Assembly (NCBI GenBank): GCA_051251855.1
Contig: JBPOGI010000003.1
Coordinates: forward strand, 160,001 to 224,000
DNA: 64,000 nt
Source of the DNA: Roseibacillus sp.
Lineage (GTDB): Bacteria; Verrucomicrobiota; Verrucomicrobiia; Verrucomicrobiales; Akkermansiaceae
Direction: 5' to 3'
Numbering within the stretch: the first letter of the stretch is position 1; each line of letters begins with the position of its first letter. The notes below the pieces were generated by a model, which was not told the DNA's origin, ran no database searches, and worked only from the letters and a program-made list of their open reading frames with translations. This document shows, one piece after another, positions 1 to 64,000 of the stretch. The position numbers and the translations under genes were made by a program.

Positions 1-3000
1 TGTCGACCGGGATTTCCGGCTGACTTGGGCTGGCGGGAAGGCCTGCGAACTCAGAGGCACGTAGAAGGTGAGGACGGAAGTGAAGTTTGCCGTCCTTGAA
101 GAAGACGCCGAGTTCGCCGAAGCGAGCGAGGATGCCTTCTTTGACTTGGCCGGTGAGACCGGGCTGTTGTGCTCCGGCATGTCCGGGGCTGTGGGAGTAG
201 GGCTCGGAAGGGAAAGCGCCGTAACCTTCGGGAGATTGACGGAAGCCGAGCCCACTTTGGACATGATAGTAGGCGTTGGTCAGGCGGGCGACGGTCTCGG
301 CGTCGGCATCCTCTGCGACTGCGCCTAGAGTGACTTCTTGCGCAGCGAGCATGAGCTTGGAGATCATGTGCCAGTAGATGCAGCCGAGGCCCTCGTAACC
401 AAACATACTGCCACTGCGACCGGTAAAGGAGCGATGGTTGAAGGTGGCTTCGTAAAGTTCTTCTACGTCGATGCGGTTCCCTTTGACGAGGTCTGCCAAC
501 CAAGCATCTTTCGCTAACTCGTTGAGCTGATCGTGAAGAGCGTAACTATTGGTGAGCGAGGGATGGAAGCGGAAGCCACGGCTGGAGTTAGGGTCGGAAA
601 CGAGGATGCGAGTATCCTTGAGGCGGTCCATTTCTTGGAGCAATGGAATGGCGAGGGCGCGCTCCACCGACACGAGGTTTTTTTCCAAGAAGGAGGGGAG
701 CTCGCGGTCGGGGTAGAGGAGATAGGTGGGGTGACGCTCAGAACGGAGAGGGCTGTCAGGGAGGCTTTCTAATAGAGAAAGAGCCTCGGTGGGCGAAAGA
801 ATGCCGGAAGTAAGGATGGAGACCTGTCCTTCGAGCATAATGGAAAGAGGCTCGACCTCGAAGGCGTCCTTGGAGAGCGCGATATCGAGAATATTGTAGG
901 AATGCCAGAGGCCGTCAGGACGGCGGTTTTGGTTGAGGGTATTCTTGACCGCAGCGCGAGCGCTTGCGAGGAAGCTTTGCAAGGAAGCCTTGGGAAGCGC
1001 GATGGCTTCTCCCGGTCCGCCTTGGTAGACGGTGGAGCGATGGTTCTCGGCAGCGAGTCCGGCTGCTTTAGAGAGGGTGAATCTCTCTTCTGCACTGAGG
1101 GAATCTTCTTGGTTCCAGCGCTCGTCGGCAAAGAGAGTCGCGAGGCTATCGACGAGGTCGGAAAGAGCTTGGGAAAGAGTGAGAGTGTCGCCAGGGTGTT
1201 GGTTGACGAGGTCTTCTAACAGTCCGAGGTAACGGTAAAGGTATCCGGTGGTCACGACGGAAAGACCGCAACCGGCGAGGGCGTTGTTGGCGTCGTTCCA
1301 TTCTGGGCGCTGGGTATTCATCCAGACGCCGCCGCCGGGAATGAGGTTGGCTAACTTGACGGTAGCGGGGACGAGAAGCTTTTCGAAAAGGGTGGCTCGC
1401 ACGAGGTCGCCGGCTTGGTCACGCAGGAGGAGGCCGTCAGCGCCGACGGTTTCTTGGAGGGCGAGGAGTTTGTCGTGTTGCTCGCGGTCGAAGAGAACGG
1501 TGTCGCGTGGATCCTTGAGTGTTTCTTCCCAACCCTTGAGGCGGTAGGGGACGTCGGTGAAGACGTATTCGTTGGCGTCGAGGCGTCCACCGAGAGACTC
1601 GGGATGAATCTTTGCTTCCAGTTCTAACAGCTTGAGTAAGTAGACGATTTGATGGTCGCCCCAGTAGCCAATCGAGGCCCAAGGGTCGTCTTCGTCGGGA
1701 GCCTCCCACTCGATACCATCAGAGGTGATGCGGTAAGGATTGAAGCCGTCGATGGTGGAGGCGTTGAGGAACTTGGCGATGAAGCTTCCGAGGAAATCCG
1801 GGTAGCTCATTGCGAGGGCTTCCCAGTTCTGGAAAATATCGCGCCAGTTGCCTTGGAAGGCGTGGACGGCTTTGCCAGCTTCGTCTTCGACGCGGATGAA
1901 GAACTTGTTCCAAGGTCGGCTGGGGTCGCCGTGACGGCGGCTCAATACGAGGGGAAGATATTCTTGCGCGATGCGAAGGAGGTCCGAGTCTTCGCAGGAA
2001 TCGATGGCAGAGAGAAGGAGGTGCCGGTCAAGAGACTGGGGAAGAGTGGCGAGGAACTCTGCGTGCTTGGTTGCGAGCTCGCGATTGTGGACCGTGAGGT
2101 GGGTGACAAATTGCTCGCGCTGGAAGGTATATCCGTTTTCGGGAATTCCACCTCGGAGGATGTTGCAGAGCGCGTTGTGGTAATGGTAGTGGGCGGCGTC
2201 GCGGTCGGCGGTCTGTTGAAATCCGTCGGTGGAAGCGACCAGGTCGTGCAGTTGCTTCTGTCCGTTGGTGATGTCTTCGTTGAGCTCGGCAACGAGGGTA
2301 TCGATGTCCTCGACTTTGAGCTGAAGGGCGCTGACGTCGCTTTGGGTCTGCTCGATTTCGGCCACCATAAGCCACTCTTGAGTCTCCCCTGGTTGCAGGG
2401 TGATTTCTCTCGCCAAGAAGAAGGCGCCGCGTTTGGCCCGAGTGCGTGAACGAGACTCAGGAGCAGTATCGCGTAGGAATGCTTGGGCGTCTTTGCGCTC
2501 AAGGTAGGCGGGTCCTTCGCCTAGGCCATGGGTCCATACGGTGGTGGACTTGAGGCATTCAAGAGGGATGGGTTCATCAGTGATGCCGGCTGCCAAGCGG
2601 TGAACGAGGAGTTGGTTGTTACTTTCTAGTTCGCTCACTTTGTAGGCATCGGAAAGGCAGCTGTATTCGAGCTGCATGCGGGTGCTGACTCCTGAGGGGA
2701 GAAAGTTATCGAGACCATCGACCATGCGCATGGTGCGTGGGGTGTCTCCTTCGTTGGTGAGCTTTGCCTTTCTTACAAATCCGAATTTCTTCGAGAATTG
2801 CCAACGATAGGTAAAGCGAAGTTCGAGCTCCTGATGAAATTCGTCGAAGACCACCTCGTCACCCAAGGGGCTTTTCATGATGCGTCGGCTCGTAGGAGTT
2901 ATGAGCGCGATGGAGGGGCGAAAAGGGTTCCAAAGTTTACCGTCGCTCACGATTGCGGTCCATGGTCCGGTGGTGTTCCAGTTACCGATAATCTTATCGA

Positions 3001-3241
3001 CGGTATAGTAAGGAAAGAGAGAAGTTTCGGAAGACTCGCGCCCGGCGGTGAGAGCACCATCGCTACTGCAGAAGAGCCAGTGATTATTGGGCCCAACGAT
3101 ATTGAGAAAGAAGGGGTCCATGCGCTCCATATTCTCAATAACCACGTATTCTTGGCCGGATTCGTTAGCCCAGCGATTGGCCGATTGGAATTGGATGCTG
3201 GCTTCCGATTTATCGGACGAAAGGGAATGAAGTTGGGGCAT
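1..3241 (-). CDS. GH149 beta-1,3-glucan phosphorylase (3' end beyond the window edge)
   Basis: Not in the ORF track because there is no stop before the edge. Manually translated segments, in frame with ATG 3241, read MDPFFLNIVGPNNHWLFCSSDGALTAGRESSETSLFPYYT, RRHGDPSRPWNKF, FQGNWRDIFQNWEAL, GGGVWMNTQRPEWNDANNAL, FNHRSFTGRSGSMFGYEGLGCIYWHM and PYSHSP..AQQPGLTGQVKE, all characteristic of GH149. Not every codon was translated. Confidence 0.9.
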   Translation of the reverse strand, partial: MPQLHSLSSDKSEASIQFQSANRWANESGQEYVVIENMERMDPFFLNIVGPNNHWLFCSSDGALTAGRESSETSLFPYYTVDKIIGNWNTTGPWTAIVSDGKLWNPFRPSIALITPTSRRIMKSPLGDEVVFDEFHQELELRFTYRWQFSKKFGFVRKAKLTNEGDTPRTMRMVDGLDNFLPSGVSTRMQLEYSCLSDAYKVSELESNNQLLVHRLAAGITDEPIPLECLKSTTVWTHGLGEGPAYLERKDAQAFLRDTAPESRSRTRAKRGAFFLAREITLQPGETQEWLMVAEIEQTQSDVSALQLKVEDIDTLVAELNEDITNGQKQLHDLVASTDGFQQTADRDAAHYHYHNALCNILRGGIPENGYTFQREQFVTHLTVHNRELATKHAEFLATLPQSLDRHLLLSAIDSCEDSDLLRIAQEYLPLVLSRRHGDPSRPWNKFFIRVEDEAGKAVHAFQGNWRDIFQNWEALAMSYPDFLGSFIAKFLNASTIDGFNPYRITSDGIEWEAPDEDDPWASIGYWGDHQIVYLLKLLELEAKIHPESLGGRLDANEYVFTDVPYRLKGWEETLKDPRDTVLFDREQHDKLLALQETVGADGLLLRDQAGDLVRATLFEKLLVPATVKLANLIPGGGVWMNTQRPEWNDANNALAGCGLSVVTTGYLYRYLGLLEDLVNQHPGDTLTLSQALSDLVDSLATLFADERWNQEDSLSAEERFTLSKAAGLAAENHRSTVYQGGPGEAIALPKASLQSFLASARAAVKNTLNQNRRPDGLWHSYNILDIALSKDAFEVEPLSIMLEGQVSILTSGILSPTEALSLLESLPDSPLRSERHPTYLLYPDRELPSFLEKNLVSVERALAIPLLQEMDRLKDTRILVSDPNSSRGFRFHPSLTNSYALHDQLNELAKDAWLADLVKGNRIDVEELYEATFNHRSFTGRSGSMFGYEGLGCIYWHMISKLMLAAQEVTLGAVAEDADAETVARLTNAYYHVQSGLGFRQSPEGYGAFPSEPYSHSPGHAGAQQPGLTGQVKEGILARFGELGVFFKDGKLHFRPHLLRASEFAGLPASPSQPEIPVD

Positions 3242-3357
3242 GAGAGATGACTAAGAGTAAGGTTGGGAGGCGCTTGAATGCTTTCTTTGATTTGCACCAA
3301 AAAGAGAAAAGAGATGGTTTGTGACCAATAGTAGGTGGACCAGCTTGCTCTAAAATT

Positions 3358-3375
3358 GTTGCATTAAATTGCAAC
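3358..3375. promoter_or_regulatory. Palindromic operator GTTGCA-N6-TGCAAC in the GH149 promoter
   Basis: GTTGCATTAAATTGCAAC lies between a minus-strand TTGACT (3384-3379) and an AACAAT -10-like hexamer. A 16/18 copy occurs at 6662-6679. Confidence 0.65.
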
Positions 3376-3477
3376 TCCAGTCAAGGGGCGGTTTAGAAAA
3401 TTGGAAGAGAGATTCCGACTTGGGATATCGCAAGGCTGAAGAAATCTCCTCTTTCGGCGTTTTTCTCTGTGAAGGAG

Positions 3478-4377
3478 TTATATGCGACTACTCAGCTTGA
3501 TTTCAATGGTCCAATTTCTCGATTCGTGACCTTCCAATTGGCCAAGGGAGTTTTTGGTGACCTTGCTGAGGTGATCGACAGGTGCGTTGGTGGGCTCAAC
3601 AGCCCAATGATGAAGCCCTTTCCAAGCTCCCCGTGTGATCCATATTCCTGCCCACGGGAAATATTTCGCAGGCCAGGTGAGGGAAAGTTGGCTCTTTTTT
3701 CCCTGCAAAGTGGCCTTTCCGGCATCGAGGGGTCCCAAGAAAACCTTAGCGGCAGGGGGATTGGCGGTTCCGGTGTTTGCAGTGGAGAGGTCTTGCCCGT
3801 CTTTGGGCGAGGGCCATGGGAAGATTTCGCCTTCGGGGTTGGCGCATTGGGAAAGGGAGGAGTCGACGAGGAGACGGTCCCCTCTTTCCAATTTGAAGAG
3901 AGGGTGCCAGGCCCAAAGAAAGGGGGTGGGCGTAGGAATGAGATTTTCGAGGCAGTAGTCGAGGTGCAGAGTGTTGCCTTCGAGCCAGATGGTGCGTTGA
4001 AAGGTCAGAGGCAGGGAGGAGAGTTGCCATGAACAGGTGAGATGTTCGTTACCATACTCGAATGTTGGATTGGTTTTCCAAAGTTCACCGTGGTCAGAAA
4101 AATTGATGCCGTCCCGTTGGCAAGGGAGGACAGTGGGTAGGCATTCGTCGAGCCCAGCCCCGTTGCTAGTGTCGTAGACGTTTAGGTCTGTGGGTTGACT
4201 GAGCCGTCTCTCGGAGGATGGATCCCAGCCATCGAGCCATTCGCGGTCAGCTTCCTTGTCGCGGATGGAGACGATGCGTCCGCCCAGTTGGGGAGCGAGG
4301 CTCAGGCTGACCTTGTCATTGCTCAGGGTGTGAATCGCGAATCCCTCGCACGACTCTATGTGGTGGCGGGAGGACAT
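3478..4377 (-). CDS. Aldose 1-epimerase / galactose mutarotase-like protein
   Basis: PQLGGRIVSI, GLDECLP, DHGELW, FLWAWHPLF and AVEP motifs. Confidence 0.8.
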   Translation of the reverse strand: MSSRHHIESCEGFAIHTLSNDKVSLSLAPQLGGRIVSIRDKEADREWLDGWDPSSERRLSQPTDLNVYDTSNGAGLDECLPTVLPCQRDGINFSDHGELWKTNPTFEYGNEHLTCSWQLSSLPLTFQRTIWLEGNTLHLDYCLENLIPTPTPFLWAWHPLFKLERGDRLLVDSSLSQCANPEGEIFPWPSPKDGQDLSTANTGTANPPAAKVFLGPLDAGKATLQGKKSQLSLTWPAKYFPWAGIWITRGAWKGLHHWAVEPTNAPVDHLSKVTKNSLGQLEGHESRNWTIEIKLSSRI

Positions 4378-4388
4378 TTGGCTATTGC

Positions 4389-6614
4389 TTACTGACTCAC
4401 GGTAAGACCTTGGGGGGTGGCGAGGAGGGTTTTCCCATCGGAGAAAATGACTTTAAGTTCTTCCCCGCCAAAGTTGTAGGCAGCGTAGGTTTTTTTGCCG
4501 TTCTTGAGATAGACATTGGTGAAGGGATGGGAAGAGCTGACCGAAGCATCGTTGAGTCCAAGGGTGTTGAGAGTGTGTATCCAGTGATACATAAAGGCGT
4601 GGGTGTTTCCACCTTCCAGCTTGCAGGCCGGATTGGAGTCGATGTAACTCGCGGCAGTCGCGGGGTCACTCAGGGCTCCGAACATGACTACCAGGTCGCC
4701 CCAACCGGTGCTGAAGTCCGTGCCTCCTTCGCGTTGTTCGACGATGCGATCGTAGTTTTTGGTCACGTAGTTCGGGAAGCGACCCATGTAGATGGAAGCG
4801 GGGGTGAAGGGCAACCAGTTGATGCCGTGGATGCAGTCGATGTCGCCGGAGAACCAAGTTGCAAAGGCCCCTTTGCCGCCCCAAACCATGCCAAGGGCGA
4901 CGTGAGGATAGTTCTCGGGGAAGTTGGTTTCGGAAACATCGAACCAGTATTCTTCCACCGCAGTGCGCTCGGTATTGAAGAGGAAAATCCCTTTATCGCG
5001 GATGGCTGTATCACCCATGGCTTCGCCCCAAAGCATGAGGCCGTACCAAGCGTTGAGAGACTCTGAGGAGGACTCTTGGTTGTTGCCATCGCCGAAGTTC
5101 GCGTGGCCCGAGGCCCAGGAATGCCCGGCATAGAAATCGAAGCAACGGGTGTAAGGGAAGAGGGGGTCTTCCCGATCGTTGGAGGCGATTTCGCGGATGA
5201 GAAGGTTGACCATGGGAGCCCATTTCTTGGCCCAAGCGAGGTCATGTCGGGCCACTTCTGCGGCGGCACGGATAAAGTAGCCGTAGTGAAAATGATGGTC
5301 GTTGAGCTGAGAGTCGCTGCCATAGGAAGCCTTGCTACCGATAAGCGTTCCCCAGTTTTCGTCGTAGTAAAAGAGGGGAGCTTCTTCGCCAGAGCTCGCC
5401 GTGAACCAGTTCTCGAGACGAGTCCTGATTTCGGTAAGGAAGGAGTCCCTGAGTTGGTCTTCGTCGAGGAGGTCGGCCATTCCTGCCATGGTGGCGAACT
5501 TTCCAAGGTCTTTGCCTTCCCAGTAGGTGTCCTTGAACTCGTCGTTCATTTTGGAAGCTTCTTCTTTCAGGTAAGCAATGGCACGGGCGGGGTCGGGGAG
5601 GCCTTCTTTGGGAAGTACGGGTAAGAGGCCCTGAATGGGAACTTTAGTGATGAACTGCGTGCCTTGCGCGACCTTCATGAGGCCACGGACGGACTTGTAG
5701 CTCAGCTCAGTCAGGGGAGAGTCGGTGTATTTCCATTGGTGTGGGTAGAGGGCAAAGAGAGTGCCGGTGCCGCCCTTTTCCATCGCCTCGATGGTGACCT
5801 GATAGACAGAGCCTAGAGCGCCTCCTTTGTGGCGATAGATCACTTTGGAATCAGAAACGTGATTGTGAGCCACGTTGGCAAAGAGCTTGAGAGTCTCTTC
5901 GGTATTGTCGGGAAGGAGGGCGACGGAAAAATAGGATTTGCCGCGCTTGTTGGTGAAGGTGCTGCCCTCGAGTCCCTCCCAAGAAGAGCTTTTTGCGCCA
6001 AAGACTCCATAGTGATGGCCACGAATGGTGAGTCCGAGTGTTTCGCTGGAATCATCGCCAGACCAAATTTGAGGACGGTCTCCGCAGACAATGGCGACCT
6101 CGCCGTCAGTGACTCTGCCAAAAACAAAAGGGCTTCCGTGGCCGAATTGCGTGTGAAGCTTGGCGCTACCATCGGCGAATTCGGCGGAAACGAACCAATC
6201 GGAGGAACCAGCATAATTGGCCTCGGTGAAGGTCTTGTCCACAAGGCCAATCGTGATGTCGCCTCCCTTGGGCATACCGCCTCCCATGATGTGGCCACCG
6301 CCCCCGGTGATACCCGTGCTTGGGTCGCTAAGGACTAGACCGTTTTCCTCGCAACGTAGCGTTAAGGGATGTGCGAAGAGAGGTTGTGAGAAAGGGTTCC
6401 AGACGAGTGAACTCCACCACTGGTTGGTAGGAACCGCGCCCTCAAGCGAATCAATTTGGTAGATTTTGTCAGGAAGGGGTTCGCACGATTCGGGGCGTTT
6501 GAGAGTGTAGCTCCCCGGTCCTACCTTCACAATAGTCTCAGCAGGAGAGGAGATCGAAGTGGCTGCGAGAAGAAGAGCGAGGCCCCAAGGAGCAAAAAAT
6601 GGACGGGAAAGCAT
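4389..6614 (-). CDS. GH81 endo-beta-1,3-glucanase, secreted
   Basis: PTNQWWSS, LNDHHFHYGYF, HSWASG and GNNQESSSE motifs. A signal peptide follows the Met at 6614. Confidence 0.92.
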   Translation of the reverse strand: MLSRPFFAPWGLALLLAATSISSPAETIVKVGPGSYTLKRPESCEPLPDKIYQIDSLEGAVPTNQWWSSLVWNPFSQPLFAHPLTLRCEENGLVLSDPSTGITGGGGHIMGGGMPKGGDITIGLVDKTFTEANYAGSSDWFVSAEFADGSAKLHTQFGHGSPFVFGRVTDGEVAIVCGDRPQIWSGDDSSETLGLTIRGHHYGVFGAKSSSWEGLEGSTFTNKRGKSYFSVALLPDNTEETLKLFANVAHNHVSDSKVIYRHKGGALGSVYQVTIEAMEKGGTGTLFALYPHQWKYTDSPLTELSYKSVRGLMKVAQGTQFITKVPIQGLLPVLPKEGLPDPARAIAYLKEEASKMNDEFKDTYWEGKDLGKFATMAGMADLLDEDQLRDSFLTEIRTRLENWFTASSGEEAPLFYYDENWGTLIGSKASYGSDSQLNDHHFHYGYFIRAAAEVARHDLAWAKKWAPMVNLLIREIASNDREDPLFPYTRCFDFYAGHSWASGHANFGDGNNQESSSESLNAWYGLMLWGEAMGDTAIRDKGIFLFNTERTAVEEYWFDVSETNFPENYPHVALGMVWGGKGAFATWFSGDIDCIHGINWLPFTPASIYMGRFPNYVTKNYDRIVEQREGGTDFSTGWGDLVVMFGALSDPATAASYIDSNPACKLEGGNTHAFMYHWIHTLNTLGLNDASVSSSHPFTNVYLKNGKKTYAAYNFGGEELKVIFSDGKTLLATPQGLTVSQ

Positions 6615-6661
6615 GTTCGTGATTTTTATGGAATAGATTCTAAAGAAGGACAGATATCTTC

Positions 6662-6679
6662 GCTGCAATTTAATGCAAT
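6662..6679. promoter_or_regulatory. Second copy of the palindromic operator, upstream of GH81
   Basis: GCTGCAATTTAATGCAAT matches the reverse complement of 3358-3375 at 16/18 positions and overlaps a minus-strand TTGATT. Confidence 0.65.
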
Positions 6680-6789
6680 CAAAAAGGTGCGGAAGCCAAA
6701 AAAGAGTGTCTGAAGTGATGCCGCAAGCCTAGGACTGATGTTGGCTAATCAATGACTCTGTCCGCGAAAAGGCTCTCTTGGCGAAAAGG

Positions 6790-9700
6790 TTAGAACTCCA
6801 CCTTGAGTCGGAAGAAGAGTCTCGCGTCCGCAGCTAGGCCAGCTCCATTAAGAAAGGCGGCGCTAGGGGTCACGGAGATTTCTTCGTACCGGTCGGCCAG
6901 CGGAGTGATGGTAACGTTGTTAGGCAGGGCCGGCGAATCTACTGCCAAGTCATGCCAAATCGACAAGTCGTCGCTGACTTGAACAATTTGGGTGGTGGTA
7001 AACGCGGTGCCATCTTCCTTGCGGCGATAACTGAAAGCGGCATTAGAACCCGCTCCTGAAAGAGAAGGAGCCAATTCAGGATCGGAAGCTGTTGGATCGG
7101 TGTCCAAGACGTATTCGATTCCAGTCTCGATCCCGTCTCCATCTGGATCGCCATTGACAGAGTTATCAGTCAGTGAGGCAAATGAATCGACCCAATTGGC
7201 GTATTCTAGGTCGTTATCGTAACTATTGAAGAGCGTGGAGACTTGTTCTTGGTCCAAGGCATAATTGAAGAGAATGAAATCATCGATATCGCCGTCATAG
7301 GCTCGGTTGTTGGCGCTCTGTGCTCCCAGTGTGAAGGAGTTGATCGATTGGATGGGATTCACTCTACCTGTTCCCGAGGAGAAAAGTTCACCGTTGAGAT
7401 AAATGTTCATTTCGCCGAGATTGGCGTTCTTGGTGAAGACCCAGTGATTCCACTGACCCATAGAATCACCAATGCTCGCTGCCGCACCTTTGAGGCGGTC
7501 ACTTGCATCCCAATAAACCCTCGTGTCAGTCCATGGGATGTGTGCGTTTAGGATTCTTGTGCCGCCACTGTTTCCGTAGAAGAGAGAAGTTGCTAATCCT
7601 CCTGGAAGGGGGTCGCCATCTGGAAGGCTGTCGCCACCCTTCAACCAAACTGAGATCGTGACTTCTTGGGAGAGGCTTTGGAAGGGCGTCACCGGAAGGG
7701 TTGCGTAATTGGCTCCGCCACTCATTTGCAGAGCGCCGTCCCGTACTCCATTGGTCCGCGCTCCTGAAACGAGAGTGCCATCGTAGCCATTTCCACTGAT
7801 ATCCTGTAGCACGTTTCCACTATCCTCATCTAGAGGCCAGTGACCTAAGACGAGTGCTGGAGTGACGATGATGGTCACTGTGGCAATTGTGCTTTCGGCA
7901 AAGGTGTCGCTGACGAAGTAACTGAAGGTGTCGACTCCGGAAAAGTTAGGGTGAGGAGTATAGGTCAAGTTTCCTGACGAACCACCGAGGGTTCCGTTCT
8001 GCGGTGGACTGGTGATAGTGTAGACAAGGTTAGCCCCCTCAGGATCGCTCGCAGAGAGTGACAAGGAAGAACTCCGTCCTTCCACCAAGCTCAAATTTTG
8101 ATTCGCAGCGGTGGGCGGCTGGTTATTGGTGTAGCTGTCGTGAAGAGCGAGCGTTTCTGCAGCATCGAGAGCATAGTTATAGAGGCGAACGTCGTCGACT
8201 AAACCATCATACCCGCCCGATCCTCCATCTGAGCCAAGCACGACGGAAGTGATTTCTGGGATGGTGCGGTTGTCAGCATCGTTGTAGGTGTCAAAAATTT
8301 GTCCATTGAGGTAAGCGCTCATGTTGCCGCTGCCATCTTTGCTAAAGGTCCAGAGATTCCACTGGCCCATGAAGTCCTGGGGGGAAGCATTCTGGCGCAA
8401 GGTATCTCTTCCTGTCACATCACCGACTTCCCAATAGACATCGGAGTTCGACCAGGGGAGATGGATATTGAGGAGGCGATTGTTGTTGCCATTGACTGCT
8501 CGGAAAATGGTGTCGGCGCGAGGTTGGGTGGTGTCTCCAAAGACCCACATCGAGAGTGTTATCTCGGTAGAAATCGTTTCAAAAGCTGAGGCAGGCAGGG
8601 TGGCCTTCTGCGTTCCGCCATTGAAGTCGAGCGCTCCACCCAGTCGCCCCCCTGTGGGCATCAAGGTTCCTGAATTGAGAGTGCCGTGGTGGCCGTTACC
8701 AGTCGAATCTGCCAGAAAAGTGCCGCTGGATTCGTCGAGCCTCCAGTTGGCGATCAATTCCTTTTCAATGACGATGACGTGAACGGTAGAGACAAAGCTC
8801 GTTGAGCTGCCATTGCTGTAGACGAAGTCGAAGCTGTCCGTTCCTACGAAACCAGTGTCTGGGGTATAGACGACCTCTGGAGCGGCACCGCTGAGCATGC
8901 CGTTAGTTGGCTCGCTAACAGTACTAAAGGTGAGTCCGCTGTCGTCTCCTCCGCTGGTCAATTTTACAACGGAAGAGCTGTCTTCGGGGATGCCCACCTC
9001 GAACTGATGGGCGGGAAGCAAATCGACGAGGGGAACTTCGAAGCAATGCACCGAGTTGGCGACTACTGTTGATGAGAAGCTATTACTTCCGGGAGCAGTG
9101 GTAATGGTGGAACCTTCGCCAGCGACATTGATGGATTCGTTCCAGCGGGTGGCAAGGACTTGGCCACTTGGATTCGTGTAGGTGCCCAGGTTCACTTGAA
9201 TCGGAACATCCGAAGAAGAATCATTCACGGCCCAGACGGTGACGAGATCATCCTTAATGAAGGCCGCTGAAGACTTCAGGTTATTGGGAAGATTAAGGTC
9301 GAGAGCGTGACCATAGTTAGAAGTATTACTGAGCTTCTGAAAAATGAAGAATTTCACATTCCTCGTTACGGTTCCGCCACCATTAAGAATGTAGGAATGT
9401 CCTTGGTTCGGAGTGCCGATCGCAAGCCAGCCGTTAATCCCGGTGAATCCGGCGCGCACAGCGTCGAACATAAAGTGAGAACTAGTAACTTCATCCGCAT
9501 TGCTGGTGCTCTTCCATCCGTGCAGCTCGGTGTTCCAAATTTCAACATCATTTCCCAGTGTGGCCCGCGCTTGATCGGCAAACTCTTGTTCTGTACCAGA
9601 GCCCGAGTCGCGGTTGGTGTTGTGAGAAGAAGCGATATCGATGGCCGCTCGTTTCTCCGGAGAATCTAGATTTTCGATCCACGACTCCCCTTGTGAAAAT

Positions 9701-10485
9701 TCCCATGAAGACGGTCCAACGAGCAGAGGCATATCGTCGGGAACGAGGGTGGGAAGCACTTGGTTAGGCAGCTCTAGAATAATGTTGGGATCGCCAATAT
9801 CGGTGGGGTCTGGATTGGGACGGTTCTGAACATAATCCTTCATGTATTCCGCAATATCACGAGCGTCTGATTGCGTGATGCGTCCTCCAAAGCGATTGCT
9901 TTGCCACTCGTTAGTGAGGTCCATGTAGCTAATCTTGAAGCCATGAGCCTTCATTAGGCGTAAGTAGCGGATCAGATACTCCGCGCACTTGAGATCCTGA
10001 AAGTCGTAGTCTCCGGAGGTGTAGCTAGAAGCACCAGTAACCCACAGAGGATAGGGCTGCCAAGTGGCACTCGACACGGCCTCGTTCAAGGGCCGTGGCG
10101 ATGCAAAAAATTTGATGTCTGCCTTCTTGGTCTTCATCTCCGTCATCATCGGGATGATTTTATTATTGTAGGCGCTCAAATCGTAAGTGCCTTCCACGAG
10201 CTCGAATTTAGAGTTCATCGCAACCCGGATGTAGTCCACGTTACAATCGATCATAGACCATTCGGCGACTTGGCGTTTGTTGGCGTTGGAGCCATACCAG
10301 AACCACAATCGTTCGTAGTCTAAGCCGTATCGTATCATCTGCTTCTCGGTACTTCCGACGGTGAGGACGGTTTGTCCCCAGACGCGCTGTGGAGTGAGGA
10401 GTAGACAGAAAATGAGGCCAAGGAGCCACAAGGGGCTCCGAGTGAAGGAGTGTTGGAGAAGGGTTTTTAGTGAGACGGTTTTCAT
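6790..10485 (-). CDS. Secreted clan GH-A (GH30-like) hydrolase with Ig-like repeats, two LamG-like domains and a C-terminal sorting-like domain
   Basis: Signal peptide; DLTNEW and WNTELH as putative catalytic glutamates; YTP..F.G.D.F Ig-like repeats; W.LDE.SG...D LamG starts; DPDGDG motif; ends LFFRLKVEF. Confidence 0.75.
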   Translation of the reverse strand: MKTVSLKTLLQHSFTRSPLWLLGLIFCLLLTPQRVWGQTVLTVGSTEKQMIRYGLDYERLWFWYGSNANKRQVAEWSMIDCNVDYIRVAMNSKFELVEGTYDLSAYNNKIIPMMTEMKTKKADIKFFASPRPLNEAVSSATWQPYPLWVTGASSYTSGDYDFQDLKCAEYLIRYLRLMKAHGFKISYMDLTNEWQSNRFGGRITQSDARDIAEYMKDYVQNRPNPDPTDIGDPNIILELPNQVLPTLVPDDMPLLVGPSSWEFSQGESWIENLDSPEKRAAIDIASSHNTNRDSGSGTEQEFADQARATLGNDVEIWNTELHGWKSTSNADEVTSSHFMFDAVRAGFTGINGWLAIGTPNQGHSYILNGGGTVTRNVKFFIFQKLSNTSNYGHALDLNLPNNLKSSAAFIKDDLVTVWAVNDSSSDVPIQVNLGTYTNPSGQVLATRWNESINVAGEGSTITTAPGSNSFSSTVVANSVHCFEVPLVDLLPAHQFEVGIPEDSSSVVKLTSGGDDSGLTFSTVSEPTNGMLSGAAPEVVYTPDTGFVGTDSFDFVYSNGSSTSFVSTVHVIVIEKELIANWRLDESSGTFLADSTGNGHHGTLNSGTLMPTGGRLGGALDFNGGTQKATLPASAFETISTEITLSMWVFGDTTQPRADTIFRAVNGNNNRLLNIHLPWSNSDVYWEVGDVTGRDTLRQNASPQDFMGQWNLWTFSKDGSGNMSAYLNGQIFDTYNDADNRTIPEITSVVLGSDGGSGGYDGLVDDVRLYNYALDAAETLALHDSYTNNQPPTAANQNLSLVEGRSSSLSLSASDPEGANLVYTITSPPQNGTLGGSSGNLTYTPHPNFSGVDTFSYFVSDTFAESTIATVTIIVTPALVLGHWPLDEDSGNVLQDISGNGYDGTLVSGARTNGVRDGALQMSGGANYATLPVTPFQSLSQEVTISVWLKGGDSLPDGDPLPGGLATSLFYGNSGGTRILNAHIPWTDTRVYWDASDRLKGAAASIGDSMGQWNHWVFTKNANLGEMNIYLNGELFSSGTGRVNPIQSINSFTLGAQSANNRAYDGDIDDFILFNYALDQEQVSTLFNSYDNDLEYANWVDSFASLTDNSVNGDPDGDGIETGIEYVLDTDPTASDPELAPSLSGAGSNAAFSYRRKEDGTAFTTTQIVQVSDDLSIWHDLAVDSPALPNNVTITPLADRYEEISVTPSAAFLNGAGLAADARLFFRLKVEF

Positions 10486-10692
10486 GGGTTTATGAAGGAC
10501 TTCAGCGAGACGTAAACATCCTTTGCCTAAGGAGGCTTCGATTCGTGGGAGAAGCGTAAACTTTTACCCCCAAAAGTAAACGAGTGAACCAAGGAAAGGG
10601 CCTCGCGAAACTGGTGCTATCCTAGTGATTGCCGACTGAGCCTTGAGCAGAGAATTGGGCTCTTCCTTTCCCGTGCTGAGCTGGTCGGGTTT

Positions 10693-13600
10693 CTATTCTT
10701 CAGTCCAGGCTTCGAGCCTAAAGAAGTGCCTCTCAAGGGCTGAATAGTTAAAGTCAAAATCGATTTCGAGGAGTCCGCCGTTACCGAGATGGACCGCGCT
10801 TGCCGGTGACCAACCACTGGCATTGGTGAGGTCGGGCGAAGCCATGATCTGATAAAATTGGCCCAATCCAGATTGGGCAATCGAAGCGGAAACCTCTTCG
10901 CCGCCCTGAAGGTTGTAACCCAAATCGAGAGATGCCATCACGACGTTCTCTGTTAGAATGGGATCGGATGGAACAGCAGAGTCTTCATTCGAAGGGTTGC
11001 TTTCAGAGCCAGAGAGAGTGGCGGTGACGACGTAATAGTAGCGAAGTCCTGCCGTGAGACTTGCGGTGTCGCTGTAGCTTAGAGAGGTGACTCCAGTTGC
11101 AATTGTTGTGTAGGTTCCTCCGTTTGTAAGAGAACGCTTGACGGAGTATCCTGTCGCGCCTGGAACGGAGTTCCAACTTATGTCGATTTGCGAGGAGCTA
11201 GCATGAGTTGAAACGAGGTTTGTTGGGGCGTCAAGCGAGAGAGAGGCAAAGCTGAAGGAAGAGTTAGCGCTCTCGGTTCCAAAGGCCACCGCACGCATGT
11301 AGTAGTAATAGTTTGTGCCAATAGAAGTGTCGAAATCATCAACGCTTGTGGTGGTGATTCCGCTTAGGATTTCGGTGTAGGTTCCTCTGCTGCTCGTGGA
11401 GCGGAATATTTTGTAAGAGGTGGCACCTTGCGAAGCGGTCCAAGATAGATTGATGTGTGAAGCTCCGACAGCCGTCGCACTGAATCCCGCTGGAGGGTCG
11501 AGGTTGAGAGGAATGGTAGCGCTCGCGAATGATGAGTTGGCGCTCTCTCCTCCAGTATTCACAGCTCTCACCACATAGTAGTAAGTGACTCCTGGTGTGG
11601 CATTGGTGTCGCTGGTGCTCGTGGTCGTCAAGCCGCTTGCGATTTCGGAGTAGGCTCCGCCTGCGCTTGTCGCGCGCAGGACTTTGTAGCTGGTCGCGGA
11701 GGTGACGGCATTCCAAGCGAGATCGATCTGGGTAGTTCCATTTGCTGTCGCGGTGACGTTTGAGGGTGCTTCGGTGGCAGGGGGGGCTGGAAGGACGATC
11801 TCTAACCAGTTGAGGTTAAACATGGCGCCAGAGCCACTTTGGTTGGAGCCGGCTTCGGTATAGGTAAGGTAGAGGTCATGGGTGCCGGAGGTGGCCTCAA
11901 GAGGAGTCTCGATGGTGAGCCATTCTTGCCAGTCGCCGGTTGTGGGGATTGCGGTGCGACCAATGATTGGGCCTGTTTGACTGCCAGTGCGAATCTCGAT
12001 TTCGCCGTCTGGGCGTCCGGAGGGAGCCGCGATGCGAAAGCGAATGTTGGTCGCGTCTGAGAGGTCAATGCCGTCGTAGGAAGTCCAGTCGCCATTATTG
12101 ATGTTATTGACGTTCAGGCCACCTCCCACATCGGTCGTGGTTTCGGTGCTGTGTGACGAGGGGTTGCTGCTGTCGTAGCTTTCCGCTTCGATGCGAACAT
12201 AGGTTCCCATTTCAGGTTCCAAGAGAATCTCGATGCAATAGGCGGAGTTGTCTTGGGCCAGGGTCTCGACGGAAGCAGTTGTCGTCGCTTGTAGAGTCTG
12301 CGTTAAGCCTTCGATAGAGATCCCGTCGTGCTGACTCCAGCGGGTGACCTTGATGGGATGATCGCTGATAGTTCTCCCCGTTGGGTTGATGATGATCGGG
12401 TAATCTTTGTCGGAGTGATTGAGGACCCAAACGGTCATCAAGTTGCCGCGAATGAGTGCGGATACGGCGGAATCTGCATCTTCTTGATCCGGGTCCGAAT
12501 CCCAATGAACCTTGAACTCATCAGGTTCATTGACCTCTAGAGCATATCCCCGATTGGACGTGTTCGTGAGCTTCTCGAACATGTAATATTTCACGCTACG
12601 CTCTGAATTTACGATATAGGAATGCCCTTCGTTAGGAGTGCCGCGAGCCAACCATCCATTGAGGCCCGAGAACCCTGCGTTGATACATTCTAACATGTAG
12701 GCATAAGTGAGCACTTCGTCGGCGTTAGAGGTGCTTTTCCATCCATGCACCTCTGTATTCCAGACCTCGGGGACCGTGTCTCCAGGTTGATCGAACTTAT
12801 TGTTCGTTGCATCGACAATGTCCTGCGCCGTACCTGTCCTGTCAGTGTTGTGGCTTGAGACGATGGAAATCGCCTCTTTGTCGCCGGTATCGAGGTTGTT
12901 GACCCACTGAGCTCCTTGTGTGTAATTCCAAGAAGAAGGGGCTACGATTTCAGGAATATCACTCGGTGCCAGCGTAAGGCCGGGATACTCTGGGTGTTCC
13001 CAAGGAGCGTTGAAATAGGTTACATGAAGATACTCGTGGATATTGTCCATGTCGTCTTGAGTGACGCGGCCGCCGCCCACATTGCTCTGCCATTCGTTGG
13101 ACACATCCAGATAGCTGATCTTGAAGCCATTGTGTTTCATCAGGAGCAGATACTTGACGAAATACTCCGCGCATTTATCCCACTTGAAATCAAAGGAGCC
13201 ACTGGTGTAGCTGGGCGCTCCAGTGACCCAGAGTGGGTAAGGTTGCCATCTGATGTCGTTTTTGCTCTCACTGATGGCGTTATGCGATTCATTCAGGGGG
13301 CGAGGCGAGGCGAAGAACTTGACGTCTGGATTGGCGTCTTTCATGTCCTGCATCATCGGGATGATACGGTCGTTGCTGGGGTTGCCCCCGTCACCGGTGT
13401 AGGCATTCAAATCAAACACGCCCTCGTTAAGTTCGTATTTTGAGTTCATCGCGACCCGAACATAATCGACATCACAGTCAGCTACTGACCATTCGGCGAT
13501 TCGATCTCTGAGTGAGGCAGCGCCCGTCCAATACCAAAGGCGCTCATAGTCGATGCCATAACGCATCTGCTGCTGTGGTGCATTCCCAACAGTTAATGTT

Positions 13601-14559
13601 AAGGGAGGCACGGGGATGTAGGGATAGATGGTGAGCCAGTTGAGGTTGAAAAGAGAGCCGTCTCCTCCGATGTAGTTCAATCGCAGGGTCTTCGTTCCTG
13701 CGGTGGCGAAGTTCACGTTGGCAGTGACCGTGGTCCAATTTTGCCAACCGCTGGTACCCGGGACAGTAATGTTCCCAATCGTCACCCCATCGGCCACGAT
13801 GTCAATGGAACCGCCGGCGGTGTCAGAAGCGGTTCGAAAATCGATCACGTAGTCTCCCGCCGCAGGAATGGTGACGGAATATTGAGACCAGTCGTTATTA
13901 CTGATGTAGCTGAGGTTAAGTCCCCCCCCTGTGTCTGTGGTGGCCTCCGTCTGAACTCCGTTCTGTGCGGTATAGCCCTCAGCCTCAATGAAGAGAGGCG
14001 GAACTTGATAGCTGAACCAGTTGAGGTTGTAGAGATATCCGGAATCACCGTTGAAGTTGAGTCTGATTGTCTGGGGGCCTGCGTTTGCGAAAGTGACGAT
14101 GGTGCTGACGTTAGTGTATACCTGCCATTCGCCGTTAACAGCGACATCCACACTGCCAAGAGTAGATCCACCAGAGACGATAGCAATAGAACCACCTTCA
14201 CCATTAGAAGCTACTCGGAAGTCGACCTCATACGAGCCGGCTTGAGGAATATTAATGGAATATTCCGCCCAATCTCCGCCATTGATGTTACCGAGATTCT
14301 GACCTCCTCCGGTATCGCCGGTGCCTTCTGTCACTACCCCACTACTGGTCGAAAAAGCTTCCGCTTCAATTTGGGTAGCTTGCCCAAAGGCATTGGAAGA
14401 ACACAAGAGGGTCGTTAGAAGAGTGACCGCAAAGAATCCATGCCTGAGCGCATAGCTGACTAAGCTTGCAAGGGGGAGAGTGGATACTTGAGAAATATTT
14501 TGGGAGCTCAAATCAATTGAAGCAGGGGAGCTATTGGCAATACTTTGGGCTTTGAACAT
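10693..14559 (-). CDS. Secreted clan GH-A (GH30-like) hydrolase with three CBM6-like modules and three FN3 domains
   Basis: IEAE...GGG.N...GDW...NLNW CBM6 pattern three times; DVSNEW and WNTEVH; three FN3 repeats (W...A..Y...R...GG.Y...YYY); ends HFFRLEAWTEE. Start moved to ATG 14559. Confidence 0.78.
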   Translation of the reverse strand: MFKAQSIANSSPASIDLSSQNISQVSTLPLASLVSYALRHGFFAVTLLTTLLCSSNAFGQATQIEAEAFSTSSGVVTEGTGDTGGGQNLGNINGGDWAEYSINIPQAGSYEVDFRVASNGEGGSIAIVSGGSTLGSVDVAVNGEWQVYTNVSTIVTFANAGPQTIRLNFNGDSGYLYNLNWFSYQVPPLFIEAEGYTAQNGVQTEATTDTGGGLNLSYISNNDWSQYSVTIPAAGDYVIDFRTASDTAGGSIDIVADGVTIGNITVPGTSGWQNWTTVTANVNFATAGTKTLRLNYIGGDGSLFNLNWLTIYPYIPVPPLTLTVGNAPQQQMRYGIDYERLWYWTGAASLRDRIAEWSVADCDVDYVRVAMNSKYELNEGVFDLNAYTGDGGNPSNDRIIPMMQDMKDANPDVKFFASPRPLNESHNAISESKNDIRWQPYPLWVTGAPSYTSGSFDFKWDKCAEYFVKYLLLMKHNGFKISYLDVSNEWQSNVGGGRVTQDDMDNIHEYLHVTYFNAPWEHPEYPGLTLAPSDIPEIVAPSSWNYTQGAQWVNNLDTGDKEAISIVSSHNTDRTGTAQDIVDATNNKFDQPGDTVPEVWNTEVHGWKSTSNADEVLTYAYMLECINAGFSGLNGWLARGTPNEGHSYIVNSERSVKYYMFEKLTNTSNRGYALEVNEPDEFKVHWDSDPDQEDADSAVSALIRGNLMTVWVLNHSDKDYPIIINPTGRTISDHPIKVTRWSQHDGISIEGLTQTLQATTTASVETLAQDNSAYCIEILLEPEMGTYVRIEAESYDSSNPSSHSTETTTDVGGGLNVNNINNGDWTSYDGIDLSDATNIRFRIAAPSGRPDGEIEIRTGSQTGPIIGRTAIPTTGDWQEWLTIETPLEATSGTHDLYLTYTEAGSNQSGSGAMFNLNWLEIVLPAPPATEAPSNVTATANGTTQIDLAWNAVTSATSYKVLRATSAGGAYSEIASGLTTTSTSDTNATPGVTYYYVVRAVNTGGESANSSFASATIPLNLDPPAGFSATAVGASHINLSWTASQGATSYKIFRSTSSRGTYTEILSGITTTSVDDFDTSIGTNYYYYMRAVAFGTESANSSFSFASLSLDAPTNLVSTHASSSQIDISWNSVPGATGYSVKRSLTNGGTYTTIATGVTSLSYSDTASLTAGLRYYYVVTATLSGSESNPSNEDSAVPSDPILTENVVMASLDLGYNLQGGEEVSASIAQSGLGQFYQIMASPDLTNASGWSPASAVHLGNGGLLEIDFDFNYSALERHFFRLEAWTEE

Positions 14560-14896
14560 GAATTTTTGGTTTTTTTGGAAGGGGCAGCGAAGAAAGGGGG
14601 GGGCTTCAAGAAATGAACGAATGAGCTCAAAGGTTGGATGGGATGAAAGTTCTTTCCCTCGCTCAGTTACTTTAACGCATATTAGTGCTGAACAAAACAA
14701 TTCAGGGAGAATATTTCTTAGGATAATTTTCTCTTTTTTGGCCGATTTTGGGGAGAAGGTGTTGGCGTTAAGCCGAAAAAGGGGGTGGGTGAGCGACAAT
14801 TCACTCTAAAATGGCTCGGAAAGTGCGCTTTTAGACCCTTTGTACCAAGAATTCTACTTCGGAAGGGGTTCTCATCATCCACTTTTTCTCATCCTT

Positions 14897-14975
14897 ACCA
14901 AACGAATCCAGCAGGCTGAGATCTGGAAGGTCACGAAATAGAAATATCAGGATATCTGGCTCAAACTTGTTCGGC
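14897..14975 (+). repeat. Degenerate attC-like site 0
   Basis: ACCAAAC...GTTCGGC ends; shares AACGAATC with the site at 15600. Confidence 0.3.
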
Positions 14976-15121
14976 GAAAGCTAATCCAGTAGTGGGTATT
15001 TGGACGGAGATGCTCTTCGTGAATCAATGGAACATCGCTATTTTGCGCAGGAGGCTATCTTTCCGATACCCACGAAAAGGCTCTTGATTCCCAAAACGAG
15101 AGAAACACACTGTGTGCAGGA

Positions 15122-15595
15122 ATGAGGGCTATCTTCATCGGTTTAGCATTGTTGTTTCTGCTGATTGGTTGTCGCGAGAACCCGAAGAAGAGAAATGCCC
15201 TCGTAACGGATTCAGGAGTTGGCGCGCTGCGAAGCTCTCACTCTGTTTCTGTAATCATACCGGAGGGGTATCATGGTTTGGTTGGATGCGGCTTTGAGGG
15301 ATTTGTTTCTGGTGCAGCCGAAATTGGGGGAGTGTCTTTCCCGAAGCAGAAAAGGTTTGCGGCTAGCTCAGTAAGAATCAGCAAGCATTTGCACGGTCTC
15401 GAGGTTGAATATGGCGGGACTCGGAACGTTCTCCACATCAGAGGAGAGATTGAACTAGATTACGGGGACTACAGGTTCGAGAACTTGGAGAATACGAGAG
15501 TTGTTATCGGAACCGTGATGATTGGAGATGATAGAACGGAGTTCTTTGTTTGTCTTGGCCCTCTTGTTGAGGCTATTGCGAAAGGAGAAAACTAA
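15122..15595 (+). CDS. Hypothetical lipoprotein (putative gene cassette)
   Basis: Lipobox LIG-C after a hydrophobic N-terminus. Confidence 0.65.
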   Translation: MRAIFIGLALLFLLIGCRENPKKRNALVTDSGVGALRSSHSVSVIIPEGYHGLVGCGFEGFVSGAAEIGGVSFPKQKRFAASSVRISKHLHGLEVEYGGTRNVLHIRGEIELDYGDYRFENLENTRVVIGTVMIGDDRTEFFVCLGPLVEAIAKGEN

Positions 15596-15599
15596 GGAA

Positions 15600-15727
15600 A
15601 GAGAACGAATCACAGTACTAAAAGTATGATCACGCTGGAAAGTCGCTGGTTGACTGAGGAAGGGGGCGTGATAGAACGAGTGGAAGTGTGCCGGGTCGTT
15701 TGGATTGGGTGTGCTAAAACGTCAGCC
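15600..15727 (+). repeat. Degenerate attC-like site 1
   Basis: AGAGAAC just after the stop, internal ATCACGC/GCGTGAT arms, and GTCAGCC 5 nt before the next ATG. Confidence 0.4.
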
Positions 15728-15732
15728 AAATT

Positions 15733-16218
15733 ATGAAATTCGCAATATTCTCAATCCTGCTTTGGACATTCGCCAGTTTGACCATCAATGCCGAAGAAAA
15801 ACTTCCTCTTAAGGTAGATGCAGGAGAAAACTGGAAAGTGGAATACAAAGGCGATGGTATTCAGTTCTTCAGTTTAACCCGAGCAGAAGAAGAGAATACA
15901 CTTCTCATGTTCTCGCGATGGCCGGCACCTGGCGGGAAGGAGCAGATCCCAGCTACGATTAAGATGATGGCAGAGAGCTTTCTTACTGAGATCGTAAAGA
16001 ATAAGGAACTGAAGGACATTAAGAAGGAATACAAGGTTGAGAAAATTGAGGGTGCACAGTATTCGGGAGAAGTGGCCGTATTCGAAATAAAGGATGGGAT
16101 GTATCAGACTATATTCATGGTAAGTGATGGAGATGGCATTTGGAACGGTCAGTTTACTGGGACTTTGGCCATGTGGGAGGAAGCGAAGGAGATTGTTAAG
16201 AAGCTCGAAAAAGGATAA
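15733..16218 (+). CDS. Hypothetical secreted protein (putative gene cassette)
   Basis: Signal peptide; A-rich codon usage. Confidence 0.7.
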   Translation: MKFAIFSILLWTFASLTINAEEKLPLKVDAGENWKVEYKGDGIQFFSLTRAEEENTLLMFSRWPAPGGKEQIPATIKMMAESFLTEIVKNKELKDIKKEYKVEKIEGAQYSGEVAVFEIKDGMYQTIFMVSDGDGIWNGQFTGTLAMWEEAKEIVKKLEKG

Positions 16219-16354
16219 CAAGACGCTGTAATATAAATTCGACCGCGCTCTTAAGTTGGGTGGAGTCCTAGGGGTGGAGTCCTAGGGGCGGAGCGTGGCA
16301 GAGCTGCGGTATGCCTTTTGAGCGGGTTGGATTCGTTACTTTGAAACGTTGAAC
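16213..16354 (+). repeat. attC-like site 2 with an internal 14-bp tandem duplication
   Basis: GGATAAC overlaps the stop codon; arms TTCGACCGCGCTC / GAGCGGGTTGGA and GTAAT / GTTAC; GTTGAAC (fits GTTRRRY) 5 nt before ATG 16360; GGGTGGAGTCCTAG twice at 16258-16285. Confidence 0.55.
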
Positions 16355-16359
16355 GAAAA

Positions 16360-16728
16360 ATGGTTTTTACAGATTCTATCCTTCGAAATTTTGCGGTGGC
16401 TAGTTTGTCTGTTCCTGTGACGTCGATGCTCCTCTGCGCGAGCTACCTTTTCCGAGCCCACCAAGAGCTGGGATTCTTGCCAACATACGGGAATCCCGAC
16501 CCAAAGGATCTCGGGTGGCCGATTCATCATCTACTGATTTTATTGAGCCTCTTAGCTGTTATTCCAGCGCTGGTTTTCAGTGGCTTGTTATCGATTTGTC
16601 TTATCAGCCAAGGACGTCAGTCGATTGGGAACACGGTAATGTTTCTGACCCTAGGGTTTGGCGTAGGTTTCACTTGGCTAGCGTTGTCCTCGTTTGGACA
16701 GGACTTCTGGGGATGGTATGCTGACTAG
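16360..16728 (+). CDS. Hypothetical membrane protein, about 3 TM (putative gene cassette)
   Basis: Hydrophobic segments around a PTYGNPDPK loop. Confidence 0.65.
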   Translation: MVFTDSILRNFAVASLSVPVTSMLLCASYLFRAHQELGFLPTYGNPDPKDLGWPIHHLLILLSLLAVIPALVFSGLLSICLISQGRQSIGNTVMFLTLGFGVGFTWLALSSFGQDFWGWYAD

Positions 16729-17521
16729 TGAGTAGTCTGATTGAGCGAGGGATGTGAAGAATCTTTGGCGATTACGAGGTAAGGATCCAAGGTGAAGTCG
16801 CTGCTTTTCAAGCTGACGTTGTGGCCTTCGATGGCGATGACGTTGCGGCCCTCGTTCATGAATTCCGCATAGGCAGAGAGAGGGAAATATTCGGTTCCAT
16901 CGGCTTGGTGGGAGGAGGCTCCTACTTTTCCGTTTCCGAGGCGTTGGTGGGATTTAACCAGGACTTCTTTACCATTGAGAAAGAGGGCGAATCTATCGTC
17001 GTAGTTGATCGCGAGGCCAATTTTTCGTTTGTCGGTGCCAGCAGGAATCACGAACTCTCGGCGAATGAATAGGGTGGTATATTTTCCAGCCATTTCTTCG
17101 AGGACGGTGCGGTCGTCGTTATCGCCGTAGCCAAAACCCGCAGGACCTTGGAGCCAGCCTTCTTCTGCGGCATCGAATCCCAATTGGGTCCACATTTTTG
17201 GTTTCGGAGTTTTAGCCGTCGCCAAGGTAGTGCCATTGGGCGTGGTGACGGTAGGGAGGCCTGAAAGTTTTGCTTCGTACTGGATTTGACCTTTGGGGAT
17301 TTTGCTCGGGAGTGAGCGCCCTTTCCTGTGCGGATGAGAATATCTTCTTGGGGAATTGAGACTGAGGTTTCGTCGGTAGTCCAACACTTGACCCTAGGGT
17401 TCTTCAGCTGCCAGACGATGGTGACTCAGGTTGAGTGAGAGAGCTGCAGGTAAGGGCCACGTGTGATTTCAGCAAGTGAGACTGAGCAAGTCAGCAGGAA
17501 GAGGAGGAGAATGGCTTTCAT
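16725..17521 (-). pseudogene. Degraded secreted metallophosphoesterase (purple acid phosphatase-type N-terminus plus C-terminal beta-sandwich)
   Basis: ATG 17521 gives MKAILLLFLLTCSVSLAEITRGPYLQLSHST*VTIVW with TGA at 17428-17426. A frameshift near 17300 leads to QYEAKLSGL, then directly to a GFGYGD..D..T...FIRREF...YDD..LNG.EV domain. The catalytic domain is absent. Confidence 0.65.
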
Positions 17522-17692
17522 GATGAGGAATTGTCCCGAATTAGTAGGAGCTCTCATGAGAGGTTACTCTTTCCATCGGCAGTGCTATCAGAAGAAGTTC
17601 TTGCGCCGACTTTAGGAGTTGGGGTTGGGTGGTGGGACGGCATCGGTGGTGGAGCGCTGAAGCCGATCCTTCTATCGGTTGCTTTGTGGTTG

Positions 17693-18424
17693 TTAGATGC
17701 GGAACCGGGCACGGTAGGAGGAGGGGGGCTCCTTCATGATGCGGGCGAATTCGCGGGAGAAGTGGCTTTGGTCAGAGAAGCCGCAGTGGTGGCTGATTTC
17801 GGCAAAGCTGCGAGTGGTGCGGACAATGAGGTGGCAGGCTTCTTGGACCCGGAGGTGGCGCAAGTATTCCTTGGGGGTCATGTTGAAGCAGGTTTTGAAC
17901 TTTCGTAAAAAGCTGCTCAGAGAGAGGTTGGCCGATTTGGCGAGGGTGCTGATGGCTATGTTCTCGCGGTAGTGCTGGTGCAGGAGGCTGAGCGCGGGGC
18001 CGAGTTCTTCGTTCTTACTGAGGGAAGTGGTGCCTTGGTCGAAGGGGCGGGTGACGCCAATGATGCCGCAAATTTTGCCTTGTTGATTGTAGAGGGGCTT
18101 TTTGGTGGTGGTGGACCAATCGACGAAGCCGTTGCCGCGTGGGACGAGTTCGACTCGGTTGACGACGGAATCGCCGGTCTCTAGGATTCTGAGATCGTCC
18201 TCGCGAATGTGCTCGAGAATGTGGGCGGGGATGTAGTCGTCGTCTTTTCTTCCGATGATTTCGTTGGGATGAGCGGCGTCGAAGATTTCGCAAAGGCGTT
18301 GATTGTAGGCGACGTATTGAAGGTCAGGGTTTTTGACGAAATAGATGAAACCTGGGAGGTCGTCAAAGATAGCAGCAAGATGATTCTCGACCTGATTCTC
18401 TTGAAAAAATCGGTTGTCTTGCAT
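17693..18424 (-). CDS. AraC-family transcriptional regulator with an N-terminal PAS domain
   Basis: PAS-like FVKN..LQYV..N...EIIGRKD; AraC HTH CGFSDQSHFSREF. An alternative start is 18469. Confidence 0.9.
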   Translation of the reverse strand: MQDNRFFQENQVENHLAAIFDDLPGFIYFVKNPDLQYVAYNQRLCEIFDAAHPNEIIGRKDDDYIPAHILEHIREDDLRILETGDSVVNRVELVPRGNGFVDWSTTTKKPLYNQQGKICGIIGVTRPFDQGTTSLSKNEELGPALSLLHQHYRENIAISTLAKSANLSLSSFLRKFKTCFNMTPKEYLRHLRVQEACHLIVRTTRSFAEISHHCGFSDQSHFSREFARIMKEPPSSYRARFRI

Positions 18425-18487
18425 GGGTTCGGGAGCTTTGAGAGCCAGCGAGGGCTCGTGGATAGACAAGGGATCTACGGAGGCGAG

Positions 18488-19195
18488 TCACTGTTGTACG
18501 ACGGAGACGTAGTCCTCAATTCCACGAATACGAGGACGATTCATCGTCGCGGGTTTCGTGATGAGCATGATTTGGCGAGCCTGAGGATTGTGCAGCCATT
18601 TTGTGCGTGCGAGAGAGGAAGGTTTCTCGTCACCCTTCATGAGGTAGTCGATTTTGACAGGATAGGATCCGAAGTCTTCGCGGGGTGGGGCCATGGCTTC
18701 AACCGCTCTTGGCTTGATGGTGATGACCTTTTCGCCAAAAAGACCCTGAACCATGGCGGATGATAGGTTAACGATTCGAGTGTGCCCGAGCGGAAAGACA
18801 CTAGATGAACCGTTGACGGGCAAAGCTTCCATAGGAAAGACTTTGTTATCTTTGGTGAAAGCAAAGATGAGGTAGGTTCGTGACCACTCTTTAGGTATGC
18901 GCACCATGGGAGCACCTTTCGGAATTTGTTCATCTTCGGAAAGAAGGCGAGGCAAAATGGCGAGTACGAGATCGCCTTGTGGTAGGACAATGTCTGGAGA
19001 AAAGTTACGTGAGGGAAGCGCTACCTCAATGCTGTTTTTCTCGGCTGAGATGAGATAGATTTTTTCCGGAGAATCCTCTGGGGGCTCGACGAAAATTGCT
19101 TTGGCAATGCGGTCGGCACCTGAGGCGAAGCCGAACATCGCAAAGAGGGAGAGGCTCAGGAAGACTCTTGAAAATTTGTGTCCGCGATGACTCAT
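18488..19195 (-). CDS. Secreted protein, partner of the PilX-like giant protein
   Basis: Signal peptide; FP.G...I.N motif shared with 59232..59933. Confidence 0.7.
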   Translation of the reverse strand: MSHRGHKFSRVFLSLSLFAMFGFASGADRIAKAIFVEPPEDSPEKIYLISAEKNSIEVALPSRNFSPDIVLPQGDLVLAILPRLLSEDEQIPKGAPMVRIPKEWSRTYLIFAFTKDNKVFPMEALPVNGSSSVFPLGHTRIVNLSSAMVQGLFGEKVITIKPRAVEAMAPPREDFGSYPVKIDYLMKGDEKPSSLARTKWLHNPQARQIMLITKPATMNRPRIRGIEDYVSVVQQ

Positions 19196-19245
19196 ATTGG
19201 TTCTTCAAACGCTAGAGCGATTCGAGATGATAGAAAGCTTTAATC

Positions 19246-22200
19246 TTAGACTTCAGCTTCTTTCAACCACCGGAAGGAAACCTGTTTGTATCGGCGACCG
19301 AAACGTCGGTTCACTTTGGACTCGGTCTCGGCTGAGTGGGGATTGAGCTGAGCCGCATCAGCATTATCGACGAATTCTGCTTGGCGCTGGACGACGACCT
19401 CGCACCAAGCTTGTGCGACAATGGCACCAGACTTGTCTCGAGAGTCACCATAGGCACGAATCGTGAAGGTGTCGTCTCGTGCTGAGATGATTGGCGCAAG
19501 AGAGCGAAGAATGTCCGCTTGACGAACCCAACCTGGCACTCCGAAGTTAGTTGAGCCGAAGGCTGCCTCGGGGAACTTGTAGTCGGTGATGCCTGGGGGA
19601 GTGGTGTCGATTTGTTCACCCTCTTCAATCAAGCGGAGAAAGGGGTTTCGCTCGCTGCTACTGTTCTCGGCAATGGTGTCGAGAGCTCGCTGAATGGTGC
19701 CAGCAAGGGCTAAGTCTTTATCTGAAGAAAGCTGCCGATTTACAAATTCGGAGAGAGAGAGAAAAGGTCCTCGCTTCCGAACTTGTGCCACGATCTCCTC
19801 TGCGAGCGCGTCAATTTGGCTATCGCTCATGGCTGGATAGCCTCCCCCTAAGATAGCAACCTCATTGTCCGAGCTAGCGATGATAGAAGTGCTGTCAGTA
19901 GCGAGGTCGCCGGCAACTGTTGTTCTGGGAAATGCCGTTCCGTCGGCCACGTCGGTGTCTACCGCTCCTTGGTCACTGTAGTAGGGGACTTCTAGGTCAC
20001 GGTTGCGTCGGAGCGTCGCTCGCCAAGCATCAACCGATACTGAATTGATATTGAACATGCCTTCGACTTCCAGAAGGGCAGCCACGGACTGGAAGGGAAG
20101 TAGTCCAGTGTCGTCGTCACTACTAGAGGAGAGGTAGCTCGTGGTGAGCTCTGCTGTATCTTGTTCACGAGCTAAATTGCTGGGGCGATAGAACCAGTTA
20201 GGAAGGTCGTCTTGGCCTTCTAGGAAGGAGCTGAAGACATCAGTAGTGGGTCGCTCTTCTTGCTTTGAGAAATTTTCCAAATCTGGTCCAATAGAGGACA
20301 TGAACCAGTCGTCGAAGAGGGCATGGTTGAGAAGGTAGGAATCGTCGTTAGAGAGACCAGCAAAGTCCCCCCGCGTGTCGATGGAGAGCTGGTCCGGTGC
20401 AAAAATTGGGTGAGCGGAAGAGTTCCCGATGAGGTTGAACTGAAAGGGAGGCATTTGATTGTTGTTCCGAACATCGAAGTGCTGCAAATCAGCTAGGCTT
20501 TGCAATGGTCGTGTAGGTAGTTCCGCTACGATTGCCCGGGTCATCCCGTTGTCGGAATAATTTCCTGTAACCATGAAGCCTCGATTGGAGCTATCGGTAT
20601 CAAGGGATACCAAGGTGTCGTTCCATCCAGAGGCTTCGGAAATAATGAAATCATAGGGTGCGTTGATGGTGTGGTAAGCTCCTGATTCGGCTAGATTGAC
20701 GATTGCATTGCCATCGTTCCCTGTTCCGAGCTCGGCGTAATGTTGGAGAGGGTTGGCCTGCAGCATGCCTTTGGTGCGAGTGTTTTTGAACCGAGTGTCA
20801 TCATTGGGAGGAGGGCAGGCAAAGCGGAGGCCAATATTCGCCGTTGCGAAGGGTCGAGCGTTCGATCGAGTCACGTCTCCAAGCCGGACTGCGCGTGGGA
20901 GTTCGATTGGGGGATAAATCTCGTCAATGACGCCTTGTCCTCCGAATTCATCCACCTCGTAGGCCATGACGATAATGTTGCCCCCGCTGGCGGCGTTGCT
21001 ACTGGCTGAGAATCGTATTCCAATACCATCAGAGTTGCCTGTTCCCTCTTGGCCTTTGGCCGCAAACCGAATGTTAGAGATGGTGAAGAGGTCGTTGCTT
21101 GAGGCTACAATGGGAATGGCTTCACCAGTTTCGTTATCTCCATCGCGGTCGTTAGTGTCAGGGAAATTCACAAAAAGCGCTCCCCCTCCGGCAGGCTCAT
21201 ATCCTTCTGAGAGGGTGAGGGCTTGTCCTCCACTGTTGGCGATTGGGACTCTCCCCCTCATGCTATAAACTTTGTTTTCGCCGGGTGCAAGAGAGATGGC
21301 GGGAAGCTTTAGGTTCAATCCACCGTTCTGCTTTTTGTAATTAACGATTTGGTTGAGCTGGATATCGGAATAGGTTTCAGTTCCGACCCTGAAGCTCATT
21401 TTGATGGGAAACACTCTCTGAACGGCTACGTTGTAGCTACTCAGGGAAATCGCTACGTTGTAAGGATTCCAAACCGTGACAACGGGTGTTAACACGATTG
21501 CTGGGTTATATTCGCCTCTATTTTCACCTTCTTGTGAACCTTGGGAAAGAACCCACCGAATTCGGGTCACTTGGGGGTGCAACCGAATTTGCTCTTGAAA
21601 ATTATATCGCTCCGAAGCTGATGTCCCTCCGACCTTGTATGACTGTGGTCGCATGGTGACGGAACGTGGAGAACTCGAAATCAAGTTGTCATAGTAGGTC
21701 ATGTAGTTGACCAGTGCGGACCAAGCGCAGATTGGGGGGGTCTTACTCCAAGCGCTCCCTTTATCGTTGCCTGGTAGGTAGTCTGCCCAGTGATAGAGCA
21801 ACGCATTGGAAGTTTGTCGCCTTGATGTTACCCGTGTGAAATCGAGAGATTCACCGGGAAGGTGCGAGAAGAGTGGAAGACGGCTGCTTGGCAAACGATC
21901 ATAATACTCGGAAAATAAGGAGAGGTCCTTTCTCCATCCGCCAGTAGCAACGTTGGTGAGGAGTCCTTTGTTGTAAGTTGTTCGATGGTAGAAATCATCT
22001 CCAGAAGGAGTGGTGTTGTTGAGAAGCTTTAACGTGTTGCGAGAAGGAAGGATGGCATCGTTGGCCGTCATTTCATCCAGTTCGGCGAGCCCAAAGACCT
22101 CGGGGTCTGGAAGGCGGTTCCCTCGAAGTTGTTCCTGCCAATCGGAGGCGTCTACAGGGTTATGGTCAGGGTCTACATTGATGAGCGCTTTGCTATTGTC

Positions 22201-22836
22201 GCCTGAGGTCCACCACGAGATTCCGCCGGTGACCTCGCTATCGGCTGAAGAGATTAAGGTGGGTTCAAGATAGACTCCGTCACCGGTATCGATCGTTCCG
22301 TTGGAGACGAGCTTGACTTGGTTTCCTCCCGGGCTGGTGGAACTCTTGGGGACCTCAGAGACGTTAGGTGCTGCCCCATAAGAGGTTGAGGTCAAGTAGC
22401 CGAGGAATCGTCCCGAACCTTCCTCTCCGAGAGCTTCGCTGGCATCTCCCGATTCTGTTTTGCTGTCGTAGTCGGGAGCAATTGGCTTCCCGTCGCTGCC
22501 ATTATTGGTTCCTTCCCAGCTCCGCCAAACCCCAGCAACATCGATATTAGAAGCGTCGATGAGCTTTGCGCTAGCTGTGATGCGGGTGTCCAATCCGCTC
22601 AGGCCTTGGAGCTGTGAAATAGCCAGTTGGGCCGCGAGACGGGCGTTATTTCTTGCCTCTGTTTGAGCGTTGGTTGAGGTCGAGGCTCGTAGGGTGGTGG
22701 TGGACAATGAAAGTAATCCCACTGCAATGAGCGAAAGAAGAATCATGATCGTAACCGTCACAATAAGCGAAAAACCTGCACGCTGCCCCGCGCAATTATG
22801 GGGTTGAGCTTTGGTGCGTTTGTCTTGGATTTTCAT
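19246..22836 (-). CDS. Giant PilX-like (Verru_Chthon cassette A-like) protein
   Basis: G|FSLIVTVTIMILLSLIAVGLL prepilin-like helix, EARNNARLA, GPFLSLSEFVNR, RDDTFTIRAYG..AWCE..VQR and FGRR...VSFRW. Confidence 0.75.
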   Translation of the reverse strand: MKIQDKRTKAQPHNCAGQRAGFSLIVTVTIMILLSLIAVGLLSLSTTTLRASTSTNAQTEARNNARLAAQLAISQLQGLSGLDTRITASAKLIDASNIDVAGVWRSWEGTNNGSDGKPIAPDYDSKTESGDASEALGEEGSGRFLGYLTSTSYGAAPNVSEVPKSSTSPGGNQVKLVSNGTIDTGDGVYLEPTLISSADSEVTGGISWWTSGDNSKALINVDPDHNPVDASDWQEQLRGNRLPDPEVFGLAELDEMTANDAILPSRNTLKLLNNTTPSGDDFYHRTTYNKGLLTNVATGGWRKDLSLFSEYYDRLPSSRLPLFSHLPGESLDFTRVTSRRQTSNALLYHWADYLPGNDKGSAWSKTPPICAWSALVNYMTYYDNLISSSPRSVTMRPQSYKVGGTSASERYNFQEQIRLHPQVTRIRWVLSQGSQEGENRGEYNPAIVLTPVVTVWNPYNVAISLSSYNVAVQRVFPIKMSFRVGTETYSDIQLNQIVNYKKQNGGLNLKLPAISLAPGENKVYSMRGRVPIANSGGQALTLSEGYEPAGGGALFVNFPDTNDRDGDNETGEAIPIVASSNDLFTISNIRFAAKGQEGTGNSDGIGIRFSASSNAASGGNIIVMAYEVDEFGGQGVIDEIYPPIELPRAVRLGDVTRSNARPFATANIGLRFACPPPNDDTRFKNTRTKGMLQANPLQHYAELGTGNDGNAIVNLAESGAYHTINAPYDFIISEASGWNDTLVSLDTDSSNRGFMVTGNYSDNGMTRAIVAELPTRPLQSLADLQHFDVRNNNQMPPFQFNLIGNSSAHPIFAPDQLSIDTRGDFAGLSNDDSYLLNHALFDDWFMSSIGPDLENFSKQEERPTTDVFSSFLEGQDDLPNWFYRPSNLAREQDTAELTTSYLSSSSDDDTGLLPFQSVAALLEVEGMFNINSVSVDAWRATLRRNRDLEVPYYSDQGAVDTDVADGTAFPRTTVAGDLATDSTSIIASSDNEVAILGGGYPAMSDSQIDALAEEIVAQVRKRGPFLSLSEFVNRQLSSDKDLALAGTIQRALDTIAENSSSERNPFLRLIEEGEQIDTTPPGITDYKFPEAAFGSTNFGVPGWVRQADILRSLAPIISARDDTFTIRAYGDSRDKSGAIVAQAWCEVVVQRQAEFVDNADAAQLNPHSAETESKVNRRFGRRYKQVSFRWLKEAEV

Positions 22837-23208
22837 GGGGTCCGATTTGTTGTAAAGAAATGAGATCTTTGCTTGTTTAAGGTGGTGAGAGCGGAAGAGG
22901 TCACGGGGTCGGCTTCGGGTGGGAGTAGCCTGTTCTCTCTAAGCGGTTACCATGTCCATACATGAAACATACATTTTTTAGGTCTTCGAGCAAGGTTTTT
23001 TTAGTTGATTTGGGAGGTTTTTGGGGTTTCGAACGGCTTACGAAGAAGGCATTGGGTGGCCTGATGGGGGAGAAGCTGCCATTTGGGGCTCCGATCCAGT
23101 GTCGCAGGGCGGACTCGATGATAAAGCGAGTCGGAGAGCTGCTCCCGCAAGGGTTCCGTTCGAGTTGCTCTTTAACTGAAATTGGGGGAAGGGCGGGGGG
23201 AATCGAGG

Positions 23209-24897
23209 CTATTTCGAGGAGTTTTTCTGTTTCTTCCAAGAATTGAAGGGAACCACGCCGCGCTCCTGGGCCCATTCCTCGTATTGGGCCGCCATGATTT
23301 TGGTTCGTTCGGGGAGTTCTTCTGCCCGATTGTTCATCTCGGTGCGGTCGTCGATGATGTTGTAGAGCTCCCATTTGCTCTTCACGCCTTTGGCGACAAG
23401 CTTCCATTCGCCATCACGAACAGCGCGATTGCCTTCATGTTCCCAGAAAAGGGGTTGAGGGCGGAGGAGGCTCTTACCAGCGAAGGCGGGGGTGAGAGGG
23501 ACGCCTTCGACGGGGATTTTGTCCTTAGGGTAGTCCGCTTTGGCGAGATCGAGACAGGTCGCCATAAAGTCGATGAGATGGGATGGTTCGTTGCACCAAG
23601 TGTTCGTTTTTTTGATGCCTTGGGGCCAGTGGGCGATGAGGGGGGTGGCGATGCCGCCTTCGTGCACCCAATGTTTATACTCACGGAAGGGAGTATTGGA
23701 GACGTTGGCCCAATTTTTGCCGTAGCCAACTTGAGTCTCGGGCGGACCTGGCATCACACCTGTGCCTCGGCGAAGTGGGAAACCCTCGCGAGACTGTTTG
23801 GGGACCATATCCGGTTGGAGTTCGTCGCGGCCCATGGGTTTGAGGGTAGGTGTTTTGGGCCGCTCGAGGGGGCCTTCCAACTTTCCGCGCCCGAAGGTCT
23901 CAGCGCAGCCGCCATTGTCTTGCAGAAAAAGGATGAGGGTGTTGTTGAGCTGTCCGTTTTTTTCCAAAGTCTCGATGATGCGGCCGATTCCCTGATCCAT
24001 ATTGTCCACCATCGCGGCGTAGACTTCCATGCAGGCGGATTCCCATTCTTTGTTTTTGACCTTTGACCAGGTTCCAACGGGGCCCGGAATTTTCCAGTTG
24101 GGGTCGATAAGCCCAAGCTTCTTCATTTTTTTGAGCCGAGCTTCATAGATGGGGGTGTAGCCTTGGTCGTATTTGCCCTTATACTTAGCGATATCCTCGG
24201 GGAGGGCATGCATGGGCCAATGGGCGGCGGTGTAGGCGATATATTGGAAAAAGGGTTCTCCCGGGCTTTCTTTGAAGTGCTCCTCCAAAAACATCACTGC
24301 ATTGTCGGAGATGGCGTCGGTGTAATACCAAGTGCCCTCCGGCTGATAGACGGGGTCGTTTTCGGGGGTGATGTAGGTGTTTTCTCTAGTGAGTGAATTG
24401 GGGTCGAAAAAGGAGCCCGCGCCGTGGATGGTACCGTAGAACTTCTCGAAGCCTCGTTGCAGGGGCCAATTGTGTTGAGGGCCGTCTGGTCCCTTGTCGG
24501 GGGTGACGTGCCACTTTCCGCTCATGGACGTACGGTAGCCTGCGGGACGAAGGGCTTCCGCGATGGTGAGGCATTCGTCATTAAGAAATCCCTGATACTG
24601 GGGCAGCCCGTAGTTGGCCATCATGTGGCCAATCCCAGCTTGATGAGGATAGAGGCCCGTGAGCAAAGAAGCGCGCGTGGGACAGCAGCGTCCGGTATTG
24701 TAGAATTGACTAAAGCGCAGTCCGCCGATGGCGAGTCGATCTAGGTTGGGGCTCTCAATCTCGCCGCCATAGCAACCCAAGTCCGAGAATCCCATGTCGT
24801 CCGACATGATGAGGATGATATTCGGCCGCTTCTCTTGACCAGAAACGGCCGCTACGAAAGCGAGAGATAAGATGCTGAGCAGAGAGCCAATGCGCAT
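23209..24897 (-). CDS. Arylsulfatase (formylglycine-dependent), secreted
   Basis: PNIILIMSDDMG, CCPTRASLLTG and GKWH motifs. Confidence 0.93.
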   Translation of the reverse strand: MRIGSLLSILSLAFVAAVSGQEKRPNIILIMSDDMGFSDLGCYGGEIESPNLDRLAIGGLRFSQFYNTGRCCPTRASLLTGLYPHQAGIGHMMANYGLPQYQGFLNDECLTIAEALRPAGYRTSMSGKWHVTPDKGPDGPQHNWPLQRGFEKFYGTIHGAGSFFDPNSLTRENTYITPENDPVYQPEGTWYYTDAISDNAVMFLEEHFKESPGEPFFQYIAYTAAHWPMHALPEDIAKYKGKYDQGYTPIYEARLKKMKKLGLIDPNWKIPGPVGTWSKVKNKEWESACMEVYAAMVDNMDQGIGRIIETLEKNGQLNNTLILFLQDNGGCAETFGRGKLEGPLERPKTPTLKPMGRDELQPDMVPKQSREGFPLRRGTGVMPGPPETQVGYGKNWANVSNTPFREYKHWVHEGGIATPLIAHWPQGIKKTNTWCNEPSHLIDFMATCLDLAKADYPKDKIPVEGVPLTPAFAGKSLLRPQPLFWEHEGNRAVRDGEWKLVAKGVKSKWELYNIIDDRTEMNNRAEELPERTKIMAAQYEEWAQERGVVPFNSWKKQKNSSK

Positions 24898-24918
24898 CTA
24901 ACCACTACGCGCCACGGA

Positions 24919-25785
24919 CTATTCTTTGTCACTCTTCTTTCTCAACGAAAGGAGCTCGACCATCCCTTTGCGGTTTTCAGCGGCGAGTTCAGCTTTGCCG
25001 TTTTTGACTCCGCCACGGGCTTCGAAAAGGAAGCTCTTATCGTAGCCAATCTTGTCGAGAGTGGCGGCCAAGCGAGGGAGGTCGGTCTTGTCTTTGCCAA
25101 AGTGAATGTTGCCCTCGGGCTTGATGTGAATTTCGCAAATGAGGTCGTTGCCCATCTCTTCGATGGCAGCGTAGATGTCTTCGCCGGCGCGCATCATGTT
25201 GCCGGTGTCGTAATACATGCGGAGTTCTTTGGGATTGCCGAGGCGCTCGAAGAGTTCCAATACGCGCTTATAGGGAATGGGGGACTCGATACCGATGGTG
25301 ACACCGTGCTGGCGGGCGAGGGGGAGAATTTCTTCGGTGAATTTTGCCACCCCCGCAATCTTCTCTTCGCCCTTGGTGAAGTTGGAGGGACCGAAAAAGG
25401 GAAAAAGGAGAACGTCGCATCCCAGTGCTTCGCAGGCGGCGAGGGACTGCTTCATAATGGCCAGCGCCTCTTCGCGTGGCTTGCCTTCTTTCCAAATCAC
25501 AAGTCGGTTGAGGCTACCGGCGCAGAGAGAAACGATGTCGATACCGTGTTCCTTTGAGGCGGCGAGGAACTGTTCTTGCAACTCGGGATCGGAGAGGGTG
25601 AGGACGTTTTCTTTGTTGAGGCTTCCGGTGTGCAGCTGGACTCCTTGATATCCGGCTTCTTTGGCGAGGGCCACGCTCTCGACCTTGGTGCGATAGCCGA
25701 AGGCCGTTTCCATCACCGCAAGGCTGGGTTCGGAGAAAGCGGGAAGAGCGAGGGCTAAGAGGAGGGAGGTGATGATGCGCTTCAT
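24919..25785 (-). CDS. Sugar phosphate isomerase/epimerase (xylose isomerase-like TIM barrel) with signal peptide
   Basis: GIES, YYDTGN, EIHIK and FE metal-site motifs. Start at MKRIITS. Confidence 0.8.
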   Translation of the reverse strand: MKRIITSLLLALALPAFSEPSLAVMETAFGYRTKVESVALAKEAGYQGVQLHTGSLNKENVLTLSDPELQEQFLAASKEHGIDIVSLCAGSLNRLVIWKEGKPREEALAIMKQSLAACEALGCDVLLFPFFGPSNFTKGEEKIAGVAKFTEEILPLARQHGVTIGIESPIPYKRVLELFERLGNPKELRMYYDTGNMMRAGEDIYAAIEEMGNDLICEIHIKPEGNIHFGKDKTDLPRLAATLDKIGYDKSFLFEARGGVKNGKAELAAENRKGMVELLSLRKKSDKE

Positions 25786-25810
25786 AGAGAAAGTGTTCTC
25801 CTGTAGACGA

Positions 25811-26770
25811 CTATGCGGAAGTAGATTTTTCAAGATTTGTGATGGCGGTGGAAAAAAGAGAATGTTGAAACTGGAAGCCTTCGGCGAGGAGGCGTTCGGG
25901 TTCGACACGGCGGCTCTTCACGATGAGCTCGGTCTCTGTTCGTAGGAAAAAGGCCCCGAGCTCGAGCATCCACCGAGGAGATGGTAAGCCCAATTTGACC
26001 CCGAGGGCTTTGCGCAAAGTCACCATCATTTCGCGGTTGGGCAGAGGATGGGGGGCAGTGAGATTGTAGATTCCCTTCTTGGTTTCGTCGTCGATGAGCC
26101 ACTCGATAATACGGAAAAAATCATCAGCATGGAGCCACGAAACAAATTGGCGCCCATGGCTCATGGTGCCGCCGAGGCCCATGTGAACGAGCTTGCGCAT
26201 CATTTCATGCACCCCGCCTGGCTCGTTGCCGAAGACCATGGCGGTTCTCAGGACGAGGCCTCGAGTTCGCGCGAGGTCGTTGTCTTGGTAAGCTTTCGCG
26301 AAAGCGTCCTCCCATGCATGGGCCACTTCCACCGAGTAGGCGTCTTTCGCTTCTTTGCTGGCACCATAGAGGCCGGTCGACTCCGTATTGGGGGCATCGT
26401 AGCGATGACGATAGATGGTGGCGGTGCTGGAATTGAGCCAGACTGCAGGTGGATTTTTACAGGCGGCAATGGCTTGGCCGAGAATGAGGGTCGAATCTAC
26501 GCGCGAGTCCATGATGGTGTTGCGGTTCTTTTGATTGTAGCGACAGTCGACCGAACGTCCGGCGAGGTTGATGACCGCTTCGGCTCCCTCTAACTGCTCA
26601 GACCAGTCACCTAAACTTTTACCATCCCAGAGCACGACTTCCGCTCCTTCGATGAGCACGGATTTGCGGCTCAGGATAATGACTCTCCAACCTTGGTGGG
26701 TGAACCGCTTCGTGAGAGTGCGTCCCAAAAATCCGCTACCTCCGGGAATGATGACTGTTCGAATACTCAT
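25811..26770 (-). CDS. TIGR01777-type NAD(P)-dependent epimerase/oxidoreductase
   Basis: GGSGFLG, INLAG, SRVDST, GRQFVSWLH and SRRVEPERL motifs. Confidence 0.88.
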   Translation of the reverse strand: MSIRTVIIPGGSGFLGRTLTKRFTHQGWRVIILSRKSVLIEGAEVVLWDGKSLGDWSEQLEGAEAVINLAGRSVDCRYNQKNRNTIMDSRVDSTLILGQAIAACKNPPAVWLNSSTATIYRHRYDAPNTESTGLYGASKEAKDAYSVEVAHAWEDAFAKAYQDNDLARTRGLVLRTAMVFGNEPGGVHEMMRKLVHMGLGGTMSHGRQFVSWLHADDFFRIIEWLIDDETKKGIYNLTAPHPLPNREMMVTLRKALGVKLGLPSPRWMLELGAFFLRTETELIVKSRRVEPERLLAEGFQFQHSLFSTAITNLEKSTSA

Positions 26771-26836
26771 CTCATCAACAGAAATAACGGTTGCTCCTTT
26801 CGAAATCAATCCTTTTGTTTCAGTAATTACTGAAAA

Positions 26837-27295
26837 TTAAGAATGAAAGCTCTCAGCTCTGTGTTTGATGGCGTCTAAGCGAATGTTTTGAGCGGCGTTA
26901 AGAGAGGGGTAAAGGAGCGATTTTTCGAAGGGGGCTCCCAGTGGACCAAAGGGGAGCGCGAACGAGAAAGTGTCTTCTAACAGGCAGCCCTTCGAGGTGG
27001 GAGTGAGCAAGTAGTGGTGGGAAAAATGTGCGAGGAGACCTTGATTCATTGAGTCCTGAAACTCGAAGGGGGAGCGAAAATTACTGGCCTTCATGGTGAG
27101 TCGAAAGCGACAGCCAAAGAATACGGCGGAATAGACTGTCGAGGTGCCTTCCTCTGCGAGTCCGGAGGTCTGGCCGTTCACAGCTCTCGCTTTGATGCCC
27201 GTTGCGGCTTCGAGGTGAAAGTCGATGGAGCGACAGAGGTCGAAGACCACCTCAACTGGAGCTGCGATTTCGCGTTGGTAAAGAGTGCTCGTCAC
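26837..27295 (-). CDS. SRPBCC family protein
   Basis: IAAPVEVVFDL.RSIDFH, F.D....G....F.H.H and LPFGPLG motifs; adjacent to the TIGR01777 gene. Confidence 0.8.
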   Translation of the reverse strand: MTSTLYQREIAAPVEVVFDLCRSIDFHLEAATGIKARAVNGQTSGLAEEGTSTVYSAVFFGCRFRLTMKASNFRSPFEFQDSMNQGLLAHFSHHYLLTPTSKGCLLEDTFSFALPFGPLGAPFEKSLLYPSLNAAQNIRLDAIKHRAESFHS

Positions 27296-27729
27296 TTTGC
27301 TGGGGTGGGGACGTCTTTGAAGGTCGCTTGCACGGCAGCGAGGAAGGCTTCGGCGCTTTGGTAGGATTCGTTATGGGTTTCACTGCGTCCCGCAGCGCAA
27401 GCAGCATGGGCGTGAATGAGGTGAGTAAAGGCCACCTTCCAGTCGGGGGTAGAGGATTTGGCGAGAAAAAAGTTCTTCATTTTTTCGGCGTAGTTCCAAG
27501 CCGTTTCTCCGTGGACGAGGAGGGCGTGAACTTCAGCTAGAAGCATGGTCGGTCGGGCTTGGTGAAGCGCTGGGCCGACAGTCTGCCAGTGGTAAGCGGC
27601 AGTGTGAGCAGCGTTGAGCATTTCTTGGTCTTCAATGGTAGTGCGCTTTCTCACAGCAAGATCCTAAGCGCGGTTGTTAGCTGCGACCGCGTGAAATTGA
27701 TGATTTAGGTCTTTGGGGGAATCGGACAT
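27292..27729 (-). pseudogene. Conserved hypothetical helical protein with an in-frame amber stop
   Basis: ATG 27729 overlaps the upstream TAA (TAATG). It reads MSDSPKDLNHQFHAVAANNRA*DLAVRKRT..EMLNAAHTAAYHW, with TAG at 27666-27664, probably from TGG. Confidence 0.6.
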
Positions 27730-28742
27730 TACTTGAGCATGATCTCGAGGTGGTGGGCGGTGAGGTCGCCCATGGTCTTGCAGTGAGAGAGGTCTTCTCC
27801 AGGGTAATACTTATCAAGCTCCTTGCGCAGGGTCTGGACGTGTTCCTCTGGGGATAGGGTGTCCTTCTTCATGACGGAAAGGAGAGAGCTCAGGCGGATG
27901 CGCTCAACCTTAGCGCGTCGAGCCATTTGAGCGCGCTCTTCCTCTACGTATTGCTCGATGGTTTTGCGGTTGAGGGCGCGGAAGGCGAGGCGAGTAATGG
28001 CCTTGTTAGAGTCGAAGTGATAGGAAAGGTAGGTTTTGCTTTTTCCTTCGTAGCATTGTTGATCAAAGTCGATAGGGCGGACACGGTATTGGATTTCCTC
28101 GAAGTCGGGGGTGATGTCGACGACGTAGTTGACGGAGCGCATATCACCTAACAAGCGAATGAAGCATCGTTCGTTAAACTTGGTAAATTCTTTAGCGATG
28201 CGGATTTTGTTGAGGTCCTTGCGGTCGAGATAGTCGCGGAGAAAGACGTCGCCGGGGACTCCGGCGATGTGCTCTTCGATGAGGGTGTTGCCATTGACGA
28301 GGTAGTTGAGGCGATTGGGTGAGAGAAGGTGTTCGAGCTCCAAACCGTAGACCCGTGAGGCATCGGCAGTCTTCACGTAGTAGTAGTCAGAGTTGCCGTT
28401 GAAGAGGTTCTTGATACAGACGCGGAAGGGACGGGAATTGCCAAAGGAGCCAAAGTCGATGCGATCGACGGTGAGGTGTTCGGCCATCTTGAGGTCGCCA
28501 CCGATTTTCAGAGTAGCATAGATGCCGGTGAGTTTTGGGACAAGTTCCTCCATCACTTCGGGAGGATACATCACGGTCATCCAAAGAGTTTCCTCGCCGA
28601 GAGGGTTGACGTAGCCGACCGACCCAGTGAAACGATGAAGCTCGTCGTAAACGAGTGGGATGTCCGATTGGCGGCCAAAGTGATAGAGATATTGCCGCAG
28701 GGAAGAGGAGAGAGGGTAGAGGGTCTTGCGGCGAGAAATCAT
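27729..28742 (-). CDS. Conserved hypothetical protein, possible atypical kinase fold
   Basis: Long ORF with YYVK, LLGDMRSVN and IDFD motifs. Confidence 0.7.
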   Translation of the reverse strand: MISRRKTLYPLSSSLRQYLYHFGRQSDIPLVYDELHRFTGSVGYVNPLGEETLWMTVMYPPEVMEELVPKLTGIYATLKIGGDLKMAEHLTVDRIDFGSFGNSRPFRVCIKNLFNGNSDYYYVKTADASRVYGLELEHLLSPNRLNYLVNGNTLIEEHIAGVPGDVFLRDYLDRKDLNKIRIAKEFTKFNERCFIRLLGDMRSVNYVVDITPDFEEIQYRVRPIDFDQQCYEGKSKTYLSYHFDSNKAITRLAFRALNRKTIEQYVEEERAQMARRAKVERIRLSSLLSVMKKDTLSPEEHVQTLRKELDKYYPGEDLSHCKTMGDLTAHHLEIMLK

Positions 28743-28837
28743 GTGGAGAGGTAGGGTGAATGGACGCTGCCAGTGTGGCGTAGAAATTAAGTGTTCAAAA
28801 ACTCAAAAACCAAAGTTTTACCGTAATCTAGTGGAGC

Positions 28838-29281
28838 TTAGTCCCGATGATAAGGAGTGCCGGCGTGGATGGTGGCGACGCGGTAGAGCTGTTCGGCGAG
28901 GAAGAGGGTGGCGAGTTCGTGTTGGAGGACGAGATTGGAGAGGGAAAGGACGTAGTCGGCAGCTTCGCGGGTGGCGGGGAGGTGTCCGTCAGAATGGCCG
29001 ATGAGGTAGGTGATTTCTTTGATGTCGGGCCGTTCCTTCCACGTCGTCATTTGGTCGGCAAATTGGCGGGTCGTGGGGATTTTGCCTCTTTCGTCCAAAA
29101 CGATGCGAAAGGATCCTTTGGAGGCCTCCAAAAGGCGCTGGGAGACGACTTCAGCGGGGCCATCTTTGAGGATTTCGAGAGAAAATTTCCCGTGGCGCTT
29201 GAGTCTGCGGAGATATTCCTCAATGCCGGACTTGGCGAAGGAGAGGGCGGGTTTGCCGACGACGATGATGCGATGAGTCAC
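28838..29281 (-). CDS. rlmH: 23S rRNA (pseudouridine1915-N3)-methyltransferase
   Basis: VVGK, LDERGK, IG..DG, LSLS.L...H and EQLYR......PYHR motifs. Confidence 0.92.
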   Translation of the reverse strand: MTHRIIVVGKPALSFAKSGIEEYLRRLKRHGKFSLEILKDGPAEVVSQRLLEASKGSFRIVLDERGKIPTTRQFADQMTTWKERPDIKEITYLIGHSDGHLPATREAADYVLSLSNLVLQHELATLFLAEQLYRVATIHAGTPYHRD

Positions 29282-29392
29282 TTATGTGGAGAGTGCCGTC
29301 AAATTTCCCCCTTTCCAAGAGTAAGGTTGAGTCGCTAGAGTTTGCGACTCTCAGCGTCAGCTCGTTGGGAGCAAGTAACACAGAACACACTT

Positions 29393-31000
29393 ATGCTTAC
29401 GATCATATCCTTCATTGCCTTCACCGCGTTTGCGGCCGGTCTGACTTGGTGGATCACACGAAAAGACCGGACCGATAGCTCGGACGGGTTCTTTTTGGGT
29501 GGCCGCAGTTTGACTTTTCCCATTATTGCGGGCTCTTTGCTTCTGACGAACCTTTCTACCGAGCAGATGGTGGGGCTGAATGGCTCCGCTTACAAAAATG
29601 GCTTTAGTGTAATGGCTTGGGAAGTGGTCGCGGTCATCGCGCTCGTGCTGATGGCCATTTTCTTCCTGCCGAAGTTTCTTCGCACGGGGATCACGACGGT
29701 GCCGCAGTTTCTTGAGCAACGCTTCGATAAGCGGACTCAAACGCTTGCCAACTCTATCTTCCTGGCCGCCTATGCCTTGTTGCTCATTCCCATCATTCTT
29801 TATAGTGGTGCGAAGGGACTCATCAATATCATGGACTTGAAGACCATGACGGGTATTGAGAACGATTATACCTTGTTGCAGATCGCCTGTGTGGGCATCG
29901 GCATCGCGGGAATGCTTTACTCACGTTTCGGCGGATTGAGAACTCTTGCAGTTCTCGACACCATTAATGGAATCGGACTCTTGATTGGTGGCTTCATGAT
30001 TGCTTGGTTTGCTCTCGCTTTCCTTGGCGGCGATGGTGGAGTTTCGGGTGGTTGGAATACTCTTAAGACGGTGCACCCTGAGCGAATGGACTCCACGGGT
30101 GAGTCTGGTTCGGAAGTGCCATTTGCGACGCTCTTTACGGGAGTAGCTCTTCTCAACCTCTTCTACTGGTGCACCAACCAGCAGATTATTCAGCGGACCT
30201 TTGGTGCCAGTTCGTTGGCCGAAGGACAGAAGGGTGTTCTTCTCACCGGTGCGCTTAAGCTTCTGGGGCCGGTTTACCTCGTTCTCCCGGGTCTGATTGC
30301 CTATCACCTCTATTTTGACCAAGGAGTGGCCAACGACGATGCCTACGGAAAATTGGTGGCCGACGTGCTTCCCTCACACCTTACTGGATTCTTTGCTGCG
30401 GTAATGGTGGGAGCGATTTTGAGCTCATTTAACGCAGCCTTGAATTCGACCTCCGCGCTGTTCTCGATTGGTCTTTACAAGCACATGATCAATCCGGGCG
30501 CGGATGATGAGAAGACGGTGAAGACTGCGAAACTGTTCGTCACGGTGATTGCCATTGCGGCGATGTTTGGAGCTCCTCTGCTTTCGAAGACAGGAAGTCT
30601 CTTTAGCTATTTGCAGACGATGAACGCCATCTACTTCATCCCAATTTTTGCGGTGGTGGTAATGGGAATGCTCAACAAGCGTGTTCCTTCCAAGTCGGCT
30701 TTTGTGGCCATGATTGTGGGTCTCGTGATTTTGATTGCGACCCTGATTGTCTACCCTGCGGCCAATGGGGGAGATGGTTTTGATAATGTGACTGGCTTCA
30801 GTAATTTCCACCTGATGGGAATCGTGTTTGCACTCCTTGTTACGATTATGTTCATCGCTTCGAAGGTGGCTCCACGAGCGGAGGCTTGGGAGATGAAGAC
30901 AAATACGCCGATTGATATGACTCCTTGGAAGGGTGCTCCGATTGTGAGTGGTATCCTCGTGGTAGTGGTGTTGATTGTTTACATCTCGTTCCACCAGTAG
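29393..31000 (+). CDS. Sodium:solute symporter (SSS family, YidK-like)
   Basis: FLGGRSL, LLTNLSTEQ.VGLNG and YWCTNQQIIQR motifs; many TM helices. Confidence 0.92.
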   Translation: MLTIISFIAFTAFAAGLTWWITRKDRTDSSDGFFLGGRSLTFPIIAGSLLLTNLSTEQMVGLNGSAYKNGFSVMAWEVVAVIALVLMAIFFLPKFLRTGITTVPQFLEQRFDKRTQTLANSIFLAAYALLLIPIILYSGAKGLINIMDLKTMTGIENDYTLLQIACVGIGIAGMLYSRFGGLRTLAVLDTINGIGLLIGGFMIAWFALAFLGGDGGVSGGWNTLKTVHPERMDSTGESGSEVPFATLFTGVALLNLFYWCTNQQIIQRTFGASSLAEGQKGVLLTGALKLLGPVYLVLPGLIAYHLYFDQGVANDDAYGKLVADVLPSHLTGFFAAVMVGAILSSFNAALNSTSALFSIGLYKHMINPGADDEKTVKTAKLFVTVIAIAAMFGAPLLSKTGSLFSYLQTMNAIYFIPIFAVVVMGMLNKRVPSKSAFVAMIVGLVILIATLIVYPAANGGDGFDNVTGFSNFHLMGIVFALLVTIMFIASKVAPRAEAWEMKTNTPIDMTPWKGAPIVSGILVVVVLIVYISFHQ

Positions 31001-31026
31001 GGAGAGTTTCCTAGCAAACGTTTTTC

Positions 31027-31058
31027 AAAACCTCGCTCTGAAAAGGGCGGGGTTTTTT
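31027..31058 (+). terminator. Rho-independent terminator
   Basis: AAAACCTCGCTCT-GAAA-AGGGCGGGGTTTTTT. Confidence 0.75.
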
Positions 31059-31071
31059 GTTTAGTGGGGCA

Positions 31072-31136
31072 ATGGAGCGGCGGCTTTTATTGCCGCCGAC
31101 GGTTGTAGTGTGCGGCAGTAAAGGCCGCCCCTCCAT
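31072..31136. repeat. REP-like palindromic element, copy 1
   Basis: ATGGAGCGGCGGCTTTTATTGCCGC...GCGGCAGTAAAGGCCGCCCCTCCAT. Confidence 0.75.
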
Positions 31137-31263
31137 GGAGATGAGGAGGATGTCTCGGCTGCAGCTAAAGTATCGGAGGTTAAGGAATGTAAGCTGTTCC
31201 CTAGGTTTCTTTAGGGATGAAAGAAGTTCTGGCAGAAAATTCTGTCTCTGGCGTTTTGAGATT

Positions 31264-31650
31264 ATGAAACTCAGCGTTATGTTGCTTTCCGTCTTCACTC
31301 TTGGGGACGGTTCATTCTGTGGTTGTCAGGGGACTGCAACTGTCAGCGATATGTCCCACATGATGGTGATTGGAGCCTCTACGAAAGTAAGAGAATATGA
31401 GATGTTGTATGGAGAGCTTCCGCCGATGGAGGAGGGGTTGAATGCTTTGGTCACAAGACCAAAGGCTCTTGCTGAGGGCGCTCATTGGGCGCAACTTTAC
31501 GATGAAGTGCCTATGGACCCGTGGGACAATCCGATCTTTTACTTTATCGACGACGAGCTTCCCAATGGATTTGGGGTCTATAGTTGTGGGCCTGATGGAA
31601 TTTCTAAGTCAGAAGGCAATGATCCCGATGATATCAATAGCTGGGATTGA
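31264..31650 (+). CDS. Orphan GspG-like (T2SS pseudopilin C-terminal domain) protein
   Basis: G.LP..EEGL.ALV..P...W......P.DPW.N...Y and YS.GPDG......DDI.SW; no canonical prepilin motif. Confidence 0.7.
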   Translation: MKLSVMLLSVFTLGDGSFCGCQGTATVSDMSHMMVIGASTKVREYEMLYGELPPMEEGLNALVTRPKALAEGAHWAQLYDEVPMDPWDNPIFYFIDDELPNGFGVYSCGPDGISKSEGNDPDDINSWD

Positions 31651-31665
31651 GATGGCTTGAGAGAA

Positions 31666-31728
31666 ATGGAGCGGCGGCTTTCATTGCCGCCGTCGGTTTT
31701 AGTGGGCGGCAGTAAAGGCCACCCCTCC
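31666..31728. repeat. REP-like palindromic element, copy 2 (overlaps the xdh 3' end)
   Basis: Near-identical to 31072-31136 and in the same orientation. Confidence 0.75.
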
Positions 31729-34700
31729 GGAGGTGAGAATGACTTCGGGGGTGAGGGGTGAGGGGATGTCGGTGTTGTTGCAGAGGGCGTCGCGGAGGGC
31801 TTCGCGGACGGAGATGGCGAGCATGAGGGGTGGCTCGCCGACGGCTTTGGAGCCATGGATGGTGCTGTCTTGCGCGGCGTCGGTGAGGAGGTTGACGCGG
31901 AAGTCGAGGGGGGCGTCGGAGAAGGCGGGGATGGCGTAGGTGCTGGCGCTGTGGGTGAGGAGGACGCCGTCGTCATTCCATTGCAGGTCTTCGCTGGTTA
32001 GCCAACCGGCTCCTTGCACGAAGGCACCTTCGATTTGGCCGCGATCGAGGTCGGGGCTAAGGGAGTTGCCGACATCATGGAGGATGTCGACGCGACGCAG
32101 ATGATGCATGCCGGTGTAGCCATCGACTTCGACTTCGCTGACGGCAGCGCCGAAGGCGTAGTAGTGGAAAGGTCGGCCTTTGGGACGTTCCATGGACCAG
32201 TCCCATTCGAGGTCGGGGGTCTTGTAGAATCCAGCGGCGGAGAGTTGGATGCGCTCGGCGTAGGCGGCTTGGGCGAGTTCGTCGAAGGGCAGAGAGTGAT
32301 GGCCGGCGTGCACGCTATCATCGGTGAAGATGACTTCGGAGGGATCGCACTCGAGTTTTTGGGCGGCGAGAGGGGCGAGCCGTTCGCGGAGTTGGCGGCA
32401 GGCATCGGCGACGGCCATTCCATTGAGGTCGGAGCCGGAGGAGGCGGCGGTGGCGGAAGTGTTGGGCACCTTGTCGGTGCGGGTGTTCATGAGGCGAATG
32501 CGGTCGGCGGAGAGGCCGAGTTCCTTCATCGCGACGGTGAGGATTTTGCTGTGGAGGCCTTGGCCCATTTCGGTGCCGCCGTGGTTCACTTGTACGGAGC
32601 CGTCGGCGTAGATGAGGACGAGGGCGCCGGCTTGGTTGTAGTGCTTGAGGGTGAAGCTGATGCCGAATTTGACGGGGGTGATGGCAAGGCCGCGGCGTTG
32701 TTGGGGGTGGGACTGGTTCCAGGTGTGGAGTTCTTTTTTGCGGGCGGTAAAGTCGGAGGACTCTAACAATTCGTCCCAGATGCGTTGGATGCGGTTGCCC
32801 TCGACGACTTCGCCGTAGTGAGTGGTGTTCGTTTCGCCGTCGCCGTGGTAGAAATTGCATGCGCGCACTTGTTCGGGAGGAAGGTCGAGCGCGAGGGCGA
32901 CGCGGGCGAGGATGTCCTCGATGATGACCATGCCTTGGGGACCGCCAAAGCCTCGGAAGGCGGTGTGGGAGGTGGCGTTGGTCTTGCAGACGCGGCCTTC
33001 GAAGTGAACGTTTGGAAAGTAATAGGCGTTATCGAGGTGAAAGAGGGCGCGGTCGTTGACGGGTTGGGAGAGGTCGAGGGACCAGCCGCCGTCGGAGAAG
33101 AGATGCACTTGCACGGCGTCAATGCGGCCGTCGTCGTGGTAGCCGACTTGGAAGCGGGCGTGGAAGGGATGTCGTTTTCCCGAGGTGACCATGTCGTGGT
33201 CGCGATCGAGTTGGAGGGTGACGGGCTTGTTAAGTTGATGAGCGGCAAGAGCGCAGACGGCGGCCCAAGGGTTGGCTTGTGTTTCTTTACCGCCAAAGCC
33301 GCCTCCCATGCGGGGACTTTCGACGGTGACGCGGTGGCGGGCCCAGCCGAGGACTTCAGCGACGATGGTTTGGGTCTCGGAAGGGTGTTGGGTGGAAGAG
33401 TGGATGAGGACGGCATCTTCGCCATCGGGTTCGGCGAAGGCGGCGTGGGTCTCGAGGTAAAATTGCTCTTGGCCGCCGACTTCGAGGGTGCCGGAGAGTT
33501 GATGAGGGGCGTCTTTGAGGCCTTGTTCTACATCGCCGCGTCCGAGGATGTGGGGGTCGGTGTGAAAGGACTCGGCTTCGACGGCGGCGGGGATTCCTAA
33601 GAGAGGAGGGAGAGGGATGGTTTCGATGATGATTTTCTCGGCAGCGAGGCGGGCGTTCTCGTAGCTGTCGGCGATGACGGCGGCGAGGAGTTGGCCATGG
33701 TATTGGATGGTGTCGGTGGCGAAGAGCGGTTCGTCGTGACGCGCGGGTCCGGTGTTGTTAGAGCCGGTGATATCCTCGGCGGTGAGAATGGTCTGGACGC
33801 CGGGTTGAGTGAGAGCGGGAGTGACGTCGAGCTTGTCGATGGTGGCGTGGGCCACTTGGGAGAAGACGGGGTAGGCGTGGAGGGCGTTGCGATTGAGGCC
33901 GATGTCGTGGGTGTAGAGAGCGTGGCCGGTGACGTGGCCGACGGCGGACTCGTGGGGGTCGGAGAGTTGGGTCGGTGCTTCCAATTCGGGAACCGGGATT
34001 TCGATTTCTAATAACTCAGGATTCTGGAGGGCGGCGAGGTGTTTTTCGCAGAGGGAAAGGATGAGGCGTTGACGGTATTCGGCAGAGCCCCGTTGGTCGG
34101 AGAGGGGAGTGAATTCCTGGGAAAGAATGTTGGGGAGCTCGGAGGGAAGGGTCTTCCCGAACTGACCGATGAGGGCTTTTTCCGCTTCGTAGGCGCGGGC
34201 GGGATGGGCGGAGACGCCACCGAAAGCAAGGCGGGCTTCTTGGATGACTCCGCTGTCGTCGATAAGGATGCGGGAGGCGAGGGAAACGGTGGAGATGTCC
34301 ATCTCGCGTCGCTTGGAGACTTTGGAAAAGGCGCTCACTCCGGTGAGCTTGCGAGGGACGTTGATGGTGACGAGGAGTTCGTCTTTCTTGAGAACGGTGG
34401 CGCGGTAGCCGGTGAAGAATTCGCTGAGGGGGATGGTCCGCTTGTGGTGCGGGCATTGCAGGGTGACGGTGGCATCGAGAGCGAGGAGGACGGGGGCAGA
34501 GTCGCCGATAGGAGAGGCGGTGACGAGGTTGCCGCCGAGGGTGGCGCGGTGCCGGATTTGGCGGGAGGCGAAGAGGCGCAGCATTTTGCCGAAGGCAGGG
34601 TATTCGGCGGCGACGGGCTCGAGGTCGGTGAGGGGGCAGGCGGCGCCGATGTGCCAATGGGTGTCACTTTCCTTGAGTTCTAACAGTTCGGTGACGTGTT

Positions 34701-35352
34701 CGAGGGAGATGAGGGTGTCGGGGCGGAGATGGCGCTTGTTCATCAGGACCGCAAGTTCGGTGGCGCCGGCGATGTAGGGAGCTTTGGGGTGATGGCTCTT
34801 GGCGACGAAAACTTCGGCGATGGTGGTGGGGCAGTAGTATTTGTCGGTGGCGTCGGGGACGATAGGCTCTGAGGAGGGGAGGTCGGTTTGAGGGATGAGA
34901 GCGGCGGCTTCGCGAATGGGGCGGTAGCCGGTGCAGCGGCAGAGGTTTCCGCAAAGTTGATCCGCGATGGCGGCGGGGTCGTCTTGGATTCCGCGCGCAG
35001 AGCCTTCGGCCATGGAGCAGATGAAGCCGGGGGTGCAGTAGCCGCATTGGGAACCGTTGCAGGTGACCATGGCGGATTGCGCTGGGTGCAATTCTTTGTT
35101 CGCGGCGAGGCCTTCGGCGGTGAGGACTTCGCGGCCGATGAGAGAGTGGACGAGGGCGAGGCAGCCGTTGATGGCACGAGGTGGGCCTGCGGGTTCGAGG
35201 AGGAGGAGGGTGCACGCGCCGCAGTCACCTTCGTTGCAACCAACCTTGGATCCGGTGAATCCGTTGAGGCGGAGAAACTCGAGGAGATTTTGATGGAGAG
35301 GAGCCGCCGAGACGTCGGTGACTTTTCCATTGATGGTGATGGTGGCGGGCAT
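31699..35352 (-). CDS. xdhAB: Xanthine dehydrogenase, fused XdhA (2Fe-2S + FAD) and XdhB (molybdopterin) subunits
   Basis: GCNEGDCGAC, QCGYCTPGF, GNLCRCTGY, GGGFGGKE, AFRGFGGPQG, TAASSGSD and SKAVGEPP in one 1217-aa ORF. Confidence 0.93.
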   Translation of the reverse strand: MPATITINGKVTDVSAAPLHQNLLEFLRLNGFTGSKVGCNEGDCGACTLLLLEPAGPPRAINGCLALVHSLIGREVLTAEGLAANKELHPAQSAMVTCNGSQCGYCTPGFICSMAEGSARGIQDDPAAIADQLCGNLCRCTGYRPIREAAALIPQTDLPSSEPIVPDATDKYYCPTTIAEVFVAKSHHPKAPYIAGATELAVLMNKRHLRPDTLISLEHVTELLELKESDTHWHIGAACPLTDLEPVAAEYPAFGKMLRLFASRQIRHRATLGGNLVTASPIGDSAPVLLALDATVTLQCPHHKRTIPLSEFFTGYRATVLKKDELLVTINVPRKLTGVSAFSKVSKRREMDISTVSLASRILIDDSGVIQEARLAFGGVSAHPARAYEAEKALIGQFGKTLPSELPNILSQEFTPLSDQRGSAEYRQRLILSLCEKHLAALQNPELLEIEIPVPELEAPTQLSDPHESAVGHVTGHALYTHDIGLNRNALHAYPVFSQVAHATIDKLDVTPALTQPGVQTILTAEDITGSNNTGPARHDEPLFATDTIQYHGQLLAAVIADSYENARLAAEKIIIETIPLPPLLGIPAAVEAESFHTDPHILGRGDVEQGLKDAPHQLSGTLEVGGQEQFYLETHAAFAEPDGEDAVLIHSSTQHPSETQTIVAEVLGWARHRVTVESPRMGGGFGGKETQANPWAAVCALAAHQLNKPVTLQLDRDHDMVTSGKRHPFHARFQVGYHDDGRIDAVQVHLFSDGGWSLDLSQPVNDRALFHLDNAYYFPNVHFEGRVCKTNATSHTAFRGFGGPQGMVIIEDILARVALALDLPPEQVRACNFYHGDGETNTTHYGEVVEGNRIQRIWDELLESSDFTARKKELHTWNQSHPQQRRGLAITPVKFGISFTLKHYNQAGALVLIYADGSVQVNHGGTEMGQGLHSKILTVAMKELGLSADRIRLMNTRTDKVPNTSATAASSGSDLNGMAVADACRQLRERLAPLAAQKLECDPSEVIFTDDSVHAGHHSLPFDELAQAAYAERIQLSAAGFYKTPDLEWDWSMERPKGRPFHYYAFGAAVSEVEVDGYTGMHHLRRVDILHDVGNSLSPDLDRGQIEGAFVQGAGWLTSEDLQWNDDGVLLTHSASTYAIPAFSDAPLDFRVNLLTDAAQDSTIHGSKAVGEPPLMLAISVREALRDALCNNTDIPSPLTPEVILTSGGVAFTAAH

Positions 35353-35358
35353 GGGAGC

Positions 35359-36087
35359 TTACTCGGGAAGGCGGTGGATGTCTTTGTAGTAGAGGTAGGA
35401 AGCAGGTTCGTCTCCGATGGCGGCGAACCACTGGGGGCAGTAAGGCGCCATCCAAATGGCGTCGCCAGCGTGGACGGGATAGTATTCTTCTTCGAGGCGA
35501 TAGATGCCGTCGCCACTGAGCATCAGCAAGCCGTGTTCCATGATGTGGGTTTCCACAAAAGGAAGGGTGGCGCCGGGTTGGTAGGTGAAGATGTTGATGG
35601 CGAGGTCGAAGGAGGGATGGATGGGGAGGAGGGTTTGCAGGATGGCGCGCTCGTTGCCCATGAAGGGTTCGCCGGGGATGTCTTTGGCGTTGCCATGAGT
35701 GACGGTGGGGGTGGGGTGGTCGAGGTGGGGTTGATAGACTTTGCGGAAGACGGTGAGGCGCGCTTCGGGTTCGCCTTGGAAGGTGACTTCGGTGTGCGGC
35801 GGGACGAAGAGGTAGGAGCCGGCGACGAGGTCGATGCTTTGGTCTTCGAGGTGAGCGGTGACGGTTCCGGTTTCGAGATAGCAGGCGTGTTCATGCTCGT
35901 CGGAGGGGAAATTGGCGGTGCCATCTTTCGCAGAGAAGGTGACGAGGATCTGGGAGAGGTCGGCCCCCATAGCGGGAGAGAGAATGACGTTGGCGATGGC
36001 GTCAACCCAGCCGGGAAATTCGGAGGGGACGTGGCCGTCGGGTGCAATGAGTGCGTGTCGGCCGGAGAGTCGGGTTCGGGTGTGCAT
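35359..36087 (-). CDS. allE: (S)-ureidoglycine aminohydrolase
   Basis: Bicupin; LPFVETHIMEHG, WMAPYCPQW and YLYYKD motifs. Confidence 0.92.
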   Translation of the reverse strand: MHTRTRLSGRHALIAPDGHVPSEFPGWVDAIANVILSPAMGADLSQILVTFSAKDGTANFPSDEHEHACYLETGTVTAHLEDQSIDLVAGSYLFVPPHTEVTFQGEPEARLTVFRKVYQPHLDHPTPTVTHGNAKDIPGEPFMGNERAILQTLLPIHPSFDLAINIFTYQPGATLPFVETHIMEHGLLMLSGDGIYRLEEEYYPVHAGDAIWMAPYCPQWFAAIGDEPASYLYYKDIHRLPE

Positions 36088-36091
36088 GGCG

Positions 36092-37369
36092 TTAAGGTAG
36101 CGTTATTGGGTGGAGAAATCGAGAACGAGTCTGCGAGGTAACGAGTTGGCCGCGCAGGTAGGTGGCGGTGACGCGGTGAGAGAGGGGGAGGCCCGTATAG
36201 GGCGAGTGAGGATGGAGGGAGAGTTGGGGGTCGTTGATGGGGGCGGGATTGTTTTTTTGAAGGAGGGTGAAGTCGGCATCGTAGCCGGGTGCGAGGCGGC
36301 CTTTGTTGGGGAGGCGAAAGCGGTCGGCGACGTTGCGGGAGGTTTGGGGAAGGAGGTCGAAGGTGTGGTCGAGGAGGAGGGGGAAGCCGTGTTGGATACC
36401 GGCGATACCGCCCCACATTTGGAAGATATCATCGCCGGTTTTGAGGTCGGGGGAGGAGGGGGAGTGGTCGGAGCCGATGGTGTCGATTTCGTTGTTGCGG
36501 AGGCAGTCCCAGAGAGCGGCGACGGTTTCGGCAGGGCGAAGGGGCGGGGCGCATTTGGCGAAGGGGCCGATGCGGTTGGCGGCGGTGCGGTCGAGGAGGA
36601 GGTAGTGGGGACAGGTCTCGACGGTGACGTTGACTCCTGCTTTTTTGGCGGCGGTGACGAGGGCGATTCCTTCGGGGCAAGTGACGTGGACGATGTGGAG
36701 TGCGCAGTGGGTTTCGGCAGCGAGTTCGAGGGCGAGAGAGATGGCGTTGGTCTCGAAGGTGGTGGGGCGGGAGTCGAGCCAGTCCTGCATGGTGGTGCCG
36801 GTGGCGGGAGGTCCGTGGGGGATTTCGGCATGGACGGCGACGGGGAGGTTGAGGTCGGCCGCGATCTTCATGCCTTCGCGCAGGGTGGCGGAGTCGGCGG
36901 CGGGGTATTCGTCGATGCCGGAGTGACACATGAAGGCTTTGAAGCCAATGGCACCGGATTGGGCCATGTCTGTTAGGTGAGGGAGAGATTCGGGGACGAG
37001 ACCTCCCCAGAGGGCAAAGTCGAGGTGGGATTTTTCGAGGGCGGTGGTTTTTTTGAGTTCGAAGGTTTCGCGGTTAGTGACGGGTGGGGAGGAGTTGAGC
37101 GGCATGTCGAAGAAGGCGGTGCCTCCTCCAGCGGCGAGGGCGAGGGAGCCGGTGTGGAGTCCTTCCCAATTGGCGCGACCGGGTTCGTTGAAGTGGACAT
37201 GGGAGTCGATCCAGCTGGGGATCAGGATACGGTCGGTGGCGTCGATTTCTTGGGTGGCGGTTCCGGAGATGTTGGGGGAGACTTCGGTGACGGTGCCGTT
37301 GGTGACAGCGAGAGATTGGACCTGACCGTCGGGTAGGGTGGCGTGGATGAGGAGGTCGTGGTCGGGCAT
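36092..37369 (-). CDS. allB: Allantoinase
   Basis: DSHVHFNEPG, DMPLNS.P, GFKAF, ETCPHYL, KCAPPLR and SDHSP motifs. Confidence 0.92.
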   Translation of the reverse strand: MPDHDLLIHATLPDGQVQSLAVTNGTVTEVSPNISGTATQEIDATDRILIPSWIDSHVHFNEPGRANWEGLHTGSLALAAGGGTAFFDMPLNSSPPVTNRETFELKKTTALEKSHLDFALWGGLVPESLPHLTDMAQSGAIGFKAFMCHSGIDEYPAADSATLREGMKIAADLNLPVAVHAEIPHGPPATGTTMQDWLDSRPTTFETNAISLALELAAETHCALHIVHVTCPEGIALVTAAKKAGVNVTVETCPHYLLLDRTAANRIGPFAKCAPPLRPAETVAALWDCLRNNEIDTIGSDHSPSSPDLKTGDDIFQMWGGIAGIQHGFPLLLDHTFDLLPQTSRNVADRFRLPNKGRLAPGYDADFTLLQKNNPAPINDPQLSLHPHSPYTGLPLSHRVTATYLRGQLVTSQTRSRFLHPITLP

Positions 37370-37384
37370 AGAGTTAGAGTGACA

Positions 37385-37610
37385 AAGATTTTTTTACCAC
37401 GAAGAGCACAAAGGACGCGAAGGATTAGGTTGTAGGATTTTGACGAAGCAGTGGGGCGAGCTAAAGCTCGCGGTCCGTACTTTTGGCTCGTCCTTAGTTT
37501 TTAGGTGTTTCATTTTTAGTTTTTCGAAAATTAAGGGGCTGGGAATTGGAGGGAGACGACGAACTCGGGGATTTGGTTTTTGAGTCTTTGGTTTTTGAGT
37601 TTTTTCGAAG
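37385..37610. repeat. Intergenic mosaic of repeat remnants
   Basis: GCGAGCTAAAGCTCGCGGTCC hairpin (37456-37476); a tandem whose reverse complement is ACTCAAAAACCAAAG (about 37573-37600), also present at 28801-28815. Confidence 0.5.
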
Positions 37611-37614
37611 GGGG

Positions 37615-38844
37615 TTAGGTGGGCGAGGGTTCAAAAGTTTTTAAGAAGTGGGTGAGGATGTTGATGCCAGTGGCGATGTCTTCGGGGGTGGCGTATTCGT
37701 CGGGATGATGAGAGAGGCCGTCGCGGCAACGGACGAAAATCATGCCGATGGGCATGACGGGGGCGAGGACGACACCGTCGTGACCAGCTCCACTGGGGAG
37801 GAGGCGATTGTGTCCGGTGATGGCTGTGAGGGAGTTGAGGAGCTGATTGGTGAGTTTGGGTTCGCAGGGAGTGGCGTCGTTGCCTTGGATGATTTGCCAG
37901 GCGTATTGGAGATTTCTGTCTTTGGTGATGCGGGTGAATTCGGCTTCGATGTCGGCTTCGGCTTGATGCCGGACGTCGTCGTTGGGGTGCCGAATGTCGA
38001 TGGTGAAGGTGACCTCTTGGGGAATGCTGTTAGAGACGTTGGGCTGAACTTGAACTTGGCCGACGGTGGCGACGAGGGAGTCGGTTTGGCGGGCGATGTT
38101 CTCGATGGCGAGGATGGCTTCGGCGCTCCCAGTGAGGGCATCGCTGCGCAGGTTCATGGGGGTGGTGCCAGCGTGGTCGGCATGTCCGGTGAAGGTGATG
38201 CGCAAGCGGGTTTGACCCATGATGCTGGTGACAATGCAGGCGGGCTCGTTGGCTTCTTCGAGGATGCGGCCTTGCTCGATGTGAAGTTCGACGTAGCCGA
38301 GGGTTTCGCTTGGGGCGTAGTGAAAGACTTCGGCTTGGTCGTGCCAGCCGAGGGTGGCGAGGACGAAGGCGAGGGATTGGCCTTTGGCATCTTCGCGGTT
38401 GAGGGTGCCGTGGTCGAGTTCGCCGATGATGCTGCGGCTGCCGAGGTAGGTGGTCTGGAAGCGGACGCCTTCTTCGTCGGAGAAGCCGAGAACGTGAACG
38501 GGGAAAGGGAGGGTGATGTTTTGTTCGGCGAGGATTTCGAGGGCGGCAAGGGAACTGACGACGCCGAGGGGGCCATCGTATTTTCCCGCGTTGATGACGG
38601 TGTCGATGTGGGAGCCGAGGAGAAGGGGTGGGGCCTCGGGATTGCTGCCGGGAAGGATGCCGCGCACGGTGCCGTCCTTGGCGTGGGCGGTTTCCATGCC
38701 GAGCTTTTCCATCCAATGGATGACGGAGGCTGCGGCTCGGAGATTGGAGCGGGAGAGGAAGGTGCGGACGAGGTGGTGCGGGTCGTCGGAGAGTTGTCCG
38801 AGTTCTTCGATACGCTCGACGGCGGTTTGGTGCGGAGTGGGCAT
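37615..38844 (-). CDS. allC: Allantoate amidohydrolase (M20 family)
   Basis: GSHIDTV..GKYDG.LG, DEEG.RF, ELHIEQG, HAGTTPM, SGAGHD and SHHP.E motifs; purine-cluster context. Confidence 0.88.
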   Translation of the reverse strand: MPTPHQTAVERIEELGQLSDDPHHLVRTFLSRSNLRAAASVIHWMEKLGMETAHAKDGTVRGILPGSNPEAPPLLLGSHIDTVINAGKYDGPLGVVSSLAALEILAEQNITLPFPVHVLGFSDEEGVRFQTTYLGSRSIIGELDHGTLNREDAKGQSLAFVLATLGWHDQAEVFHYAPSETLGYVELHIEQGRILEEANEPACIVTSIMGQTRLRITFTGHADHAGTTPMNLRSDALTGSAEAILAIENIARQTDSLVATVGQVQVQPNVSNSIPQEVTFTIDIRHPNDDVRHQAEADIEAEFTRITKDRNLQYAWQIIQGNDATPCEPKLTNQLLNSLTAITGHNRLLPSGAGHDGVVLAPVMPIGMIFVRCRDGLSHHPDEYATPEDIATGINILTHFLKTFEPSPT

Positions 38845-38861
38845 TCAGGTTTTGTGATGAA

Positions 38862-39188
38862 TTAGCTGCCGCGGTAGGTGGAGTAGGAGAAGGGTGAACA
38901 GAGGAGGGGGACGTGGTAGGATTGGTTGGCTTCGGTTTTGAAGTCGATTTGGATGACTTCGAGAAAGGGGGAGTCGATGCCGAGTGCACGGAAGTAGTCT
39001 CCAATGGAGAAGAGGAGGCGATAGCTTCCGGCGGGTGGGTCGGTGAGGAGGGGCTCGTCGCAGCGGCCGTCATCGTTGGTAGTGGTGTCGACGATAAGCT
39101 CGTTGGCGGCATTGAAGAGCTGGATACGAACGCCTTGGGCGGGTTTGCCGTGGGCGGTGTCGAGGACGTGGGTGCTGACTTTCTCCAT
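38862..39188 (-). CDS. uraH: 5-hydroxyisourate hydrolase
   Basis: STHVLD, TN.DGR, YHVPLL and C-terminal YRGS. Confidence 0.95.
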   Translation of the reverse strand: MEKVSTHVLDTAHGKPAQGVRIQLFNAANELIVDTTTNDDGRCDEPLLTDPPAGSYRLLFSIGDYFRALGIDSPFLEVIQIDFKTEANQSYHVPLLCSPFSYSTYRGS

Positions 39189-39378
39189 ACAAACATTTCA
39201 GCAGATGGCGGGCCGAACCGCAAGAAAGGGGTTTTCGGGCGAAGGGCAGTTGAACGTGAGGTGGGCGTTGGATAGTATTTTTCTCTTCATTTGGCTTCTG
39301 GCCTGCTAGACTCTCAACATGGAATTTTGGAGAATTGCGGGGGAAGTGGAGTCGTCGTTGCCGAGGGGCAAGGCGCTA

Positions 39379-40479
39379 GTGAAGGCTTTGGACTTTAAGC
39401 GGCTGCCGAAGGTGTTGTTGCATGAGCATTTGGATGGTGGGGTGAGACCGCAGACGGTGATCGATTTGGCGAAGGAGCAAGGTTACGAGGATTTGCCGAC
39501 GACCGATGCGGGGGAGTTGGCGGATTGGTTTCATCGCGGGGCGCAGCGGGGAAATTTGCCAGAGTATTTGGAGGGATTCGCACATACTATTGCGGTGATG
39601 CAGTCACGGGATGGGCTGGCGCGAGTGGCGAAAGAGTTCTTGGAGGATATGAAGAACGATGGCGTGGTTTACGCCGAGATTCGGTTTGCGCCGGTGTTTC
39701 ACACGGGCGGAGGGTTGACTCTTGATGAGGTGATGGCGGCGGTGTTGGAGGGATTGCGTGAGGGCGAGAAAGAGTTTGGGGTTTCTTGGGGGCTGATTGT
39801 TTGTGCGATGCGCAACTTTAAGGATTCGGAGGAGATGGCGGAGCTGGCAATTAAGTGGCGTGATGAGGGGGTGGTTGGTTTTGACCTTGCGGGTGAGGAA
39901 GCGGGGTATCCGCCGAAGGACCACATTCCAGCCTTTCAGGCCGTGCAGCGGGCAAACTTTGCGATTACGATTCATGCGGGGGAAGCTTTTGGGCCGGAGT
40001 CCATTTGGCAGGCTTTGCAGTTTTGTGGGGCGCATCGATTGGGGCATGGCACGCGATTGATGGAGGATATTGAGGTGAAGGAAGACGGTTCGTTGGAGAT
40101 GGGGCGGTTGGCGAGATTCGTGCTCGATCAGCGGGTGCCGTTAGAGATGTGTCTTTCGAGTAATGTGGATACAGGGGCTTGTCCTTCGATTGCGGAGCAC
40201 CCTTTTCCGGTTCTCTTTCGATCAGGGTTTCGGGTGTTTCTGAATACCGATGACCGTCTGATGAGTCGGACTGAAATGTCGCGTGAATTCGAAATTGCGA
40301 CGGAGGCCTATGATATGACCATTGCCGAGCTGGAGAAAATGACGATGAGTGCGGCGAAGAGTGCTTTTGCTTCCCATGAGGAGCGGGTGCGTCTGATGCA
40401 GCGCGTACTCATTCCTGGTTATGCAGCGCTTACTGCGGAGTTGGTGGCTGACGTTTTGAAAAAGAGAACGTCGGATTAA
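39379..40479 (+). CDS. add: Adenosine deaminase family protein
   Basis: LPKV.LH.HLDG, GFDLAG.E, TIHAGE, RLGHG and NTDD motifs. Start uncertain (39319 or GTG 39379). Confidence 0.88.
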   Translation: MKALDFKRLPKVLLHEHLDGGVRPQTVIDLAKEQGYEDLPTTDAGELADWFHRGAQRGNLPEYLEGFAHTIAVMQSRDGLARVAKEFLEDMKNDGVVYAEIRFAPVFHTGGGLTLDEVMAAVLEGLREGEKEFGVSWGLIVCAMRNFKDSEEMAELAIKWRDEGVVGFDLAGEEAGYPPKDHIPAFQAVQRANFAITIHAGEAFGPESIWQALQFCGAHRLGHGTRLMEDIEVKEDGSLEMGRLARFVLDQRVPLEMCLSSNVDTGACPSIAEHPFPVLFRSGFRVFLNTDDRLMSRTEMSREFEIATEAYDMTIAELEKMTMSAAKSAFASHEERVRLMQRVLIPGYAALTAELVADVLKKRTSD

Positions 40480-40484
40480 TTTAA

Positions 40485-40703
40485 GGACACCTCCGGCAAC
40501 CCGAGTTTCCACGCGGACTGAAGTTTGAGTTGAAAACTTGCGGTTGCGCCGAATGACTCAGCAGGTCCGCCCGGTGGGCCGCTTCGCCTTTTTCCTCAAG
40601 GCTTCGTTGCTCATCGAGCGAGGATGTTCATCCACGTCCGATTCGCGCCTTGCCTTGAGAAAAAATGCTCGCGTCGTGAAAACCCAGATTACCGGAGGTG
40701 CCC
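40485..40703. mobile_element. MITE-like element A
   Basis: Imperfect TIRs GGACACCTCCGGCAACCCGAGTTTCCACG / CGTGAAAACCCAGATTACCGGAGGTGCCC, flanked by TTAA on both sides; no ORF. Confidence 0.75.
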
Positions 40704-41225
40704 TTAAGAAAAGGAGAGGTCTGGCACTTTTTCTTCAATACGAAGTTGAGCAATGAGGTGAATTTGGCGAAGAGCTTCTTTGAGTTCAACTTCGCGAGAG
40801 TTTTGCACGCGAGTAGCAAAGGCGGCGAGGACTTTAGGGCGGGTGCTGAGCTTGGCGCAGATGATAAAGGGGAAGTCGAACTTGGCGAGGTAGCTGGCGT
40901 TGAGATCGGCGAATTGTTGGTATTCCTCGTCGCTGAGGCGGTCGAGGCCGAGGCCGGCTTGTTCGGCGGTGGACTCGGAAGTGAGTTTGCCGGCGCGGGC
41001 GAGTTTGCCTCCGAGGTCGGGGTGAGCGCAAATGAGGGTGAGTTTTTCTTCGTCGGTGGCGGCCTCGACGATGGACTTCATAAGGATGATGAGGTCGTCG
41101 CGAGTGGCGAAGGGTTGCTGCGCGAAGGCGGCTTCGGCGACCCAAGGAGAGTGTTCGTAAATGGAGCCCAGCAGGTCGATGAACTCGGGCTTGGTCATTT
41201 GGTTGAGATTTGAGAGAGTGGCCAC
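40704..41225 (-). CDS. uraD: OHCU decarboxylase
   Basis: YEHSPWVA, AHPDL, S..EQ..GL and N..Y..KF.FPFIIC motifs. Confidence 0.93.
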   Translation of the reverse strand: MATLSNLNQMTKPEFIDLLGSIYEHSPWVAEAAFAQQPFATRDDLIILMKSIVEAATDEEKLTLICAHPDLGGKLARAGKLTSESTAEQAGLGLDRLSDEEYQQFADLNASYLAKFDFPFIICAKLSTRPKVLAAFATRVQNSREVELKEALRQIHLIAQLRIEEKVPDLSFS

Positions 41226-41267
41226 GCGACGATAGAGAATGAAAATGATCGGTTTAGAAAGCAATCA

Positions 41268-42056
41268 ATGAGTGAAGAGAAGTCAGGGGCGATAGAGGTT
41301 TGGGAAGAAGTGCAGCGGCTGAAGGCGGCGGGTCTTGCAGGAGTGGTGGTGACGGTGGCGGCGGTGCGGGGGAGTGTGCCAACGGAGGCGGGTGCGAAAA
41401 TTTTGGTGAACGAGGCGGGTTTGATTGCGGGAACGGTGGGAGGAGGAAAGGTGGAGGCTCAGGCGGTGAGCGAGGCTCAGAGGTTGATGGGAAAGGGTGA
41501 GGGTTGTGAGTTGGTGACTTGGAATTTGCAGCGGGATGTGGGGATGACTTGTGGGGGCGAGATGACGTTATTGTTTGAGGCTTTTGGGGGTGAAGAAGGG
41601 TGGCATGTGGTGGTCTTTGGGGCGGGTCACGTTTCGCAGGCGGTGGTTGGCTTGTTGGCGACCTTGTCCTGTCGGGTGGATGTGGTTGATGAGCGAGAGG
41701 AGTGGCTGCAAGGGGTGACGAAGCGGGGGAATGTGGTGACGCACTTGGTGGAGCGATTTGAGGAGGGGGTGGGTTTGGTGAGGGAGGATTCGTTTGCGCT
41801 TTCGATCACCAAGGGGCATTCGGCGGATCGACCGGTTTTGAAGGAGCTGTTGTTGAGGGAGAAGGCCTTGCCGTTCGTGGGGGTGATTGGGAGTGCCTCG
41901 AAGAGGGCGGTGTTGATGAGGGAATTGAGGGAGGATGGGGTGGCGGAGGAGAGGTTGGGTACGTTGATTTGTCCGTTGGGGTTGCCGATTGGGAATAATG
42001 AGCCGGCGGAAATTGCGGTGAGTATTGTGGCGCAGTTGTTGGAGGTGCGGGGTTGA
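41268..42056 (+). CDS. xdhC: Xanthine dehydrogenase accessory protein
   Basis: GTVGGG..E, GMTCGG, FGAGHV, IGSASK and P.EIAVSI.AQL motifs. Confidence 0.9.
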   Translation: MSEEKSGAIEVWEEVQRLKAAGLAGVVVTVAAVRGSVPTEAGAKILVNEAGLIAGTVGGGKVEAQAVSEAQRLMGKGEGCELVTWNLQRDVGMTCGGEMTLLFEAFGGEEGWHVVVFGAGHVSQAVVGLLATLSCRVDVVDEREEWLQGVTKRGNVVTHLVERFEEGVGLVREDSFALSITKGHSADRPVLKELLLREKALPFVGVIGSASKRAVLMRELREDGVAEERLGTLICPLGLPIGNNEPAEIAVSIVAQLLEVRG

Positions 42057-42071
42057 TGTGCAAGGGGCGTC

Positions 42072-42181
42072 ACTGGGAGCGCTGGTCTTTGACCGGCCCT
42101 AACGGTTGATGGCAGAGGTTCGGAGGGGTCGGTTCGGTAGAATCGGTTCGGTGGGGCCGGTCGCAGACCAGCGCTCCCAGT
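42072..42181. repeat. REP-like inverted pair between convergent genes
   Basis: ACTGGGAGCGCTGGTCTTTGACCGGCCC ... GGGCCGGTCGCAGACCAGCGCTCCCAGT. Confidence 0.8.
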
Positions 42182-42182
42182 C

Positions 42183-43388
42183 CTACCGGAGGGTTTTTAG
42201 GTAAGCGACGAGGTTGTTGACTTGTTCGTCTGTGAGGACGGTGGCGTAGGGGGGCATGGCGGGGGCGTAGCCTTTGACCACTTTGGTGGTGGAGTTGAGG
42301 ATGCTTTCGCGGAGATAGGCTTCGTCGGCGACGAGGGAGGTGCCGTCTTCGAATTCGCGTTTGGTGCCGAGGAGTCCGTGAAGGCTGGGGGCGATGGTTC
42401 CGGCTTGAGGGAGGTGGCAGGCGGTGCAGCCGGTGGAGATGAAGACTTGCTCGCCGGCTTGGGCTTCGGGGGAGAGGGAGGCGGTTTCGGCGGCTTTGCC
42501 TTGCGTGACTAAGAGGGTGATGATGCCTGCGCCGACGATGAAGGTGAGGCCAAGGAGCTCTTTCCAGCGAGGGAGAGAGTGGTAGCAGTTCATCAGATGT
42601 TTGATGAGGGCGAGAGTGATGATGGCGACAGCGGCGATGGCGATGTTGTTGGGGCTTCCGTAGGTGGAGGGGAAATGGGCGCTGAGCATCAGGAAGATAA
42701 CAGGGAAAGTAATGTAGTGGTTGTGGGTGGAGCGGATTTTGGCCTGTTTGCCAAGTTTAAGGTCGTGGGGTTTTCCTTCTAACAGGGCATCCATCATCTT
42801 CTTCTGGTTGACCATGATGTGGAAGAAGACGTTGGCGCTCATCATGCTGCCCATCATGGCTCCCATCTGGAGATAGACGGCGCGGCCATTGAAGACGGTG
42901 TTGAGCCAGAGGCCGTAGACGATGAGTCCGGCGAAGGAGATGAGGAGGCCGAGGCGCTCTTTGTTCCTAACAGGGCTGCGCCAGAGGAGGTCGTAGAAGA
43001 GCCAGCCGCCGACGAGGGAGGCGAAGCTGATGACGGCTCCCATGTAGCCGGGGAGGTCGGTTTTGGCAGGGTCGAGAAGGAGAGTGGCGCCTCGAGTGTA
43101 GAAGAGGGAGACGAGGAGAATGAAGCCGCTGAGAAAGGTGGTGTAGGATTGCCACTTGAAGATGTGGAGGCGTTGGGGGATTTCCTTGGGGTCGATGATG
43201 CGCTTTTGTAGAAGGAAGATGCCGCCACCGTGCAGCATGTTCATGGAGCCAAGCGATTCATCGCCGTCTTCCTTCTCGTCGCGGCGTAAATTGAGCTCGA
43301 ACCAGGTGAAGAGGAGAGAGTTGCCAATCCACATGATGGCGGCCACGACGTGGATCATGCGGAAAGTGATGTTGAAGAATTCGATCAC
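42183..43388 (-). CDS. puuD: Membrane urate hydroxylase with C-terminal cytochrome c
   Basis: R..HV...MWIG.S, HGGG, FKWQSYTT..SG, M.ANVF, RS.HN.Y.T.PV.F.M.S.H and CTACH motifs. Confidence 0.88.
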   Translation of the reverse strand: MIEFFNITFRMIHVVAAIMWIGNSLLFTWFELNLRRDEKEDGDESLGSMNMLHGGGIFLLQKRIIDPKEIPQRLHIFKWQSYTTFLSGFILLVSLFYTRGATLLLDPAKTDLPGYMGAVISFASLVGGWLFYDLLWRSPVRNKERLGLLISFAGLIVYGLWLNTVFNGRAVYLQMGAMMGSMMSANVFFHIMVNQKKMMDALLEGKPHDLKLGKQAKIRSTHNHYITFPVIFLMLSAHFPSTYGSPNNIAIAAVAIITLALIKHLMNCYHSLPRWKELLGLTFIVGAGIITLLVTQGKAAETASLSPEAQAGEQVFISTGCTACHLPQAGTIAPSLHGLLGTKREFEDGTSLVADEAYLRESILNSTTKVVKGYAPAMPPYATVLTDEQVNNLVAYLKTLR

Positions 43389-43439
43389 GATTGAGAGTTT
43401 GGAGAATCTGGGCGGAAAGGGAAGACTCGAGCCTGTTGG

Positions 43440-44090
43440 CTAATCGATTCGGTAGAAGGGGTTGGGCAATTTGTAGATGCGCTCGGAGTAGCCTCCCTCG
43501 AGGTCACTGGTTTGGTCGCCGAAGTTGGCAACGATAGTATAGCCTTCTTTGGTGAGGTTTTGGCGGATGTTTGTTTTAAAAATGACGGCGTCTTGGTAGG
43601 GGACGGTGCCTTTGCGCGGGCGAAGGATGAGACGTTCGTAGGTGCCCATGCCTTCTTTGGAAAGGTTGCGGGCGGTTGGAGTTCGGTCGGCCTCGGTGCG
43701 TCCGGTGAGGAAGATGACTTTCATGCCGAGTTCGATAGCGACTTGGTAGATTTTTCTGAGAGGCTCGATGGCTTCCCCTTCTGCGGTGGCGACCCAAGCA
43801 TCCCAGACATCGGGTTGATAGCCCCAGTCTGTTTCTTTCATGTGAGGAAGGTTCGAAAGGGTGGTCTCGTCGATGTCGAAGATGACGGTAAGCTTTTCAC
43901 CGCCTTGGGCTTTTCGGGCGCGGAGGAAGGTTTCGGCTCCGCGAATAGCGTTGTCCAGGTCCTTGTGATAAAGAGGAGACTCGCTGTATTCAGTAACCTC
44001 TTTCTTGAGTGCCGAGAGGTTGTCGGGTTCGTGGCTGGTGGGAGCACAAGCGAGGGCCGCGAGGCAGGAGAGAAGGAGAAGGCCTTTCAT
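43440..44090 (-). CDS. HAD-superfamily acid phosphatase lipoprotein
   Basis: Lipobox LA-C; FDIDET, TGR, GDQ.SD and KLPNPFY motifs. Confidence 0.87.
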   Translation of the reverse strand: MKGLLLLSCLAALACAPTSHEPDNLSALKKEVTEYSESPLYHKDLDNAIRGAETFLRARKAQGGEKLTVIFDIDETTLSNLPHMKETDWGYQPDVWDAWVATAEGEAIEPLRKIYQVAIELGMKVIFLTGRTEADRTPTARNLSKEGMGTYERLILRPRKGTVPYQDAVIFKTNIRQNLTKEGYTIVANFGDQTSDLEGGYSERIYKLPNPFYRID

Positions 44091-44199
44091 AGAAGAATAG
44101 GAGAGTAGCACATTTTCGGCCAAGCGGGAACTTGGGAACCGGAACTTGGCCATGGCTTTGTTTCTGCTTAGGTTCTAGAGTCCCTAGCTGCCATCCGTC

Positions 44200-46200
44200 A
44201 TGACTTCGTTCGATATCCCTGCTTACCTTTCGTTTCTTCCTGAATCGCTTTTGAAGTCGTTGTGGGAAGAGGCCGAGCCTGTGGAGGCGGTGGCGGAACT
44301 GCGGGTGGCTTCGGGATTGAGAGAGAAGTTTCCAGAGATTGAGACGGATGAGGCCTTAGCCTTTGTATGTGCGCTTTATCGCGAGAATCGCGAGGCTCTG
44401 AAGCAGGTTTTGGAGCAAAGAGTGAAGGATCGGGCCTTTATGGACCGGGAGACGCTAGCTTGTGTAGAAAAGAACGAAGGGGTCGCTTATACCTCGCCAA
44501 ATTACGCGACGGTGTTGGGACAGAAGAATGAGGAGGGGCGTCTGGTCATTGGGCCCTTGGATAATGAGGGCGAGGTGAACAAGGTGGTGATTCCTGAATT
44601 TTTAGTAGGGGATCAGGTGACGCTCTTTGGGCCGCCGGATACGGCGAAGATGTCGATTAATGCCATGAACGCGTTCAATCGAGTGAGTCCTGATGAACCG
44701 GCGATTGTGACGGAGCTGGCAGAGGCGGCGGGTCAGGTGCCGCGATGGGGGGCTGACAACGAGGATTCGAAGACGCCGATTATGGCGAATTTTTTGCAAG
44801 CCTGTCAGAATTTGGTGGGTTGCTTCGATGGGACGCTGGAGTTTCACGATGAGAAGCGAGGAAAGAGCTATCGGCTGGATGAGAGTGGATTGTCGAAGCC
44901 GATTAAACGGATTCCGGGATTGGCGTTGCCGGATGGCAATCACTTGTTAGAGGGGAATCCGTTGCCGTTGCATTTGTTCGATTTTGCGATGCATTTGTGG
45001 CACAATCGGACACGGGAAGAGGCCTTGGTTTTTTATGTGCCGAAGTTGGAGAACGAGGAAGAGGCCGCTTATTTGAAGGGGGTGATTGATAGCGCGGAGC
45101 GGTGGATTCAGGAGGTGGAGCCGAGTTATGTTTTGGGGACGATTAAGCTGTTCATTGTGTTTGAGAACCCGCGGGCGATTTTTCGGATTCGGGAAATTGC
45201 GCAAATTCTCGAGCCGCACTTTTTGGGAGGGAGCTTGGGGTGGCATGACTTTTTGGCTTCGGCAGCTCGGCTCTTCAAACATGATCCGAATTACCGCATT
45301 CCGGTGAAGGCGGATCCGAATATCGTGATTAACCATATTCGGGAGTCGCATCGGATTTTGGTTGATGCTTTGGCGCCGATGGATGCGATACGGATTGGGG
45401 GGATGTATGGGGTGCTCTATGAGGAAGGGAATGCGCAATCCTACTTGGTGAGCATGGTGGGGTATGTGCGTGATGTAGCGACGCAATTGAAACGAGGGTT
45501 GAATGGCTTTTGGGTGGCGCATCCGGCCTTTGTGCGCACGGGGTTGGCTTTGGTGGAGGCGTGGCGAAGGGGTCCTGAAAGTGTGACTGAGCTGGTGAGG
45601 GCGCTTGTTCCCGATGAGGTTGAGTGCGAGGGTTTGTTAGAATTTGTCTTTGCGGAGGATGTGGAAGGGCTGGATAAAGAGGATCCTCGTTATTTGCGGG
45701 CGGTTCTCGCGGCGACTTTGGAGATTTCCGATGTGATTGCGAACGATGATCCTGAGGAGGTGCGCTATAATGTTTTTCAGGCGTTGCAGTATATTTGTGA
45801 TTGGTTGACGGGGAATGGCTGTGTTGCGTTACCAGCGACGATGCAGAATAGTCGAGGGGAGACCGTGTTTATCCGGGTGATGGATGATTTGGCGACGACC
45901 GAGCGGTCGCGCTGGGAGCTGTGGGCGGAGGTGAATCATGGGCGAGTATCCCGCGAGTTGTTCGAGGAGATTCTGCAGGCAGAATTAGCTTTCTTGAAAG
46001 CGGGAGAGGATTCGGATAACAAGCGGGTGCAGGTTGCTTGGAAAGGTGAGGCTGCGAAATGGTATCCCATTGCAGCTGAGATTTTAAGAAGACTGGTACT
46101 CGATTCGGAACCGGTGGAATTTGCGACGGAGCTGATGATGCCGTTTACACTCGATTATGTTCGAGAATCGGGGGATCCGGTGAAGGCGGCTGGTCTTTGA
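44200..46200 (+). CDS. Divergent malate synthase
   Basis: AD.ED...P, YVPKLE..EEA, IK..I.FE, GGM, G.WVAHP and MDDLAT.E.SR..LW motifs. Confidence 0.75.
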   Translation: MTSFDIPAYLSFLPESLLKSLWEEAEPVEAVAELRVASGLREKFPEIETDEALAFVCALYRENREALKQVLEQRVKDRAFMDRETLACVEKNEGVAYTSPNYATVLGQKNEEGRLVIGPLDNEGEVNKVVIPEFLVGDQVTLFGPPDTAKMSINAMNAFNRVSPDEPAIVTELAEAAGQVPRWGADNEDSKTPIMANFLQACQNLVGCFDGTLEFHDEKRGKSYRLDESGLSKPIKRIPGLALPDGNHLLEGNPLPLHLFDFAMHLWHNRTREEALVFYVPKLENEEEAAYLKGVIDSAERWIQEVEPSYVLGTIKLFIVFENPRAIFRIREIAQILEPHFLGGSLGWHDFLASAARLFKHDPNYRIPVKADPNIVINHIRESHRILVDALAPMDAIRIGGMYGVLYEEGNAQSYLVSMVGYVRDVATQLKRGLNGFWVAHPAFVRTGLALVEAWRRGPESVTELVRALVPDEVECEGLLEFVFAEDVEGLDKEDPRYLRAVLAATLEISDVIANDDPEEVRYNVFQALQYICDWLTGNGCVALPATMQNSRGETVFIRVMDDLATTERSRWELWAEVNHGRVSRELFEEILQAELAFLKAGEDSDNKRVQVAWKGEAAKWYPIAAEILRRLVLDSEPVEFATELMMPFTLDYVRESGDPVKAAGL

Positions 46201-46209
46201 AGAGAGACC

Positions 46210-46662
46210 CTACTTCGACTTCTTCTTGAGGTCGGTGCGGATGCGTTCGACGGCATCGGGGGAGGATTCCAGCTCTTTCATGAGGGCTTCAAAGACACGC
46301 ATGGTGGGGCTGGAGATGTGGTGCTCCATTCCTTCGACATCGTCATAGATGGTCTCGTCGTCGATGCCGAAGAGTTGAAGGAAACGGGTGAGGAGTTCGT
46401 GGCGCCGGATGATGTAGTCGGCGACTTCTTGCCCACGGTCGGTGAGGGTCATGCCGCGGTATTTTTCGTAGTTCACGAGTTCTTCGGCATCGAGGCGCTT
46501 GACCATATTGGTGACGCTGGCTTGGGAGATCGAGAGCTTCTCGGCGATGTCGATGACTCTTGCGTATCCTTTCTCCGCAATGAGTTGCGAGATTTGCTCC
46601 AAGTAATCCTCCATGGCGATGGAGCCGATTCGGGCAGGAGATGGAGGGGAAGGCTTAGGCAC
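46210..46662 (-). CDS. mntR: DtxR/MntR-family metal-dependent regulator
   Basis: MEDYLE.I, AR..DIA..L.IS..SVT.M and DVEG.EHH.S motifs. Start uncertain (46614 or 46662). Confidence 0.85.
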   Translation of the reverse strand: MPKPSPPSPARIGSIAMEDYLEQISQLIAEKGYARVIDIAEKLSISQASVTNMVKRLDAEELVNYEKYRGMTLTDRGQEVADYIIRRHELLTRFLQLFGIDDETIYDDVEGMEHHISSPTMRVFEALMKELESSPDAVERIRTDLKKKSK

Positions 46663-46804
46663 TACCTTTGAGAGGTTAGATAAATTGGAAGGGGAGTCAA
46701 ACAGGAGCGGTGCGGTAGCAGCTCTTTTCGGAAATTCCCCGATTTTACTGCGGTTGAAGAGAGACAGCAGCGCTTGAATAGTTGCCATTTTCGACCTCAA
46801 TCTC

Positions 46805-48040
46805 ATGAAAACAACACGTCTCCTCTCTTATCTGACCGCAATCTTTGTGCTTTTGGCTGCCGGCTCTACTCAAGCTCAAATGAACCGGGGAGTTTGGTTC
46901 TGGGGTAGCACCAGTACTCCTGATGGACCGAGTCCCTATGGTTCCATCGATGTGGTGGGAGATTCGGTTAAAGAGGATGAGTCGATTGCCTTTTTCAATA
47001 CCCACGGCGTCAAACGTATTTATGGTAGTTATCAGAATCGTCCGGTCAGCGATACGCTCGCGATAGCGGAGTGGAATCAAAAGCTGGAGTATGCCTTTAT
47101 TGAGTCTCAGCTCTTGCTCGATTTTGTGAACATTCACGATGCGGTCGCAGTGGATGACTTCATGGATAAAATTCAGGAACGATTCATCGACTACAATGCG
47201 AGCTATTATGATCTCCCTCAGTATCGTTTTGACGCTCTTCATCTCGACATCGAGCCTCAGGGTTCGGCGCCTTGGGATGCGGCAGACGCGGCAGGGAAGC
47301 GGGCCATTTTAGAGGAACTGAAGGACCTTTATGCGGATATTCGGGCGCTGTTGGTGGCGGAAGGAGTTGGGACGATTCCGGTCTATGCTGATATTCCGTT
47401 TACTTGGGACAAGCTCCCCGTTGATGGAGGATCCGTTGGCTGGGTAGATGCGGCGGATCGCGATGCGTGGTTTGCGGGGATTGGGGATTCGTTGGATGGG
47501 ATTTCGATCATGACTTTTTCGAAAGATACGGTGTCCGAGCTGACGGTGGCGACAGAGTATGAGCGCACGGGGGCGTTTCCTGGGTTTGCACGCATTGGGA
47601 TTCAACCTAAGGGATGGCCCGGGCAGCAGTGGGAGTCGATTTGGGAGGTGAATAGTATTTTGACGGACTTGGAGGCGATTCATGCACCCAACCATGCGAC
47701 TGATTTGGAGAACTACGGGTTTTGGCGCTATTCGATTGAGGATTCGTTACTCGTTCCAGTGATTGTGGATATTGATATTGTGATTTACGGCGATGATCCG
47801 GGGACCGGTCCAGGGACTCCTTTTCCCGGCGGTGGCACTGGTCCTGCCATCTACTTTGATGGGGTGGCAGGCTATGTCTATACGGTGAAACATGCGTCTA
47901 GGCTCAACGGGCAGTGGCGAGAGATGGAGCAAGTGAAGGCGAGGGATGGAAATGGAGAGCGATTAAGGGTTCCGATTGATTTGTCACAGCCAGCGGGCTT
48001 CTTCAAAGTGGAAGTGTGTGCCGAAGAAGTTGAGCGTTAA
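46805..48040 (+). CDS. Secreted TIM-barrel glycoside hydrolase-like protein with C-terminal sorting-like domain
   Basis: Signal peptide, LHLDIEP motif, G/P-rich linker, ends GFFKVEV. Confidence 0.55.
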   Translation: MKTTRLLSYLTAIFVLLAAGSTQAQMNRGVWFWGSTSTPDGPSPYGSIDVVGDSVKEDESIAFFNTHGVKRIYGSYQNRPVSDTLAIAEWNQKLEYAFIESQLLLDFVNIHDAVAVDDFMDKIQERFIDYNASYYDLPQYRFDALHLDIEPQGSAPWDAADAAGKRAILEELKDLYADIRALLVAEGVGTIPVYADIPFTWDKLPVDGGSVGWVDAADRDAWFAGIGDSLDGISIMTFSKDTVSELTVATEYERTGAFPGFARIGIQPKGWPGQQWESIWEVNSILTDLEAIHAPNHATDLENYGFWRYSIEDSLLVPVIVDIDIVIYGDDPGTGPGTPFPGGGTGPAIYFDGVAGYVYTVKHASRLNGQWREMEQVKARDGNGERLRVPIDLSQPAGFFKVEVCAEEVER

Positions 48041-48104
48041 GAGCGGTTTGGATTAGCAGATTTCAATGCTAGCCAAAGGGTGGGCAAGGGATAATGTTCC
48101 GGTA

Positions 48105-48266
48105 GTGCAAATAGGAAATTTCTCTCGCAATCCTCGACTTTACTCGACCGGACGTCTGACAGAAGCGGCCAAAGAGTATGGCCATGAGGTTGGAGTTGTC
48201 GCTTGTGCGCGGACCGACATGAATATCGCAGCTGTGGGTAAGGCCAAGACTCGGGGAAAATGTTAG
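48105..48266 (+). pseudogene. rimK: Internally deleted rimK (ribosomal protein S6--L-glutamate ligase) remnant
   Basis: VQIGNFSRNPRLYSTGRLTEAAKEYGHEV..V..ARTDMNI matches the RimK N-terminus and is joined to a GKAKTRGK tail resembling the RimK C-terminus. Confidence 0.7.
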
Positions 48267-48272
48267 ACGACT

Positions 48273-49346
48273 ATGGCTAAGAAATTATCGTTCGAATTTG
48301 AGGGGACAGAGGTCCTAGGTGGTGAGCGGGAGACGGTAACTCTTCCGATCGGTCGCTTTCTGACAGGTCAAGACTTTGGTCTTCCTGTGCATGTGATTCA
48401 GGGGAAGAGGGAAGGGCCTGTGCTTTTGCTGACGGGTGCTGTTCATGGTGACGAGCTCAATGGAATTGAGATTGTGCGTCGCATGATTGCAGGCAATTCC
48501 CTTCGTTCACTGCGGGGGACGGTGTTGGCAATTCCGGTGGTAAACATTCCTGCCTTTGGAGCGCGGTCTCGGTATTTGCCTGATCGGCGTGACTTGAATC
48601 GTCTCTTTCCTGGCGGTGAAGGTGGTTCAGTTGGTGGACGAATCGCTCGTGCTCTGACGGAGTCCGTGATTCCACGAGCAGACGTCGTGATTGACCTTCA
48701 CACGGGGGCTGTGAATCGACCGAACTTGCCACAGCTCAGGATTACGCGGGGCGATAAGCGTTCACAGGAGTTAGCCCAAGTTTTTGCGGCCCCGGCGACC
48801 TTACTCGCTGGCGAGAGGGAAGGGTCTTTTCGGACGGAATGTCGGAAGGCTGGGAAGCCTTGTCTCCTTTTTGAGGGTGGAGAAGCAATGAGGTTGGATG
48901 CGGGTTCAATTAAGTATGGGCTTCGTGGAGTGATGCGTGTGATGCGGGATTTGGGGATGCTGCCAAAGACAAAGGGGATGACTCAGGCGATTGAGACTGT
49001 CTTTTGTCCACGGAGTGGGTGGGAGCGTTCTCCTTCGGGTGGGCTTTTCACTCCTTTGATGGCGTTGGGCCGAGCGGTCCACGTAGGAGATGTGCTGGGA
49101 TTCGTAGCTGATGTCTCGGGAGGTCCCGAACAATCCGTTGTTGCGACAAGAAGTGGTATTTTGATTGGGCGAACCAATGAGGGGGTGGCGGATGAAGGTG
49201 ATGCTCTCTTTCATATTGCCGAGGCTGGAGATCCGGCGGGAGCGGAAGAGCAGATCACGGAGGGAGGAGAGGTCCTTCCAGACACTTGGCAGGAGGCAGA
49301 GGACGTTCCGGTTCCTTATGATCCAGTGAGTGACACGGTGGTGTGA
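48273..49346 (+). CDS. Succinylglutamate desuccinylase/aspartoacylase family protein (rimK-associated type)
   Basis: HGDELNG, RYLPDRRDLNR.FPG, IDLHTG and FEGGE motifs. Confidence 0.88.
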   Translation: MAKKLSFEFEGTEVLGGERETVTLPIGRFLTGQDFGLPVHVIQGKREGPVLLLTGAVHGDELNGIEIVRRMIAGNSLRSLRGTVLAIPVVNIPAFGARSRYLPDRRDLNRLFPGGEGGSVGGRIARALTESVIPRADVVIDLHTGAVNRPNLPQLRITRGDKRSQELAQVFAAPATLLAGEREGSFRTECRKAGKPCLLFEGGEAMRLDAGSIKYGLRGVMRVMRDLGMLPKTKGMTQAIETVFCPRSGWERSPSGGLFTPLMALGRAVHVGDVLGFVADVSGGPEQSVVATRSGILIGRTNEGVADEGDALFHIAEAGDPAGAEEQITEGGEVLPDTWQEAEDVPVPYDPVSDTVV

Positions 49347-49392
49347 TCGGTTGGCTTTTGTGGAATGACTTTCGGCCAAGAGCGCTGGACAT

Positions 49393-49427
49393 AAAAAAAC
49401 CGAGCCCGCAATGAGCGGAACTCGGTT
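49393..49427 (-). terminator. Rho-independent terminator, probably bidirectional
   Basis: AAAAAAACCGAGCCCGC-AATGA-GCGGAACTCGGTTT between convergent genes. Confidence 0.7.
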
Positions 49428-49446
49428 TGGTGAAATCTATCCGAGG

Positions 49447-50106
49447 CTACTTCTCCAGAAGTGCCTTCACTGCTTCTTGGGAGCTAGCGGAAAGTTTGGT
49501 GACCGGATAGGCGACAGTCTTCCCATCAGGCATCTGGAATGTGACGGTAGCGTCATCGGCTTTCACGATGGCTGCGGTGATGGTCTTGCCATCAGCATTG
49601 GTCCAAGCTTGTTTTTCGGCAAGGAGGGAGGTTTCTTCAGCTTCTTCCTCAGCGTTCTGAGAAGAGCCGACGACGTCCATTTCCTTAATTTCTTTCTTCA
49701 GATCGCGAGCAGCCTTTCGTGTGTCGGAAAGGTCCTTGTAGCTGAAGCCTTTTAATCCTTTGGAGAGGTCGGCGGTGGTGACCATGACCATGGGAATAGT
49801 GTTTCCCATATGAGTTTCGCGGCGAATCTCGGCAACGGGCTTAGGAGCGTTGCCAATTCCATCTTTCTTTGAGTCGATGAAGACGATGGGTCCTGTGGAC
49901 TTAAATGCTTTGAAGGCTTCCGAACTGGTAGCCAAACAAGGTCCTCATGTTGTGCCTGGATCGGTGTAGACGAAGATGATGGGTTCGCTTTTTTCGAGAG
50001 CCTCTGCCTTTGCTTCTTCGAGCTTGTCGAGAGTGTAAACGTGGCGCGGAATATCTAAGGCGAGCGCTGGAACAAATCCTAAAATGAGGAGGGCTAAGAC
50101 TTTCAT
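49447..50106 (-). CDS. Putative selenoprotein: secreted thioredoxin-fold protein (U-G-P-C) with C-terminal SHD1-like domain, 219 aa
   Basis: ATG 50106 gives MKVLALLILGFVPALA-LDIPRHVYTLDKLEEAKAEALEKSEPIIFVYTDPGTT-TGA-GPC, in frame with ORF 49447..49935; TIPMV cis-Pro-like motif; WTNADGKTITA...KLS..SQ tail. Confidence 0.8.
49906..49947 (-). promoter_or_regulatory. Candidate bacterial SECIS element
   Basis: UGA, then 18 nt, then an apical loop AGUUC (G at position 2) closed by GCU-A-CC / GG-A-AGC, with a lower stem UGUUUG / CAAAGCA. Folded by eye. Confidence 0.55.
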
Positions 50107-50235
50107 GACGATGCAACTCTATACAATCCTGGTGAGATGACGATCTGATTATCCCACGAAATATTGCCCCTCCAGAAACTTAGGATACGTTTAATACAAT
50201 TCTGGCACAAAAAGTGGTGAGGAAACAGTTATGCT

Positions 50236-50541
50236 ATGAAAACGACCATTAACTGTACAAAGCATCTAGACGAGAATCACACCAGCGTTTGGGAGTCTAC
50301 TCGTGACCTCATTGAGCGCAAACACAAGCATTTGCGCAATGTCCACCCTGATCTCTTTAAGGCCGAATTGCATCTTCGTGCATTTAGCCGGCAGACGGAA
50401 GTTCATCTCTTGGTCCATGATACTCGTCATCGTTTGATTGAATCTCATGCGAGTGGTGAGAACTTGGATAGGTGTATTGCGCTCGCTTTCAAGAGAGCAG
50501 AAGTGCAGTTGGCAAAGCCGAAGCATTTGCAGAATCACTAG
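50236..50541 (+). CDS. Small protein, HPF/RaiA-like fold
   Basis: Size and the pattern ..SHASGENLDRCI..AF.R.E.QL.K resemble ribosome hibernation factors; divergent. Confidence 0.45.
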   Translation: MKTTINCTKHLDENHTSVWESTRDLIERKHKHLRNVHPDLFKAELHLRAFSRQTEVHLLVHDTRHRLIESHASGENLDRCIALAFKRAEVQLAKPKHLQNH

Positions 50542-50758
50542 GGTGTGTTCGAAAAGGGGTAACAGCCCTGTCCGAATCTTTATTCAAAATGAAAAACCAC
50601 TACGTGACAGCTTTTTGCAAAGACCCTGCGGGCTGACGTTGGCTGAAATTCTGGACTTCGTTGTTCGTCAGTCGATGGTCCCAACCAACTCCTTCCTCGC
50701 GTCTTGCCAGAATTCCAGCCAACGCCAGCAGGACTATCACCCTTTTTCGAGCACACCC
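50541..50758. mobile_element. MITE-like element B
   Basis: TIRs GGGTGTGTTCGAAAAGGGGT / ACCCTTTTTCGAGCACACCC, with CTAG at both junctions (TA or CTAG duplication) and a long internal hairpin. Confidence 0.78.
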
Positions 50759-50885
50759 TAGTTCTTCTGACTCTTGCTAGGCGGTCTGCGACTTCCCCAT
50801 CAGGAATTCGGGGAAGGTAGGCGTTCACTCTTTCTATAGGGAAGAGATTCTCTGCAGCCCTCATTCAATTGAGGGATGGTGGGAG

Positions 50886-52259
50886 TTAGAGCCCGAGAAA
50901 GAGCTTGGCGGTAGTGAAATAAATTAGCATGCCGGATACGTCCACGATGGTTGTGATTGCGGGTGCTGCGATGACGGCGGGGTCGAGTTTGACGGCACGG
51001 GCGCCGATGGGAAGAAGGGCACCGATGAGGGTCGATGCAATGACCTGAATGGTCAAAGCGAGGGAGACGGCGAGAGTGAAGTGAGGAAGGCTGACGCCGG
51101 TGATGGCGTCGGGGAGGAGGAGAGGGAGGAGAACGAGACAGGTGATGGCAAGAGCCGCACCGAGGATGAGCCCTTGAAAGATGCCGAGGCGGAGTTCCTT
51201 CCAAGCGACTTGTAGGGAGTCCTTGGACTCCAATTCCCCGAGAGACATGGCTCGGATGACCATGGTGGAGGCTTGGCCACCCGTGTTGCCGCCGGTGGCG
51301 ATGACCATGGGGAGAAAGAGGGCGAGGAGGAAGACGGAGTCGAGAACGGGTTCGAACTGAATCATCACGTAGCCAGAAGCGATGGCGAGAAAGCCCAACC
51401 CAAGCAGCCAGCCGACGCGGCGTTTGAGGTGAATGGCAATACGGGTACGAAGGTAGCTCTCTTCGGATTGCTCGCCGGCGATACCGGCCTGCTTCTCCAT
51501 ATCTTCGGTGGACTCTTCTTCGATAATTTCCATCGCGTCGTCGTACGTGATGGCTCCGAGGAGACGGTTGCTTTCATCGACAACGGGGAGGGCGAGGAGA
51601 TCGTATTTGCGAACCATGGTGGCTGCTTCTTCTTGATCGGCGCTGGCTAGGATGGTCTCGTTGACTTCGAACATGATATCGCGCACCGGTGTTCCCCATG
51701 AGGAGAAGGCAAGGTCACGCAAGCGGATGAACCCAATGGGACGTTCGCGTTCATCGGTGACGAAGATTCGAGAGAGGGTTTCGGCGGAGTCTTGTAGGAC
51801 TTTGAGTTCTTCGAGAGCCTGTTTGACAGTGAGGTGGGCGGGGACGCGGCCGATGCTGGTGGTCATCCAACCGCCAGCAGTTTCTTCGTCGTAGTTGAGA
51901 AGGGCTCGGGTGAGTTCTTCCTCTTCGGAGGAAAGAAGATCGAGCAGGCGCGTGCGCGTCTCCTCGGAGACGTCTTGGAGAATGTCGACGCGGTCGTCGT
52001 CGGTGAGGGCATTGAGGAGCTCGCGCTGTTGGGCGGGCTTGTAGTGGCTGATGGCTTCCTCGCGGAGAGAGTCTGGGAGTTCAGCTAAGACGTCGGCAAA
52101 GGTGGTGGGGGAGAGGGTGTGGACGATGAAGTCGCGCTCTTCGTCTTCTTCGAGGTCGGCATAGAAGTTCGCGAGGTCGGCATAATGAAGTTCTTCAGCA
52201 AGGGCGAGAATCGCAGAGCCGTCACGAGACTTGAGAGCGGGAGCGAGACGGTTGGGCAC
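50886..52259 (-). CDS. mgtE: Magnesium transporter
   Basis: TAGG.MT, CBS pair, YDL.ALPVVD, GGNTG.Q and DPA...P.ITTI.D motifs. Confidence 0.93.
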   Translation of the reverse strand: MPNRLAPALKSRDGSAILALAEELHYADLANFYADLEEDEERDFIVHTLSPTTFADVLAELPDSLREEAISHYKPAQQRELLNALTDDDRVDILQDVSEETRTRLLDLLSSEEEELTRALLNYDEETAGGWMTTSIGRVPAHLTVKQALEELKVLQDSAETLSRIFVTDERERPIGFIRLRDLAFSSWGTPVRDIMFEVNETILASADQEEAATMVRKYDLLALPVVDESNRLLGAITYDDAMEIIEEESTEDMEKQAGIAGEQSEESYLRTRIAIHLKRRVGWLLGLGFLAIASGYVMIQFEPVLDSVFLLALFLPMVIATGGNTGGQASTMVIRAMSLGELESKDSLQVAWKELRLGIFQGLILGAALAITCLVLLPLLLPDAITGVSLPHFTLAVSLALTIQVIASTLIGALLPIGARAVKLDPAVIAAPAITTIVDVSGMLIYFTTAKLFLGL

Positions 52260-52324
52260 GGGGAGAGAAAAGCACGTGGAGTGCCGACAAGCAAGAGTGA
52301 GCGCTGGCTTCTGAGCCGAACTTG

Positions 52325-53095
52325 TTAGTCTTTTTTCCAGACTCGGGGAACGACCTGTTCGTCCGTAAAATCGGGAAGGTTGTGGTTTCTGCCAACTACT
52401 CGTTCGTTGAGGTGAGAGAATTTTCCATAGGGTTGGTAGCGCAGGTCATCGATGGCGTAATGTAAGGCGATGGCGCGTCGAGGGGCGTTGCCAAGATTAG
52501 GAGGGTTGCCGTGGACTGTGTGCCAGCAAAAGAGGGCCGCGTCGCCAGGCTGAACGGGGGCGGGAAGGATGTCGGCGGGGTCGGGTTGCCAGCCATCGGG
52601 GAGCTCGAGCCACTTTCGCTGCGAAGTACTGTTGGCCATGGTGATGGGGCCCATGGCGGGAGTGATGTGGGCAAGGGGGACCCAGGCGGTGAGCATGAGG
52701 TTCGCCTGGCAGGTTTTCCAACGGCTGCGCTCGGTGTGCCAGTGATAGTCGAGAGTTTGAGGTCTGCGAGAGGGTTCTTCCCAAAGGAGTTGGTCGAACC
52801 AGAGACGGAGTGATTGTGCGCCGGTGGCTTGGGCAATCTTTTCGAGCAGCTGAGGTGAGTGTGCGAGGGCGGCGAGCTCGCTGCGAAAGTGGGTGGAGTA
52901 AGGCGTCTTCCACGAGCGGCATTTACGAGCGCGTGGTGCTTGCCAGTCGAAGGTAGGTTCGCGGTTGGTTCTCCCTGCCATCAGCTCTTCTTGGCCGTGG
53001 CGGGCGGCGGTCAACTCCTGTTCGGTAAAGACCTGCGGGAGAAACTGAAATCCATTTGCCAGAAGGGGGCTGGGTTGGGGGACGACAAGAGGCAC
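52325..53095 (-). CDS. Phytanoyl-CoA dioxygenase (PhyH) family Fe(II)/2-oxoglutarate oxygenase
   Basis: DQL, WHTE, LTAWVPL......G and GD..F...T.HG..PN....RR motifs. Confidence 0.8.
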   Translation of the reverse strand: MPLVVPQPSPLLANGFQFLPQVFTEQELTAARHGQEELMAGRTNREPTFDWQAPRARKCRSWKTPYSTHFRSELAALAHSPQLLEKIAQATGAQSLRLWFDQLLWEEPSRRPQTLDYHWHTERSRWKTCQANLMLTAWVPLAHITPAMGPITMANSTSQRKWLELPDGWQPDPADILPAPVQPGDAALFCWHTVHGNPPNLGNAPRRAIALHYAIDDLRYQPYGKFSHLNERVVGRNHNLPDFTDEQVVPRVWKKD

Positions 53096-53275
53096 GGGAC
53101 GGGGCTTTTAAGAGCTGGCCCTGATTCCTGCAAGCCGGAACGTTGAGGTGGGAAGAGCTTGCTAGCGGGCGCAAGCCGTTTGTGATGATAGTTTGTTTGC
53201 TCCGAGGACTGAAGTCGTCACTCCTTTTGGGGGAGAAGTCTTGTATCTTGGTGGCGAACTCGAAAGGCTTGAGCC

Positions 53276-54982
53276 ATGACGACTCTGCTTCGAATTTTTG
53301 GCAACATTGGACGTTATCCTTCGATGGCGCTTGGGGTCTTGGCTTTGGCGGTGGGGAGTACTTTGTTGGTGCTGGTGCCACCACTGATGACGAAGCGGTT
53401 TCTAGATGTTATTATTGAGGAACAGCGATCGGATTTGATTTGGACGACGGCTGGGCTGGCGGTGGGTGCGATTGCGCTGCGGCAGGTGATGGTGATGGGG
53501 CGGACGGTGCTCAATATGGCTTTCGAGCAGCGAGTGGTACATGATTTACGGCGAGAGCTGTTTGATAAGATTCAGCGAATGCCGCTGCGGTTTTTTGATA
53601 GAAGAACTAGTGGCGATATTATGAGTCGAGTGGGATCGGATGTGCCGGCGATGGAGCGGGTCATTATCCAGGGGATTGACCAAGGATTGAGTGGCGTGAT
53701 TCAGATAGGAGTGATTCTTGCTTTCATGCTTTATCAGCATGTCGGGTTGACGCTGGTGACTTTGGCACCGATGCCGTTGGTGGCTTTGATTACTTGGTTG
53801 TATTCTAAGTTTGGGGCTCCTCGTTATACGCGGGTGGCGGAGGCTTCGGCTGATTTAAATGCGTCCTTGCATGATAGTTTGGCAGGGATTCGGCAGATTA
53901 AGGCGTATACCGTGGAGCCGGAGAAGTTGTTAGAGTTTTCGGAAAAGAGCGATGAAGTGAGAGCGGCCGAGATGCATGTGGTGCGAGCCAATGCGGTGAC
54001 TTGGCCATCGGTGAGCTTAGTGGCGGAGTCAGGCATCGTGATTATGCTGGCGATGGGTTCGTATTGGTTGCTTACGGATGGTTCCGTGACGATTGGCGTG
54101 ATCGGAGCCTTTCTTTTTGCGTGGGGTTATTTGTTTGAACCGATTTCGCGATTGAGCCAGTTGGGCAAGACCTTTACGAGCGGCTTGGTGTCGGGGCGTC
54201 GGGTGTATGAGGTGTTGGATGATGCGGAGGAGACGAATTTGGAGGAGGGTAGAGAACCGGAGAGCCTCAAAGGGGACGTTGTTTTTGAGGAGGTTAATTT
54301 TGGTTACGAAAAGGGTGAGCCAATCGTGAAGGGTGTGAACCTATCGGTGAAGAAGGGTCAAACGGTAGCTTTTGTGGGTCCGACGGGCTCAGGGAAGTCG
54401 ACGTTGCTGAATTTGTTGACGGGATTCTATCACCCAGAGAGTGGATTGATTCGGGTGGATGGGGTGCCGATTCGTGAGCTTTCTAAGAAGTGGTTGCGTG
54501 CGCGGATGGGGTTTGTGACTCAGGAGAGTTTCCTCTTTAACACCACGTTGAGGCAGAATCTTTTGGTGGCGAAGCAAGGCGCGACGGATGAGGAAATTTG
54601 GAGTGCTCTCGAAGCAGCGAATGCGGCGGAGTTTGTGAAGGAGATGCCTGAAGGGCTGGATACGGTGACGGGGGAGCGGGGTGCGAAGTTGAGCGGAGGT
54701 CAGAGGCAACGAATTTCGATTGCACGTGCTCTTTTGAAGAATCCGCCGATCCTTTTGTTAGATGAGGCGACGAGTGCGGTGGATAATGAGACTGAGCGAT
54801 TGATTCAAGAAGCGCTGGGACGCTTGCGAGATGACCGCACGAGCTTTGTGATCGCGCATCGGCTGAGTACGATTCAGGATGCGGATATCATCTGTGTCTT
54901 GGTGGACGGCAAGATTGTCGAGCAGGGAAAGCATGAGGAATTGATTGCTCGAGGTGGGGTTTACGCTGACTTACAGGGGTGA
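53276..54982 (+). CDS. ABC exporter, fused permease and ATPase
   Basis: TM domain; GPTGSGKST, LSGGQRQR, LLDEATSAVD and IAHRLST motifs. Confidence 0.93.
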   Translation: MTTLLRIFGNIGRYPSMALGVLALAVGSTLLVLVPPLMTKRFLDVIIEEQRSDLIWTTAGLAVGAIALRQVMVMGRTVLNMAFEQRVVHDLRRELFDKIQRMPLRFFDRRTSGDIMSRVGSDVPAMERVIIQGIDQGLSGVIQIGVILAFMLYQHVGLTLVTLAPMPLVALITWLYSKFGAPRYTRVAEASADLNASLHDSLAGIRQIKAYTVEPEKLLEFSEKSDEVRAAEMHVVRANAVTWPSVSLVAESGIVIMLAMGSYWLLTDGSVTIGVIGAFLFAWGYLFEPISRLSQLGKTFTSGLVSGRRVYEVLDDAEETNLEEGREPESLKGDVVFEEVNFGYEKGEPIVKGVNLSVKKGQTVAFVGPTGSGKSTLLNLLTGFYHPESGLIRVDGVPIRELSKKWLRARMGFVTQESFLFNTTLRQNLLVAKQGATDEEIWSALEAANAAEFVKEMPEGLDTVTGERGAKLSGGQRQRISIARALLKNPPILLLDEATSAVDNETERLIQEALGRLRDDRTSFVIAHRLSTIQDADIICVLVDGKIVEQGKHEELIARGGVYADLQG

Positions 54983-54984
54983 TG

Positions 54985-55195
54985 TTTGGGTGTGCGGCAG
55001 CTTGCTGCCGCTATGGGGGAATGTGCGAGTGTTCACAGGCTGACTTGGGATGAGTAGGCTTGCTTGCTCGACGGCTGATTGCTGCGAATCAGGATTGGAG
55101 GACCTTGATAGGTTGGTGCAGCAAGCTGCCCTTTTCGATAGGGGAGGAAGTTGTGCGGACCTCAATGAGAGCGGTGCTGCGCACCGCACCCCAAA
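54985..55195. repeat. Degenerate REP-like inverted pair between convergent genes
   Basis: TTTGGGTGTGCGGCAGCTTGCTGCCGCT ... AGCGGTGCTGCGCACCGCACCCCAAA. Confidence 0.6.
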
Positions 55196-55196
55196 T

Positions 55197-56261
55197 CTAG
55201 CCTCTGCGTTTTTGGACGGCAGTGGCGAGGTCAGCGAGGACTTCTTCGGTGGTCTCCCAGCTAATGCAGGCGTCGGTGACAGACTGCCCGTGGGTGAGCT
55301 TGTTGAGGTCGCCGTCGCCGAGGCTTTGGTTGCCTTCGATGAGGTTGGACTCGATCATGACTGAGCTGATGGCTTTGGAACCACCCGCAATTTGCTTGGC
55401 GATGTCTTTGACGACGAGAGGTTGGTTGCGGAAGTCCTTGCGTGAGTTTCCGTGTGAGCAGTCGATCATGACATTCGGTGGCAGGCTCTGCTCGTTGAGG
55501 CAGGTCACCACTTCAGCGACGCTCTTTTGGTCGTAGTTGGGTCCATTCGATCCACCACGGAGAATAATGTGGCAAGAGTCGTTGCCGGTCGTGGAGACGA
55601 TGGCGGAGACGCCTTGTTTAGTGACGGAAAGAAAATGGTGTGAACCGGCGGAAGCGCCAATGGCGTCGAGCGCGAGCTGGACTGATCCACCGGTGCCGTT
55701 CTTGAAGCCGACGGGCATGGAAAGTCCAGAGGCAAGTTCTCGGTGAATCTGGCTTTCGGTGGTGCGTGCACCAATCGCACCCCAAGCGATGAGGTCGGCG
55801 ATGTATTGGGGGGAAATGGTGTCGAGGAACTCGGTCCCGGCGGGGACTCCCATTTCGGCGAGTTCGAGGAGAAGGCCGCGGGCGACGCGGAGTCCGCGAT
55901 TGATGTCGAAGGAGCCGTCGAGATGAGGGTCGTTGATGAGGCCTTTCCAGCCGACAGTAGTGCGGGGCTTTTCGAAGTAGACCCGCATCATGATCTGCAA
56001 GTCGTCAGAATACTTGTCGATGAGCGGCTTGAGCTTTTTGCCGTATTCGAGGGCGGCCTCGGGATGGTGGATGGAACAGGGGCCAATCACCACGAGAAGT
56101 CGATCATCTTTGCCGTGAAGAATTTCAGTAGCCTGCTTGCGAGCGCCGGAGACCAAATGGGCTGCAGTCTCGGTGATGGGCAGGTAGTAGTTAAGGACGG
56201 CAGGCGAGATCAGAGGATTGATGGCCTTGATCCGCAGGTCGTCGGTAGAAGGGGTGCTCAT
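55197..56261 (-). CDS. aroG: DAHP synthase, class I-alpha
   Basis: GPCSIH, RVYFEKPRTTVGWKG, IGARTTESQ.HR, DCSHGNS and TDACI motifs. Paralog identity (aroG/F/H) uncertain. Confidence 0.9.
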   Translation of the reverse strand: MSTPSTDDLRIKAINPLISPAVLNYYLPITETAAHLVSGARKQATEILHGKDDRLLVVIGPCSIHHPEAALEYGKKLKPLIDKYSDDLQIMMRVYFEKPRTTVGWKGLINDPHLDGSFDINRGLRVARGLLLELAEMGVPAGTEFLDTISPQYIADLIAWGAIGARTTESQIHRELASGLSMPVGFKNGTGGSVQLALDAIGASAGSHHFLSVTKQGVSAIVSTTGNDSCHIILRGGSNGPNYDQKSVAEVVTCLNEQSLPPNVMIDCSHGNSRKDFRNQPLVVKDIAKQIAGGSKAISSVMIESNLIEGNQSLGDGDLNKLTHGQSVTDACISWETTEEVLADLATAVQKRRG

Positions 56262-56324
56262 GTTTTTGAGAGTCCGGAAGCTGAAGTCGAGAATCCAGAC
56301 TTTTTGCTTTCGAATGGGAAGAAC

Positions 56325-56702
56325 TTAGAAAGGAGGCTCGTCGTCGCTGGCGTCGGCAGGGTCGGGCTCGTTGTCGAAGGCTGCTTCGAGAGAGGAGAGG
56401 GCCTTGTTGGTGGCGGGGTTGGGGTCGCCTCCGTCGCCTTTGAGAATTTTCCATGCGTGGAGGTTCACATAGTGGCGGCCTTTGTGCTCGGAACCACGAA
56501 TGTTGAAGTGAACTTGCACTTCGTCGCCTTTGGAGAGGTTGTCGAGGAGGCTGGTTTTATCCTTAATACACTCGAACTTGATTTCCTGTGGGAACTTACC
56601 GTCCATAGATTCGAGGACGAATTCACGCTTGGAGAAGCCGCTCGGGAAGGACTGGAGGTCGAGAATAGAATGGATTTTGCCTTGGATTTCGAAAGCAGAC
56701 AT
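56325..56702 (-). CDS. DUF3127-like OB-fold protein with SSB-like acidic tail
   Basis: F.KREFV, PQ.I.FE, V.V.F.I.G.E..GR....L.AW and C-terminal DDEPPF. Confidence 0.8.
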   Translation of the reverse strand: MSAFEIQGKIHSILDLQSFPSGFSKREFVLESMDGKFPQEIKFECIKDKTSLLDNLSKGDEVQVHFNIRGSEHKGRHYVNLHAWKILKGDGGDPNPATNKALSSLEAAFDNEPDPADASDDEPPF

Positions 56703-56857
56703 GGGGGAAAGACTTAGGATGAACGTGAGAAGAGTCAAGGATGCTTGGGAATAAATATGGGGACCGGAGGAGTTGCCGCAACGAAGGCCTGAGCTGGAGG
56801 GCCGATCTTTACTGCCTCCCAATGTTTTAGCAGGCGACAATATAGGTCGCCTCTTCA

Positions 56858-58774
56858 TTACTGAGCCAAGTAACGGAAGTCGCCGTCGCGACGGGTGAGG
56901 CCGTTGGAATCGAGGCGTTCTAGGAGGGGCATGGTGATGCGTCGGGAAGTGCCGAGGAGTTGGCGAAGGTCGGAAGCTGTCGCGGATTTATACTCGGTGA
57001 GGTGCTCTTCGATTTTGTCGGAGGCCAGATCGAAGGAGGCGAGGTCGAGGACGGTTTTTTCGTCGAGAGAAATGACTTGGCCTACGCGGATGAGAAAGGC
57101 GAGGGCGCGTTGGGCAGCGGGGGTGGGGGCGAGTTCTTTCTTGTTGGGAGCGTTGAGTTGTTCGGCGGCGAGGGTTTTGAGAATGGCGTCGGCTTCTTTT
57201 TTGAGCTCGGGGGGGATGTCGGTTTGGTGAGAGAGGGCTTTGAGGTATTCGCCTTCGGCCTGAATGTCTTTCTCGCGGAGAGACTCTAAGAGAGAGTCGA
57301 AGAGGTCGTGGTGAGCGAACTCGCGGGCGAAGCTATTGCGAAGAGATTGGAGCTGGATGCCGGGGAGGTCGGGGTTGGTTCGGTGGTATTCGGCGACGGC
57401 TTCGGTGGCGCGATTGAGAATGTCGGCCCACCAATCGGCGTCGATATGGCCTTGCGCGAGGCGGGCGATTTTCTTTTGAGAAGCGAGTTCTTTAAGGGCG
57501 TTTTTGAAAGACCGGTTAGAGAAGGGAAAGTCCTGGGGGGCAGGTTTTTCGGGGAGGTAGCGGTGCTTGTGGACGAGGTAGGTGAGGAGTGCGTCGGGGG
57601 ATTCCTTTTTGGAAAGTTCACGCAATTGGAGTTGATGATCTTCTTTGCCAAGTTGACGACGAGAGCCGTGTGCATCGAGGACGCGGGCACCGGCAAGGGT
57701 GGCTTCGCCTGACCAATCGCGGATGACAATGCGGTCGTTGGCGAAGACGAAGAGGGTATCGTCGAGCCGGATTTGGGCGAGGCCGCTCTGACCGGGGAGG
57801 AGTTCGCCATCTAACAAACGCACGCGACCGTTGACGCGTCCGGAGCCGTAGTGGAGGCGAATTTTTTGGTTGTTCTTCATGGGGCGCTCGCTGCCTTGTT
57901 GGCCGGGGATGGGACGTGGAAGGCGATCGAGAAGGACGTCGATGGTATTGGAGGGAGTTCCGGCTTCGGGGAGGGTGATGATTTGGCCGCGCTTTACGCC
58001 GCGTTCTTTGCGGGAATCGAGAGCGACGTCGGGAATGTTGACGGCGGTGCGCATCCCGGGTCGGGCGGTCTCGATGCTTTGGCTATGATTCTGGATGGCA
58101 CGCACGTGGGCGGGGAGACCTTGGGGTTGCAGGATGACTTTGTCGCCGGTGGCCAGAGACCCGCGGGAAAGGGTGCCGGTGATGATGGTGCCCATTCCTT
58201 TGACGGTGAAGGCGCGGTCAACAGGCAGGCAGGGGACGGCGAGGTCTTCGGAGGGGGTGGTTTCGGCGAGGGCTTGTGCAATGGCTGTGCGGAGTTCATC
58301 AAGGCCTTCGCCGGTGTGGGAGGAGACGGGGAGGATAGGGCTTTCTTCGAAGGGGCTGCCAGCAAGGGAGTCGCGCACGAATTCGAGCGAAAACTCGGGG
58401 TCTTCGACGATATCGATTTTGGTCATGGCCACGATGGCGCGCTTCATGCCGAGGTAGGAGAGGATGTGAAGGTGTTCCTCGGACTGGGGCATCCAGCCGT
58501 CGTCAGCGGCGACAACAATGAGGGCAAGGTCGAGGGCCCCAACGCCAGCGACCATGTTATTGACGAAGTCGGCATGGCCGGGGACGTCTACGACGCCAAC
58601 TTGAAGGTCTTGACCATCGGGGCCGTTAAGGGAGAGATGGGCAAAGCCGAGCTCGATGGTAACTCCACGCTTTTTCTCCTCGGGGAGGCGGTCGGGGTTG
58701 GTGCCGGTGAGCGCTTGGACAAGGGAGGATTTCCCGTGGTCGATGTGGCCGGCGGTTCCGAGGATGAAATTCAT
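56858..58774 (-). CDS. selB: Selenocysteine-specific translation elongation factor
   Basis: [24 protein letters not shown] and DVPGH..F..NM.AG motifs; C-terminal winged helix ...SRR...PLLE.LD..G.T.R.GD.R. Confidence 0.93.
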
Positions 58775-58872
58775 TGAGAACGAACGGTCCGCGAATAGGG
58801 CTCTGGGATCAAGCGGGATGTGAGGGAGACGGGGTGGTATTTTTCGATGCTGAGCCGCGGAGGGAGTGCTGA

Positions 58873-59140
58873 TACCATTCTCACAGTTAAATCGATGTAA
58901 TGGTTTTATTTTTGGTCCTAAGAAAAGCGCTGCGCGAGCACTCAGAAAGTCGGGCCAAGTTTCCCAATACCCGCGTTGCTTGCTGCTCCCCCCCGGTCGC
59001 ACCCTTCGGGTTGCCTTGGCAGGCAAGCTATCTCGCTCCGCTCGTTTCTTGGTCAGAGTGCTAGCACTCCTCCCTCGGCGCGCCTTGGTCTTGGAAAGCC
59101 TGACTCCGACCATTACACCAATTTAACTGCTCAAATGGTA
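58873..59140. mobile_element. MITE-like element C
   Basis: TIRs TACCATTCTCACAGTTAAATCGATGTAATGGT / ACCATTACACCAATTTAACTGCTCAAATGGTA, flanked by a TGA direct repeat. Confidence 0.78.
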
Positions 59141-59231
59141 TGAGATAGGATTCTTTCCGTGATAAGAGATGGCGTCGAGTGGACGCTTAACCGATGATGG
59201 GTGACTGAAGTCGACCTCCCTTCTTCGGAAT

Positions 59232-59933
59232 TCACTTTTGCTGGGCTTTGAGAAGGGCCTTCATGATGGGAAGGCTGTCGTCGTAGCCTCGCAGCTCGAC
59301 TTTGTTGGAGGTGGGATTGGAAAAAGCAATTTGGAAGGTGCGTTTGCGGGGAATGACGTCCCAGAATCCGGTGCTGAGTCGCTTCCAGTCTTGGTCTTTT
59401 TGGGAATAGGCATAGTAGGGGACTTGCCCGTTGGCCTTCTTTTGTTTGAATTCAGAGAGAAAGGTGTTTTTGCCCGGCTGGATTTCAAGCGGTTGTCCCC
59501 CTATGATGAATCGCAGTGGACAGTGGCTCATGTTGGCGATTTGAAAGGAGGCGAGGGGAAAGGCTTTCTCACTGTCGTCGAAAACTTTGATGAGGTAGGG
59601 TTTTTCGGGATTATTGCTGGGGAAGAAGACGAAGAGCGCTTCTTTGATGGATGGAGGAACCGGAACTCGGCTCCAGACCTTGAGCCCTGACTCCCCTGCG
59701 GTTTCCCCGACTCGGACTGTGTTTTCGGCAATGATGAGGGTGCTTTGCTTTGTGTCTAAATATTTGAGGAGCTTGGAGGTCGCTTGCGACTCTCCAATAT
59801 CATCTCCAGATAAGGTGACCTCTCTCACTCGATGGGCATAGTCGAAACAGAGAGTCCTGACCTCGATGCTTCGGGAGCTCTGCGCGATGCAATTTGCGTT
59901 AATCAGAAAGAGAAAAATGAGGAGAGAACGCAT
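59232..59933 (-). CDS. Secreted protein, partner of the PilX-like giant protein
   Basis: Signal peptide from MRSLLIFLF; DDS..AFP..S..IAN motif; same size and position as 18488..19195. Confidence 0.7.
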   Translation of the reverse strand: MRSLLIFLFLINANCIAQSSRSIEVRTLCFDYAHRVREVTLSGDDIGESQATSKLLKYLDTKQSTLIIAENTVRVGETAGESGLKVWSRVPVPPSIKEALFVFFPSNNPEKPYLIKVFDDSEKAFPLASFQIANMSHCPLRFIIGGQPLEIQPGKNTFLSEFKQKKANGQVPYYAYSQKDQDWKRLSTGFWDVIPRKRTFQIAFSNPTSNKVELRGYDDSLPIMKALLKAQQK

Positions 59934-59985
59934 AGTAGAAAGAGAGTCTGAAGGCACAAAAATGGAAGAATCAATTGAAGTGTTC

Positions 59986-62900
59986 CTAGACTTCCAAGGG
60001 AGAGAGCCAGCGGAAAGAGACGATTTTGAATCGGCGGCCAAAATTGATGTTAGTCTGATTGAGTTGGTCAAAAGGAGTGCCTGGTGATTGGCTACCGTCG
60101 ACGAATTCTGGCACTCGCTGAACGATGGCTTCACACCATGCTTGAGCTTCGATGGCACCACTGGCTGAAGTGGAAGCTCCGTAGGCTCGAATGCGGTATG
60201 TGTCGGAGCGGACAGTGAGGGTGGCTCCAAGGTGTTGCAGGAGGTCACCCTGAAGAAGGGTTGCTGGCGAGCCCTCAGCTGTGTTGCCCTCGAGAGCGCT
60301 GGGGTTGGCGAGAAGCGGGTCAACCTCTGTGATGCCAACACCGTCTTCTAAGGAGAAGAGTTGTCCTTCGACTCCTATTCCTGCGTTACTGGCGTTCCCT
60401 TGGGGATCGTTGGTGAGGTCGATGGCAGTTTGAAGGACTCCTTTGTTGGTGAAGTTTTCATCAGAGCTGCCGAGCTTACGATTGACGAATTCTGAGAGAG
60501 AAAGGAAGGGGCCTCGGTCTTCGGCACAGCGAAGCTTGATTTGGGTAACGATTTCGGTGGCCAATTGTTCGGCCTGCTCATTGGTGAGTTGGTGGAAACC
60601 CAACCAGCGCTCGGCTCTTCTCAGGGCGTCTTCACCGACGTCCCCTGAGCCGGCAGCTTTGGTGAGGTCATTCAATTTTTCGCTATAGGTGGGTAGAAAG
60701 CGGCTGAAGGCGCTTCCTTCAGTGACTGCTAGTTCATCGCCATCGCGGGTAGGGACGGCGACTTCATAAGCGCTCATGAGAAGGGCCTTCCAAGCAGGTA
60801 TGGAAGTGGAGTGGATATTGAAGGGACCTTCTAACATCTGGTAGGCGGCCATTTCCCGAGAGGCGAGGTCGTTGCCAGTCGAGAGGGTGGAAATGATGGA
60901 TTCTTGGTTTTCTCCATTAACGAGATAAGGCTTCAGGCGAGGGGTGAGGGTCGTCTTGTCTTGGAAGAAGCCGTCAAGAGCTTCCTTGTTGCTGCCGCTG
61001 GAGCCCTTGCTCATCCCCGAGAAATAGTAGCTGTCCCATAGGCGTTGGTTGAGGAGGTAAGAGTGATCGACAAAGGTGCCTTTGACCGCTTTTTCCGGAG
61101 GGAGAAGGGGATGGGCATGTGAATTCCCGAGAGGGTAGTTGAAAAAGGGAGGACGCACTCCCGAGATGAGGTTGGCTGCTTGGAACTGCCCTACTGAAAC
61201 CATGGGATTAGTAGGAAGAACAAACATGGGCGAGGCAGTGAGACCGGATTCGGCGCTTTGCCCAGAGCCGAAGTAACTCCGATTACTGACGGGGTCGATC
61301 TCGACCATGGGAAAGGAGTTGGTGGAGTTCACTTCGCGAAAGCTGAATTCGTAGCTTTGAACCGGTTGTGGTGCCTCGTCTTCGTCTTGGCTGTATCCTG
61401 TGAGGACAGGGTTACTGAAGAGCCATCCTTTGGTAGGACTCAAGAGTTCGTTGGAGGTCTTTGCCGTCATGGTAAAGACGGCAAAAGGAGTCTTACCACC
61501 ACGGGTTGTGTCCGATTCTTCTTGGAGGATAGTGATGGCAGGGAAGCTTCTCACGATGGGAATAGCGACGTCCTCTTCATAGAGATTTTCCTTTTGTTGC
61601 ACGGTGAAGGAGTTGCCCAGAATTCTGTCGGACTTAATCCCTCCTTTGCGGTCCATTTCAACGAGCATGGTGAAGTCGTCGGTGGCCTCATCCTCCCGGT
61701 CGGAGTTGACATCGTTGTTGGCGAGCTTGGCTTTGACGACGATAGAATCTTGTGGGCGCAGGGCGCACCACATGAACCAGTTCTGATCAATCAAAGTGTT
61801 TTGAGGAGAAGTAGTCGCTCTACGCTCAAAGTCGTAGAGGCTAAAAATATTTCGAGAAGCTTGCCAGCGGGCGATGTGGTCTACTCGGAAGCCGCCCATG
61901 GTATTCCAGCCTTCCACGAAGGGGACGTTCTTGATGACGGACCTCGCATTACTGGATCCTACCGCTCCAGAACCTTGAATGCAGAAGTCGTCTTTCACAT
62001 CTTCCCAAGAGTCGCCTTCTTGAATGAAGGCAGTAAAAATTTTGTTTTCGCCTGGTTCGAGTCGGACTGCCTCACGAGAAATACCAGAGGACATGTCACC
62101 TCCCGTGATATCAAAAGAGAAGTTTGAGATGGCGTCTTCTTTACCGCCTCCCCAAACAAAATTGGAGAGAGGCCAGTAGGAGCGATTAATCCGATCTCCT
62201 GTCTGAGGATCTTCCACGCGGAGGTCTGCTTCTCCTGTGCGTCCTCCTGCATCTTTGGCAAAACGAAAAGCGACGGGAATCTTATCAAGTCGAATGGAGA
62301 GGCCATCAAATTCAATAGGGACGGAATAGGGGTTCCAAAGGGTAACGATGGGCTCAAAACTAAGCCAAGCTCTCAGGTGTTGTCCCGCGAAGGCAGAGTC
62401 CTCGGTATTGTAGGCGCGAGTGATGGTGGCGTTGCCTTTGGTCGAGAGAGGATGGGTGACCAGGGAAAAGAGGATCTGAAGCTTGGCAACGACGGGCTTC
62501 AGGGTCACCGAAGTAGGACTAGAGTCGTTCTTGTTAAAGTTTGATTGAACGATGTTAGAGGTGACGTCAATGGCTTCGGTAGCGGAGTTACTATTGAACT
62601 TGAGGTGCTGCTGGTAGTAGTCTGAAAGATAGGACCAGTGGGGATCAGAGACTCCGAAAGGCGTGGTGGTGCCCGAGTAGAGACGTTCGCCATCTTTGAG
62701 GCCATTCTCCAGAATGATGGTAAGATCTTGTTTGAGTCCGCCGTTGGCGACATCACAAAGAACTCCCCGCGAATGAGTGGTGTAATCGAAGAAGAGGCTC
62801 TTGGCCTCCGAGGTGGTCGAGCCGTCTCCGCTTGCGACATCAAGCGACTTGTTAGAAATGAGGCGAGACCACTCGGATTCGCTTCCGGGACTGAAGCTTT

Positions 62901-63591
62901 CGATCTCGAGTGCTTCCCTCCCCATGCGTTCGGGAAAAGTCAGGTTTGATGCGAGATATTGTCCGTTCGTGGGACGGGCTTCATCACGAATGAGATTGAT
63001 GCGCGCCTTGGTGTCTTCAGCCAAAACAGTCCAAGCGTATTTTCCATTTCCGTCGCCCACTTCGACGAGTTCGCTGACGATAGGATCCTCGTTGAGCGCG
63101 GTGCCAAAGGTGCCTTCACCGAGTAATTCGACGATATCTGTGGTGGGGCGATTGGTTGGAAAGTCCAAATCAGGAAGCGTGCTGTCTCCTTGTCTACGAC
63201 TAGCAAGCCATCCGAGAAATCGTTTCTCTTTTTCGGTTTGGTAAGAAGGACTTTCGCTTTGGGTGCTTGGGTCCCAATGCCATGATTGCCAGGCTCCGAC
63301 GAGGTGGGGTTGAGCCGCGTTTTGGTGAATCGTGGTGGCTGGAGCTGATATCGCCTTGTCGCTTCCCATCGATTTCTGGAGTTTACCAATGGCGATTTGG
63401 AGAGCAAGGCGAGCGTTGTTCCGTGCTTCTAGATGAGACTGTTGTTTGTAGGTGCTTCGCAGCGTTGTCGAGGCTAGAGAGAGCAGGCCCACTGCGATAA
63501 GTGAGAGCAGTATCATCAGGACGACGGTGACGACCATTGAGAAACCCTCGTGAGACTTTGAGGTTGGTTGGATGACTCGAGCGGTTTGCAT
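59986..63591 (-). CDS. Giant PilX-like (Verru_Chthon cassette A-like) protein, paralog of 19246..22836
   Basis: G|FSMVVTVVLMILLSLIAVGLL, EARNNARLA, GPFLSLSEFVNR, RSDTYRIRAYG..AWCE..VQR and FGRRF..VSFRW. Confidence 0.75.
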   Translation of the reverse strand: MQTARVIQPTSKSHEGFSMVVTVVLMILLSLIAVGLLSLASTTLRSTYKQQSHLEARNNARLALQIAIGKLQKSMGSDKAISAPATTIHQNAAQPHLVGAWQSWHWDPSTQSESPSYQTEKEKRFLGWLASRRQGDSTLPDLDFPTNRPTTDIVELLGEGTFGTALNEDPIVSELVEVGDGNGKYAWTVLAEDTKARINLIRDEARPTNGQYLASNLTFPERMGREALEIESFSPGSESEWSRLISNKSLDVASGDGSTTSEAKSLFFDYTTHSRGVLCDVANGGLKQDLTIILENGLKDGERLYSGTTTPFGVSDPHWSYLSDYYQQHLKFNSNSATEAIDVTSNIVQSNFNKNDSSPTSVTLKPVVAKLQILFSLVTHPLSTKGNATITRAYNTEDSAFAGQHLRAWLSFEPIVTLWNPYSVPIEFDGLSIRLDKIPVAFRFAKDAGGRTGEADLRVEDPQTGDRINRSYWPLSNFVWGGGKEDAISNFSFDITGGDMSSGISREAVRLEPGENKIFTAFIQEGDSWEDVKDDFCIQGSGAVGSSNARSVIKNVPFVEGWNTMGGFRVDHIARWQASRNIFSLYDFERRATTSPQNTLIDQNWFMWCALRPQDSIVVKAKLANNDVNSDREDEATDDFTMLVEMDRKGGIKSDRILGNSFTVQQKENLYEEDVAIPIVRSFPAITILQEESDTTRGGKTPFAVFTMTAKTSNELLSPTKGWLFSNPVLTGYSQDEDEAPQPVQSYEFSFREVNSTNSFPMVEIDPVSNRSYFGSGQSAESGLTASPMFVLPTNPMVSVGQFQAANLISGVRPPFFNYPLGNSHAHPLLPPEKAVKGTFVDHSYLLNQRLWDSYYFSGMSKGSSGSNKEALDGFFQDKTTLTPRLKPYLVNGENQESIISTLSTGNDLASREMAAYQMLEGPFNIHSTSIPAWKALLMSAYEVAVPTRDGDELAVTEGSAFSRFLPTYSEKLNDLTKAAGSGDVGEDALRRAERWLGFHQLTNEQAEQLATEIVTQIKLRCAEDRGPFLSLSEFVNRKLGSSDENFTNKGVLQTAIDLTNDPQGNASNAGIGVEGQLFSLEDGVGITEVDPLLANPSALEGNTAEGSPATLLQGDLLQHLGATLTVRSDTYRIRAYGASTSASGAIEAQAWCEAIVQRVPEFVDGSQSPGTPFDQLNQTNINFGRRFKIVSFRWLSPLEV

Positions 63592-64000
63592 TTACAATAA
63601 ATATTCCAAGTCTGCTTCTTGCGATTCGTCGCATTCGAATAAGGCCTCAATGTATGAACCTTTCTATTTCGAGTAGTCTCTGCAGCAGTCCCGAACGTCC
63701 TGCTTCTCCTGAGGAGTCAAGGGACTACCTGATTCCTGAAAACGAGGTTGCAGAGGCTATGCCAGAAGCGTTTTTTTTCGCTAAGTTGGTGAAAAAATTT
63801 GAGCCTTTCGGCTCTTTTGGCCAAAGGATCCCTTGTTTCACACGCAATGAATCTTCTCTAGGTTAGACGAGTGTAATCTCTCGGAATCAGTTTTCGCGTT
63901 CAGTTCAGTAGAGGTGATTGACACAATGGGACTTTGCGGCTGCGCGGAATCTGGGGAGAGGCACTGAGATATTTTCACCGCAAAAAGCGCACGGGACGCA

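Follow-up and report, generated by a model that had tools for sequence, protein, structure and literature searches.

Is the TGA at codon 54 of a short minus-strand gene of Roseibacillus sp. a stop, or is it read as selenocysteine (Sec) in the active site of a thioredoxin-like protein, and what would such a protein do? The window, which is the whole stretch of DNA that was analysed (64,000 nt), contains both the gene and selB (Table 1).

The reading frame and its TGA codon

The frame opens at ATG 50106, which is the first possible start because an in-frame TAG lies five codons upstream, and runs to the TAG at 49449-49447 with a single in-frame TGA between, in the context Thr-Thr-TGA-Gly-Pro-Cys. 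An earlier sequence-only reading had proposed this frame, with TGA at codon 54 and then Gly-Pro-Cys, and a re-reading of the sequence agreed. It had also held that gene callers truncate the gene, and they do: the ORF list is limited to the 162-aa 3′ part (49447-49935), and 24 of the 26 proteins found in a database search with the full protein, including this gene's own record, begin downstream of the motif. The remaining two were a protein that ends just before the motif and a full-length Cys form. The named database members of the family are annotated "hypothetical protein."

Table 1 Features of the gene and its surroundings, in window coordinates
Feature	Position	Strand	Basis
Whole gene, 219 aa with TGA codon 54 as predicted selenocysteine	49447..50106	(-)	Frame read; full-length conservation in relatives
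Signal-peptide-like N-terminus, residues 1-16 (Met-Lys, hydrophobic core, Ala-x-Ala)	50059..50106	(-)	By eye
Thioredoxin-fold domain, about residues 18-144, DsbH/Thioredoxin_7-like	49675..50055	(-)	AlphaFold2, Foldseek, VIA-align
TGA codon 54, in frame, at the first position of U-G-P-C; predicted to be selenocysteine	49945..49947	(-)	Homolog comparison
Cys57, predicted resolving cysteine	49936..49938	(-)	Cys 52, Ser 15, Ala 4 in 71 TGA forms
SECIS hairpin (from sequence comparison), stem of 6-7 pairs, 5-nt loop AGUUC with G second	49915..49933	(-)	Folding, covariation
Pro105 (Ile-Pro), at the thioredoxin cis-proline place	49792..49794	(-)	Invariant in 20/20 aligned proteins
Acidic low-confidence linker, about residues 145-162, length variable in homologs	49621..49674	(-)	pLDDT <50 at 150-158
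SHD1-like small beta-barrel, residues 163-219	49450..49620	(-)	Predicted fold
Terminator-like hairpin and T run, 3′ of the stop	49393..49428	(-)	By eye; scan called the inner part
selB, Sec-specific elongation factor	56858..59113	(-)	Pfam GTP_EFTU, SelB barrel, two SelB wings

The TGA is not an artefact of assembly, since the identical codon stands in a contig from a run of a different study, which spans 49881-50031 with one difference, at 49951. A promoter scan at the gene found nothing, the terminator scan found 1 terminator versus 1.2 expected in shuffled sequence, and no RNA dataset with this gene was listed among the sequencing runs searched.

Selenocysteine machinery, homologs and the hairpin

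SelA and SelD, the latter with an in-frame TGA of its own, are encoded in the genome (4.96 Mb, 95% complete), which also has a tRNA called as tRNA-SeC, its sole tRNA with a TCA anticodon. With selB, all four genes (selA, selB, selC, and selD) are therefore present, including the three that the sequence-only reading had asked to be confirmed in the genome. The distance to selB, which it had put at about 7 kb, was 6.75 kb when measured to the end of selB at 56858; selB is not co-transcribed with the gene, and its true start probably lies inside the ORF of Table 1.

Matches to an N-terminal-domain profile were obtained in 94 of 301 genomes of the order and among 549 representatives in a 50% identity library; with a stricter cut-off, 24 of 401 genomes of the phylum were matched, and no TGA occurred in these last matches outside the gene's own genome. 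The loci compared came from the relatives, from the order-wide profile matches, and from 60 regions hand-picked from the latter, and thus are not a random sample. They held 105 distinct homolog matches, and 97 of these carried Cys or TGA at position 54, as the sequence-only reading had anticipated, and were scored (71 TGA forms and 26 Cys forms). The 8 matches dropped were 7 with neither U nor C, or with a gap, at the site and 1 with a frame break. The TGA forms comprised 52 UxxC, 15 UxxS, and 4 UxxA motifs, and the Cys forms comprised 19 CxxC, 4 CxxA, and 3 CxxT motifs, which leaves 19/71 and 7/26, respectively, with no second Cys. The first motif residue was lost too in 5 matches, and the fold was kept in some homologs without both residues.

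selB was searched in 80 genomes, and the gene's own genome was added for the tallies. Among genomes with a TGA form, 47 had selB and 2 had no selB match but had selA, so that all 49 examined had either; 4 further TGA-form genomes lie outside this tally. Among Cys-only genomes, 23 of 25 had no selB match and 2 had selB. Because the genomes are related and the loci were hand-picked, these Sec/Cys counts and the hairpin counts below are inflated and are not independent. A quick tree with the site masked (126 columns) showed at least four Sec/Cys changes, which were not orientable as gains or losses. The Rfam tRNA-Sec model was rejected as a marker of the Sec trait because it did not discriminate near the cut-off (48.6-51.2 bits in 3 Cys-form genomes without selA/selB matches versus 60.5-63.9 bits in Sec genomes).

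Several minor variants were seen among the homologs. Short CxxA single-cysteine homologs with no SHD1-like domain occurred in genus g3, which gave no selB match (L088-L090, L129, L144-L153), and adjoining tandem copies of the family occurred in some genomes (L048, L050, L051, L094, L098). Two copies were apparently broken, one by a frame break at the motif (L020, G008:C67) and one by an extra TAG (G086:C33), and another had two TGAs three codons apart (L111, G086:C31). Four proteins of 222-252 aa may be longer fused forms, on weak evidence. A search of the ESM Atlas with a Cys homolog gave a lead only: all matches were under 0.9 and fell in Verrucomicrobiota thioredoxin-family clusters.

Judged from the homologous sequences, the hairpin after the TGA codon is a SECIS. 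The sequence-only reading had it start 18 nt after the UGA, which holds for the AGUUC loop (49926-49922) and fails for the stem, which begins earlier. A single hairpin of this kind is weak: it was not significant on its own (z −1.2 over 68 nt in single-sequence folding), and the same hairpin rule was satisfied by 6,015 of the 175,662 TGA triplets of the genome (3.4%), so that it becomes convincing only across homologs. An Rfam search gave no relevant match to the hairpin and two matches at chance level only. Across homologs, a hairpin (at least 5 of 6 stem positions paired) followed 69/71 TGA forms versus 0/26 Cys forms, with offsets of 18 and 21 nt that were picked from the TGA forms and then used for both groups. 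At these offsets, loop positions 2 and 3 were G and U in 71/71 TGA forms. Random synonymous recoding of the same proteins gave 12.8 expected hairpins (for this gene alone, P about 0.04), and the loop Ser was coded by AGT in 64/64 TGA forms versus 76/662 other Ser codons of those domains. In the covariation set (46 of 50 locus rows with 18-nt spacing, near-copies left out), five of the six pairs changed on both sides, and 90.9% of cells were paired versus 20-57% in slid controls; RNAalifold, unprompted, recovered the same stem from 17 rows. The SECIS and covariation check proposed with the sequence-only reading thus found a hairpin with compensatory changes that is conserved in TGA forms only, and none of the three conditions that it had named as refuting (another residue at the site, no conserved hairpin, no selA or selC) applied.

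Bacterial SECIS elements are described in the accessible text of PMC13188914 by a loop of 3-9 nt with G among its first two nucleotides, a stem of 4-16 bp, and a distance of 16-37 nt from the UGA; the hairpin agrees with these constraints (5-nt loop, G second, 18 nt). A genome-wide SECIS scan placed this TGA 5th among the 64 that passed out of 40,320 examined, under a rule that was derived from this gene's family and that missed selD and the C10 paralog; most of the passing rows look like shadow frames. One Cys form (L079, G083), in a genome without selA/selB matches, nevertheless has an AGUUC loop with a stem at −9.4 kcal/mol, possibly a SECIS left over after a Sec-to-Cys change.

Taken together, the comparative data make it almost certain that codon 54 encodes Sec at the active site of a thioredoxin-like protein. 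If the TGA were instead a nonsense mutation or a sequencing error, with the gene broken or its halves being separate genes, the database proteins that begin downstream of the site (24/26), the one that ends just before it, and the nonsignificance of the lone hairpin would be accounted for. This explanation is already contradicted, however, by a TGA common to 71 genes across several families with both halves conserved in frame, by a covarying hairpin tied to the TGA, by the tie to the Sec machinery, and by the independent contig, and we consider it very improbable. A genome-wide code in which TGA is read as Trp or Gly is more improbable still. Trp does stand at the Sec site in 5 of the top 150 library representatives (P0036, P0044, P0047, P0058, and P0060), most likely through gene callers applying another code, but TGA otherwise is an ordinary stop that ends 287/1,407 long ORFs of the genome, which already contradicts such a code. 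Also against it are the identity of the only TCA-anticodon tRNA as tRNA-SeC and the alignment of Cys with the site in genomes without selB. Even jointly, a broken gene and another code would be highly improbable.

Predicted domains and proposed function

The N-terminus is without a lipoprotein Cys, and a hydrophobic stretch was found at the same N-terminal place in 97/97 homologs by a crude count; the signal peptide would very likely send the chain through the general secretion pathway. AlphaFold2, run with a 20-row alignment, predicted two domains and a disordered linker (pLDDT 88). The thioredoxin fold named in the sequence-only reading was supported by this model and by structure matches. 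The top Foldseek matches of residues 18-144 were thioredoxins, and VIA-align gave Z 10.4 for 3ira, Z 9.6 for 7tkv, and Z 8.7 for DsbH 2ju5; 3ira, of the Thioredox_DsbH type, was the best, yet several others were tied with it within 1 Z unit. A helix precedes strand 1 at the N-terminal end of the domain, and the UxxC motif sits after strand 1, where the first core helix begins, as in a thioredoxin fold. Judging from the fold, the invariant Pro105, at the place of the cis-proline before strand 3, would have cis geometry.

The SHD1-like domain of the same reading stood in part. The predicted fold of residues 163-219 matched yeast SHD1 2hbp (Z 8.1, rmsd 1.9 A, 57 of 66 residues; Foldseek TM 0.70 by target), and the domain profile gave E 0.027 against 2hbp, but the domain alone scored 13.3 bits (E 0.078) with Pfam SHD1 PF03983, under the cut-off of 23.7 bits, which 5 of 40 homolog representatives passed. 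Nor is the domain specific to this protein. It was detected in 54/71 TGA forms and 9/26 Cys forms; of the 17 TGA forms in which it was not detected, 12 are short (151-171 aa), and in the remaining 5 the domain may have been missed or the locus cut. It is also found in 18 proteins of the gene's own genome, at either end; a crude rule flagged a signal-like start in 11 of these, and most of the rest show one by eye. Since it occurs in so many proteins and is optional in the family, the barrel is best described as a generic module of exported proteins.

The family apparently is uncatalogued and of a familiar chemical class, and members may be filed in BSepDB as general thioredoxins. Among the selenoproteins of bacteria, those with a UxxC thioredoxin fold are the most frequent type according to the accessible text of PMC13188914, and its Table 1, with 119 selenoprotein families, has no SHD1 or Verrucomicrobia entry in its accessible part. 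The UxxC thioredoxin-like families given there (PF00085, PF13098, thiol-disulfide isomerase-like, TlpA, Redoxin, DsbG-like, SaoT, TsoX, and HUIPC) have in common with the present family the fold, the UxxC motif, a SelB-type SECIS directly after the UGA, and Cys homologs in Sec-less genomes, whereas a signal peptide with an SHD1-like tail is absent from the architectures listed in that part of the source. The GOS "Trx-like 1-3" proteins, as presented in the accessible text of PMC2398784, are of the same kind and were compared by description. Excerpts of PMC12013277, PMC13326102, PMC13745706, PMC9312934, PMC4807772, and PMC2398784, besides PMC13188914, made up the selenoprotein literature compared. 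In the literature searched, largely outside subscription journals, no publication that deals with this family or with SHD1 domains in bacteria came up.

No Pfam or NCBIfam model (June 2026) claimed the thioredoxin domain in P0001, 20 aligned members, or 40 representatives. PF00085, PF13098, PF13899, PF08534, NF041199, NF041057, NF040730, NF045500, NF047660, and NF041383 stayed below cut-off, and weak Thioredoxin_7 matches, all under cut-off, were seen in 4/40 Cys representatives. The Trx7/PDZ selenoprotein NF041199 likewise couples a Thioredoxin_7-type domain to a small module for binding, but with CxxU and PDZ there versus UxxC and an SHD1-like domain here (best E 0.07, in 1/20 members). The best structural matches came from the Thioredox_DsbH (DUF255), Thioredoxin_7, and Chlamydia DsbH group (3ira, 7tkv, 2ju5; Z 8.7-10.4), which differs in its 13-14% identity, in a Z tied with ordinary thioredoxins, in being Cys-based, and in having no SHD1-like domain. 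DsbH is a periplasmic reductant. The present protein may belong with the DsbD-dependent envelope reductases of the DsbH, TlpA, or CcmG type, which are exported and reduced by DsbD; what was observed here is a signal-peptide-like start and a DsbD gene in the genome. The SHD1 domain of yeast Sla1 (PF03983, 2hbp) has the fold of residues 163-219 at 16% identity; it is a cytoplasmic adaptor for NPFxD cargo (accessible text of PMC2199253), whereas the SHD1-like domain here is on bacterial proteins predicted to be exported.

On balance, we slightly favor a chain of events in which the gene yields an exported Sec enzyme that acts as a DsbD-fed disulfide reductase or isomerase of the envelope. SelB would bind the hairpin 18 nt past the UGA and deliver Sec-tRNA, so that codon 54 would be read as Sec. 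In the envelope, Sec54 would attack a disulfide or an oxidised cysteine of a client protein, Cys57 would resolve the mixed bond to give a selenenylsulfide, and DsbD would pass electrons from the cytoplasm and regenerate the enzyme; by analogy with thioredoxin chemistry, these three steps have about an even chance of being correct. The SHD1-like barrel, on its flexible linker, would be non-catalytic and common to many exported proteins of the lineage, and it probably sets location or partner, not chemistry. The selenium-dependent exported oxidoreductase with an interaction module that the sequence-only reading had described is supported overall, with "oxidoreductase" and "interaction module" as the parts that we infer.

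The Gly-Pro dipeptide of the motif is that of reducing thioredoxins. The genome encodes a 705-aa DsbD that comprises an N-terminal, a membrane, and a Thioredoxin_7 domain. Searches of the genome turned up neither DsbB nor VKOR, an absence that is unproven because the genome is only 95% complete. A strict dithiol mechanism leaves unexplained those forms, about a quarter of the family, that are without a second Cys.

These forms bear on a less probable reading, which we would hold only tentatively, that the protein is a single-selenol selenoprotein: an envelope enzyme of a peroxidase-like or repair kind, with peroxides or single oxidised cysteines as the substrates that it reduces, with Cys57 dispensable and with recycling by a small thiol or another protein. 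UxxS and UxxA among the TGA forms and CxxA and CxxT among the Cys forms agree with it, as does the structure of the bacillithiol-using BrxA, which was second by fold (Z 9.7). Cys57 is kept, however, in this gene and in 5/5 close congeneric orthologs examined, UxxC is the majority motif (52/71), and no peroxiredoxin or glutathione-peroxidase family was matched in Pfam or NCBIfam. It is unlikely, to a further degree, that the same selenoprotein works as a DsbA-like oxidase or binds a metal or ligand without redox turnover. Its predicted exported location would suit such a role in an organism in which no route of disulfide formation was found, and some homologs keep the fold without both motif residues; but the predicted model is without the DsbA helical insertion, no DsbB or VKOR was found for reoxidation, and the best fold matches are of the thioredoxin/DsbH type.

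Gene neighborhoods, compared at 58 loci of ~3-6 kb, were shared only in close kin and gave no functional partner; with no conserved neighbors beyond close relatives, no client and no link to DsbD is indicated. In the window, the gene is followed by a convergent AstE/AspA-family hydrolase (48273-49346) and has a divergent HPF/S30EA-like protein (50236-50541) and an MgtE transporter (50886-52259) on its other side; synteny of these neighbors was seen only within close kin. An apparent purine/allantoin breakdown run, named by eye from the ORF list, lies at 37615-43388 (amidohydrolase, HIU hydrolase-like, deaminase, OHCU decarboxylase-like, XdhC-like, and urate-hydroxylase-like with cytochrome c).

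Wider context and other candidates

The family enlarges the selenoproteome of bacteria by a sizeable group, in a lineage unmentioned in the accessible parts of the selenoprotein reviews, and its public records mostly are truncated or have Trp at the active site. Its matched Sec and Cys forms, with the hairpin in the Sec forms only, provide a clean set for SECIS models and a set for testing what selenium adds outside the cytoplasm, and the family offers a handle on the bacterial SHD1-like domain. A bolder proposal, which we regard as rather doubtful, is that the gene belongs to a large exported selenoproteome that Verrucomicrobiales have and the catalogues missed, that the SHD1-like barrel serves the whole lineage as a tag for sorting or docking, and that the UxxS and UxxA branches use single-selenol chemistry. 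If so, the barrel would bring together, at a single structure of the envelope, several selenium redox enzymes that are unrelated (this family and the TlpA-type and Thioredoxin_8-type proteins) as well as further exported proteins, and the single-selenol chemistry of those branches would be one undescribed so far for this fold in bacteria.

Two paralogs were observed. The first (G000:C6:484046-484744, minus strand; L155:1547-2245) has two in-frame TGAs five codons apart and a UxxS-type motif, keeps the hairpin after the second TGA, 33 nt from the first, and lies on a long branch; no distinct ortholog was found in 8 congeners, and it may be either a decaying copy or a double-Sec form. The second (G000:C10:209625-210269, plus strand; L162) has UxxC and a hairpin spacing of 21 nt.

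Candidates from other families were also seen. TlpA-like proteins at L028, L037, L023, and L030 have the same C-terminal SHD1-like domain and include both UxxC and CxxC forms. Two exported-looking Thioredoxin_8-type proteins (G000:C11:42056-42760 and C1 near 1584111, both plus strand; L157 and L158) carry an N-terminal SHD1-like domain, UxxC, and SECIS-like hairpins, and belong to another thioredoxin family, in which the domain order is reversed. An exported-looking protein with two HMA-like repeats has an in-frame TGA and a hairpin in each repeat (G000:C6 near 711917 and 712145, plus strand; L156:465-1037). Further selenoprotein candidates were an FG-GAP/ASPIC-UnbV protein (G000:C6:417091, plus strand), a BCP-type peroxiredoxin (G000:C8:303832, plus strand), a DUF3179 protein that lies ~1.2 kb from the two-TGA paralog (G000:C6:486626, minus strand), a TlpA-like protein (G000:C10:234380, minus strand), and, by motif only, a formate-dehydrogenase-like protein with UHxP (G000:C1:1403243, plus strand).
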